Shown here: positions 1-64,000 of the stretch, piece after piece
Layout: each line of letters starts with the position of its first letter
How positions within the stretch are numbered: the stretch's first letter is position 1
Source: Bugula neritina
Lineage: Eukaryota > Animalia > Bryozoa
NCBI GenBank assembly: GCA_964035545.1
Contig: OZ037770.1
Location: 8,562,973 to 8,626,972, forward strand
Length of the DNA: 64,000 nt
Direction of reading: 5' to 3'
Notes under the pieces: generated by a model
Told to the model about the DNA's origin: nothing
The model's database searches: none
The model's input: the letters and a program-made list of their open reading frames with translations, nothing else
Position numbers and translations under genes: made by a program

Positions 1-3000
1 CTGAGTGAGAGGCAATGGTGGTTTGGGGGTGGTGCCGACCTCACCCCTTATTATCTCGATGAGAAGGTAGGCTATTGTTTCACCTATCTTGAGATTAGCT
101 GGCTGGGTAATACTGGCTGATCAAACTAGTCCAATATTTCCTATTAGGTGCTGTATAGCACATGTGCTGTGTCTAGATTTATCTGCTCAGTTGCTGAGAT
201 ACATTCTGATGTGTTGACTCTAAGTCACACTATGTACTACTACCAGTATTAACTCTAAGTCACTCTAACTATGTACTAGTACCAGTATTAACTCTAACTC
301 ATTTTAACTGCGTACCTTTAGTGCTAGTATTAACTGTAACTAACTATAACTACACTCAGTCTCACTATTAACTCAGCTCTCCGTATGTTGCAGGACGTTA
401 AGCACTTCCACTGTTCATACAAAGCAGCATGTGACCTGCACGGACCATCCTACTATCGCAGGTTCAAGAAGTGGTGCGATGATTACTTCTTTATTAAACA
501 TCGCTGTGAGTTATTATCCCCACCTGTGTGTGTCCTGCTTTACAAACTGTGATGTTAGAGTAGCCTATGATCTGTAGTTTTAAGATTTGTTTGTTGCACA
601 ACAAAAACACCGACTTTAGGTAGCCAGTTGGTGTTTACTGAACAGTGAAGATTGCTCCAAATTATCAATTGCAATCCTCTCCATTTTATAGTCAAGTAAT
701 GGTGCCTGAATTAGTGTTGGCTGCTGTTTGATGCACTATAAAGCCCTGTTTTTCACACAACTGTTGAAGTATAGTACTGTACAGATGATGGAGTAGCACT
801 ATGTATATGTATGTATATGGCTTCAAGCATGCTGCTGTGTTTTAGGCATGGGTCGCGGTGTTGGTGGTATATTCTTTGATGACTTTAAATCTAAAAATAT
901 AGATGCCTGTTTCAATTTTGTTAAGGTGAGTGAAAAGATTTTGAGAGGTGGTTGCATGTTAATGTTAATGCAGGCTATAGTTAAGTACTTATACCTACTT
1001 TGTTGACTTACTTAATTACTTAATTTACAGTAAATACATTCTTCTTTCTATAGGATTTTGATGTATTTTTTGGAGTTGTACTGTCACTGAAAATATTGAC
1101 TAAGAGTAGACAACTACGATTTCTGTTGCAGTTTTACAAGTAATGACAATTTTTTATATAGAAGTGCTGAATATTGATGTGGATATGTATTAATTTAACT
1201 TGATAAAGTTTATGTTACTAGACACTCACTAGATACTTTTCTATTCAACAAGTGAAATGTTCAGCATTATATAAGTCCTTCCTTTATAGAAACTTCAGTT
1301 TTAAACGGAATTTATCGACTACAGTAACTTTTCAATAGGGATAGCCAGTCAACTTGTGTGACACATGAATTCTAGTCAACACAATGCCATCTCATAATTT
1401 TTGGAAATATATTTTACTCCAATTGATATATTAAATATAAAAAAATTCCATACTTGAAATTTATTCTAATTGATATTTAATCAATTGCCAAAAAGTTAAA
1501 ACTATTTTAGATAGGCAGTTAAATAACAAAGTGAAACTATATACTTGAAATTAGCCAACTGTATTACCATATTTCATCAGTTTTATTACGGGATATTAGA
1601 TGCTTCTGCTCTAATCTCTGTAACGCTAGTTAGTATTTTCTATTCACTTCTCTTTATAATTGAGTTACTATTTCTTCATGGAACTTGTATACCTCACTAC
1701 TTGTCTGTTTTCTTTCTATGCTCGTAGTCCTGCTCCAAGGCGGTTATTCCCAGCTACATTCCTATAGTCAATAAGCATAAGAACGACGGCTACGGGCTGA
1801 GGGAACGAGAATGGCAGTTGACCAGGAGAGGTCACTACACTGAGTTCAACCTCTTGTATGACAGAGGTACAAAGTTTGGTTTCTCCACACCCGGAGCTCG
1901 ACACGAGAGCATTCTGATGTCGCTGCCCCCTAGAGCCGTAAGTGCTGCCTTGTATTTCTTTAGAAAGATTTGTTTGGTCAGTTGGCCAGAATTATAAATT
2001 TTTTGAATTTGTAAAAAGTAAGCTACAAAAACATGATAACTGTTGAAAGTTTATCAATATGTTGTTGGTAATTTATTATTAAATTTATTAGTATGTTTGT
2101 AATTTATTAGTATGTTTGTAATTTATTAGTATGTTTGTAGCAGTTTAGTTTAAGTTATTGAGCTTCTGTTTAATTTATAAATAACAGAATTATCTGTAGC
2201 TGTAGCATTGACAACTATCCAGCAGTTTCTCTGGTAGATAGACATTTTAATAATGCTGTGTTTGAAATAGGAGATCTGTATTGAATTGATACAGTGTTTA
2301 TTACACAGCTTGTTGTTGGTCATTATCTTCAAAGGTTTTCTTTTCATTTATGAAAATAATTATGGCTGATATTATGAAATATATCTTTTCCCCAACTCTC
2401 TAATCTCTTCCCAATTCTATTATCTTCAAAGCTAAGAATTATGTTAAGCTGAAACATGGATTGCCTTTGATGTATTACATAATAATTAACTGTGTCTAAT
2501 TATATTTTATTGTAATGTTACTTCATTTGATGAAAAATGTTGTTTTGCTTGAAAGGAAGGCAATCCATCATGTTTGCTTTGTTCTATTTTAAAGAAATTT
2601 ACAATTTCTTTCTGATCTCTATTCAACTATGCCTTTGAATGTGTTGTAGTACTTTCAAGTTATTATAGCATTATTACTTTGTGCACTCATGTAACAAACA
2701 TCTAAAGTCTGCTCCTTGCCATTCTACTTTGCAACAGATTGGCTATTTTTCTTTACCCAGATAATGGTTTTCATTGTTTTTAACATTATTAAGTCATGGG
2801 TCTGTGTTGCTTGACATTTTAACTGAACTGCATTTGGTTAGTTACCAAAAAGTACTCTGTTTATTGTTGCTGATGTAACAATTTTAATGGAGTTATAAAT
2901 AAAACTGGTATTTTTGTTACTAATGTAGCTCATTGCATTTGGGCTGTTAAAAACCTCACTACTTCATAGGAGCTGCAGATGTTACATTTTGTTTACACCA

Positions 3001-3589
3001 GTGACTGTGTTCTGTTAACAGGCCAGTAGTATCTTAACCTGCTGGTTCAGCTGTAGTTTTGTGGATTTCTTGGTGCTTACAGCTTTGAAATTATGGTGTC
3101 ATTCCAGTTAGACAACCCCTAATATTGCTATCAGATATATGTGCAGATGATATTAAAATATAGTTGACTACTTTAAAATTTGAAATTGAATGAATATAAT
3201 GTAGAAGAATAGTTTTAAAAAGTCATATATTATTTTAAAAAAACTAGGCATCTTATGGATAATGACTTCAGTAAACTGTTAGAGCAATGGCTTCAATTAG
3301 ACACATATGCACATGGATTTACATGAAATCAAAATAAATGCAATTTGGTATAAATATCATTAATCTTTTAATTCTTAACGTTTTTAAATAAAGTACTTCA
3401 AGTGAAATATGCTGATGGTCGTCTAACTGGAAGTTGTTTATTTGCACTGAATCCGAAATTATATTTAGTAGTTATCAGCACATGCATGTTTTACAGGCCT
3501 GGCACTATTGTCACAACCCGGAGCCATCCTCCAAGGAGGGCCAGCTGGTGGAGGTACTCAGGAACCCTAAGGACTGGGCCTCTGTGTAA
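1..3589 (+). CDS. CPOX: Oxygen-dependent coproporphyrinogen-III oxidase, 3' part (5' end outside window). Exons <1-66, 394-505, 846-925, 1728-1937, 3497-3589
   Basis: GT-AG joined exons read [14 protein letters not shown] / [14 protein letters not shown] / [10 protein letters not shown] / [13 protein letters not shown] / ESILMSLP / [11 protein letters not shown], the HemF/CPOX signature motifs; phases consistent; AATAAA near 3819 and 3881. Confidence 0.96.
1440..1606 (+). repeat. Dispersed ~165-bp repeat, copy 1 (copy 2 at 4160-4325)
   Basis: Collinear similarity including taattgatattt and tacttgaaattagccaa. Confidence 0.7.
2082..2138. repeat. 19-bp tandem repeat x3
   Basis: aatttattagtatgtttgt. 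Confidence 0.9.
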
Positions 3590-4159
3590 TACCAAAAATA
3601 TCTGCCTCCTCAGTTCTAATCTATATCCATCTATGTTACCCACTCCACAAAATGCAATACTATTAGATTCTAGTTTTTTAGCCTAAAAAGTATAAATTAA
3701 ACAAATCCTATCTCTGTTTTCAAGTGGAACAACTGTTAGTTTCGATGTCTATACTTGTTTTATATTGTTATGTAAGTTTTGATGGTTGTTTTCTCTACAA
3801 TGTTTTACACATATGCTCAATAAATGTATACAAATTCCAAACATCTGATGTAATACTAATTTATGTAGTTTGGTTTAAGCAATAAATAAATGTTCAATTG
3901 AGACTAAATTAGTCTGGCATTCAAGCTGTGAATAAGACAACAGTTGACTAGATCAGCTCATACTGCTAACTTAAATCCAAGTATAGTGTCATTAATACCA
4001 ATAACTGCCTGGCTGAGGTCTGGAAATTGGTTGCATTCCAGTGTTGGCATATTGTTTCACTAAAATGTCATCATGATAAATGTGAATGAATATTGGCTCG
4101 TTAGAGCAGAATAGTGTATGAATTTTTACTCTAAATGACACAAGTGATACATTAAATGT

Positions 4160-4325
4160 AAAAATTCCACATTGAAACTTATTTTAATTGATATTTGATC
4201 AATCACCAAATGACTAAAATTGTTTTGGATAAGCAGCTTAATGACAATTAAAACTAAATACTTGAAATTAGCCAATACTTGTTAGCATTTCTCATCAGCT
4301 TTAATAAGTAATATTAGAAGCTTCT
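4160..4325 (+). repeat. Dispersed ~165-bp repeat, copy 2
   Basis: Collinear with 1440-1606. Confidence 0.7.
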
Positions 4326-4984
4326 TATGCAGTAAAGTGTACAACTCTAAGTAAGGTTACTCAATCTTCATGAAATTTTCGAACACTCAAGTTAAAATAA
4401 AAGCAAAGGAGATAGTTTCCCAAAATATGTATCAATTTCTATTGATGAAATGCAGAAGCTAGCATATACAACGTACAATCAATATTGCATTAGGTTTGTT
4501 ATAAAGAAGCTATAAAGCAGGAAACACATGGCAGTAGACTATTGAGCCCTTCTTTGAACTTTATTATTGTAGTGAAAAGTAACATCTTAATACAACTAAC
4601 TATTGAATACAGATTCAATAAAGCTCATTTATAATATTCTAGTACAGTTAGACTAACTTTAGATGAATTATATTTCTCAAGTTTGAAAATTTTTACTTAA
4701 CATATATCTACCATTGTATTTGAGTCACTACATATCATATAGCAGTTCATCTGTTAAAAGCAGATATGTTATGAATATGTTATAATCTATACAATTAGAT
4801 CCTGTACATTTACATGCAAGAACACCCAAGTGCAAACAGTTTACAATAGTATTGTAACCAGTGCAATATTACATCACCATATTGTAAAACCCAACATGTA
4901 ATAATTTGAAAGCATTATAAAAGTTGTCTTCTCAGTTTGACAAATATAAAACGTATAACAGCTTTAAACCGCAACTACTTCTAG

Positions 4985-7959
4985 CTACAGGATAGACTCA
5001 TCGAAAGCTCCATCACTGAGTAGCCTGTGGCCAGTTCGACTCAGCACTTCCCGCATATGTACAGTGTAGAGTGGGAACATGGCTAAGGTCATGTCCAACT
5101 TCTCTCTCAAGTTGATGAGATCCAGCATAGCGAGTATGGGAGAGACGTGATCATTGTCCTTATTTCTAATCCTGTTGATTGTGAGTAGCAGGTTGGAGAC
5201 TGAAATCATCACACGTATGCTATAGAGTATAGTGCGTTGTATGTTGTATATAGGTACAGTGTGTTGCATATATAGTGTGTTGTATATGCAGTGTGTTGTG
5301 GGAGCAGCCGTGGTCTAGGGGTTAGAGAGTTTGCCTAGTAAGCACCAAGTCATGGGTTCGAGCCCAGACAAAGGCCGTTAATGACGTTAGGAAGAGCATC
5401 CAGTCATGATTGCTCCTGTGCCTCATATGAATACGTCCTTGGCCCAATTCAACAAAAACCCTTTCCATCAGGGGTTTTCTCACATGGATAGTGACTATAA
5501 ACTTGCCTAAGTATATACCGTGTGTTGTCTGCTCATAATAAAATATTTACCCCACTGGTAATCAAACTGCAGACCCCCTCCCCCCTGCAAGCTGATATGC
5601 TAACCATTACACTACAGGGGTTACTGGGGAACCTCAACACTACACCCATGGCAACAGTTGAAAAGTGTACCTTTTATACAAATAAATCTCACACAAGTTT
5701 ATAGTCACCATCCCTGTGAGAACTGCTGCTGTAAAGGTTTTTTTTTTCTTAAACAGGACTAAGGACTTATTCAGATGAGGCTCAGGAACAATTATGACTG
5801 GATGCTCTTCCTAACATCATCAATAGCTTTTGCCTGGTTTAAAACCATGACTTCATGCTCACTAGGCAAACACTCTAACCCTTAGACCACGTCTGCTTCA
5901 AAAGTCTGCCTTTTGATTGACTAATAACAAATTACAGCACAATATATAACTGTGAAGCATGAAATTAGCTAGTCAAACCTTGTGGGATGCACTCCATCTG
6001 AGTGAGTAGGTTAGAATCCCGGATGAAATCAGAGAACTTGGCAGTAACCAGTAGCTCAGTGAAGTTGACGATATACCCCATTATATATTTGCAGAGAAAC
6101 TCAGCTGAATGGGGACATTCACTAAACTTTCTCAGCATGTATATCACCTCCTCAACACTGTTCATATTCTACAATGATTACATCATGTACTGTATAGTGG
6201 TACTGTGATGAAGTGCTGTCTTCCATTATATTTCTGTACAAATGAGCTAACAGATGGGTAACATGAAGGTAACAGGCATCTAGTTGGGCATAATAAAAGT
6301 TGCGACAATAATATACTGCCTTGTAGGAATATGCAATGTGAAGCAGGGAAATTTTGAATGGTAAAAAATAAACATTCCTAAAAATAGACATTAATCGGTA
6401 CATTAAAAATAAACTAAATTACAGCTTTTCATTTCTTTGTAGTTACCAACGCACATAAAAACTGCATACATTATGTGACTTTTTGCTATATCTAAATGTC
6501 ATAGCGCAGTGTAATAAGACGTGTTAGTTTACTATTTATAAGGTGTCATTACAGAAAGATGCTTCCCACTTGATAAAATTCCCACTTAAACGCTTCCCAC
6601 ATGGCTATTTATTTTGGTAAAATATATGTATTTTATGAGGGGTTTGAGTTTGGAGGCACAAAATATATTACATTTAAAATTTTTAACAGGTCTAATAATC
6701 ACATTTCACAATTACTTAAATGTGGTCAACATTCTAAATCCTCAATTTCAAATGATTTCTTACTTTCAATTGTGTGAAATATTACGAGAAATATGTTTAA
6801 GCATAAGAGTAATATCCACATACAGTATATATAACATAAATGTAAGCACGTAGGTTGACACATAATATATATAATAAATTACATCAGCTGCTTTCACAGT
6901 AGGGGGACAGAACACAATGATGAGACATCTGGTGTAGAAATCCTCTAGTGACGTCATAACCTCACCACATCTGGACACAGCCATTGACACCTTCAATAAC
7001 TCTACCATACACCTGTATATAAAAGTAAAGGGAACTAGCAGTAGAATACAACTACCACATATAAAATTTGCAGTTCCATTTTACCTAGGTGTGATACATG
7101 GTGAACATTGTAGAAATACTGGTGTCAGGTAAAAATGGCACAAATGGAGTAGTGGGCAAAAATAGCACATTTTCAATATTGGGGCTTAGGGTAGGGGGTT
7201 GGGGGATTTGGGAAAATTTAACATCAGTTGTGCCATTTTTGCCTACTTTTCCATTTGTGCCATTATTACCTGTGCTATTTTTACCTAAAATCATAAATAT
7301 CATGTATGATAAGGTCCGAAATGCTACAAAGAAAAAAAGCAGAAATCTTGCACCGGCATTCTTCACTTAAAACATGTGCGAACAGTTTTTTGCTTACCAC
7401 GCATGGGAAACAACCAGCACCTATATTTAGCAACATGAAAAACAACTTGGATCTTTCTACAATAATTATGCATGCCGGAATTTCATCAAGTGAGTGTCCT
7501 AAATTATTCTATAAATGCTGCATGCGATCACAAGGTTGAAGTGTTGCTGATGAATTATGGGGCATGGCAGGAAATATGGGATAGTGTGTAGATGGAATGC
7601 CAGTTGGAGATGTCCACTGAATAGCAGGCTTATGGCATATGAAACACACAAAATAATAGTTGGATGATGAACAGATTTTCATATAAACATAAACAAAATA
7701 AATCAACTGCTGCATGAAGAATGTTTTCTGATAAATTTAAATGAGGAGACATGGAGACTGGAGGAGAAATCCCTTTGAATATATTATATAATCTGAACTG
7801 CTACCCGCTTGCATAAATGAGAAGTTAATTGATAGTATCTGGGCCCGTTTGAAATCACATTTATAAACTGTGTCTAATATTATACCAAGTTATGTTATAG
7901 CTTTTGGAGTTCAGTATGCGCACACTAATATATAGCATGATATATGTAAAGCAAACCTG

Positions 7960-8029
<70 letters not shown>

Positions 8030-11000
8030 GTATATGTATGTATATATACACACACAATTGAACTTGCATTCCTTTGCCTCAAGATGTAAAGACATGCATC
8101 ACTTGAAATTAGCTATAAGAAATACTAACTCACAGCATGTCTGCATTAAACTCAAAGTAATGAGTATTAATTTATGTCAACAAGGCCAGGGCAGGAGAGA
8201 TGAAAGAGAAATAATTAGCTAGTTAAGACATCAAGCAGTACACACTATTATTATATATTCAGAGCTGCATTGCAAAACCTTGTGAAACATAAAATTGGTT
8301 TTGGTGTTATGCTAATCAGTTGGGCTATTTATAGTGACTAAATTAGCCCCACTTTACAGAGCTGGGGTTAGAGAGAGGGAGTGAGTAGAAGGGAATTAGT
8401 TGCTCTTATTTATAGGAAGCTAATTTCCTCAGAATTAGTCATAAAGAATGTGTCCAGAAGAGTTACTAATTAGACTTCAGGGTCTGGCAAGGCACAGAGA
8501 GGGAGAATTTTATTCATACCAATAATATGTTTTCTTAAGAGATTTCACACCCAGCCAAGCTATTGAGGGAGCCTTTTGTGATTGTTTTCATCCTAATAGT
8601 ATATTATACATCATAGACATTAGTGAGAACTGGCCATTAACATTCTACATATACTAAATGATAAGTGAATAGATAAATAAACATAGATAATACATTACTT
8701 GGCATAAACAATACATTCATAATACAGCATATATATCTCAAGCAGCGAACTAGATATGCCATGTAATATTGATATACGATAATGTACTATGAATATGGTT
8801 GTTTGGACCAGCTATCAGTAATAGATTGAGCTAAAATGCCTTACATGAGAAAAAACATACTACTATAGGCTAAAAAAGCTATACCAACAAACTTAACCAA
8901 CAAGAAGAGAATTGGGCAAGTTTTCATTAATCTACCTTGACTTGGCTATCTTTGTAGATTGGCCCATCCTGTTCATAACTACGAAGCAGTGAGCTCAGAA
9001 AGTTTTCACCGGATTGCAGTGAGTTATTGTTATTAATATATAATATACACACAGTAGGTTGTACCTTGTAAGTTGTCTTCTCATAGTCTTTGTTTCGTCT
9101 ACATTAGGCTCACTGGAGAAGTCCGAGCACAAGCTGTCTTTCAGTGTACGTACACAGTCTAAGTAAGTGTCTATGACAACTGATGTAGCCCCGGAGTTCA
9201 ACACCACCTATCGGTTGAAAATAACAAAATGAGTGAACTTCATACTTCATATAAATATTTGATGCTTCTGTAAATTTTACAATCTCTGCCACTTGCCTGA
9301 CATTATATAAACAAGTGTATTAATATATCATGTAGGAGTTACCTAGCTGTGTTCTACTGTTTATAAGACTGACTTGTTGAAAAATTTTATTGAGGATTGT
9401 TCCAATTTTACATATATTGTTCATTCAGTTGCTTTAAAGGGAGCAGCCATGATCTAGGGGTTAGAGTGTTTACCTAGTAAACACGAGGTCCTGGGTTCGA
9501 ACCTGGGAAAGGCCATTGGTGATGTTAGGAAGAGCATCCAATCATAATTGCTACTCTGCCTCATTTAAATAAGTCCTTAGCCCGCTTTAACAAAAACCTT
9601 TTCCATCAGGGTTCTCACAGAGGGATGGTGACTATAAACTCGCGTGATTTCATCAAGTTGCTTTAAACTCTTTAAAAATATTTAGGCTGTTGAGACTATT
9701 TATTTGAAATAAGATCACACTCACACTATTAGCCTAGGGCCACACGGTGCGTATTTTCGCATGCGAAAATTGAAATCACAAGTAGCAAAGGTGTCCACTG
9801 TGCGCGTTGAGAAAACCTTCGCACTTGTCGCTCTGCATTTTCAACGCAATTGCGAATCGTCTCTGTCGTCGTCACCTAATTGGCTGGTAGCTATTCAGCG
9901 AGCCCAATTTCTTTATTTAGTGCTATATTCCAGTAAATTGCGTTTTATTGAAAGCGAGTGCGATTTAAAAATGAAAGCTTTATTTATCACGCATCACTGA
10001 CGCTACAGTGGACACCTTTGCTACTTGTGATTTTAATTTTCGCATGCGAAAATACGCACAGTGTGGCCCTAGGCTTACAGCAGCAGCGGATCTGTTAATC
10101 TAGACAGCAGCTGATAAGATGTTGTTATAAGTTTATCCATTGTAAAAAATTCTAGCATCTTATAATTTATTAATTGGTTCTACTTCTACATTGTCAATTA
10201 CCCCTATGTAACTCCTTTAGGTTATCATAAAAAAAGTTTTTCAAAAATAAAATTAACTTGTATACAGATGCTTTTCACTTTTAACTGTCATTTTTCTCTA
10301 AATTTTCTTTACCTGCAGCATTGTTAAATGCATATATAACTTGACAATAACAGTAATTAATATGTAAAAAAAAACCTGAAACTGCAATGGAACGATAAAT
10401 GAGTTTATAAAACAAGAACCTGTGTTAGCATGATATCAGGTTTGCACAAATGTATGCTGGGAAAAGTCATAATCTAATGAGACTCGCTAGATGCAGCACA
10501 AACTCTCTAATTTGAGTTTGTATAAAGCTAGGGCCACATTGATCAAAATAGTGAAAAGTGTGTGAAATCCATGCACACACAACTGTATTTGCCAATGGCT
10601 TAACCAAATTGTTTCATTTGAAATCACACTTGTTATCTCAATAATTCGGAATTGATTAGACACTTTAAAACGTACATCTAAAACACAAAAATGTTAGCCA
10701 ATTAGATTATTACTGCAGAAACTGTTTGCAGTAATTTGTTCAACATTTTGATAGAATGAAATTCGCGCAAAACAGCCCATTTTTTTGCCTTTGCCAAGTT
10801 TTTGCTAGCGGCCTGTGCAGAAATCTGCCTAATGTGTCAATAATATACAAATTTAATTTTTCATACACACGGTACCATCATTGTACTAATAACTGTCAAT
10901 TGTTGGTACAAATATGTAAATCAAAAATACAGTCTTCTTTATCTGCATGATTTGGCTAACTTGAAAAAAAATATGCTATATAATTTGAGAATAAGTTTTC

Positions 11001-12019
11001 ATTCATAGCTTACCTAAAACAGGCTCTGTATTAGTACTTACTAGTGAACCTGTGGTAAGTTCTTTTAGAGAGGCGATCCTGGTGAGGAAGACATTATGAC
11101 TAGAAAGTTTAGTGAACACATTGGGGCACTCATTAAGCTGAAAGGTGCAGTTCGGGGAGGCTACCACGGCAGCCGCAACTGAAGAATTAGCTTGAGAACT
11201 CTGTGTAGCTTGGGTGAGGGGTGGAGTCAAGATGTCCATAGGAGTCACCCCAGACTCTACTTTATCACAATCTAACATATATGAGATGTAGCTAAGGCTA
11301 ATTTAAGAGATTATAACAAACCGAGAATGTCTATTCACCTACTTTTCTATTATTCATTGTTTCCGAGGTACAAGTGCACTAATGGAGAAATTCAGAAACG
11401 CCTATGTTCTAGATTAGGAATGTAGCATAAGAAGTTATGTTCCCTCAAGAGATTTAACCCATGCCCCAAACCAAAATTTAATAAAAATATTGAAAAACTT
11501 AGGCTATCTCAATTTCTCCACTGCTGCTTTTAAATGCGTTTCATAAGTTGTTGCAAAAAATCAAGGAGATAAATAATCATATCAGTAATGACACTACAAT
11601 TTTAAAAAAGTGGCAAAAACTAACCGACATGCAAATCTTTGAGCACTTGGTTCTGTTTAAGCCTGAGTAACTCATCTTTAAGTTTATAATACTCAGCCTT
11701 CCAATCATTCTGCTTGCTGAGCACTGATTTCTGCAATGCTAAGGCATAAGAGTAGCCATCTGGGTGCTCTCCTTTATTCTTGATTATAATAGTCGCCAAG
11801 GTCACCCTTACGTAATTAATGTATGAATCTGCAACAAATAGGGTAACACTTTGAGGCAAACCAGTCAACAAAACATTCGAAGCCAAGCACAAAAACTTAA
11901 ATCACTAATAAAATAGGTCACATGGAGAAGGAATAATCATTTACTGATTGAGAATTACACGACAAAATGCAAAAATACTAACCAAGCAGAGATTTATCAC
12001 ACAATGGGCCTTCAGCCAT
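4985..12019 (-). CDS. MEI4: Meiosis-specific MEI4-like protein, 382 aa. Exons (minus) 12019-11983, 11828-11625, 11271-11042, 9207-9065, 7012-6883, 6168-5979, 5199-4985
   Basis: Seven exons with GT-AG sites join in frame (1149 nt). N-terminus YVRVTLATIIIKNK..YALAL....KQNDWK.....LKDELLRLKQ resembles the recalled MEI4 N-terminus (KLALALAIIRSKP..Y..L....Q..W......LE.EV..LRQ); C-terminal FPLY motif and length also fit. Minus-strand AATAAA at 4560-4565. Confidence 0.8.
5301..5506 (+). mobile_element. tRNA-derived SINE, copy A
   Basis: tRNA-like head with A box TGGTCTAGGGG and B box GGTTCGAGCC; body shared with 3 other copies; degenerate flanking repeat gtatat..gtgtgttgt. Confidence 0.9.
5694..5898 (-). 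mobile_element. tRNA-derived SINE, copy B (inverted relative to A)
   Basis: Reverse complement of the same head and body (ctctaacccttagaccacg, ggatgctcttcctaacatca, agtttatagtcacc). Confidence 0.88.
7127..7286. mobile_element. Short foldback element with subterminal repeats and G-rich TTAGGG-like core
   Basis: aggtaaaaatggcaca repeats on the left mirrored by tgtgccatttttgcct / tgctatttttacct on the right; centre ggggcttagggtagggggttggggg. Confidence 0.65.
7965..8055. repeat. (TA)n microsatellite
   Basis: Directly visible. Confidence 0.97.
9439..9647 (+). mobile_element. tRNA-derived SINE, copy C
   Basis: Same family; target duplication agttgctttaaa at 9427-9438 and 9656-9667. Confidence 0.9.
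9732..10074. mobile_element. MITE, PIF/Harbinger-like
   Basis: About 70-bp terminal inverted repeats (gcctagggccacac..ggtgtccactgt) flanked by TTA on both sides. Confidence 0.85.
11375..11527 (+). mobile_element. ~155-bp MITE family, copy 1
   Basis: TIR gca.taatggagaaatt / aatttctccactgctgc; interior shared with copies at 25638 and 30521. Confidence 0.75.
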
Positions 12020-12899
12020 ACTCTTCAAACCTGTTTTACAACATTTTGATATACTCAATCTAAAAAGACACAAACGAAGGCGGTTTTATAGTAATCAAAT
12101 GTAAATTATACTTGACTTGACAATAGTGATGACTGCCATTAGTACTAGTTGACAGAAAATTTGAGCTTTGAAGTTGATAACCACCACTATGGATATGATG
12201 AAATTTAGGTAATTGACTATTGAGTAAATTTCTTATTGAGTTGGCAATATAATTATAAGTGTAACACAATAAATATCTATCACTAATCCTACTAATCTAA
12301 GTCTAATAATATTACTAATATACTAATTATAATGCTATCTCTATAAGTTATCAAGTATTAGTATAACATTAATCATTAATGGCTTATTGGTCAATGTTAC
12401 AGTTGAAGTTAATAACAAGTTAGGTACAATTAATATTTTATTTATACATATATAATATTGATAACAATAATTATTTATATTCTGATTCATATTCTAATTC
12501 ATATTGATATGTATATTGTCATCTAGTTCCACAATCACATTGATTTAAATAAATGGTACCCGTACCGGTACTAAGATTATTAAAGTAATTAAAATTTAAA
12601 TTCAATTTAATTATGATGATTGTGATTACCATAGTGAGGTAAACTTCAATTTGTATTTAACTATTTAACTATTTTACTTTTACAATTAAAATTTGTATTT
12701 TTCTATTCTCATTCTCATACTCATAGTCATAGCCATTCTGATCCTGATTCTCATTCTCATTTTGCTATTTGACACTGACAGATGTTAGCAAAGTCCATTT
12801 AGGATTTCACTATATACCATAAACTGATAAATATATTTATATTAGTAATCAATGTGCTTAACATTAATGTGAAAATACAATATAATGATTAATAATGTA

Positions 12900-13260
12900 A
12901 TTGAAATAACTTTTTTACATAAACTTTAAGTCTAAGGTTCAAGTTTCAACCGTAAGGTTGATGTCGCTCATTCTGCTTCCAACATGATGTCGTTGCACAG
13001 TAGGTATTTGCTAAAAGCAAAATAGAATAGATTGTAAGAGAGGTTAATTACAACAAACTAAGACTATCGATAGGAGTCGCTGAAAGCGCAATACTTCAAT
13101 ACATAAGTTGTCGGCGACTACATACAGTTGATTACAAAAAGCCGAACCAGAACTGGATATCAAGAAAGTAACAGGAAAGCTTTTTAAGCCTCAGGCTAGA
13201 GCCAGGATGGACTTGGAATTATACAAATGGGCGATCAGCTTCTATTAACCAATAAAAATA
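12900..13260. promoter_or_regulatory. Probable promoter / 5' non-coding exon region of MEI4, possibly bidirectional
   Basis: CpG-containing island of normal complexity between two very AT-rich tracts; minus-strand acceptor at 12031-12032 just upstream of the MEI4 ATG implies an untranslated upstream exon. Confidence 0.4.
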
Positions 13261-13375
13261 CCGCTAGAAGCAGCACTGAGTTTGGGATGATTGAGCACAG
13301 TAAATTCTGTATGCACATCGCTGTCCAAACTCTGAACTCGATACCCCTGAACCAATGCAAACCAATGGCAATTGT
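13260..13375. mobile_element. Short AAGCAGC-ended MITE family, truncated copy
   Basis: Aligns by eye to 59033-59140 (cgctagaagcagcac..aactcga.acccc..caatgcaa); right TIR not seen. Confidence 0.6.
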
Positions 13376-14199
13376 GATTGTCAGTATTACTAATTCAATT
13401 TGATTCATGAGATGTTGACAGTTATGCTCTCAGTTTACCCATACTAATACTCATAGTAATGCATAATCTCACAATTTGTTAACTAAAATTGCATCCCCCT
13501 AGTCCCTACAAGTAAGACTTGTATTTATAATATTTCTAATACTTATAGTTGTAGAGTTAATGTTATACTAAAAGTTACTGTTATACTTATAGTTATACTT
13601 AGAGTTAGTTATAGTTATACTAATAGAGTAATACTAATACTAATAATAACACTAATAATTATTGTTTATATATTTATCAATATCACAACTAAGTAATTAT
13701 TTGAATAATATAAATAAATATTAAAAATAAATTACTATTAGTATTACAATTACTATTAGTATTAACCATAAATGATTAAATCATAATGATAATGATATTC
13801 ATGTTGATAATGATAATCATAATGTATATAATCTTAATTGTAATGATAATTATAGTATTAAGAAGTTGATGCTTATTGACATTATTAATTATTTAATAGG
13901 TTTTGTCTTTTATCACTATCACTATGAGTATGAGTATGACATTGACTATCACTAGAATAATAATTCATTAATTCAAATTGTAACTATAACTATAAGTATA
14001 ACTCAGTATAAGTATATCAATATGATACTGAATCATTGATTTTGAATGAGTATTAATAATATTTATATTCATATTGATCTTATATTTTCTTCTGTAAAAA
14101 AGACTACATCATAAATTTAAATATCCTAGCCAGCATATTAGCAATATAAATAAGTGCCGCCCACTATGCAACTAAATTAAAGTATAAAATACTGAATGG

Positions 14200-14870
14200 A
14201 GTTCATGGCTTAGTCAAGAATACTTTTTAGTTTCTCTAACAGTCCTGGGAAATCGCTGTTTTGGTAGGCAAAGGTTTTAGCATATATTGATGGTAGATCG
14301 CCTTGAGATGCAGCTTTATTCACTGGAGCATTAACATTCCTACATTCCTTATCATATGAAGATATAAGTGCTTTATGATGGTCCCCTTGAGAGAAAAGTT
14401 GGATTAACAAGGAACGTCTAGAGTTTTTACGTCTCAGCAAGGGTTTCTAGTTTCAATTTTGCTTGTTCTTCCTTGTAGTAACTCTCCCTTCGAGGTTTAA
14501 AATGAAGCGAATCGCTTTATGCTGAACCGTTTCGAGATTTTTAGACAGATGCCCCAGAGGTGTATCCCAGACAGTAGCAGTAATATGGCACTTTGCGGAG
14601 CATTATGGAGAGCTCGTTTAATCATTCCTAGCTTCTTTGTGGCTTTCAGTACAACTGAGTGGACATGCTTGTTAAACTTATGGTTTGACTACAGCATTAC
14701 ATCTAGATAGCTTGGTTTCTTCAACAATTGACAAAAGAATGCCATCAAGAGAATACGTTGCATTTGGTGAATTGACAGTTGCATTATATGCTAGAATGGA
14801 ACACTTGTCAATGTTACATGACATACACCAAGTTTTGGCCCAGTGATGCAAAGCGTTAATGTTAGTTGTT
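14200..14870 (-). mobile_element. Decayed non-LTR retrotransposon (CR1/Jockey-like) RT C-terminal remnant
   Basis: Broken minus-strand frames give HWAKTWCMSCNIDKCSIL, KHVHSVVLKATKKLGMIKRALHNAP, LETVQHKAIRFI and AYQNSDFP, typical of the post-RT region of LINE ORF2; stops and frameshifts present. Confidence 0.75.
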
Positions 14871-15519
14871 CGGTTTGATCACCACCACATTTATATGAAT
14901 GGGAAACATGAGCCTTTTTCTATTTAGGCGGAGTTTTTGAGTGACACTTTGAAGATATTGAAAGACATTCAATTGATGTGATAGGGTCAAAAGCAAGGTC
15001 TTCTTTCCTGATGCCATTGTGTAGAGGAGATTTTTCATTCTTTAAACCATTGAGTAGCATGATAACACCATCCACTCAAACATCAATACATAAAAAAGAT
15101 CCAGAACTATATCTGCTTGTGTCTTCTAGCAAATGGTCTTTACAGAACTGAGCACAGAACATTTTTTTTTAAAAATATCAGCGCATCATTTTGGGTTTTC
15201 AGTATAATTGCTGTTCGTTAAAATAAATTTAATTGGTGGCTTAGTAGAACTTTGGGGTCCCTTCAAATGGCGATGAAAGAGCATACTGTTTCGAATGAAA
15301 GAGGTTTGCAAATGCGATTAGAGATGATGATAATCATAACTCATAGTTATATTCATATTGATTATGATATTAGCTATATTAATTTAAATGTGAATATTTA
15401 TATTTCTCCCAAATTGAAATTAAAGTTTACACCAAAATGGATATGATTATATCTATTGAATTTAAAGTGGATTTGGAGATTATAATTAATGTTATTCATT
15501 TTATTGGCAGCTAATCACC

Positions 15520-16700
15520 TAAACTTGTTTGCCATTGATGATTGAGTCACCGCTACAGTTGGTGCAATCTGTTTTTGTCACCATTTTGCTGGAATAGATG
15601 AGCTTTTTCTCAAGATGAAGATGTTGACTGATTTAAGCAGAGATGTCTATTGAATAATCCAATTTGTGGAGTTTTTTTGGCGACTCTTAGTAATGCCACT
15701 TAATCTATAACATCGATTCTGTATTTACTATTTAGTCCAAAGAAGTCTAATCCTTATGACTATATATGTATGATTTTTGTTTGCGCTTTCCCCACCCTTA
15801 CACAGTTCAATTTCTGATATTTATCTACCTTCTTTGCTTCAATTTCTTGCTCATGTAGTCGCTCAGGGCAGTTATGTCTATCATCAGTAAGCCTTATAGC
15901 CTTGCTAACTCTGTCCAAGTTAAATCTTACAAAGTTTTTATGCTTAAGCATTCTGTTTTTCTAGTTCAACTAGAAAGATTTTAACCGGTCTTTCAGGCAG
16001 GACATAGCTTTTATTCTTGATACAAATTGGTATTATGCTCACTGATATCACACCTACTTTTGTATGTCGCAATCTATCACTTGACTCTATTTCATGATTT
16101 TTTATATTTGTCTTTACTGAAGTTACCAGACACTGCAATATTTACAACTTGATGCATTCTTCTTTTCAATGTTCCTTACTTTAAAATTCTGTCACAGACA
16201 ATGTTGAAATCCTATAGGCTATAGGATGTATTTAGATCACTATTCTATGATCATAATTATGTTTAGTTTTCATACCATTTCATGTTGTGTTTAGACCCAT
16301 AACATTCAAGCAAAATTCAATGTGCAGTTGTAGCAACGTTGCCCCTTTTGTACTAAAGGTGTGTTAGTTTCTTGAACTCACCGGTAATATGCATCACAGT
16401 CTCCTCTTCAGTTCTAAACATTCTGTTTATAGCAGTCATGTGTTCATCCATAATTTTTACCTCGTAGCTCATAGTATAGAGAAAAAAACCGATCTTGGAT
16501 TGTCATCAGCACCTTTTCTGACTCTCTTCTAATCTAGCCAATTCACACCAATGCTATTTTCGAGCCCATTTTCTAGTCTCCATTTACATGGCTTGATCTG
16601 GACACCAACAGTGCAGAAGTTTCTCTTTTCACTTTTTTTCTATCATGTAGTCCACTTCGTTTCTTAATTCTGTTTTTGTCTTATTTTTTGTCAACATTTT
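15520..16700 (-). mobile_element. Possible further decayed 5' part of the same LINE
   Basis: Short Lys/Glu-rich minus-strand frames upstream of and co-oriented with the RT remnant; no unambiguous motif. Confidence 0.3.
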
Positions 16701-19700
16701 CTTGACTATTGCTAAGAAGAAATTTCATTTACATGCTTTCAGAAAATATTATTATTTATATTATCACTCTTACCTAGGCCTTACTGAATTGTGAATAATA
16801 ATGATAATTGTTTATATCAACAAATGATCCATTATTTTAACCATGATCATGAACTTATACCTTTTAATAATGTGCGTTGTGGATATGATATGCTTTGGTT
16901 TTTGATTATATTGATGTTATTATGGCTATTTAATATAAGTGTAAAAATAGTCATACTCCAAACATCTATCTTAGAAGGTTTTATCACAATGTATGACTTT
17001 ATTAAAAAGTTATTAATGGTTTTCTAAGACAGAAATTCAATAAATACATACATAAATAATTTGCCATGCATCTAATTCGTCATCACATTTGCACAGTATG
17101 CATAGTACAGTAAACCATAGATACAAATAAAGAGTATGGGAGTTGACCTAGTAATTTACAATTATTTAATTAATTTTAATGGCCGTATTTAAATTAGGTG
17201 TCAGTATTTAAAATTGAAGTTGAAATATAATTCAACTGAAGCTTCTCAGTCACTATTAGTAAATGGTATTTTCCATCTGCAACCAATGTTGAATAAAACA
17301 TTAAAATAATGTGTATAGCCAAGATATGTAACTGTTTAAATCAAATTCCTGGTAACAAATGAAATAATTGATATAATGGTCTGCTCAAGCCTGTGCCTAC
17401 ATATATACATATATACTTGTTCAACATAGAGAGGTTTCAGTAATAATATAATACAGCCCAGTAAAATAAGCAACTCCTTTCTCATTTATAACAAGTTTCC
17501 ATACCATACTGTATAACATTATCAATTTAACTCAGTTTTGCTTTGTATATAAGACCATTATATGTGAGATGGGCATAAATTTATATTTATTGAAATTGAG
17601 ATTTTATAGATTGAATTTTTACTGCAAATAACTACACACATTTTTAAATCACAGGATGGTAGATGAAGGTCACTGCTAGTCCAACATGGTAGATCACATG
17701 ACTGCTGCCTTAATGGATATATTGTTAATAGATGCTGTCACATGACCGGCATATCTATCAACAGGTAAGTGTCTTTATATGCCAATATACTAGTTATTTT
17801 CTGTACTAACAATGTCACTTACATACACATTACTCTTGGCAACCTTTTTTGTCTTTATAGAATAATGCAGATAGAAAGATGCAGATATAATATATATCTG
17901 CATCTTTCTGTTCGGTCTGTGTCCAACTAACAACAGTATCTAAAGCATAGACTTTTTTACAAAGTTGTTACACAAAAAATAGTTATAAGAGATAACAGTC
18001 ATGGAAATTTTATTTTATAGTATATAATACCATATGGCTACTAACAGCCCCTGTAGCTGGGTAAATGCTTGAAGAAGCCGTATCTACAATAGCCTGGATG
18101 TAACCTCAAATATACAATAGATAAATTAGGAGTTGTGTTTTCAATTAATATGCTATATTCTCATGCTGTAGTTGTCTTCTTTTGATTTAATTAGTGGCTT
18201 TCTGGTAGCCAATTGTTACTCCAACCAACCACCAACTTTTCAACACTAATCATTCATCTACCTGGAATTTGTGATATATTTTTAATTAAAAATGAATTCC
18301 TTTTTCAGTTAGTTTAGTCTGCATAATTGTTTCAAGCTTAACATTCATTGAGCATTGTTGAAGGAGCAATTATGGTGAAACTATGTGCTGCACCTGTGAT
18401 TATTTTACTTAGATTTCAGGATCAGAGGTTAATTTTTCCTATGCTCTAACGCTATTATGGAGCTTTGTAACCCCTCCCTCATCAGCTGCTTTCTTAGAAT
18501 ATAGAGCTACTATGTTTTTTGGTTTTTAACAGTAAACTGTTATTATCTCATTCCAGTTACTCAACTCTTAGGTAGCTATCAAAATAAGCAATCTGGCAAA
18601 ATGTAATTGCTCTGCTCTTTGAAAATGTTCTTCATAGCCTGTTTACCTAGTTAATGGCGATCATTGGGGCCTCAGAGGCCTCTCCTCCCTTCTAAGTAGC
18701 AAATATCAATAACTCTTAAATGTTATGACCAGGTTCAAGAATAATATGCAGTTTGTTCAAAATTTCGTTCAAATAGCATGCCTTTTCTATCAAAATTACA
18801 AACTTTAAAAATAGAAAAGGCATAAAATATAATTAAAATTTTCAGTTTCCTAACCCAAACCTTTCAGTAATTTAAACTTGGGTACAATTCTACTTGTTAA
18901 ATTGTTTTCACTCACATTTTTATTCTCAATGAATGTCTAGTTTCCTTCTAGATCTTTCATTGTGACTCTTTTAAATAATTGCTGGTTGGTTTAATAAAGT
19001 AGCCACAATTTTTAATTTATTTCATAACAATCTGCAAATTGTCCATAATTTTGACGTCTATTTAAAGAGCTATTTGGGCAATTATAATAGAGTAAATAAT
19101 TGCATATTATTGTTATATTTTTAACATTTCTAGCTGAATTATAAATCCAGTTTAGCAAAGATGCATCTTCTGGAAAGATGTCTCCTTTGCTCATTAGCGT
19201 GGACTCGGGTTATTGCAACAGCCACTTGGCTGGTATATTTAGCAGTCGAGTTCGTAATTTATTGTACGTATTACAAGTGGAAATGATTGAGCATTTGACA
19301 TTTGATAGCACAAGGCACACTTGCAATGCTAAAACAACAAAATCATTTCTGAGCTTCATTTGTTGCGAGTGAATGAGTTCAGGATATTCCCTGCATATGC
19401 ACTTACAGGTGTATTATTAAACAGCTCGATTGTTTACCAATATACTTGATAATTTGCAATCTCAGCGAGTTTTAACTATTTAGAAATTTGGTTTTAAATA
19501 GGTATATGTAGATTTGCTTTTGGAGTACTAGTTGCACGTGTTATTTAGTTTATTGGCTCCTAGCCGACTTTACCACATTGCGGTATTATCACAAGTATTT
19601 ATTCCTTTGATCTCTGCCGCCGTCCAATCAAAGCATAATCGTATGCAGATGAACGTTCGGCTCTAAATGAACAGATTGCGCTTATTATAACTTTGTCTCT

Positions 19701-20880
19701 GCAACTGCACGCAAGGACTGGAAGTGAATTTTTTAAGTTATTTGAATTCTACTGTCACTGTTACAGTTGATTTCATGCTAGTTTAGCCTTTAATATGTAG
19801 AAGTATTTCATCTGTTAAATTAGAGTATAGTTTACTTTCTGGGATGTAAAGGAGTAGTTCTCTATTTACTGCAATAAATTTTATCCTGACTTTAACTTGA
19901 AGATTAGTGAATTAAAATACAATTTAAAAGGTAAGCAAACTACTTAATTACTCTTAGGGTGTATTGAACTGACTTTGCCATATATAAAAAATAGCCTGCT
20001 ATCTGAAGCTATACATGCAGTACATACAAATTTATCTTATCAGTAAAATTCTAAAAATAAAATTACATTTACTGAAGCTGGTTTTTGCACGTAAACTTTC
20101 ACTTCATTTTTAAAATTTTAGTAAATTACCTGTTTAGTTTTTACACATCTTAAAGTGCTAGAATATATTTTTAGTCTGTGGAGTAAAATGTCAACTTTCT
20201 AATCAGCCGCCTATTTATAGATGTGAGTTGATACTGTTTTTAGAACTCTTCCATCTTTAGTAGAAAATATCCCAGTTATAAGTAATATATACTTCAGCTT
20301 GCCTTAACCCCCAGCCCTCAGCTTTATCAGTTATAGTAATCTACTAATCTCTCCGAAAGTCGCTTTCAACTGTGCGAAATGTTGACTGATAACTCACTCC
20401 TAGTCCTAGACACTGTCTTCGCTGCATAGCCCCATTTACCTGCCACTGCTCTACAGTTCACATCTTAAATGTTGGCTGCATTTTAACACCTCTCATTGTT
20501 ATATTTATTTTCATTGAAATTTACCATTACTATTAGTAATTAGTAATTAGTAATTTTGAGTGAAATAGAGTTGTACTACCAAGTTATTCTTGAGACTGAA
20601 ACTTGGGGAGCTTTTCCAACTCGCAAACATTTTAGTGGTTATTGTTAGGATTACTATTAGTACTGGCAGTAAGGTGTAGCTTAGTGACTGGTGCATATGA
20701 ATAAGAGTTACACTTTGAGGCTCAATAAAAAAAAATTTCAAGAATGATTTAAAATTACATTGAAGTTTGTCAAAAGTCTTTCTATTGGTTTTGCTATCTA
20801 CCAATCTGCCATTTGAATGAGTAAAAATTGCTCTCTGCTGAATAGCACTACAATTTTTTTTCTTGCTCTGTTGACAGAGC

Positions 20881-23800
20881 ATGTGGACTTCTGGAGACCT
20901 TAGGGAAAGGCAGTCCTCGACTTTCTGCAGATTTCTATTCATGTTTGTTTGCTTTCAACACCTGCTGGGAGACAGCGGTGTGGATGAGATAGAGCTGAAT
21001 GTGGAGAAGATATCAGAACTTGGTAACCCGGATGTCTTACTGTCAACTATAAGTCGACTGGCTCTAGCCCTCAGCAAGTGTGGAGTAGATGTCAGAGGCA
21101 TGAAGGAGCTGGAAAGGAATATGTTACCCAGCAATACCAGTGCCAAGTGCATGGATGGAACCAATGCTGGGTATGTCGGCCTACTGTTTAGTCCTATTAA
21201 ATCATGGCTGCCCAACCGGCATAAAATTAAAATTATTTTTTACATGTTTTTATGAATCAGAGTGAAAAACCATCTTTCAAATGTCTCGTGTATATACATG
21301 CTACAAAAAATATAGCAGGCCGTAAATCTTGGGACTTTATTGTGTAATGATTCATAGGAATTTGAAATTTGAAAATTACTGATGCTGTGTCCCTCCAGCC
21401 CAAGCTAAAGTCTACAATGTAGCCCTGCCACCAGAATATTCCCTTTCAGTGGCCCTCACTCTAAACAAGTTGGACACCCTGTATTAGATCATCGTTATTG
21501 ATAGTAGCTACTACTTTTTTACCTTTGACTTTCACTTGTTGGTGACTTCTTTAAATCAAGTAGAGAGAAAAGTTGGAACAGCTGCGTTGAGGGCAGTTTG
21601 CACCTGCCTTTTGGTAGCTAAACTGATATTGGTAGAGTTTTATCTCTGCTTGGGGGGCCTGCCATGCTATTTGCTTATCTAGAGGAATTTTACTACGAGA
21701 TTACAATTCACAACAACTCTGCCAACCATTCTTGTGGCTTTGATGAATTTCTTTTTTATAACTAATTCACAAAATAAATCTTTTTTAATTGATTGGGTTC
21801 CAGTGCTGATGGCCTGTTGTGGTGGTATCACTTTACTAGTTTACTTGCATCTGCTGTTACCATGTACTGTGTAATTCCGCAGTGTAGTGTATAACTGTGT
21901 ATAGTGTAGTGTAAAGCTCTACATAGTGTACCTGTACCTTGTGTACCTGTACCTTGTGTAGCTGTACCTTGTGTAGCTGTACCTTGTGTAGCTGTACATT
22001 GTGTAGCTGTACATTGTGTACCTGTACATAGTGTAGCTCTAGATAGAGTCAAATTAGTCACATGTCAGTTCCCAGTGAAAACACTTGCACATCTGTTTGT
22101 TTCTTTCCCTTTGATCTGACTCTATCAAAGGGCTACCCTACACATCTTTAAATATGAGGTGTCTTGAAAGTAGAAAAATTGGTGATAAATTCATTATCAA
22201 CACAATAGTATTACGAAGCCTGTATTGTAACTCCAGAAGTGATGAAAATGGGCCCCATGGTCATTCTCAAAGTATACATCCAAATCTCATGGCTAACTAT
22301 GAACAAAGAGGGGCATAGCTAATTGTTCTCTGCTAGAAAATAGACATCTACTCTAAAAACCTCCACCAGTATTGCTTTTCAAAAACATTTGCTTGGAAAT
22401 GGTCATGTGTGACGCAATGCCAGGTTTTATCTCAACATCTGCAAACAAAAACAATTTAAACTGCTATGATTCATTGCTGTTTTGAACTGTCCATAATGTT
22501 TGTTGGTAACAGTGCAGTGCCCTGATGGAGGTAGGACAGTGGCCCTTGCTGCCTTTGATTTCTCCCCAACTAGTTAATTACTTTAAATCAGGTAGAATTG
22601 CTGCAGGTATCACCTTATCACCAAAACTGATGCAGAATATGCTCTGGAAGGCATCGCCACCAAATCTTCACCAAAAAATCATTTCTCATCATTAGAAACC
22701 ACTCACGACCTCTAATCTCTCACACCGGCTGTAGTTTACACTCCCTGGATGTAGTTTACACTCCCTGGCTGTAGTTTACACTCTCTAGCTGTAGTTTACA
22801 CTCCCTGGATGTAGTTTACACTCTCTAGCTGTAGTTTACACTCTCTAGCTGTAGTTTACACTCTCTGGCTGTAGCTGACACTCAGAGAGTTACCTGGCTG
22901 GCCCCCTGCAGGTATTACATAGGAGGGGAATTGCTGTATAATCTACATTAAGCTATCACTGATTTTAAGAAGACAGATTTATAATGGGTGTCTTTAGCTT
23001 AGTTTTTTACCTGCAGGATTAATCTATTATTGTAAGTAAATTAACCGGAACAGATCCACTCTCTACCTCTACCTGTAGCTCGCCATGCTCTGGTATATAA
23101 ACCAAGAAATTCTTATCCAGTCTGCACTTTGGTAACTGTAAGATGTGGTTGCACTCTTAGGAAAGTCTGGTCTTCCCCCCTCTCCATCACCTGTGACTCT
23201 GTGAATCTCTGGTTATACTTAGGTACACAGCTAGTCATTCATGGAGAGAGCTCACTTTCGGCCAGCCTGGCTTACGCTAAAGAAAGGAGTTGTGATTTGC
23301 TCTAAGTCTATGCTAATATAGAACTGTGTTTAGTGAAAGATGATAGTATTTCATGATTGCATTGAAGATGCCGAGATCACCAATTCATTGTATTGCTGTC
23401 ACCAGCACTATGGGCCTCAGCAATACTCCCCCCCCCCTCTCTCTTTCACTCTATCTCCATCTCTCTCATGTTTCCAAATTGACTGTTCAGCACTGCAAGT
23501 GTTGACCAGTTGGAATTGGTTTGATTTTTGAAAATGGATGAATGATTTGCCTGTTCACCACTGCAGCCAGCCACATTTGGATATTTCTATGAGTTAATGC
23601 ACAGGCCTCGTTGTTGTTCACCACAAGTATTCAGGTATAGATTGGATTTAGCAGTTAAGAGCCCTTTTGCCTCTGTGAAGTAGCATTAAGCACCCTTCAA
23701 GGCCAGCCTGGAGTGCACATTTCGTAGTTGTTACCATTCAGTCTATTTTCTCTTTCCTTCTCTTGTGGTGGAAGAAATACAGAGGTGGGGTGGTCTGGGT

Positions 23801-26800
23801 GCCCCCCCAACCTCTGCATAGCTGGCTGATGAACTTCCTGCTGTGATTGATTGGAATGGAAGTAATTCAACTGTTTGATTGTTTATTCATGGAGCTGTTG
23901 GTGGCCCTCTTCACTTATTCAAATGGATAATTTATTTTCATCACTTTGAATCAAGCTGTTCAATCACAGCCACAATTCTTAGCCCTAAATCATAGCCACA
24001 ATTCTTAACCCTAATTTCTAGCTCCACTGATGCACAGAACATCTCTTACCTCATTTCACTGCACTCAGTCTATTTCGTTGACTCTACAGTTTTTTGCAAC
24101 TGCAACTGAGAATTCATTTCTAATGGGTTTTTGCTAAATTAATTACAACTGTTAATTTTGTAGTTGGAGCCTAAATATTACCCCTACAATCTGCCTATAT
24201 TTTCATAGTAGGCTGAGTGATAATTATGAGGTTATTTATTTAATAGCACAGTTAGGTAAGTTTGTTTTCAGCAGAGTGTTGTTGCAGTCTGCTGAACACT
24301 CATCTCTCCCTATCATAATATTTACAGATACTACATTAGGAAGAGAGAGGGCAGTAACAGGTGGCTGGTGTTCCTTGATGGAGGATATTATTGTTTTGAT
24401 AAGAGATCCTGTAGAGCCAGAAGTGAGAACACTAGAAATCTCACCAGCTCCGCCCACTGGAGTCTGACAAAAGAAGGTAGGTTCATGAATACCACTATGT
24501 GGAGGAGACAACCCTTGGCTTGTTTGCAATAGGATAAGCACATGGATATGTCTTTCAATAAAGGAAAAAAACTCAAGCAAGTTTATAGTCACTATCTCTG
24601 TGACAAAACCCCTAATAGAAGGGTTTTTGTCAAAAATCAGGCTAAGAACTCGGGCACGAACCCCTAGACTTCGGCTGCTCCCTATCTTTTGATAGAGGAA
24701 AATAGGTCGTTCAATCATTAAAATCGTGCCGTTATTGTACAATTTTTTTATGTGATAAAGATGATGCGTCAATCATTTGTAAATAAAAGTCTAAAATTAT
24801 ACTTTTGTGCAGTTATTTTTAAATGAGTTTCATGATCTCCCAATTTTCAAGTATGTAAGCACCTTCAGGCTACCTGAAATCATTAGATTCAAAATCATAC
24901 TTTTATTTTCTATTTAGTTTTTTAAACCTGTTCTAAGAACTGGGTTGCACAAGTATCATTCACCTACTAGCAGTATATTATACTGTATATTAACCGTAGG
25001 TATAATTCGCAATGCGCAATAAATATACTGTAAGTTACAATGTAAGCAATGTGCCAAGTCCTAAAAATAAGGACTATCTGACTTGGCCAGTGACAATAGC
25101 AGTCTGATTTTAGTTGAAATAGTGGTTGTAATCTCTCAAATTTACACAAGCATTATATAAATAGATAGTAATATTATATTACTATCATTACTATTATTTC
25201 AGTTTATTTTTTATACATTCTTTATTAGCTTCATCATCAGCAAATTTTTAAAATTTGATAAAACAGCTCATAAAATTGATTAACTGGTGTAAATTCAATT
25301 TTGCATGCTTATTTTACCTACGGAGCAATAATAATGTCTTCTGTATGTACAGGAACTGGAATCCTCTCCTGGAATCCTGAAGAAAACCCTTTCTTATTCT
25401 CTGCCAACATTGTGTACGTTCCGTACTGCTCCTCGGACGCCTGGAGTGGTAATAACACCAAAAGTAAGTCAGCAAACTGTTTCGGTCAGCTTCCTTTGCG
25501 GCTGACTCATCCCATGACATCACTTTATGTAAACAAATGTATCAGACTTGATTGAAGACTAAAGTAAATGGTAACATGTCCAAAGTGCTATCACTTTACC
25601 TGGGAGTGTGTGAAATGGTGCTTTCCAAACTCACTTAGGAGCAGTGGTGGAGAAATTGAGATAGCCTAAGCTCTTTAATTTTATTATTAAATTCTGGTTG
25701 TAGGCGCAGGTTGAAATTTTTTCAAGAGTTCAACTTCTTTTGCTACATTTCTAATCTAGAACACAGGCTTTTCTCTATTTCTCCATTGCTGCACCTACCT
25801 CGCCAAACTCTCTGGTAGTTGTGTCCTCTTTGTTATGTAAGAATTCCTGAAGCTCTTTTGCAAGAGCTCTGTCCACCCCTGGAACTTGGTTTCCACTTTG
25901 TTTTGAGACGTAAAGTTGGCAGAGCAATACCAGCCATGTGTTGGCTACAGGTGGCTCTTCACAAACAAAACTAGAGATGAAAGGAAAGTTTTATTCTCGT
26001 CAAGTGTTACATTTATCTAAATCCATCAAAGTTCATGTTACTACATCACTTGATCCTTTCATCTTCTGTGTTTATGGCAATCTCTCTCAGCAATTAATCA
26101 AGCTGCATCTAGTGATATCTTCTTAATGATGTATGTCAACTAAGTGGGTTGATGTTCTTGTATATGTCCACCTGATGGCACTCCGTGTGCCTGCATTGCT
26201 GCTAGGGAGATTGTTTAATCTTGTCATCACAATAATGCTGCTACTAACACTGGAAAATTAGTTGTATTGCATTAGCAATATAATATTATATTATATAACA
26301 GCTTTGTACATAGTAAAGTTGATTTTGGCTTCTTCTACACAATATTATTCCAGACTGCATGTTTTTCAACGCTGTACTTTACACTGTATATTTTTAGATG
26401 GTCTGCACTTTATGGGTGCAAACATCGTAGATGAGGTGATCAAAGACCTGTACAGACACGGTCTCAAGAGTGGGGAAAAGCTGTTCTTTGCTGGAAGCAG
26501 GTATGCCATCTTGTCTAACAAGAAAGTGGAGGGTTGTGGCATTGTATTGGCTAATTCTAAAATTATTCTTGGGAGAAATAATTATTTTGGAGTTTTATAG
26601 TATAAAAATATATTATACTTTATAATGTATTCATGTGATAGTAGAATATCACAGTCACTAACAGTTAGTCATAGTCACTATCAGCTAGTCATAGTCACTA
26701 TTAGTTAGTCATAGTCACTATTAGTTAGTCATAGTCACTATCAATCACTCATTGTAACTGCAATCAATCTCTATACACCAGTTGTAAGTTTACCTACTAT

Positions 26801-29800
26801 GACTTAGAAACACTAGATTTACTAATTATAATTATTCATCAGCTACAGATAAATATTTTTTCTTTAACCTGAATAATCCACAAAAGTTTATTCTTCTCTT
26901 ACTTGTCCAACTCAAACATCAACTCAACTCCTGGCCTTTATATAACTCTGGTGAGCTAAAAGCTGTGAAGTACCTACTCAGTCCCATTCATTCCAACTTC
27001 TACAGCTGAATGGTCGTAGTTTTGTCACCTTATTGATACCCGCACCTCACAGGAAACGATAATTGCAATAACTGTTAGTTCAATTGACGTAACAGCCTCA
27101 TTCAAGTGTGCTAATTCAGTGAATACCCACCACTTGATGATATTTCATTTCATTTCCCCTCTCTGTGGTTGTATTTGTGAAAAACCATCCAACTAAATAA
27201 ATATTTCCTAAATTCAAGCATAACCCAGCTAATCCAGAAGTTCATGTAGTAAATTGACCCATCAGTAATCATCGTTGACTTGGCGATGAATTGTAATTTT
27301 AAGTTGCACCTAAAAACTGATAACTGACTGAGTATGAATCAGTAATACTCACTAGAAGTGTATCAGCGCAGATCTAGCAACCAGTCATTGTGCTCTTGTC
27401 TGCCCCTGTATCCCTTTTCAATAGAAATTCAATCATAAATAGTCAAATTTCAAAGAGAAATTTCCTTTTGTGTTAAAATTAAAAACTGCATGTAAACGTA
27501 CTACTTAAAGCACCTGAATCACACTTCAGACTATGTAGTATATTTCATACTTGAACATTTAATATATGTTATACCAAGCTATGTAATATATTTCATGCCA
27601 AACCACTATCAACAGCTCACTGTTTTAGCACAATACATTTTCCATGTCACAACTGTAAAAGGGAATTTATATATTTTTTGTTATCATACGCTATTGTAGC
27701 ATATAAATTAGAATATAATATTTGAATATACATTTGGTATTATTATAGTATTTTATTATAACATGCCACTTATAGATCCTAGTAAATCATGTTCAGCATT
27801 GCTGGGGAGGGGGGGTATGCACTTCCATAAGAGTTTAAGGATCACTGGTAAAGCATACTATTATCAAGTACAGAATGTATATAAATTAAGTATGTTCCAT
27901 TGTATAATACTCAAGGTCGGTTTACAAATACCCATGTGCAAGCAGGTTCTCTATAAATAGCCCACAAGCACTTGTGGATGCTGTACATGTGTTGCTGCCG
28001 GAATTCAGGAGCTGCCTGTTCCTACTGACTATATACAAACAGATTACATGTGTTTCAGTGCTGGAGCTACCGGCGTGTTACTAAATATAGACCGAGTGGC
28101 AGACAGGCTGGCGAAAGAGGCGCCCGGGCTTGATGTGCAAGGCATAGTGGACTCCGGCTGGTTCCTCGATACAGAGCAGCTTCACAAAACCGAGTGTACC
28201 AACACTCTCAACTGTCCACCCGCAGAAGCTGTGCAGAAGGGTTTCAGGCAAGTGCAGGCTAGGTTGCAGTAGTACAGATCAGCTGGACACATGTTCTTTT
28301 ATGATTTAGCAGCAGCATTACAAAACAGCATGTTTTTTAGTGTGGAGGAGTGCTGCATGGACATACTGTTTAGAAAGTTGGCAGCAAACCTGAGTTGATT
28401 AAAAGGTCTTTCTCTGTATATGTTCTGAGCTGTAGATATTGATGGAACATTCTACTGCATGTCATATGATGCTCCACACACGAGTGTGCTTGTCCAATTC
28501 ATTAACAAAAGATCCTTTCGTTTTCAGAAGGATAATTTCTGCTCTAGCTTAAATCCATTTCGTTTAGTATATCCATTATTTATATGCTGAAGTTATTGTG
28601 TGTATCAACGAGCTCAGTTTGGTCTCGATTTTAAACTAATCTTTGTTTTTAGATTCTGGAAATCAGAAATACCAAAGAGGTGTAAAAGAGCGTACTCTGA
28701 TGAGCCCTGGAGGTGCTTCTTTGGCTACAGAATCTATCCATTCATCAAAAGTATATTCTTACTCTACTCTATTAGTTCTTATTGCAGTATTATGAATCCC
28801 CAAACCTTGGTGGTAGCTATTCTCTAATCAGTTCTACTTAGGGAACTAAATTACCAGACGGCCTGGCAATAAATTGTCCCAAAAGAGCTATTTTGGGGTT
28901 GATTTGCTACCAGACCATATTTCTTAGGGCAGTTTATCACCAGCTCCAACTACATGTATGAATGACACTAGTTATGTTGTCTATTTTAGCTCCTCTCTTT
29001 GTGATAGCCTATCTGTATGACAGAGCCCAAATTCTAGCCTCAATGGGAGGAGGTCTAGGGGTGTACCAACAAGTGCAGCAGGATTCTTACGCTAAGCATA
29101 ATACTAAAGGAATCAACTATATGAGGGACTTGGCCAAGTTAATGAATGACACTCTATCAAATGTTTCGTGAGTTACCATAAATCTTTCTTTTGTGTTTTA
29201 AATTTTTTGCGTTGTTTTTACCAACATTGTATAAAGTTTATTGGCCTGGAAGTATACAAGTATTATAACAGAAAAACCAATGTAAAAATTGCAACATTGG
29301 AAATTGTCAGTAAATTTTTAAACCTTTAGGTTCTTATTTGAAAAAAATTAATTTATAATTTTTTACATCACTCTCAGTTCCTAAAGTGTTAAATGTATTA
29401 AAACAGTGCCCCACAATAACTAAAATGGCAAATTTGAAATATAATTTTCTTGCAATCTTCAAATTTTCTTTATTTCAAGATTTTATTTGGCATTTCATGT
29501 CCTACCATTCAAGTAAGTGGTACACTGCAGGTGACAATATGAATTTGTATAATTATGTACACAAATAATATTTTGAAAGTTTCATATGAATGATCTAACA
29601 CCTGCTATTTAATATATCTTCACTGTTTACTGTGTTTATAACTCTATTGTTTACTTGTATGCTGTATTGTAGGGCTGTGTTTGCTCCATCTTGCATGGAC
29701 CATGAACTTCTTCAACGCAGGTAATTATTACAATACCAATCTTAGTTTAGTATGACAGCATTTTACCTGCTGTGCTCACCTATAAAGCATTCTTAACTTT

Positions 29801-32800
29801 TTGCATTTCATCTTGCTTTCTTTCATTCTTTTTATGTTCATCGTTTTTTAATATATTTATTGCTACTTTTTCATGTTTCTAAATCTTTTGTTTAGTTGCC
29901 GGCTTGCAAATCATTTCAAGTTCAAATCTTTACAGTTGCAAATTTGATATTCCCACTACTATGAAAGGTCCAAATACATTTCTCATTGAATATCCTTTCA
30001 CTTGCAACCTTCATTCAGTTCTGAGGTTTTTTTTGTCTCAATACTGCACTCTCGTTTCTTCTCTCCTGCTCAGGTGGTTATGAAAGGTGTACTTCTACTT
30101 CCTTTCCAGGCAACGCCTGTAGTTGTTCTCTCCTGATGTAGAAAACTGGTGGCTTTTGACATGAGGTTGATGTTTTGTGAAATGTTTATTGTCCGTTGCG
30201 TAAAAAGTCAGTTACAGCAACTGCTTGGTGACATTGAAGCCCCATATACCAAATCTGTTTATTTTTACCTACTGTTCTTGTGCTGACCTTCATTCTAAAT
30301 GTCAAATGATGTAGGGCCAGCTTGTATTGATTCCACGTAACATTTCACAACCCGCCACCCTACCGCTCGTAGCTAAACATTTCTCGTAACAGATTATTGA
30401 TTTGCCTCTTGTTTACGCAGAAAAATTAAAACAAAGTTGGTAACAGCTGAATTTTTGACCTAAATAGCATGTTGCCATGTGCTGCTGTAAGTGGGTGAAG
30501 CAGAGACAGTTAATGATGTAGGTGCAGTAATGGAGAAATTGAGAAAAGCCTGTGTTCTAGATAAAAAAAATATAGCAAAAGAATTTATGTTCTTGTGAGG
30601 ATTTCAACCCTGCACCCTAAACCACAATTTATTTAAATAATTAAAGAATTTAGGCTATCTGAATTTTTCCACTGCAGCACCTGGGGGGGGGGGGGGTCTT
30701 AACTTCTTGGAATTTTAGAGTTTTTAGCATTTTTTTAAAAAAAATCAGTACATGTAACTTGAATAATTTACCTGCATACCTGAAGTAGGGTACAGAGCAA
30801 AAGCATGTATACAAATTTTAAAAAATTGCTGACTGTAAGTGCCTGTGTTCTTTGGAAGAACTGATATTTTTTAAAGGAAGGAACTATTAAATGTGTACAA
30901 ATGACCATGTGAAAACCAGTATAGTATATGATGCTCCTGGTATAGACTTGGTACCAAACCTTATAGTACTGACCACTTTTGTTTAAAGTAGTGTGAACTG
31001 CCTATGAATACGCTGTACCAGCACACCTCTAGCCAGGGGTTTAGCGCCTCTCTACTATATATTACACATTTACATTATCAGCACAGCTCTAGTTAGTAGT
31101 ACCACTCAACATGTTGATACTATATTCTGCACTTATTAGCACAGCTCTAGTTAGTAGTGCCACTCAACATATTGATACTATATTCTGCACTTATTAGCAC
31201 AGCTCTAGTCCGTAGTGCCACTCAACATATTGATACTATATTCTGCACTTATCAGCACAGCTCTAGTCCGTAGTGCCACTCAACATATTGATACTATTAA
31301 TGCTGTTTTAGCCATAGTCTTCTGTTGATACATTGCCACATGATTCTGCACTTCAAAAGATTCCAAATGTTTGACCAACAAATATTTTGAGCAAGAGCCG
31401 TGACTAAATTGACATATCATGACATGGGCGAGCTAGGTGGTTTGAGACGCCCTCTCCCTGCCCCTACCCGTCGCAGCAGTGTACAAGTGATTTGGTAGGC
31501 CACATACCTCATCCTATATGAAGATCATACAATTCAGTCGGTTCTAAAGGAGAGATAAAAGGCCTCCCACTTAGCTAGGCACCCCTGAGCCCTTGTTTTG
31601 GCTAGTGATGACAAAGCCAGCTCTAGCATAATATTTACCTAAGTCTTTTGAAATTAGATGTGGTGTTCTTGAGCTGTGAACCTTTATGGCTTATTGTCAA
31701 CAAGCAGGCATTTCATCTTTTGATACTTACAGCACATGTAAGACCTGTGAACATGTCTTTGTACTCTGAGCTTATAGCACTGGATCTTCTTTATTAAGTC
31801 CTTCTATTTCAACACCTCAATATCTTAGCAACTCCTTCTCAACTTCCTAGTAAAGTGGTATTTAATATATCACTGAGTTCTGTGTTTACATCTCAACTAT
31901 TTATTCAATTTACCTTATACCTAACGTAGCTGGTGTTCAGTAATACAGTTTATATGATATACCAACTCACTTACTGTTTTGTATTTCCTGGTAACATCTC
32001 TCTGCATTGCCAAAAGAAGTCCCGTCAACCACAGAATTGTGGGGTTTTGCACAGTCTGATTTACAACAGTTTGAGTGTTCAGATTTGAAGTAAAATTATT
32101 TTATTTCACATCCAGGCAACTTCATGAAGCAGATATTGAATAAATTGGGTTGAAAAAGCTGCAATCTCACATCTGCTGAGTTTTTTAAGTTGAATTTAGA
32201 AGTAAATAGATTAGATTTGTTTCCCCTGAAAATATTTGTGTACTTACACAGCAAATGGCACAGCGTAGCAGTCAAAGGAGTTACTCTGATAGAGGCCCTG
32301 AGATGTTGGGAGGGTAGTCAGGAAACAACTAATCGTCCCCGCCAAGCGCAGTTGCCGCCCTACCCCTGGTCCACAAGCTCTTTCGAAGTGCCAGATCTCT
32401 CAGAGTTGGAGGATATCGCCAGCGAGGAAGAAGTGACCAACGAGATTCGTCACTCCAGCAGGAAGTTGGACAAGGAAAGGCGGAGATTACGAAGTATGTG
32501 CACACATGGATATAGTAGAGTGTAGTGTGGACAATAATATATAATTTATTATAATTTAATAAAAGTAGGGCCAAATTATTTGAATATAAGTGAAACACAT
32601 GGTTTATTGACTCTGCTTGATGTATGGAGAATAAAGTATTAGCAACTTTAATTCTGAAATCTTTCTGCATATGATTATTTGGTTGCGTTTTTCTCACCAT
32701 TTCACTGTCCCTTAATAGTTAGTTGATTTGGTGATTTATAGAGAGGTTGGCATGCCAGCTTTGATACACACATTTCCATGTTTTTGTTATCAGTTGATCA

Positions 32801-33637
32801 AAGGAAACAATATGCAAGGAATTTAGGAGATACATAGAAATAAGTTGTAGCTTAGTATTTAGAATAATATAAATTAGTAATATGTAATTCTACTGTAATA
32901 ATCGCTGTAATGTTTCTGATTTTTCTCCCACGAATAATCTGGGAACAGGAAGTAACTTGTCTTATTGTATTCTTATGCAATTTGATTCTTGGCACCAAAA
33001 CCCTTTAAATCACACGATTCTCTTTCCTTTGATATTCTAATTATTTTCCAAAAATATTCATGAGCTATTTGTGAACCTACCCTTTACCTTACTCTACAGC
33101 CTGCCCTATAGGCTCCCCTACAGCTTGCCCCATAGTCTGACCTTCACATTACACACCTGTTATACAACTTAAGCTGCTAACTTCAGTTGGCTGCCTTACA
33201 AACATTATGTACCAAAGTTATGGGAAAACACATAATTGTATAAAATTTATGCAGGAAATAAAAAGAAGAAAAAGCAAAGAGTGCTCAAGAAGAACAGGAA
33301 ATCCTTAAGGTTGAGGAGGGAGATAACTTCTGAAGAGTCAGAGGCGGGCACTGGACAAGGGGCGGAGTCTGTGGAGCAGTTACTAGCCAATGCTCTACAG
33401 AGTAATAGCCTCAGAGCCTATGCCAACCAGCAGCAATCGCAGTGTCAGTATCAACTGTTTGACGAGTGCACAACTCCTAACTGCAACCTCCTTTGTCCTT
33501 CTTACATAAATCTCTTCAGTACTGACAGTAGTAATCAGAATAAAAACCCCAGTTACTATAACGCAGATATATCCGATATCGAGAGGTATATAGACGACCC
33601 CGATATGTTAGATGAAATAATATCACGGCAAAGCTGA
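20881..33637 (+). CDS. NOTUM: Notum (palmitoleoyl-protein carboxylesterase, Wnt deacylase), 596 aa. Exons 20881-21170, 24328-24476, 25353-25463, 26398-26500, 28059-28247, 28653-28750, 28990-29167, 29673-29720, 32252-32493, 33255-33637
   Basis: Motifs [37 protein letters not shown] (nucleophile Ser split over an exon junction), [21 protein letters not shown] (Asp), APSCMDHE (His), terminal C..PNCN..CP; all phases fit if intron 5 is GC-AG. Confidence 0.95.
21920..22040. repeat. 15-bp minisatellite
   Basis: tgtgtagctgtacct, about 8 copies. Confidence 0.9.
22729..22880. repeat. 20-bp minisatellite
   Basis: gtagtttacactctctagct, about 7 copies. Confidence 0.92.
25638..25795 (-). mobile_element. 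~155-bp MITE family, copy 2
   Basis: Reverse complement of copy 1 interior; TA on both sides. Confidence 0.75.
26650..26745. repeat. 20-bp minisatellite
   Basis: agtcatagtcactattagtt, about 4 copies. Confidence 0.88.
30521..30681 (+). mobile_element. ~155-bp MITE family, copy 3
   Basis: ggtgcagtaatggagaaatt..ttttccactgcagcacc. Confidence 0.75.
31076..31297. repeat. 58-bp tandem repeat, about 4 copies
   Basis: agcacagctctagt..ccactcaacat.ttgatactat recurring. Confidence 0.92.
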
Positions 33638-36600
33638 CTAGGCCGCGCCACTTGCAAGCAACTGTTTCATGCGTTCTATTACGGATCATTGCAAGACTAC
33701 ATTCAGTAGGTGTTTCTCCAGCATGTAGTGCCTACTGTTCGACAATCAGCTTGTATAGCCTACTGATCCTAGCAAAGCATGAACTATTTATCGCTGCAAG
33801 TGGCGGAGTCCGGTCTTTATTTGTGCCATTTTTTCCTCAGTCTATTTTTGTTTTTAAGAGATTAAGATTTATATTGTACTTGTACATGAGATTTTGAATT
33901 GTTGCCGTTTTATATAGTCTATTTAAAGTCATTTGTATCTAGTCAAATTCTTATTTTAGTTAAATGACAGCATTGACTATGTAAACTTTTCAAACTACAT
34001 TATTTTTCTCAGGATTGTTGTCAATGTGTTTGAAATTCCTAAGTATTGTTTTACCAGTAACATATTATATGTAAGTTTATACCTACATTGTACCTACACA
34101 CTATTATAGGTTTCACACTAAGTGCTTGTTGCAATGTGTGCTATTCCACATTAATTTTTAATGTTAACTTTATTTTCACAAATTATTTCCAGAAATTGTA
34201 TACACACAATGAATCTCGTTGAAATTTTAATCTATCAGCTAATAGTAAAGTATTTGGGAGTAATATTATTCACTTAGACTCAGTTACAGTCTGGGGTATT
34301 TTTATTGTCCATATGAATGTAAATAATAAATATTTATTGGTGGTAAATTACTACCAGTTCTGTTAATAAATATATGTAATATAAAACCATGGCGCCTGTA
34401 TCTGTTTTACAATCTACACTTGCTCTACTTGCGCATTTTTCGCCAAACAGTCCTTCAGTAATTGATGATCTGCTTTATGCAATTATTTCCAGGCATAGAA
34501 GCAGATTTCCATGATTCATTGCACTTCTCTTGGAGTTGTCTGTTTATTTCATGTGTAAATATTAATTTTTATGAATGTAAATGTAATTACCAGTAAAGAC
34601 TGGGGCTTTTTATTTCAAATTGGTGCAACTAAATACATTATATACTCTAATATACAACCTGTGCTATATTTAAAAACCTTGCATAACCAACCCTGTATGC
34701 TGTTTTAATGACTGCAGTGAGTATTCATCTATAGTGAGTAAAATATTAAACTTTACAAGCCAAGGTGATAACTGTTCTTGATTCCGCCATCTTAAGTGTT
34801 TTTAGAAATAATTGAAAAAATGCTATCAACATAATTATTTCAAATTTAGTTCAAGCTTGCACTGTATCATATTGTCAACATGTATACACACTTATGTATG
34901 CTTTATATAGCATATGTAAATAAAGGAGAAATAATTATATTATATATTATATTATTTTGCTAATCAAATTGAGCTATGGAAGTATAAATCTTTTACATTG
35001 CCAATGTTTACATACTTAGTATTTTATATACAATGTAAATTATCAATTTGAGCCACGTATTACATTCATTGCTACTTGCAAACTGTATATTACACATGCA
35101 TATGAAGTTTCTTCTCACCATGCACCTCTTTAACCTAGATTAATAATCTACATACATTAATTAATCTATTGTTAATTTAATTTACAACCGAACTGTTACT
35201 TGCCAGCTGACTTTTGCAATACCGATTTACAAATGTTACTGAGTGGAACAGGTTAGTCAGGATACATAGCTGAAAAATTCACTATAATTATATCATGAAA
35301 GCTAAAGAAATTAAGATGATGGGATAATAATTTTATAACTAGATTAATTCTGAAAATATATTCAAAGGAAAAAATAATATGCAAATAATTTCTGAATCTG
35401 ACTCAATATTTTCCTTTGAGTTTACATAATTTTTGCATTATATTCATATGATTTTTTACCAAGTATAAATTATACATTCTATAAGTTTATGAGCAGACCA
35501 TTTCTCATTTACATTGTAGTTATGCAACATCTGTACATTGTATATGTTTATACACATCATCTCCTGGCACAGTCAAGTATATACAACTCTAATATATATG
35601 TATAACCACCATTTATTATTTAAGGCTATTATGGTTATTATTGTTTACTGTACATATATGACTAACTATGCAATTTGCAAATCATGTTATAAATAAGATA
35701 GCTGATGAATCAACACAGCTGACCTTAGCTTTCATTTTATGGGAAGCAGGAAATTTGCCTATTTGTTAGGAATCAATGTTTGCTTCATTTTCCTAATTCT
35801 GATTTTTTGAGATGAAGCTAACATTTTTCAAAACATACGTGTATGCTATCTTACAGTACATCAATCTAAAACTAGGTCTATATAATATATATACACTAAT
35901 TGTGGTCAATTATGGATATTTTGTTGTCCATAGATCTATATTCATATTACTAAATCATCTTTGCTATGTAATTTCTCTGAATCGACATACTTTTCCAATG
36001 TTTTCAACTTTAATTTAGTGCTACTTAATGTGCATTTACTATAATTGTGCAGCAAATTTATGAGAGTAAATTCAGTACATGCAATGTATCACATATATAA
36101 TTATTTTAACTATGCTAAGCAGTTTTATTGGGCCAATAACACAAAGAATAGTACATTAATATATTTACAAAATTGCGTGAATACTCAATGTACTTGAAGC
36201 AGAAAAAGTGAAGTATTTATTTGTATTTGCTTATAGTAGCAATTTATGCAGATCATGTAGTGTAATAGCAATTTAAATGCTTAATCTACATGAATATATG
36301 TGTAGAAAATATTATCTAAAAGACTTACTCGATGTGGTATTTTTTAATTAATTTGTATAAATTGGATTTTAAACTTGTATAAAAAGTGAAGCTGTCTATG
36401 CCATACTTGTATACAGGCATTATATTTTGTATTTTATCAATATATGACAAATTTTATTATCAAATAATTTCTAAGCAATAAGGTAGTTCAGAAGTTCATG
36501 GCCTATTAACTCTGATAAACTATTAAGTATTAGATGGAAATAGAGTAGGAAGGCAATAACTGGCATAATTTCTAGCACATTACCAGCTGAGCAGGTGGTA

Positions 36601-38561
36601 TCAACAGAGTTGTCTTCTTTATTTCTATAACAAGTCACACTAACTTGAATATAGAAAATGTGTTATAAGAAATCAGGCTCACACATAAGTTCATTGCTGC
36701 TGCTTTGATAAAATTTTGTTTATAAGATTTTTAGATTTCAATGTCAAATCTGTTTAATGGAGTTGGGTTCCCCTTCATTTGTAGCTGAAGAATAGAAATC
36801 ATAGTCTAATAAATAATGCGCATAGGATAAAAAGTTCTGATAACTTTATCAGAGCAGAGCTGCGTGCTATTTTAATAACTAAACAGCAAATAATATGTCT
36901 GGGCGTTGTATAATTATTTTCATAGCAAAATTTCACACCTTTTACTTTATTCATTCACAGTTCCACTGGTGACTAGTTATTTAAAGTATTGATTATGCTG
37001 TTAATTGAAGACATCATTAATAATACTATTGTGTTAAAATAGGACACTTCAGAACTAGAAGATAAAGAGCAAATTGATAATGATAATTCATTAATTGATA
37101 ATCACTATGATAATGTATTTCACTATTTGTAACACTACCAGTACCTTATATATTTTTTGATTTTCATTTTGATTTACTAGCATTAGTACGCCTGTTGTTA
37201 TTACTACAACTACAGCTAATATTGGGCCTAGATTTGTGATTTTTCGCTTTCAGTTTTACTACTATAAACTACTAATTTAAAGTGTACTCTGTCTATAGTC
37301 ACAGCTTGTCATATCATGCCGCATTCAAAAATATCAGTTCAAAAGTAAGCCAAGAAACTTGCAGTAACTCAAAGCTAGGTCGATTTGAAATGACTTGTAA
37401 ATTGCTACAAATTGTTTGTGCTTGTAGATACAATGCTCATTTACATTATTATAATTAATAGGCTTATTCATCTAAAAAGTGATCAAATGAATACAAATGA
37501 ACTAGTTAGGAGCACTAGTATCGGCTATTCTGTATTTAGCAAGTCAATTGAGTAAAAGTTATTGTTTATGGCAAGTCAACTTAAATCAAGGAGTTGTAAA
37601 TACTCAGTCAATATGCCATGAACTCCATTTATTGTTTTATATGCTTTGAACTGTGAGGATTGTGTGGGTTTATAAACACATAGCATCAAAATAGTTAGTA
37701 AATAAATATAAGCATATTTGAGTCAAGTACTAAACAGTTATTTATTGTCAAAAATGTAATTTAAAAATTTGAAAGCTTTGATATATTTTTCAGTAATTGT
37801 TTCAATAATTTGTTTGTAAAGTTTTTAGTTAATCTTTGCTAGTTTTAGAAATATGATTGTGTTTTACCCATTTGAAGCAACAAAGTTTTAGGTCAACAAG
37901 TATTTGAATGCTTTACTCTAAGCTACTTGTTGACAAAATACTGCTAGTTTAACACTTTGCTAAACTATAGTTCGTAGCTCATTCATTCAATACATAGTTT
38001 TAATGTCATTTAAAATAAATAAATAGCTTGTGATCAAGGTGTTGACTAACAAATAGGGGCATAGTCGTCTACCAGTTCATAAATAACTAACTTCTATATG
38101 TTTAATTTACTAAATATAACATGGTGGAATCGCTATCAGCATAACTATGTATATTTTATATATAATCTCAAACAAATTTTCGAAGACTAAAAGTAAGATT
38201 AAATATTTGATGATATCAATGTGTGAATATTTTCTTAGTTTAGGTTTCATTTTTCCTTTTATTCAGGAAAGTTTTGTTACTAGTTGCATATAATACTTGC
38301 TGTAATTTTGTAGCCATAAAAGTATTTCACTAGTTTACTGGCATTCAGTTTGTTATGCAGTAAATATGAGAAAGTGTGAGAAAAGTTAGATAATGGGTTT
38401 TTAAATTTAGCACTGGTAAGCAGGTATTAGTTATAAGGATGTGTAATTATTAATCTCTTTCAGACAAACCTGCATACATAACCTCTGCCGATATATTCAG
38501 TAAGAGATGACAACTTCAGTTAGTTAAAACACAGTGGCCTTAATATGCTGAAGAAATAGAC

Positions 38562-41500
38562 ATGCTGTCCCTGAAAGTGAGGCTGCCCCAGAAACATGCG
38601 CAGGATCTCAGTTTCTCTCCTTTCTACCCGAACAAGTTAGCCTGTGCTTCTGGGCAATACTACGGTATAGCTGGTCAGTTGATACTTTATATTAGATGGA
38701 ATAAAGCGATGTTTTGTGCAAGAGCACTTTTAACAAAGATTTAAAATATTATTAAATTTGGACTTCTTTTCGAAAAAATTAGTTAGAAAATTTTAGTACT
38801 GAAGCTAATCTGTAAACTCATGTATTTATAGGTAGTGGCTCTTTAAACATCATTACTCTGACTGATGTGCCAGGTGCCCCGACAGGTGCTCTAGCAGGTG
38901 TGCAAGGTGCTCAACCAGTAGTACAATCACTTCCTTGGAGTGACTGTTTGTTCTCTGTGGCGTGGAGTGAGAAGAATGAACATGTAATAGTAACAGGCTC
39001 TGGGGATGGCAGTGTTCAAGTGTATGACATTAATAATAGCAAGGTAGATAACTTCAATGACATTTTATACTCCGTCACTATGTCTGTACAGTTGCATATA
39101 TTTGCTCATAACATTCTTGTCTTGTTGTCTGACTCAAATGCTTTATTGGATAAATTAAAACATAGAATTCTCTACATTTTGGACTGTATACACATACTTG
39201 GACTTAGGGATATGCATGTAATGTGTATGTTTGTCTATTTGGTATGTTTAGGGTCCAGTAGCGGCATTGAAAGGTCACTCCCGAGAAGTGTCTTGTGTAC
39301 ACTGGTGTCAGTGTAGACTCATCAACCACCTGTTCATGTCTGCCTCTTGGGACAGCTGTATCAAAATTGTGAGCTCACATCCTCTATATCTAATGACTCA
39401 CTGAATAATTGTTGAAGGATTTTAGTATCTTTCACTTTACCCTATTTAGTATTTTTGTGTTGAATGGTATATTAGTTTATATCATGTTGTAGTGATAGTA
39501 TTGCATATATTATTGAAAAAATATTATATGATATATTTGCTGTATATCATAGCTTATATGTTATATTCTATTATATTTTATAGTATTATATGCTAGTGTG
39601 TATGTTATTTTTATGCATAGAAATGACTTTAGCATATTTGGCTATAATGTAGTAAAATTTGAATTTACTATTTGGTGACTTTGGAGTAACTGGTGCTCAT
39701 CTGCAATCTAGTATCTGTATGTGTGGTACAACTGTGGCAGTATACATCCACACTCCCCAGGGTAGCGGAGTTATCTCTCCAATTTGTTGTAGTGGAATGG
39801 AGAGACGCTACAGATGGTGTCAGATTTACCCAATCGTCATGATTCACTGATTTACGAGGTCCAGTCATCTCCATTAGTACATGGTCTGTTCGGATCTTGC
39901 TCAGGTGTGCAGTTGTTAAATTAGCAGCTGTGAAATGATGGTTTTGTTGATAGTAGTAGTGGTAGTGGGGATAGTAGTTATAGCAGCAGCTGTTATAGTA
40001 GTAGCATTACTAGTAATGGTAGTGTCACAAAGTTGATGCGCAATGTGAGAATTCGTTTAAAAATATCTGGTGTCTGAAAATATTGAGGTGTTTTCCTCTG
40101 CTAGAATTAGAGATGAGATGTCCTGTCGTAATATAACAGTCTTTGTTGAGTTGTGTGGTTTTATAATAAAATTCTTAACAAACCACACAGCTCAACAAAG
40201 ACCATTATATTATGACAGGACATCTCATCTCTAATTCTTGCCGAGGAAAACACCTCGGTATTTTCAGACACCAGATATTTCTAAACAAATTGTCACACTG
40301 TACACCAACTTTGTGACAGGTAGTAATAGTAACCGTTAAAGTAAGAGTAATCGCAATAACTGTAATTGTAACTGTGATTTTAGTTGTTATTAGTTTTCAA
40401 GGTTGTATATTTGTAGTAACTGCCACAGTGATAGTTATTCTAACGAAATAGGTGCATGGTGGTAGCCAAACTTATGGTATACTGTGTGTAATCTTTACCC
40501 TCGCTGTTACAGGTGACGGCATGGTGAAGTTATGGAACATGAATTCTGCTCATCAACCAGTGAAAGGTTGGGTGGCCCACCCTCAGGCTGAGGTCCTGTC
40601 CCTTGATTGGTGTAAATATAACCAGGTGCGTAAGCAACAGATTAAAGTTGCGTTTATACCTTCACGATTTTCACTCAGAAATTCAATTTGGCCGAGTTGA
40701 AATTTTTCCGGGATACATTGCATTGTAAAAGCCACTCGTAAAAATTTTGTGCTGTGATAACTTAATTGGCCGAGTTCAGAATAATACTCAAAAGGAGTAA
40801 TAACTCCTTGTAAATGTCATTATTTAATTATGACTTTGTCGATTAGATGATGTAATATGTTAATAATTATCTCGCCTACGCCTTCTCAATTATTGCTTTC
40901 ATGCTGCATGTCAACTTTACTAAATCACGACGGTTTCAAATGGCATCAAATAGCGATTACTCGAGTCAGATTTTACTTTTAGAAAGTAGGCTTCCGCATT
41001 AATATGACTTCAACAAGCTTCAGTTTGACTATAAAGGGGTACTCGGACGAGTGTTCTTAACTGAAGCTCGACACTTTTTTCAGCAAAGGTATAAATGCAA
41101 CTTAAGTGAGCCCAGTAAAAATCCTCTAAGCTGATTTGAGGATATGTTAGTATGAGAATATTGTGTTTAATATATCATTATTTAGAATATAGTTGCTACT
41201 GCTGGCACAGATGGCCTACTGAAGATATGGGATATTAGAAACACTGGGGAAGCTCACATGGTGTTGGTAGGACACCAGTATGCTGTTAGAAGGGTTAGAT
41301 TCTCCCCTCACCACGCATCACTGCTAGCCACTTCATCCTATGACTTCTCCATCAAGTAAGATTATTCTCCCTTAGATACGCATACTACACACAGGCATAC
41401 GTATACTACACACAGGCATACATATACTACACACAGGCATACGTATACTACACACAGGCATACGTATAATACACACAGACATACGTATACTACACACAGG

Positions 41501-43387
41501 CATACGTATACTACACACAGGCATACGTACACATGTGTCTGCCTCCATGAACAGTATTTTCATAGCCTTGGTAACTTCTAGACATCTTTTTTCTTTTTCT
41601 TTATGAACAGTGTTTTTCATTCCAACCTTTGTTAAAAATTTCTTAGCGTTTTATTCCCCTTTCATAATTATTACTACGAAATTACTCGTAAGTTGAACAG
41701 TTTACTTGAGCTACATTTTTTTTATTTCTGAAAAAATAACTCACACCATAAAAGATCTTATGGCAGCTTCCACTGTGACATCTAGGAGGAGGTCTTAAAG
41801 TTGGCATATTTCTAGAGTTTATTTCATGTTTTTGATGTGGGTCATTTTACTTAACTTAGTATACACTGGATATCTTCAGTTTTTAGCTATTTTTCACACT
41901 TTAGCTGGTAATGAACATGGGTTTTTGTCCAAAACTAGTAAAGCACCAATAAATATACCGAAACAATTAAGGTTCTTCCTAATTTTGCTTCATTTCCCAT
42001 GTTTTTTCCTAATTATTCAGCTACTTTTGGTTGCTGACGGTCAGCAACCAAAACTAGCTGAATAATTAGGAAAAAACATGGGAAATGAAGCAAAATTAAA
42101 AAGAACTTTGATTATTTAGGTCTATTTATTGGTGTTTTACTAGTTTTAGCCAAAAAGCCATGTTCATTAGCAGTTAAATTGTGAAAAATAGCTAAAAACT
42201 GAAGATATCCAGTGTGTACTAAATTAAGTAAAATGACCCATGTTTGCTTTTGCCCTTTTGCTCAGATTGTCTCTGTGTTTCCATGACTGCGCATTATGTG
42301 AATCGATGCCCAATAATTTGTTCTTGCTGTTTGCATTAACTTATGAATGTAATTTCCTTCGATATAACTCTTTCCATTAGTCGAATGAAAAATCCATTCG
42401 CATAATGTGAATGATAGAAACGCAGCGTGCAACTCATGCAGAGTGAAATAGGAAGGAATACTGCTAACACATGTTCTCACTTCCTAATGTGAGTTGTACT
42501 AGTAATGAATCTCTTCCCTACTGACTCAGCGATGCAATATTGTTTTGACAGGACATGGGACTTCCTCCGACATAATCACCCTCTGCAGTCTCTCAATCAG
42601 CATACGGAGTTTGTTTGTGGCCTGGACTTTAGTTTGCATCAAGATATGCAGGTAAGTGATTCGTTCTAGTCTGAGTTTAGATGATATGATTATACGCATG
42701 TATGATATTACATTGTATCGTGATATCGAAATAAAGGTGTTGCACCATTTGACATATTTTACAGAAACCTGATTCTAACCACTTTAACATTCTGTATTCG
42801 TACTTTTAAAATACATTCTACAGTATCGAGACATAATCTGCAAAATTGTCATTAATGTGTCATTCAACCTAACGCCTTTTGCCATTCTGTTACATAGAAG
42901 GTGTTTTGTTGATGCACATATGTTTATGGGAACTGAGTTCAATAAATTTTAAGCTTTCTAAATGATTGGTAGATAGAAGATAGATTTAAAGCTTTATGTT
43001 CTGACTGAACACTAAATGCAGTTTAGATTGAGAGTTATCTCCTCAATAATTCATGCTGCCAACCGTAATTCCATGCTTTTCAGTACCGAAGTTTGAAGAT
43101 TTGAGCATGATAAAATACCTAAGAAATGGATGTAATAATTATTTATATAATATATTTTCTGGACACAGTGATTGAGGCTATCAAATAGCTAAATTCCAGA
43201 CTACATGATTTTTTTGGAAGTGTTGGACTTGTGAGCAACTCGTGGTGAAGCCTGTTGCTGGTGATACATTCTAGCTTGACCAGCCCATAACCTTAGTTAT
43301 ATATCTATATTTCAGTTAGCCTCAGGCTCTTGGGATGAAACAGTAGCTGTTTGGAACATCTCATCACCTCTTTCAGATAACAAATAA
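38562..43387 (+). CDS. PEX7: Peroxisomal targeting signal 2 receptor (WD40), 335 aa. Exons 38562-38673, 38832-39043, 39252-39368, 39793-39904, 40513-40625, 41186-41355, 42552-42651, 43316-43387
   Basis: PEX7-type motifs [86 protein letters not shown]; eight GT-AG exons in frame. Confidence 0.96.
40023..40318. mobile_element. Palindromic MITE with TGTCACA..TGTGACA ends
   Basis: About 140-bp inverted arms, short AT loop, exact 5-bp flanking duplication GGTAG. Confidence 0.88.
40646..41102. mobile_element. MITE, PIF/Harbinger-like
   Basis: 17-bp TIR agttgcgtttatacctt / aaggtataaatgcaact with TAA on both sides. Confidence 0.78.
41378..41528. repeat. 21-bp minisatellite x7
   Basis: catacgtatactacacacagg. 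Confidence 0.93.
41839..42239. mobile_element. Fully palindromic MITE (GGGTCATTTTAC ends)
   Basis: 200-bp arms around a single central base (42039); 4-bp duplication ATGT. Confidence 0.9.
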
Positions 43388-44032
43388 GCGAACTGTTACT
43401 GGACTTATTGGCTATACCGGGAACTATCTCTGCCCGTGTGTAGTTATATTAGTGCAAAATTTAATTTGGAATCAATTTAATTATTTTTATATCGCACAAT
43501 TTAGATTATTTATGTACAATAAAGTTGTAGGACATTTTTTAAAATATATTAATTTTATGGCAAATAAAATATTTTAATTTGGCTAGGGATAAATGCTTTA
43601 AAAGGCACTACCTTCTGTGCCACCTTGTCACAAATGTGTACACTAAGTGATATTAACGCAAATATTATTTGTCATGAGCTTAATGTAATAAAAATATAAT
43701 ACAGGCAAAGCTCTCAATTACAAAGACTTTAGAATAATATATTGTTATACAATAATATTGTATGTTGTATATTATACTGTTTATACAGTAACATATCGAA
43801 ACTTGTTATTGCATTAAAGACAACTCCTAAATTAAACTATTTTAAATACACACTTTGCTCAAGGCCAAACTACATTCTAGCTTTTTTATACTGCAAATGC
43901 CTTGTGATGCGATCGGATGATCTCTTGCCCATCGAACTATAACTACAGTTTTAGTTCAGTGTTCTCGCCGTTTTTAACAAAAAATGTGAGTTGAGGTTTT
44001 TGGACTAAACCATGCTTTTGTTGTCGGAATAT

Positions 44033-44136
44033 TTCTATAAGCAGCTCCGAGATGGGGGGCAACTGAGTACATTAGTTTATGGTCTCATTTTAGGAATCGA
44101 ACGGTCCAGCCTAAACTCTGAGCTGCTTATAACAAA
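44033..44136. mobile_element. Short AAGCAGC-ended MITE family copy
   Basis: TIR tataagcagctc / gagctgcttata. Confidence 0.65.
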
Positions 44137-45349
44137 CTTTTGTCGATTGACCTCTGCGGCGTCCCTCGTTCTGCTTGACGCTGTTTTGTTACTGCAGAAA
44201 ACAAACTGGTATCTTCACTAGTAGTAGTGCGACTACTGTCGGCAACTGGTACGTATATTATTATATTAAATTTAATATTTCAATGCCTATCGACAATGTT
44301 GATGTGAAACCGAACTTGCATAATTTATTAAATTAATTTTAAATATACTAATTGTGATTATCTGATTATGAAATGAATAATAACTATAAAAATTAAAATG
44401 GCAGTGGCTGGTGTGAGTGTCAGTGGGAGACTGAGTCAGAGTGTCGGTGTGAGTGATAAAGATAAATTTAAACTTGAAGTGATAATGATAATCAATGTCA
44501 TATTGATAAGGATTATAAATAATGATAAATAATTATAGTTATTATAAGTATAATTATTGGGCTATTAATATTATAATTAATAATAATTTTTTTCATTTTG
44601 TAATTACTAATTGGTAATTACTATTAATAAAATATTATTTCTATTAGTATTAGTAAGATACTATTACTAAGACTATGAGTATATTTTGTTATATTAATAG
44701 TATTAATTATTATGTGTTTGTATTTATTACTAATAATGGAGCAACATAGCTATGGATTAACAAAAAACCCACAAGTCTCAAAATTTTGATCTTAAACATA
44801 AATTAAAATATTAAATAAGCTGTTCAACTGATAACAGTTGCATAAAATGTCCCCAAGGCCAGAGAGACTGTATTTTGTCTATAAGCCACTAACAGTGAGC
44901 TATGTTGCTACAATTTTGGTTAAGCCCACCAGTATCTATTTCTATTGGCTGCAAAACATATACAAGTACCTTCCTTGAAAAATTATCTGATAGTCTTTTC
45001 CTGCCAATTTTACATCCTTCTTCAAGTTGTATATTTGTAGATTGTCTATTTTAATTCTTATAAGTTATAATACAGCTGAAAGTCTTTTTTCACATAATAC
45101 ATTATGTTAAGGTAGCCCTTCTATAAGAAGTGCAAAAGGAGCTTTAGCCCTATATTTCTTCTATTGGTCTAATGGTGGTGCTACACTATTCAGCAATGTA
45201 GTGTCCTTCAGCTTTAAACTTCTGCATATAAAAGCTGCCTGTTGCCAGTCTTGTAGGTACACTGACACCGATCTAACCTTGTAGGAAGTGACTACTGTTT
45301 ATCTGTCAAAGATTATGTAACTATTTGTAGCAAACTATTCGACTGTACC

Positions 45350-48149
45350 ATGTCAATACCAAACCTAGTAGAAAGTCAGCTAACAAATCTTCACAGAACC
45401 TCTGTGCGAAACCAGGTGTTCTCCAAGCTGTTGCCTATAAGCATTGGACTTCTAGCTGTATGCATTATACCCTACCTACACATTGGCAAGTTTTAGATTC
45501 GTCTACTCGTTATGTTTATTTGTAAGACAACTCTCATTAAAAACCATACCATCTAATTGGACTTTTCATATTAATTAGAAAGTGCATGCATACAGCTGAA
45601 AAGTGAATGGTTTTGATGTGTTTTAATTATCAATTCGGAACATAACAGCTGTGAACTATGTAGGTGCAGCGTTACTGAAGTAAGTCAATATAGTGTTGAT
45701 TTGACAGCCATGTGACACATTTAAACAAGTGCACTCTTGGTCTCATGGGCTAAAAGAACCTAAACCCGAGTAGTGCCAGACATATTTTGTTTTATTCATT
45801 TACAGTTCTCTAATCTCTACCCATTGAACATTACGTGTAAATACTATGAATTAACTGGTTAGTTTCTATGTTAGTAATTTGTTTGTCACTCTTCAGGGTT
45901 GTTTGGGCATCTGGTATGGCCTGTTAAACCCACAGTAGATCGAACTAGCTGTAACTGTGGGTGCTTTGATACGGTGTTCAGAGGAATATATGAGAATCCA
46001 CCCAGTTCGTACAAACACTGGTATTTTAACTCCACTCTCAATGCATACAAGATGTGGTGTCTCATGATGGTAGGGGTGGTGGTGGCCTACGAGTGCTCTA
46101 AATACATCATCAGGTGCATCATTAGGAAGGAGGTGAGGTAAGAGCTGTGTTAGCACTGAAGTGGCATAGTTAGTGTGATAATTAGATGGTATATATACTG
46201 TATTTCATCTGGAGCAGCCGTGGTCTAAGGGTTAGAGTGTCTACCTAGTAAGCATGAAGTCGTGGGTTTGAACCCCGACAAAGGCCATTGGTGATGTTAG
46301 GAAGATCATCCAGTCATAATTGCTCCTGTGCCTCATTTAAATAAGTCCTTAGCCCTATTTAACAAAAACCCTTTCTATCAAGGGCTTCTCAGGGATAGCG
46401 ACTATAAACTTGCGTGAGATATACTATATTTCATCCCAGTGGTATAGACTATAGACATATGTATAATATTTATAAGTGCAAGTATAATATGCGGGGCTAC
46501 ATGTATAGACACAGGTGTAATATATTTAGATACAAGTATAATATGTATAGACACACCTATAATATGTATAGCTACAGGTATAATATGTATAGCTACAGGT
46601 ATAATATGTATAGCTACAGGTATAATATGTATAGATACAGGTATAATATGTATAGCTACAGGTATAATATGTATAGATACATGTATAATATGTATAGCTA
46701 CATGTATAATATGTATAGATTCAAACTTGTATAATAGGTTTAGATACAGGATTGGGATTAATTTGGTATGAAATAATATTTGTCTGTGCAGCAGTGTGAT
46801 TTATTGATTTATTTAATTTTTTCACTATGTTGTAATTTTTTTACTGTTTGCTAAAATATTAGAAACTTTTTAGCTGTTAGTGTTTCAGCTGTCATTATCT
46901 TATACTGATTGTCTACTATATCCCACCAGGTGGCGTATGGTCCTGCTCTTTATCTCCACTATCTTCCCGCATTATTATGGCTGGTGGAACTACTTGAACT
47001 ACTACAATGAGCAGTTCTACTCCCAGTGGTACCACCAGCTCTACTTTACCGTCTCGGAGATTATCTCCTCAGGTAAGCTCATGTTATGCCTTGTGTTGTG
47101 TGTCAACCTTATCTGTGCTTGCATTGCTGTTTCTCTACTTCTCCTGCTAATCGTTCAGTTAGTGGATGTACCAAACTACTTGATTGGAGTTGTTCTATCT
47201 TGTCAGCAAATCTGTATTCACAGGGTATTGCATGTCTCTATTTTATCAGTTACTATAGTGAGTTGTACTCTACTATACAGTGTATATCAGTTACTCTAGT
47301 TAGTTGTACTCTACCATACAGTGTAACCATCAGTCACTGCACCTACTAGTTCTATCAATCACATTACTCCACAGGCTTCATTCTTCAACTTATCAGTAAG
47401 AGAGCCAATGTTGAGACTTACCACGTCCTCGTAATACTCTCTCTCAATCTCTCACATATCATCATTGGAGGTTTAGACCAGTTTGTCATCAATCTTCTGT
47501 ATGGACAGGGCAACCGTTCACAGGTAAGTCTTGTGACTTACAGCTATGAGATAAGTAAGTAAAGTTATCTATCAGGTAAATCTCTGATGTACAGGTAGCA
47601 AGCAATTCACTAAAATATTTCAAACTTGTTTACTTGGGGTATAAAAAGAAAATAAACTTTAAAATACAGCGAATTGTGTTGGGAGTTATTTCCCATTAAT
47701 TGTACTACTCTACACTATATAGTAGTACTACACTGTTAACTACTCTACACTGTATAGTAGTACTACAGTACTATATTTATTAGATTTATTTACATTAACA
47801 TTTTAAAACGAGTGAAAAATAACCCTACATGCTGCAAAGTTCTTTTCTTTCTGGCCTTGAGTTGTGGAGTTTCTTCTCTTGTTTCGTAGTAGTTATAGAA
47901 CTGCAATATGGACAATGTTGACTGCATAGTGTTGCCCTTCAATTAGAAATCTTTATTGTATATAACCAGGTGTATCGGGACTTGGGACTTGTTGTACCGG
48001 ATTTCTTGGCCGTCTTATTCATATCGTGGGAAACTCGGATACTGATAACTGAAAGGAAGTGTAGCCTCAGGTCTCTGTTTTATAAAGAAGAACTCTTGCT
48101 TTCTTTCTTTGTCACATCTGCTATCGTGTTAGTTGGTAAGAGTCTATAA
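45350..48149 (+). CDS. Uncharacterised multi-pass membrane protein, 282 aa. Exons 45350-45485, 45897-46137, 46930-47072, 47375-47523, 47970-48149
   Basis: Exons join in frame (849 nt; the first intron needs a GC donor). About 6-7 hydrophobic segments, a CNCGCFD loop, aromatic-rich PHYYGWWNYLNYYNEQFYSQWYHQLYFT block, plus SH, DQF and RD motifs; AATAAA near 48746. Confidence 0.85.
46211..46418 (+). mobile_element. tRNA-derived SINE, copy D
   Basis: Same family; 17-bp target duplication atatactRtatttcatc at 46193-46209 and 46419-46435. Confidence 0.9.
46450..46750. repeat. 21-bp minisatellite
   Basis: tataatatgtatagctacagg, directly after SINE copy D. Confidence 0.92.
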
Positions 48150-48880
48150 TGAGGACAGAGTGTAAAGCACTCTTGTGACATTCTATTATATAGAGAAGAC
48201 AATTACCAATTTCCTATACTCTGCTTTGTATTACTTGTTCCACTTTTTTGCCATGCATAACTCACCAATGACATTTGCTCATGCAAATTTATTTCTCCGG
48301 TCCTACGACGTTGCCTATGCAAAATATTTGATAGAAATTATTTTATTTTCTTACCTAATACCGTAGATTGGTATAATATCCTAATATATCTCTTGTTAAA
48401 TGATCTATTTTCAGCTGCTGCAGTAGCTTTTATTGTTATTCTAGTGAATTTGTTGTGTTTACAGTTTTGTTTGCATGGTTTTGGTTTTGGAAGCATAATA
48501 GACTAAGTTCCAGTATGAAGTTATCTATCTCTGTTACACATGTTTTACGTCTTCAGGCTTTATTTGTTCTATAAATTAAGGTTTATTTCTTTTTCCTATA
48601 CACGTTATTTTAGCGATTAATTTTTGCACATTTTTGTTCTAGCCGCTGGACTTACCAACTTTCTTTCCATAAGAACTTTATCTTCCTTCTATCTGATCTC
48701 TTTTTGCTATAGTATGCTGTGATAATTATCTGCTATTTTTATGTGAATAAAAGTAATGAGATTTGAGTGAACCATAGTGATTTCTCTCTCTGGGAGCATT
48801 CACTGCTTACGGGAGTTTAGAAGCTGAAGTAACTTTTTGGCACCATGCCATCTGATTAGTTCTCGCTATTTTCTCAAATC

Positions 48881-49042
48881 GTTCTATAAGCAGCCCCGAG
48901 TTGGGAGGACTGATTGCAGTAGTTTGCGGGTCGTCAAATTTGGAGTTGATGTTTAAATTGGAACTTGGAGCCCCCAACTCCAAACGTGAAAATCTCTAAC
49001 TACTGCGCTCAGTCACCCCCAAGTTGGAGCTGCATATAGAGC
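48881..49042. mobile_element. Short AAGCAGC-ended MITE family copy
   Basis: gttctataagcagc..gctgcatatagagc with extended imperfect arms (gcagtagtt / aactactgc). Confidence 0.7.
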
Positions 49043-49780
49043 AATTCTTCTAACATCTAACATGATAATAGACTGGAATTATTTATAGAACTGTAGTACA
49101 ACTAAAATTCACATTTCGTAATATTCAAAATGGCATGAAGTGAAAGTGCCCGCATATGAATTGCATTTTATGTATTTAACTCAGCTACCTATTGCATCTT
49201 ATCTCAGACAAATGAAATTGCTCGTTCACGCGAATGATGTAAAACATTACACATCCGCCAAAGTTTTCCTACCTTAGAAATTAGACCATATGATCATTCT
49301 CACAAACATCATTACAGGAGTGGATTAGTAGGGGGTTTAATAGCACAGCTTATTAAATATGCTTTGGGCTTCTACCAAACACAGGTAACTATTTGGCTGC
49401 TCTAGGCAAATTGGTAATTCTAAATGATAAATTATGTAGTCTGCATACTAAATTTTTCAAAACTAATAAAATTGCCACAGACACTTGAGAGGGCTTTTCA
49501 AAACAAATTAAATTTTGTACTCAAGTCACTGGCTCATCTTTAAAATACGAAATAAGTTTTATACTCTGAAGGCAATTTTATTTGAAAACTCAGTATTTTT
49601 TATAAGTTTCTTAATAAGCTTACTTTTATCATTTTATTCAACAATTAGTATATAATGGAAATAAATTACCAAATTAACCCCCCATGTAAAAGCACACTCC
49701 TTGCTATTTGGTGACCTACGCAGAGGAACTTCAAATTAGTCTGATAGATGCAAGTCATGCAGTCTGAAGGTTTCCAACTG

Positions 49781-52700
49781 ATGGAAAGGATGTCTGTCAA
49801 GTGCTGTCTTCTTCTGGCAGCTCTAGCTGTGTCTGCAACTTGTAAGTATTCTCAATATGTCGTTCTTTTCAGAATCCTTGTGACTCTTCAACTACTTTTT
49901 ATCACTTAAACTAAGCACTTGTTTAACAATGTGAACTAATCTCGATTTTTCTAGAAAGTTCTCAAAATAATGGAAGTTTTTTTATGAAAAATGTTGTAGA
50001 CACATAATTTCTAGCACGCTAGAACCGCTTGGTTCTAATCATATAGACCTAGCTGGTATAACTTCCATTTCGCTACAGGGAATGTGGTCTGTGGGCAAGA
50101 GATTTCTATTAGAGTAAACCCAAGCCTATCACCTGCAGTGACACATAGGCCAGTAACATCACCACCCATTGGTCAGAATACTAGTATATGCTACAGATAT
50201 GTAGGCTGTTTCGACACGTACCCTCCATTTGACAACACTGGGGGCGTTCTACCCAACCCGCCAGAGAGAGTTGGCACAGTGTTCCTACTCTACTCACCAA
50301 AGAGTAAACTTGTTGGTAAGCTGCTGCTCTCTTTTGGTGATGTTGTGACCCATAGCTCTGATCTGTCCTGATGCTCTAGCTTCGTTTCCTGGCTAATTTT
50401 AGGAACCTGACAAGTTTTCTAATGTTCTACTTGTTAAATAACTGCTGCCAAGTTAAAAATCCAAAGGCTAATATTTAAAGTAGTTACACTAACAACACAC
50501 TATATGACATTCAAACACTCTGTCAAACACAATCATAATATTGCACCTTTAAAAAGCATTCAATATGATGTTGGAATTTTTTAATTTCCATTTATGTATT
50601 GAAATTTAAACTATGTACTGCAGGGCAGCAAATAGACTATAAAGATGATGGATCAACGTTAGATAATACAGACTTCAACCCACTATTGCCAACCAAGTTT
50701 GTTATTCATGGGTTTACACAGAATGAGAAGGAGAAGTGGGTTAATGAGATGAAAGACGCATTGCTCACTACGGTATATCATATTCATCATCATTTTTCTT
50801 GTCATAAACAAAGTATTTGGTAGTCAGAGCCTGCATGCTAAGTTATACTACATATTTTGTTACACGTATTTTCATTGGTCAAGATGAAGCTCACTACAAT
50901 AATATTTAGTCATAAACTCTCCTCCTCTCCTCCCTCTCTCATATGCTAAATTTAGATCACACCTACAATATAATGCCTATTCATTATTAAAGCCAAATCA
51001 CTCTAACAATTTGATTTGCTTTGAATTCGACCCAGCACTGACTAAGGCAATGTACACTGATCACTGATTGGTGTACAAGACTACCAATTACTTGTTTATT
51101 ACTCATTGCTGTAGACAGAAACTGAAGAGTGACTTATTCTCACTATAAAATATGTCTTTAATAACAAATATATAATTCCATTCCCTTAATAATTCTCGAT
51201 GAATTATTTAAAAAATAAATACCTTGACTAAATTAGCTGAAACTTGTTGACACTTATATATGTATATTAGTGTGTTATTGCATGTTTCAGGGTCCAATGA
51301 ATGTAGTAGTTGTCGGGTGGGGTGAGGGGGCCTCCGCACCAGACTACCCTAAAGCTGTTGCTAACACCCGACTTGTGGCTAAGCAAGTGTCGATGTTAGT
51401 GGAGCTGATGATTAAGAAGGGGATGGATGTCGGTAGAATACACCTGATTGGTCACTCTCTCGGAGCTCACGTGTCTGGATATGTTGGCGCCGACTTGAAT
51501 GGCCAGTTGGGACGAATTTCTGGTGAGCAGCAGATTGTCATGCCTCCTACTCTCAAGAGCATTATAGATGATGTTGACCTAATTCTGCACACTGACACAT
51601 GTAGCTTATATATAGTTCTGTGTACTTACACATGTGTACCTTGCACTTACACCTACATCTATGTACCTACACAATTGACTTACACCTACATCTATGTACC
51701 TACACAACTGACTTACACCTACCTCTGTATACCTACATAAAGCTTTATGTACTTACACATGTATACCTCATACTTGCTCTGTGTACATACAGATAAGACT
51801 TACACCTACATCTATATAGCTTACACTTGAACTCCTGTGTGTCTTACAGCTATGGATCCTGCTGGGCCGTTCTTTGAAGGCAGCGACGAGAGAGTGAGAC
51901 TCAACCCCTCTGATGCCAAGTTTGTGGATGTTATTCACAGCAACGGCAAACCAATAACCAGCGCCGGGGCTGGAATGTTTGCTTCCTGTGGCCATGTTGA
52001 TTTCTATCCTAACGGCGGCAAAAGTCAGCCGGGCTGCCCTGATTTTTATAGCAATGTCTGGAAAACAATTTTACGATTAGATTTCAGTGGTAAGATTTAT
52101 GAACGTACAGCTAGCAGCATTCCTGTAGGGTTTCGTATGCTATGTTCAATGCCTTTTTTCAAATATCTGCATGGTTTAGGATTCTAAACTTATTAAAGAA
52201 AATCACAAGGTTGTACAAAGTCACTGTTTATTTTATTCTGTTATGTTTATCGCAAAGTTTCACTCACCAGAAAATTCTGAGCAGGTCAGGCACGGTGTGG
52301 TTTGTATCTGTTAGATAGCTTATTTACGTAATTTAACTCGATGTAACAGTAACTTATTGAAACACTTGGCTGTTCCTCCAGAGATAGGTTCCCTGGCTTC
52401 ATGCAGTCACAGTCGATCCCACCAGATGTATATAGAGTCCATATATAACAACAACAAATGCTCATTGACTGGCGTACCATGTAACTCCTGGGTGAGACAT
52501 GCTCTCCTCCCTATCTCGTCCGTTTGTTTATTGGTTGTCATGGTTACACGTCCAGTGTCTTGTCTCATGTTATATATAGGCTAGAACAATGGTATCAGAG
52601 TTTAGTATCTCCTTAGCTATTCCATCTCTACATAGCTCTTTATTTCTTCTCTGTGACTCGCCATGTCTACAGTTTCCTATTTTTGGGTGGTTCGTATTCT

Positions 52701-55700
52701 TTTTACTGCCTTACACTTGTGAGTACTTGTGAGTACTGCATCTCATGTGAGTTTATAGTCGCTATTCCTGTGAGAGCCTCTGTTGGAAAGGAGTTTTTGT
52801 TAAAGCGGGCTAAGGACTTATGTGACAATGAAGCAATTATGACCGGATGCTTTTTTTAACATCACTGCTAGTGTTTGAACTGGAACCACTGTCCTTGTGT
52901 TTACTAGACCAGGCTTTAACCGTTACGCTATGGCTGCATTTCATTCACTTGATATTCTTTAGTATTAATGGCTTGCATATAGCTCTATTACTAAACTCTT
53001 ACGGCGAATGTCATTATTGGCTAATAGAGAAACACCTAAGCATATTCTTCAATCTTTTACTTCAGCTGTTCTATGAAATGCTACAAGTTGCACTCTACCT
53101 CTTCTGGTCATGTCTCAGTCACCGGTTACAGCTATGACTTGCTATTTGTAGGAGTCGGCTCCCTTGCCTCTTGTAGTCACAGTCGCTCTCATTACTATTT
53201 CATGGAATCTCTCACTGCAAAGGGGTGCAAGTTTTTGGCTCACCCTTGCAATAGTTGGGTAAGACTCTACCCTGTCTGGTTACATAGGGGGTGTCCAGTC
53301 TTCTAACAGTACAGTTGATTATATGTGTGTAGTTAAAGGTGTGATTTTGCTTTTCATGTACCCTTTCTCTTGACTCATGACTAGTACTTACGTTCTCTTC
53401 TAATTTCCTCTACCTCGTGCTCTAATTGGGTCATTTTACTTTAGTACACGTCAGCAAATAATGACTAAAACTTGAAGTTTGCTGAAAATTCATGAAAATT
53501 TATTGTATAGGGTATTTCTATGTGTTGATTCTAGCTATGCATAACAAAAAACAGCTAGGAGGGGGCTCTGCAACATTAAAGCGCGGCGTTATTGTCATAT
53601 CAGCTAAATACATACATACATATACGTATATATTTTCGTGTGGTTATGAAAAACTGTCACGATCCGTATATCCTAATTTTCTAACCAAATTAGGACAAAA
53701 CATAGAAAGTCAAGCCCAAAACAAAACAAACCTTGATTATTTAGTTGCATTTGTTAACATTTTAATAGTTTACGGCAAAAAAATCATATATAATATCGCA
53801 GCTAAGTTGTAAAAAAATAATTAAAAACTAGAAATATTGAGTGTGCATGTACTAAATTAGGTAAAATGACCTAATTGCTGAACTAATCTTTCATTGGTGT
53901 GTATGTGACTTTGCAGCTGTCCCACAGCTGGTTTTACCCTCTTGTTTACCCAAATTCTTCCTCATATATGTACGCTGATTTACAATAAATCTGTTATGTA
54001 CTAATTTTGCAATCAATGTTGTATAGAAATTGTAACTTTTACTTTTTTATACCGACATTCTAAAAGTGTTTTATTGTCCATGTGTTGTACAGTAAAAGCC
54101 AATAGACTGCTTACCCAAAATTAAGTGGTTGAATTAATACAGTAATTATCCAAAAGTTCTGGATCTTTTTTAATAAATTTCTTCTTGACATGTCTTAATT
54201 ATATATAACCTTTTTTAACATAAGTTACATATAATTTCTTCAACTATTTAACATATATCAGTCATATATGCTTTCTTTAACACGTCTTAACTCAACATGT
54301 ATAAGTTATATACTTTCTTCTACATGTCGTAGTTCGTGAACATATATGAGTCATACACAATCTTGTAGGAAGACTACGAGGCAGGTAAATGCACGTCATG
54401 TGGTCCCCATGGCTGTTCAGAGATGGGATATCACTCTATAGAGTATGCTGGGAGAGGTAGTTACTACCTGGTTACTAAAGGTAAGGTAACACTGCAGTAT
54501 CTCAGCTCAAGTTTGTAACGTTTATATCCGGTATACTTATCATAGACTCTTCACTGTATTATAATACTTGTATAAAGTTTGCCCCTTTTACTGGCTATAC
54601 TATTTTTTACATCACTTGCGTTGATAATATTATATAATAAAAATAATTTCCAATTTACTTTTTGTGCTGTGAGATTATCTATCCTCCATGTTATCTGCTA
54701 ACTGCAGCATTTTTGTTGTCACTCGGCAAATACCACTAATCAACCAAAAGTTGAGAATCAACAAAGATGACATACTCGTTTCTGATTGGTTTCTTTCATT
54801 ATACTCTGTATTACAGGTTTTAGCACAGCTTATGCACCAGACGGCGAGATGTTTTGTGGGTCAACATATGATATTTTGATTAAATCTAGCTCAGGTTCCA
54901 ATATCAAAGGAAAGATTGACCTTGACATTAAAGGAACTGAGTCTGGGTTGAACACTCCTTTCCAAGGGTATTTATTAGCTAATCCTAACAGATCACTGCT
55001 TTTATTGAAATGTGTTGAATTAACTTGCTTTGTTTAGGTTTGTTAGTTACTGTTGTGTTTTGATGTTATTGTCTTCTCTTTACTGACATACTTGAGCACA
55101 TGCTGAATGTGTATGTGCAATATTATAGAGTTGAATAATGGCGTTTACTAAACGCAGCGCTTACCAGCTCCTTAAGTGTATCACTAAGCATCTCACACAT
55201 TATACTTGATACAAACACTGAAGTTACCAGAAACTGCATCAAATGTATTTTTGTTTCACTTGAATAAATTACCTCTACTTGTAGAGTATACAGTAAATAT
55301 TATAATATTTTATACTCTAAACCTTTCATCTGGTGGCAGCGTGACTGTAACTGATATTGCTGCCGTCTCTATTCCTAGAGAGAGTGATGAATTGGGAGAT
55401 GAGTCTAAGATAGTCGTGGTAGACTATGACGACTTGGGGGACATCACCTCAGTCTCCCTTACTTACACCAAGAATGGCGGCATACTTTTTGGCATTGGCT
55501 CTGGAACAGATGAATGGAAATTGGACTACATTGTAATTTGGAAAGAAGAGAAACAGTGAGTATTTCAATAGTAATATTTCACTACTTTACTTCACTGGTC
55601 GTCTCTGTGTCATCAAACTAAAATAATATGAGAGAGAATAAGATTTGTCTTCCCAGAACTCCAATACCATGGGACATTTTTTGTTGTTTATTAATTAAGT

Positions 55701-55831
55701 GGCTTTAACAGTAAATATTTCTTACAAGTAGAAACTTTATAATATTGTCTTTCAGGTACAAGTTATGCAACAACAAGCCAACAAAAGTAAAGACTGGTCA
55801 ATCTGTCGTACTCTCACGGTGTACCAGATAG
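49781..55831 (+). CDS. Secreted pancreatic-lipase-family enzyme with C-terminal PLAT-like domain, 513/514 aa. Exons 49781-49841, 50079-50315, 50624-50772, 51291-51522, 51850-52089, [52382-52491 or 53152-53258], 54369-54480, 54817-54967, 55379-55555, 55756-55831
   Basis: Signal-peptide-like start, [23 protein letters not shown] (Ser), MDPAGP (Asp), [30 protein letters not shown] (His), MGY. Start codon is uncertain: in-frame ATGs at 49748, 49757, 49781 and 49790. Confidence 0.95.
51640..51830. repeat. 33-bp degenerate tandem repeat
   Basis: acttacacctacatctatgtacctacacaa(t/c)tg. Confidence 0.85.
52382..52491 (+). CDS. Lipase alternative exon 6a ([37 protein letters not shown])
   Basis: ttcctccag acceptor, TGG|gtgaga donor, 110 nt, phase 1 to 0, open frame. 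Confidence 0.88.
53152..53258 (+). CDS. Lipase alternative exon 6b ([36 protein letters not shown])
   Basis: tatttgtag acceptor, TGG|gtaaga donor, 107 nt, phase 1 to 0, open frame. Confidence 0.9.
53428..53872. mobile_element. MITE sharing GGGTCATTTTAC termini, non-palindromic interior
   Basis: gggtcattttac..gtaaaatgacct with 4-bp duplication AATT. Confidence 0.78.
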
Positions 55832-56272
55832 TTGACCTTCAACAAATCTCAAGGTCACTATTGCAGCAGACATGTTATGACTCTAAATATACTTTCAAAT
55901 TATTACTCTCAAATCCCAATATGTTGTTAAGAATAATAAAATAATGTGCCGATACTATTACATTTACACATTATGCATGAATAGTAATAATATAACAAAC
56001 AAATATAAACCTAGATTTCTGTATATATAGTGCAGTAATTTACATTATTACACAAAAAATAAAAAGTTATTAATAATTTAAATGGATGTTTATGTTTTTT
56101 TTTAGTAAATAATGATGTATTATTGCATTGTTTTAGTTATAGAAAAAAAATTGAGAAATTCTTTTAATAATTTCAATCAATTATAATGCCTGATTGTCTA
56201 ACAGATGAAATTCTAACACAGCGTAGAGGAATATGAATTTTAGTTAATCAAAACAGTGATTTAGCTGTTAGC

Positions 56273-59200
56273 ATGCCGGGCAATTCCGGCTCAAATAAGA
56301 CTTTGCAAAAGAAAAATGGATCTACAGGTAACCTTGGTTCTCCCAAACCAGATTCATCCCAAAGTCTTGCACAGGCTGAGAAACAAGTCTCTATTACTAT
56401 CGATACTTCTGCACAGAGTTGGAGCTTTGCCAAGTTCAAGTTGAATGGTAAGTTAGGGCTATAAGTGCTATCTTTTCTTGACAGTATTTGCACCATGTTA
56501 GTGTCAGCTGTGGAAGGGGGAGGGGGAGGGGTAGGAGTGCTTCATAGCTAAACAGTAGATGGTAAAAGTCCAGTGTTAATCATTAGTGATAGATTTTTAT
56601 ATGTGCCTTTCAAATGTGACAACAGTGTGTATAGAAGTAGTATGTGTATATACTATAGTGGTACTTAGGGTGTATAGCAGTGGCAAAATTGTGTGTATAT
56701 GTAACATCATAAATTTAAAAACATATACTAATTTATTGCAACTTCATTTCTAAGTTTATTTGAGGCGCCTAGAGTTGTTGATATTAAAAACTTTTGATTA
56801 ATAGAATTGACTATAAATGTGTGAGAAAAGTACAGTTTCCAATCATCAACAATTTCTTGTAGATTTTTGACTTCTTAAATTGAAACTGTGTTCCCTATTA
56901 ACTATTAACATTTGGAATCAATTAAAACATAACGTATTATAATAATGGGGAAGTTTGATAATTATTCAAGAGAACACAACTCTATCTAAACATAATTCAT
57001 TATCAGTGCGCTAGTAATATACTTTCTATACAGCTCAAAGCACAGGAAGCAAAGTGTTATAACATTGCTCAAACTCACACGTTCTATTTATAGCTCAAAC
57101 TCACACGTTCTATTTATAGCTCAAACTCACACGTTCTATTTATAGCTCAAACTCACACGTTCTATTTATAGCTCAAACTCACACGTTCTATTTATAGCTC
57201 AAACTCACACGTTCTATTTATAGCTCAAGGTCATACGTTCTATTTATAGCTCAAGGTCTGGCTGCCTGTGGAATCATGTTCTGTATCCTTTCTCCTCTCT
57301 TCTTCTGTTTCTACCTCGCTGCCGCTGGAGGAACCGTTTACACAGGAATTCTGATATTTTACACATTCTGTCTGGCAGGTGAAAACAACTCCATCATAGT
57401 GTATAATGTTCATGTATTATATATATAGCAATAGTAGGCATAGCAGTAGTGAATATAGCAGCAGTGAATATAGCAGTAGTGAGTATAGCAGTAGTGAGTA
57501 CAGCAGTAGTGAATATAGCAGTAGTGAGTATAGCAATAGTGAGTATAGCAGTAGTGAGTATAGCAGTAATGAGTATAGCAGTAATGGATATAGCAGTAGT
57601 GAGTATAGCAGTAGTGAGTATAGCAGTAGTGAGTATAGCAATAGTGGGTATAGCAGTAGTGGGTATAGCAGTAATGAGTATAGCAGTAATGGATATAGCA
57701 GTAGTGAGTATAGCAATAGTGGGTATAGCAGTAGTGGGTATAGCAGTAATGAGTATAGCAGTAATGGATATAGCAGTAGTGAGTATAGCAGTAGTGGGTA
57801 TAGCAGTAGTGAGTATAGCAGTAGTGAGTATAGCAGTAGTGGGTATAGCAGTAGTGGGTATAGCAGTAGTGAGTATAGCAGTAGTGGGTATAGCAGTAGT
57901 GAGTATAGCAGTAGTGAGTATAGCAGTAGTGGGTATAGCAGTAGTGAGTATAGCAGTAATGAGTATAGCAGTAGTGAGTATAGCAGTGCTGAGTACAGCA
58001 GTAGAGGTATAGCAGTAGTGGATATAGCAGTAGTGGGTATAGCAGTAGTGAGTACAGCAGTAGCTGTATTACTATCAATAAGTTTTGTATTATGACTAAA
58101 GTAAATATAGAAGCTTGTAGAAAGTTTTCTACGTAGCAGACTTTGTAGTAACAAATATATAACAAAAATACTTTTTAGTTTTCATAAGAGTCAAGGTATT
58201 GGCCTTTATACACTGTATATTATTTTGCAATGCAGTATTATAGTGGTGGAGAAATTATTTGAATATTTACACCATAGAATAAGTCTACATTCATGTGAGG
58301 GTCATCTAACGCTACTCAGAATGTCTTATTGTAGGTATTGGGTGCAGCTTTATTGGCACATACAAGTGTGCCTTGAATCTGGAGTTGGGCAGCCCTAAAC
58401 TGCAACGGAATGTAGGTACATCACTGTACACATCATGCTGTGTATTAGCCTTGTATTAGTATATAATGTATTGGGTATATGTATTAGTATATATATAGGT
58501 ATTGGTATATATATAGGTATTGGTATATATATATGTGTATATGTATATGTATGTGTATATGTATATGTATGTGTATTGGTATATGTATGTGTATTGGTAT
58601 ATGTATGTGTATTGGTATATGTATGTGTATTGGTATATGTATTAGTGTATGTATATGTATGTGTATGTGTGTGTGTGTGTATGTGTGTGTGTGCGTGTGT
58701 GCGTGTGTGCGTGTGTGCGTGTGTGCGTGTGTGCGCGTGTGCGTGTATGTATATGTATATTTTTTGCATGTTTGATTTATAAAACTTCAGCATACTTTAG
58801 GATTTATATATGCTAGTTAAAACATATACTTCACAGCAAATAATTACTCTACAGTATCTCAATGTAATGCAACTGTATTCTCCACTACTGTTTAGTATCA
58901 TTTATATATTGTAGAGTGGCCTGTATCTGGTGTTCACATGTATGGATGCTTTTCTGGCCATATTCATCTTTTCTTACTCCATTACTGTGATAAAACATTT
59001 AGTATGTATTCCATTATGTTATGGTACTGAATATCGCTAGAAGCAGCACCGGGTTGGGGTTGACTCAGTATAGTATTTGTATACACACCATTGTCCTAAC
59101 TCCAAACTCGAGACCCCAAAGCAATGCAACCAGTGGCGACAAATTTTGTGCTGCTTTTAACGATTTTCTCTATAAACACTGACTTCAGAAAATGTTATAC

Positions 59201-60074
59201 ACTGCAATAGCTTCATTATCTGTGTATATACAAGATAACACCTATGTACTGCCCACTATGCTGATTGGTTGAATGTTTAAGACTGAGGCTAGACTACAGA
59301 GCACCAGCCTAGGACTGGATGTCAGGCCAATAGTATACATGGCCATAGTGTCTTCTATACCAAGCATGGTCTTATGCGTGATGGCACTGTACGGGGCCTG
59401 CTACAGGTACCCCGTCAAACTTGCTCTGGCAAATCCAAAGAATAAAGTTGGTAAAGGTAAGTTATACAGGAGTGAGTTTTCCTTGAAGTTTTTGGACAGG
59501 ATTTATATATCCAAGATTAGAGCTTTAAAACCTCGTGGATAAGTGATTGTATTGAGCACCTACTTTGTATATGAAATAGCTTGTTTCGACCCAGTTTGCT
59601 ATTGCACATTGACTTTTACACACACGCGCACACCCACACACACACACACACACACATGCACACACACGCACACACATGCACACACACGCACACACACGCA
59701 CACACATGCACACACACGCACACACACGCGCACACACACACACGCACACACACACGCGCGTGCACACACACGCACACACACACGCACACAGCGTAACACA
59801 ACGCAACACAACGCAACGCATGCATATTCATGTTATATAATCTTTAGCTGGAAAGACATCTGGATCATCAGCAAAGGACCCAAAATCTCAAAAAGAGTTG
59901 AGAACATCGAAGAACACAAAACTTCAAAAAGATTCTAGAGTTTCTGACGATTTAAAATTTCAAAAAGAGCTGAAAACTCCTAAAGATCCAAAGGCACGAA
60001 GAGAACAGAAAACTCCCAGAGAGTCCAGAGGAAAACGAAGTGTAAAAGCTGCTTCTGGTGTTGAAACAGTCTAA
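56273..60074 (+). CDS. Uncharacterised four-transmembrane protein with Lys/Arg-rich tail, 289 aa (MS4A/CD20-like topology, tentative). Exons 56273-56447, 57250-57378, 58335-58411, 58915-59001, 59282-59456, 59848-60074
   Basis: Six GT-AG exons join in frame (870 nt); four hydrophobic segments; AATAAA about 38 nt after the stop. Confidence 0.75.
57068..57249 (+). repeat. 26-bp tandem repeat x7 ending at a splice acceptor
   Basis: Unit ctcaaactcacacgttctatttatag; six identical units plus one variant. Confidence 0.97.
57423..58062. repeat. 15-bp minisatellite (gagtatagcagtagt), about 42 copies
   Basis: Directly visible; intronic. Confidence 0.97.
58450..58760. repeat. Compound GT/AT-rich simple repeat
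   Basis: 18-bp gtattggtatatgtatgt units grading into (GT)n/(GTGC)n. Confidence 0.92.
59033..59164. mobile_element. Short AAGCAGC-ended MITE family copy
   Basis: atcgctagaagcagcac / gtgctgcttttaacgat. Confidence 0.7.
59618..59820. repeat. (CA)n-rich microsatellite
   Basis: Directly visible. Confidence 0.95.
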
Positions 60075-61372
60075 AATATTGAAATATTTAGTGACATAAC
60101 AAACGTCTGCTAATAAAATTTTTTATAGCAACATAGGGTAAATTGTCACATAGTAGAGTGAAACCAGAAACTAACACTAACTCTTTAGAGTCAGTAAAGT
60201 TTGTAATGTAACTGAAAGAAATGTTGGAAACCGCATCTTTCCTTTCACTCCAGAAAGATATGTTTACTTGCTGAAAATATGTAAATAATATTAAATGGTT
60301 TCATTAATATATCCGCTGGGTGTACCAAAAACCTGAAGTTTTGTCATATCAGCTAAAGATCCCATGATATTTAGAATTGCAAGTACTTTAAAACAGTTTG
60401 AGGGTTCCTCATACAAACTGACTTTGATGAACTTTGGAATGATATGGAAAGGTTTTTTCAATTGAAAGAATTTTTATATACAATAATAAACTGGTAAATG
60501 TATTCTAACACTCTGTTGTTCATTGATTTGTCTGTGAGTGGCCTGTAATTTAACAATGCTCAGAATCCTAGCAACTCACAACTAATCTAAGATACTTGTT
60601 ATAAAATTAGGTTGAAGCTCAGAAGTTTGTAATAATATACTCATGTGTCCGGAATTTGAATTTCTACTGACCAATTTATGCTTTGAATAGTCATTACATA
60701 ACATTCGAGAAAGTTTTTGTCTACTATCTGTAAAGTTGACAACATATTTTTTTGCCAAAAAAGCTTATTGAATTAAATTAAAAAGAAACATCTGCTCAAC
60801 TACACAATAGCAACTTACTACAAGCTTTGCATTGTTGAACAAGTATATGGTTGGCTTGAAGTTATAATTAATAAAATATAAATAATAACTACAATAAGTG
60901 AGAATGAGATGAATACAAGATAGAATAGTGCCTTTTTTATAGATATGCCTTTTGACAAATCATGTTGCAAGTATTTAACTGCATAAAATATGTTTTAAAT
61001 AGCACAATTTAACTTCCGAATTTCTATCTTCAGTAAAAATGTCAAGTATATCGAAATATCAAGAAAATAAAATCATTATAGTAGTTAAGTTATTAATGCT
61101 GAAATGCGTTCTTAGCGGGTCAACATATAACATGAATACTAGCTGCATGTGCAAATAATACATTGAAAAGCAAGATAACATACTATATTGCTCTAAATTT
61201 TTTATAACAAAATACTGCGTTATGGTGTGCATTGTCTGACGTAATGACGACTAAAACTTCTAGACCACAGCTAAACTATGTGCTTATAATTAATACAAAC
61301 TAACAATTCTAGTATATCTTGGGTCACTTTGTCACTCACTGACACTCCTGTTATCAAGTTGACTGGTTAGAC

Positions 61373-62869
61373 ATGGCTAACCTTGCAGAGAATGAAAGAT
61401 ACCTGGAGGAGCTGTTGTCTTCTCTAAAGGAAGTACAGATTCAGTCAGTTGGTAAGCAGAGTCAGTTCTCTAACAAGCATGCTTTGTCAGTTTGTGTACC
61501 TGTATAACTGTAAAATAATTGCCCCCACTGGGAATCGAACCCGAGTCCTCTGGCTTGCAAGCAAGTGTGCTACCATTACACCACGGAGGCCACTGGGTAA
61601 ACTCAACACTGTACATCCCACTCAGTTCTCTGAACTCCACTGGCCTCTCTACTACTCCTTTAGTTATTCAGGCTCTCCTGGCCACTCAACTCCCTCGGAG
61701 TACTACTACACTTCACTAAAGGCCGAAGTAGCTTGAAAAAACTGCCCCCACTGGGAATGGAACCCGAGTCTTCTGGCTTGCAAGCAAGTGTGCTACCATT
61801 ACACCATGGAGGCCATTGGGTGAACTCAACACTACAATAACTACACATGCCACATGGTATCAGCAGATAATCTGCAACCTTTAAAGTTTATGCCATGGCT
61901 CTTTCTGCTGTATGCTATAATGGATATTTCCATATATATTTCGGTCGATTGATAACTAACTAGAAAGTACGAATAAGCATCATTAATTTTCTCCCTTTCT
62001 ATCAAATAAGTGTCATAATGACTCAGAACATTTGATCTGAGATTGTGTAAGATTACAAGAGTAATGATAGATGAAAGGATGCTAGTGCGCCACTGTACTT
62101 TACAGCTTGTCGTAACTATAAAACTGAGGCTCTGTTTTATGAGTTAACAGGCTAATCGAGTTCTCAACTCTTGCAGGCATGGATTTGTCACTGAGGAAGT
62201 ACTATGAAGTGACTGACGTCTTAGCTAGTAAACGGATCCTGCTTATTATTCAGCCGTCTAAATACGAAGACCTGAGAATAAAAGATCCTAAAGGAAAGAC
62301 GAGAGCCAAAATGTATGGGGAATATGACCAAGAAGGCAGAGGGGTCTGTATGCTTCATTATCACTATATGGTCACTGCTACTATGGTTACTGTCACTATG
62401 ACGACCATAGCTATGGTTACTATTACTGTGGTAACTATCCCTATGATGACTATCGCTATGGTGACTATCCCTGTAGTGACTATCGCTATGGTGACTATCG
62501 CTATGGTGACTATCGCTATGGTGACTATCGCTATGGTGACTATCGCTATGGTGACTATTCCTGTAGTGACTATCGCTATAGTGACTATCGCTATGGTGAC
62601 TATTGCTATGGTGACTATCGCTATGCTGATGGCGTGTTCTTCGACTGATGGTTTTCAAGGTTCAAGTGTCAGTAACTTTCAGTTTTATTTTTGTTGAAAT
62701 TCACTTTTTGCTAGAAAAAGTAAGCCTTGTTATTCCAACTGGTATTTCATGTTAGAATAATTTGTACTGACCAAAAAATACTTTATTTTAGGAACTGACT
62801 ATAGAAAATAATATATATAAGATATTTTTGCGTCTAGGCACACACACAAACATAGCAGGTATATACTAG

Positions 62870-62939
<70 letters not shown>

Positions 62940-63143
62940 TGTGTGCGTGCGTGTGTGCGTTTGTTTATTGAACAATCTAGCATATATTAACTCTCCAATC
63001 TGCAGCAAACAGACTTATTCATAGACAAGAAATCTCCAATTGGTTGTATAAAGGATAATGTGGTTTATGATGACAGACTCTCTCCATTATATCTGTCTTT
63101 GGCGAAAACATCACTCTGTGTGGGAATTACAACTTCTTACAAG
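61373..63143 (+). CDS. 5' part of an unnamed gene, possibly scramblase/tubby-C-like beta barrel; continues beyond the window. Exons 61373-61451, 62177-62343, 63006-63143
   Basis: Three exons with GT-AG sites in frame: MANLAENERYLEELL.. / YYEVTDVLASKRILLII..LRIKDPKGKT / LFIDKKSPIGCIKDNVVYDDRLSPLYL; the repeated hydrophobic-strand + D-turn pattern recalls scramblases. Family call is weak. Confidence 0.55.
61520..61590 (-). pseudogene. tRNA-like sequence (Ala-TGC/Cys-GCA-like loop), copy 1
   Basis: GCCTCCG..TGGGGGC acceptor stem, A box TGGTGTAATGG, B box GGTTCGATTCC; 6-nt anticodon loop and stem mismatches argue against a translating tRNA. Confidence 0.7.
61743..61813 (-). pseudogene. tRNA-like sequence, copy 2
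   Basis: Near-identical to copy 1, 223 bp away; B box altered to GGTTCCATTCC; followed by TTTTT. Confidence 0.7.
62365..62625. repeat. 15-bp minisatellite (gtgactatcgctatg)
   Basis: About 17 copies, starting about 20 nt after a splice donor. Confidence 0.93.
62873..62960. repeat. (TA)n microsatellite
   Basis: Directly visible. Confidence 0.97.
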
Positions 63144-64000
63144 GTAAGCTGTTAGTTTAGGGTTGGTTCAGCAACTGTTGTAGTTCTCAATCTAATACAT
63201 TCAGCCTTGTAAAAGTTGTCTTTAACAGGCATATTTTCTCAAGTTTACACTACACCTGTTACAGATTAACTGGAGGTCATCCTTTGTTACATGACCTAAC
63301 TACTAATAATATATTAAAAAAATAGTTGAAAACAAGGCACTTACACCGTATTTACACATGTACAATCTTTATAATATTTTATGATGATGTTTTATCTTTA
63401 TAAAACTAGATTTACAAAACTTATGGTGTACTATGATTACTATGTAGATGGTACAACGCTGTGATGATTTTACATCACATACAACTACACAACTAGCACC
63501 AATTTAGGGTAAATTTTTAAAGTTTTTTAAAAAAACAAGCAGTTTACTGAAAGGTATTTTTATTTTTACCATAATATATTTAAGTTGAGATATGATTTGT
63601 TGGTGTGTAAACATCATTATAGCCTATATCTCAAACTATTTGATCACTCACTAACTTGTGATATCCAACAAGTGGCTGATTGTGTTCTAACTCTTACTAT
63701 ATCTAATTTATAATGCATACATAGTACAGTGTTGTGCAGCTTTAGACTTGACAAGTACAGCGGGTGTCAGCTATAGTTGTAAGACATTTATTAATCATAA
63801 ACTTTTCGTATGAAAATGCTCTACTTTTAGAGAATCCAGTTATTCAATAAGCCCTGATATAATAATTCACTTTTCATAAAAAAAGCTTGAAAGTTTCCAA
63901 TAATTATGATAATAGTATTTAGATTACAAAATGTAGAAATTTTGTATATAAATTATTTACCGTTTTGCGTTTAAAATATTTTAAGACTTATGTTTCATGA

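Follow-up and report, generated by a model that had tools for sequence, protein, structure and literature searches.

Mutually exclusive exons that arose by tandem exon duplication have been catalogued repeatedly (PMC5740500, PMC9741552, PMC8373072). In pairs such as human KHK (exons 3a/3c) and PKM (exons 9/10), two adjacent homologous exons of near-equal length and equal phase encode one structural segment, and in KHK both versions of that swapped segment retain a catalytic residue (PMC9741552). Across the general class, one copy and only one enters the mRNA, including both together disrupts the frame, and the copies, products of an old duplication, evolve under purifying selection. Dscam, 14-3-3 zeta, and ATE1 likewise carry tandem homologous exons of which one is used at a time (PMC6071210, PMC7797038).

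Here, we describe a gene with each of these features in a 64,000-nucleotide stretch of the Bugula neritina genome (the window). The splicing device is a familiar one; this instance of it, in the lipase family, is new. It differs from the catalogued pairs in its gene family and in that the pair is, as far as seen, not bilaterian-wide. No lipase is mentioned in the body of the human catalogues consulted, and our search of the open-access literature found no paper on a mutually exclusive pair in a pancreatic-lipase-family gene, which agrees with an earlier note, made from the sequence of the window, that knew of no described case. In vertebrates, variants of the lid and loop come from separate paralogues (PNLIP, PNLIPRP1-3), whereas the bryozoan gene obtains two variants by exon choice.

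A pancreatic-lipase-family gene with an alternative exon

The locus is one pancreatic-lipase-family gene at ~49.8-55.8 kb on the + strand, with 10 coding exons plus one alternative exon (Table 1), and is one of only three loci of this family in the genome. Exon 2 is 97% identical to a contig of a sibling lineage (L003) and 68% identical to Watersipora. An in-frame TGA at 55557 is predicted to be intronic, because the donor of exon 9 sits at 55556.

Table 1. Features of the lipase gene, in window positions
Feature	Positions	Strand	Content	Evidence
Exon 1	49781..49841	+	start codon(s), signal peptide; 5' limit uncertain; donor GTaagt	sequence and ORF; RNA joint 49841>50079 in X1, X2, X3
Exon 2	50079..50315	+	lipase domain, N-terminal part	RNA contig pieces 50079-50313
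Exon 3	50624..50772	+		PF00151 positions 56-97; RNA joints
Exon 4	51291..51522	+	GHSLGAH nucleophile motif (catalytic Ser)	Pfam PF00151 E 3.8e-18; PDB pancreatic lipases/PLRP2 E 7.6e-12; RNA joints
Exon 5	51850..52089	+	catalytic Asp (MDPAGP), first lid Cys (QPGC), most of lid; phase 1 end	Pfam E 5.5e-25; PDB E 1.3e-20; RNA joints to 6A or 6B
Exon 6A, alternative	52382..52491	+	110 nt; lid end, lid-closing Cys, catalytic His, A-type helix and loop, first Cys of next disulfide	X2 contig, exon 5 > 6A > 7
Exon 6B, alternative	53152..53258	+	107 nt; protein segment as in 6A, B-type helix and loop	X3 contig and X1 joints, exon 5 > 6B > 7
Exon 7	54369..54480	+	catalytic domain end	Pfam; joints 52491>54369 (X2, contiguous record pieces), 53258>54369 (X1, X3)
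Exon 8	54817..54967	+	C-terminal beta-sandwich (PLAT-like) domain, first part	RNA joints 54480>54817, 54967>55379; sequence
Exon 9	55379..55555	+	donor GTGAGT at 55556	inferred: RNA pieces to 55557, then match from 55758 on; sequence
Exon 10, coding part	55756..55831	+	stop 55829-55831	inferred: sequence and loose-end letters of RNA contigs
Candidate RNA pairing arms, inverted repeat I1	52480..52501 (over 6A donor) and 53109..53130 (22-43 nt upstream of 6B acceptor)	+	22 nt, 77% complementary	

The family assignment is based on Pfam and PDB searches run exon by exon, not on the joined protein. Exons 3-7 match consecutive positions 56-317 of the profile PF00151, with exons 4 and 5, at 66.3 and 88.8 bits, each enough by itself to pass the gathering score of 27, and 6A and 6B matching identical positions, 259-288 (E 3.4e-5 and 2.7e-4). 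Against solved pancreatic lipases, the two alternative exons also each align over residues ~259-289, a stretch that includes the C-N-H motif, with E-values (0.09-0.8) that are weak because the queries are only 35-36 aa long. Thus, the gene shares the alpha/beta-hydrolase domain, GxSxG motif, Asp, and C-x-H His of vertebrate pancreatic lipase, PLRP1, PLRP2, and lipoprotein lipase (PF00151; 1LPB, 1ETH, 2OXE, 1GPL). The catalytic triad was placed by alignment: GHSLGAH with the nucleophile motif, the Asp of MDPAGP with LDPAEP, and, for each of the alternative exons, the His of C-S-H with the C-N-H of 1LPA/1ETH. We take the aligned residues to be the triad by reference to Ser152, Asp176, and His263, the established triad of human pancreatic lipase.

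As in vertebrate pancreatic lipase, the lid is full-length and a C-terminal beta-sandwich follows the catalytic domain. The first lid Cys aligns with the PGC of 1ETH, the second, carried by 6A as well as 6B, precedes the His by two residues, and 24 residues lie between them, as counted from the sequence. That a C-x-H motif with the lid-closing Cys and the triad His occurs in both exons, as the earlier note had it, is therefore borne out by the Pfam and PDB alignments. An AlphaFold model of the Watersipora B-form orthologue (P0226, not the window protein; pLDDT 88.5) superposes on PLRP2, its best PDB matches being PLRP2 and pancreatic lipase (TM 0.81, E 7e-35). In this model, the His lies within a helix that extends for 12 residues past it, which fits the earlier description of the swapped segment as the helix after the catalytic His.

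The exon pair and its two spliced forms

Exons 6A and 6B both run from phase 1 to phase 0, taking up one base carried over from exon 5, and both have AG/GT splice sites (6A: acceptor ...ttcctccAG, donor GTgaga; 6B: acceptor ...tatttgtAG, donor GTaaga). When short local joins were translated, either exon alone led in frame into exon 7, while both together or neither led to a frameshift onto early stops. Identity between the two is 57% in protein and about two-thirds over the whole of their DNA, which includes a single 35-nt block of 80% identity, and in the 12-residue core common to both there are no non-synonymous differences at all, with 8.0 of 9.0 synonymous sites differing. In a tblastn search of the 64-kb window, they are each other's only significant match and the flanking exons are single-copy, thus identifying an intragenic duplication and not two genes. 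Several claims of the earlier note stand unchanged here: two paralogous exons of 110 and 107 nt with the same phases and good splice sites, an identical 12-residue core with mostly synonymous codon changes, and a frame broken by the use of both exons or neither.

Each exon has been found in a spliced transcript. A contig of 1718 nt from an oligo-dT metatranscriptome of a biofilm (X2) joins exons 2-5 to 6A and to exons 7-9, and a contig of 1568 nt from another study, RNA-seq labelled as a "symbiont metagenome" (X3), joins exons 2-5 to 6B and to exons 7-9. A further set from the same sample as X3 (X1) has the joints 52089>53152 and 53258>54369, with GT..AG. The A-form and the B-form thus each come from a different study and sample, not together from one animal. 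The source of the RNA is not the sequenced individual but a sibling lineage whose exons differ from those of the window genome by ~5%, and the data are assembled contigs, which give no ratios and lose minor forms. The listed differences of the X2 and X3 contigs from the window coincide in the constitutive exons, with counts that are equal or nearly so; the two contigs therefore represent one gene of one lineage. None of the contigs listed has both exons or neither, although contigs cannot prove absence. The earlier claim of mutually exclusive exons thus gains one A-only and one B-only spliced contig from two independent studies; of the junctions it had put forward for counting, 52089>53152, 53258>54369, and exon 5 > 6A > 7 were found, in contigs from two sample types.

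Here, we propose that exon 6 of a single lipase gene is an old tandem duplicate whose copies are, very probably, spliced mutually exclusively to give two complete lipases. Exon 6 was tandemly duplicated within the gene long ago, and under this proposal each mRNA takes either 6A or 6B. Either copy supplies the lid end, the lid-closing Cys, the catalytic His, and the first Cys of the next disulfide, with the two differing in the helix after the His and then in the loop and strand. The predicted products are two presumably active lipases that would differ by ~15 residues beside the active site and the lid hinge, and transcripts with double inclusion or double skipping, having premature stops, would be cleared by nonsense-mediated decay.

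Conservation of both exons and competing explanations

Both exons are present in relatives. In Watersipora subatra (L018), the A exon lies at 17693-17802 (110 nt) and the B exon at 19284-19390 (107 nt), and a third relative (L016/L014) follows the order of the window: exon 5, A (110 nt), B (107 nt), and exon 7. In all, A-type orthologues were found in L004, L009, L016, and L018, and B-type orthologues in L012-L014, L016, and L018. Beyond the first six codons, identity is 60-77% among A exons and 79-86% among B exons, vs 41-55% between A and B within a species. Synonymous differences (pS 0.72-0.90) far exceed non-synonymous ones (pN 0.16-0.35), giving a pN/pS of 0.2-0.4 at saturated pS. With the pair kept in W. 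subatra and a third species at such ratios, the suggestion of an old duplication under purifying selection holds up. In the search of relatives that had been proposed as a check, exon lengths and phases are equal, and both exons are intact in every genome that spans the whole interval (the window, L016, and L018).

In a tree of 36 columns, the B exons form a clade (support 91/95), and the A-type exons are unsupported as one; the case for A-type orthology is made instead by a shared extra residue, the motif, exon length, order, and the identity values. In a sibling contig (L004), the region matching window positions 52090-53099 (mostly intron) is 77% identical, as against 96% for 6A, which carries 3 synonymous changes and a single non-synonymous one. 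The 866 nt of L009 sequence available past the A-type exon contain no recognisable B-type exon, and the contigs of two further lineages (P0005 and P0011) stop just past exon 5. Protein queries made from the ORFs of each exon with its flank gave no matches. As for the age of the pair, both tandem lipase genes of the brachiopod Lingula and a paralogue on C8 of the bryozoan's own genome have a single exon 6 of B length, fused to exon 7 in the C8 paralogue. We found no evidence for an origin older than the bryozoans, to which the A/B pair appears, as far as seen, to be confined.

Could it be that only 6B is functional, with 6A a tolerated duplicate that is occasionally spliced and has no role of its own? 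The B exon is the one most like other lipases and the one annotated in Watersipora, and it matches the constitutive exons in conservation (whole-exon identity between species of 71-77%, vs 68-79% for exons 4, 5, and 7), with A lower at 56-61%. In addition, B-form contigs are deeper, contig depth being a poor measure of expression. We nonetheless consider this improbable: in four lineages with introns diverged beyond alignment, 6A keeps its open frame, its exact 110 nt, its good splice sites, and the residues SH-Q/E-L/M-Y/F..ESI.N.N-K/H-C that are specific to A; the pN/pS range given above applies to it at saturated pS; and a full-length A-only mRNA contig was found. A slightly less probable explanation again is that each population or cryptic species splices in one exon constitutively, so that the choice depends on lineage and not on regulation. 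The separate origins of the A-form and the B-form would suit such a reading, but the differences shared by the X2 and X3 contigs in the constitutive exons, among those listed, point to a single lineage, and both exons are intact in the window, L016, and L018. An error of assembly, or the collapse of two incomplete copies of the gene into a single locus, has nothing in its favour beyond the bare existence of a duplication and is a negligible prospect, given that 6A and 6B are only about two-thirds identical in DNA, that run X4 yields DNA contigs over the region, and that the A/B arrangement recurs both in metagenome contigs and in a chromosome-scale assembly made independently for another genus.

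Possible means and consequences of exclusivity

In light of the mutually exclusive use of 6A and 6B being our preferred reading, what might enforce it? The exon lengths, 110 and 107 nt, are each equal to 2 modulo 3, and double use or skipping therefore gives premature stops. This frame incompatibility, presumably combined with nonsense-mediated decay, is the sole mechanism supported here, and it is the commonest explanation for validated clusters of mutually exclusive exons conserved between Drosophila and human (20/28 genes; PMC5740500). Steric hindrance is ruled out by the intron between A and B, of 350-1481 nt in the species compared, and U2/U12 incompatibility by all sites in these species being GT-AG.

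The earlier note had also proposed a search of the flanking introns for competing RNA pairings, and here no conserved pairing emerged between the window and L014, L016, and L018. The inverted repeat I1 (Table 1) gives a duplex of -29.1 kcal/mol, a value reached by 1% of shuffles, and has no counterpart in L014; none of the 15 region pairs around splice sites that were compared is consistently strong across the window, L016, and L018. Competing RNA structure was thus rejected as a conserved mechanism, and the I1 pairing is probably due to chance or lineage-specific. In short-word blastn comparisons of the window with L014 or L009, only exons are conserved and introns are not. The positions of GCATG sites are not conserved, and Rfam has no match in the three introns. 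Thus, in contrast to Dscam, 14-3-3 zeta, and ATE1, no conserved docking or selector pairing was found in the gene, and its introns are unalignable between species.

Divergence between 6A and 6B begins exactly at the position equivalent to Lys268 of human pancreatic lipase and then runs through the helix and loop, which pack beneath the lid. Lys268 and its neighbour Tyr267 presumably contact the open lid in the human enzyme. The six codons of the lid end are 83% identical between 6A and 6B within B. neritina and 0-33% identical to those of orthologues, with synonymous sites saturated. One tentative option, drawn from these sequence comparisons, is that swapping the exon adjusts interfacial activation or the preferred substrate, with both exons co-adapted to the species' own lid. 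If so, two enzymes might serve different stages or organs, for example the A-form in animals that have just settled or are at the biofilm stage, with the B-form in adult colonies, and one gene would do the work of vertebrate PNLIP and its related paralogues.

The pair is a natural, evolution-tested set of variants of the His-bearing segment under the lid of a pancreatic-type lipase. With isoforms ~15 residues apart, side-by-side expression could probe the part of the helix and loop in lid opening, substrate preference, and stability. The lipase family also joins the enzymes diversified by mutually exclusive exons. Finally, the public NCBI gene model of W. subatra has the B exon annotated and lacks the A exon, an annotation that can now be corrected.

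A lipase gene with two versions of its sixth exon

The bryozoan lipase pair described here is solidly supported as a new example of a known exon class; mutually exclusive exons that arise by tandem exon duplication are well described (PMC5740500, PMC9741552, PMC8373072, PMC9013439). The AT-rich animal DNA of the window (GC about 0.35) carries a single gene of the pancreatic lipase family on the forward strand, at ~49.8-55.8 kb. Searched one exon at a time, the translations of exons 3-7 match the Pfam Lipase profile (PF00151) at consecutive positions 56-317, while exon 2 alone has no Pfam match; the exons also match solved structures of pancreatic lipases, PLRP1/2 and lipoprotein lipase. Exon 6 exists in two versions, 6A and 6B, and the earlier note's account of their coordinates, lengths, phases and splice sites is confirmed in every detail.

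Features of the lipase gene
Feature	Position	Strand	Details
Nucleophile motif GHSLGAH			exon 4
Catalytic Asp (MDPAGP) and first lid cysteine (QPGC)			exon 5
Exon 6A	52382-52491	+	110 nt; donor GTGAGA; AG acceptor after pyrimidine tract
Exon 6B	53152-53258	+	107 nt; donor GTAAGA; AG acceptor after pyrimidine tract
Exon 10 (tenth)	from 55756	+	probable last coding exon; stop 55829-55831

Both versions run from phase 1 to phase 0, both match Pfam positions 259-288, and both align, across C-N-H, with residues ~259-289 of the human and porcine pancreatic lipases. By what is established for human pancreatic lipase, the Cys of this C-x-H segment closes the lid disulfide and the His is the triad histidine; the Cys (in PC) near the end of each exon opens the following disulfide. 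The flanking exons are single-copy in the window by tblastn, and the duplication thus lies within one gene. At its 3' end, an in-frame TGA at 55557 is not the end of the lipase CDS, as exon 9 ends at 55555 with the donor GTGAGT; the RNA contigs depart from the window at 55557 and their letters then match 55758 onward.

One exon per transcript

Assembled contigs from three RNA libraries of two studies and from one DNA-like run (X4) were aligned to 49720-55700. In X2, an oligo-dT metatranscriptome labelled biofilm (2023), a contig of 1718 nt joins, as consecutive pieces, exons 2, 3, 4 and 5 to 52381-52490 (6A) and on to exons 7, 8 and 9. In X3, RNA-seq labelled symbiont metagenome (2016), a contig of 1568 nt joins exons 2-5 to 53151-53257 (6B) and on to exons 7-9. 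X1 comes from the sample that also gave X3; it has the joints 52088>53151 and 53257>54368 with GT..AG ends, and the remaining introns are spliced out identically in all three libraries. Each RNA form thus contains exactly one of the two exons, which is the prediction of mutually exclusive splicing, and the possibility raised in the earlier note that one exon is never spliced in is ruled out by 6A in the X2 contig and 6B in the X3 contig. The 6A and 6B forms were found in separate samples and, being assembled contigs, do not give ratios. The RNA animals differ from the sequenced individual (~3-6% difference from the window per exon); compared over each shared exon, X2 and X3 have equal or almost equal numbers of differences, and those listed coincide. 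Both therefore derive from a single gene in one sibling lineage. X1 also contains a 718-nt unspliced piece across 52227-52789, derived from pre-mRNA or carried-over DNA.

What might enforce the choice? Joining the exons computationally bore out the earlier observation on reading frame: exon 5 and exon 7 keep an open frame through either A or B, and when both are included or both skipped the frame shifts and runs into stops. The lengths of 110 and 107 nt recur in three species, and neither is a multiple of 3 (remainder 2 for both), hence early stops in transcripts with both exons or neither, which NMD would clear. Among validated clusters that are conserved in both Drosophila and human, frame incompatibility with NMD is the commonest explanation (PMC5740500). 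The earlier note also asked for competing RNA pairings in the flanking introns, and here the search found no conserved one: in the window, the 6A donor can pair over 22 nt with a stretch immediately upstream of 6B at an energy reached by 1% of shuffles, this pairing has no match in the relatives, no pair of regions is consistently strong across three species, the introns do not align between species, and they have no Rfam match. Steric hindrance is ruled out by A-B introns of 350-1481 nt, and U2/U12 incompatibility by uniformly GT-AG sites.

Age of the duplication and the segment that is swapped

Only three loci in the window genome (216 Mb) belong to the pancreatic lipase family; in the paralogue on contig C8, exon 6 has a single counterpart, which is fused to exon 7. 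In sibling-lineage contigs (L003, L004), exon 6A is 96% identical in nucleotides, with 3 synonymous changes and 1 non-synonymous change, and window 52090-53099, mostly intron, aligns with L004 at 77% identity. Relative 1 (L012-L014, L016), with an exon 5 57% identical to that of the window, has the order exon 4, exon 5, A-type, B-type, exon 7 on L016 and the same series from exon 4 through the B-type exon on L014; its A- and B-type exons are 110 nt with AG/GTGAG and 107 nt with AG/GTAAG. The closest annotated full protein is P0226 of the bryozoan Watersipora subatra, which points to a bryozoan source for the window as well. At the Watersipora locus (L018, OY755168.1), an intact A-type exon that is absent from the annotation (17693-17802, 110 nt) lies upstream of the annotated B exon (19284-19390, 107 nt). 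The public P0226 model (357 aa) contains the B exon only, omits most of the lid and breaks off ahead of the C-terminal domain. Relative 2 (L009/L010) has a 110-nt A-type exon, with no B exon in the 866 nt between it and the contig end. With the A/B pair present in relatives, the duplication is therefore older than the split from Watersipora.

Excluding the first six codons, identity is 60-77% between A exons, 79-86% between B exons and 41-55% between A and B, within or between species alike. The proposal of an old duplication under purifying selection is upheld by the A+B pair in L016 and Watersipora and by pN (0.16-0.35) well below saturated pS (0.72-0.90). B exons form a clade in a small tree (support 91/95), in which A exons are not resolved as one; the latter have in common one additional residue, the N-x-N-K/H-C motif and a GTGAG donor. 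The brachiopod Lingula has two tandem lipase genes with a single exon 6 each, which lacks the extra residues present in both bryozoan exon types. As far as these comparisons reach, the duplication is a bryozoan feature, in which B is similar to the ancestral exon and A is derived. In the Lingula anatina locus (L015, LFEI02000497.1), exons 2-4 of the first lipase gene occur twice in identical form (e.g. 6426-6605, 8962-9141), likely reflecting duplication in the assembly or a segmental duplication of very recent origin.

The six excluded codons, which precede the lid-closing Cys (52384-52401, 53154-53171), behave differently: in the window species A and B have 83% protein identity here, and each is only 0-33% identical to its own orthologues. 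Recent gene conversion is unlikely, since 8.0/9.0 synonymous sites differ in the shared A/B core; candidate explanations are that both exons have co-adapted to the lid of this species, or that conversion took place long ago.

The AlphaFold structure predicted for the Watersipora B-form protein (pLDDT 88.5; TM 0.81 to the PLRP2 fold) has a helix that passes through the catalytic His and ends 12 residues past it, followed by a loop and short strand reaching the next Cys. A and B agree through the fourth residue past the His (SRSH) and then diverge, with Q/E-L/M-Y/F-I/T in A and invariant YYFM in B for the rest of the helix, and x-N-x-N-K/H-C-S/G-L in A and x-x-x-G-C-x-F/L-LAH in B for the loop. 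The earlier idea that the helix after the catalytic His is swapped was hence right, and the following loop is swapped with it. The exchange may change lid opening, substrate choice or stability, and the A/B divergence may involve positions equivalent to lid-contact residues of human lipase.

Known systems and neighbouring repeats

In KHK, too, the swapped segment includes a conserved catalytic residue (PMC9741552). In agreement with the earlier note, which knew of no such case in this family, the open-access papers searched yielded no description of a pancreatic-lipase-family pair, and lipases are absent from the main text of two human catalogues (PMC5740500, PMC9741552). One study of wasp venom includes a pancreatic lipase-related gene in its list of venom genes that undergo alternative splicing, with the type of splicing not stated.

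Between 6A and 6B, contig depth at 52720-52919 reaches 8892 (X1), 1114 (X3) and 34713 (X4) versus ~100 nearby, with many loose contig ends at 52786-52865; the segment looks like a very high-copy interspersed repeat and has no Rfam match. A MITE-like element of ~450 bp (53424-53876), with its terminal inverted repeats at 53424-53448 and 53848-53876, lies in the intron before exon 7, downstream of 6B; depth is raised over 53320-53919. Downstream of the gene lie a long open frame built from a tandemly repeated 15-nt unit (SSEYS...) and two microsatellite tracts rich in CA/TG (57406-58095, 58400-58800, 59525-59940).
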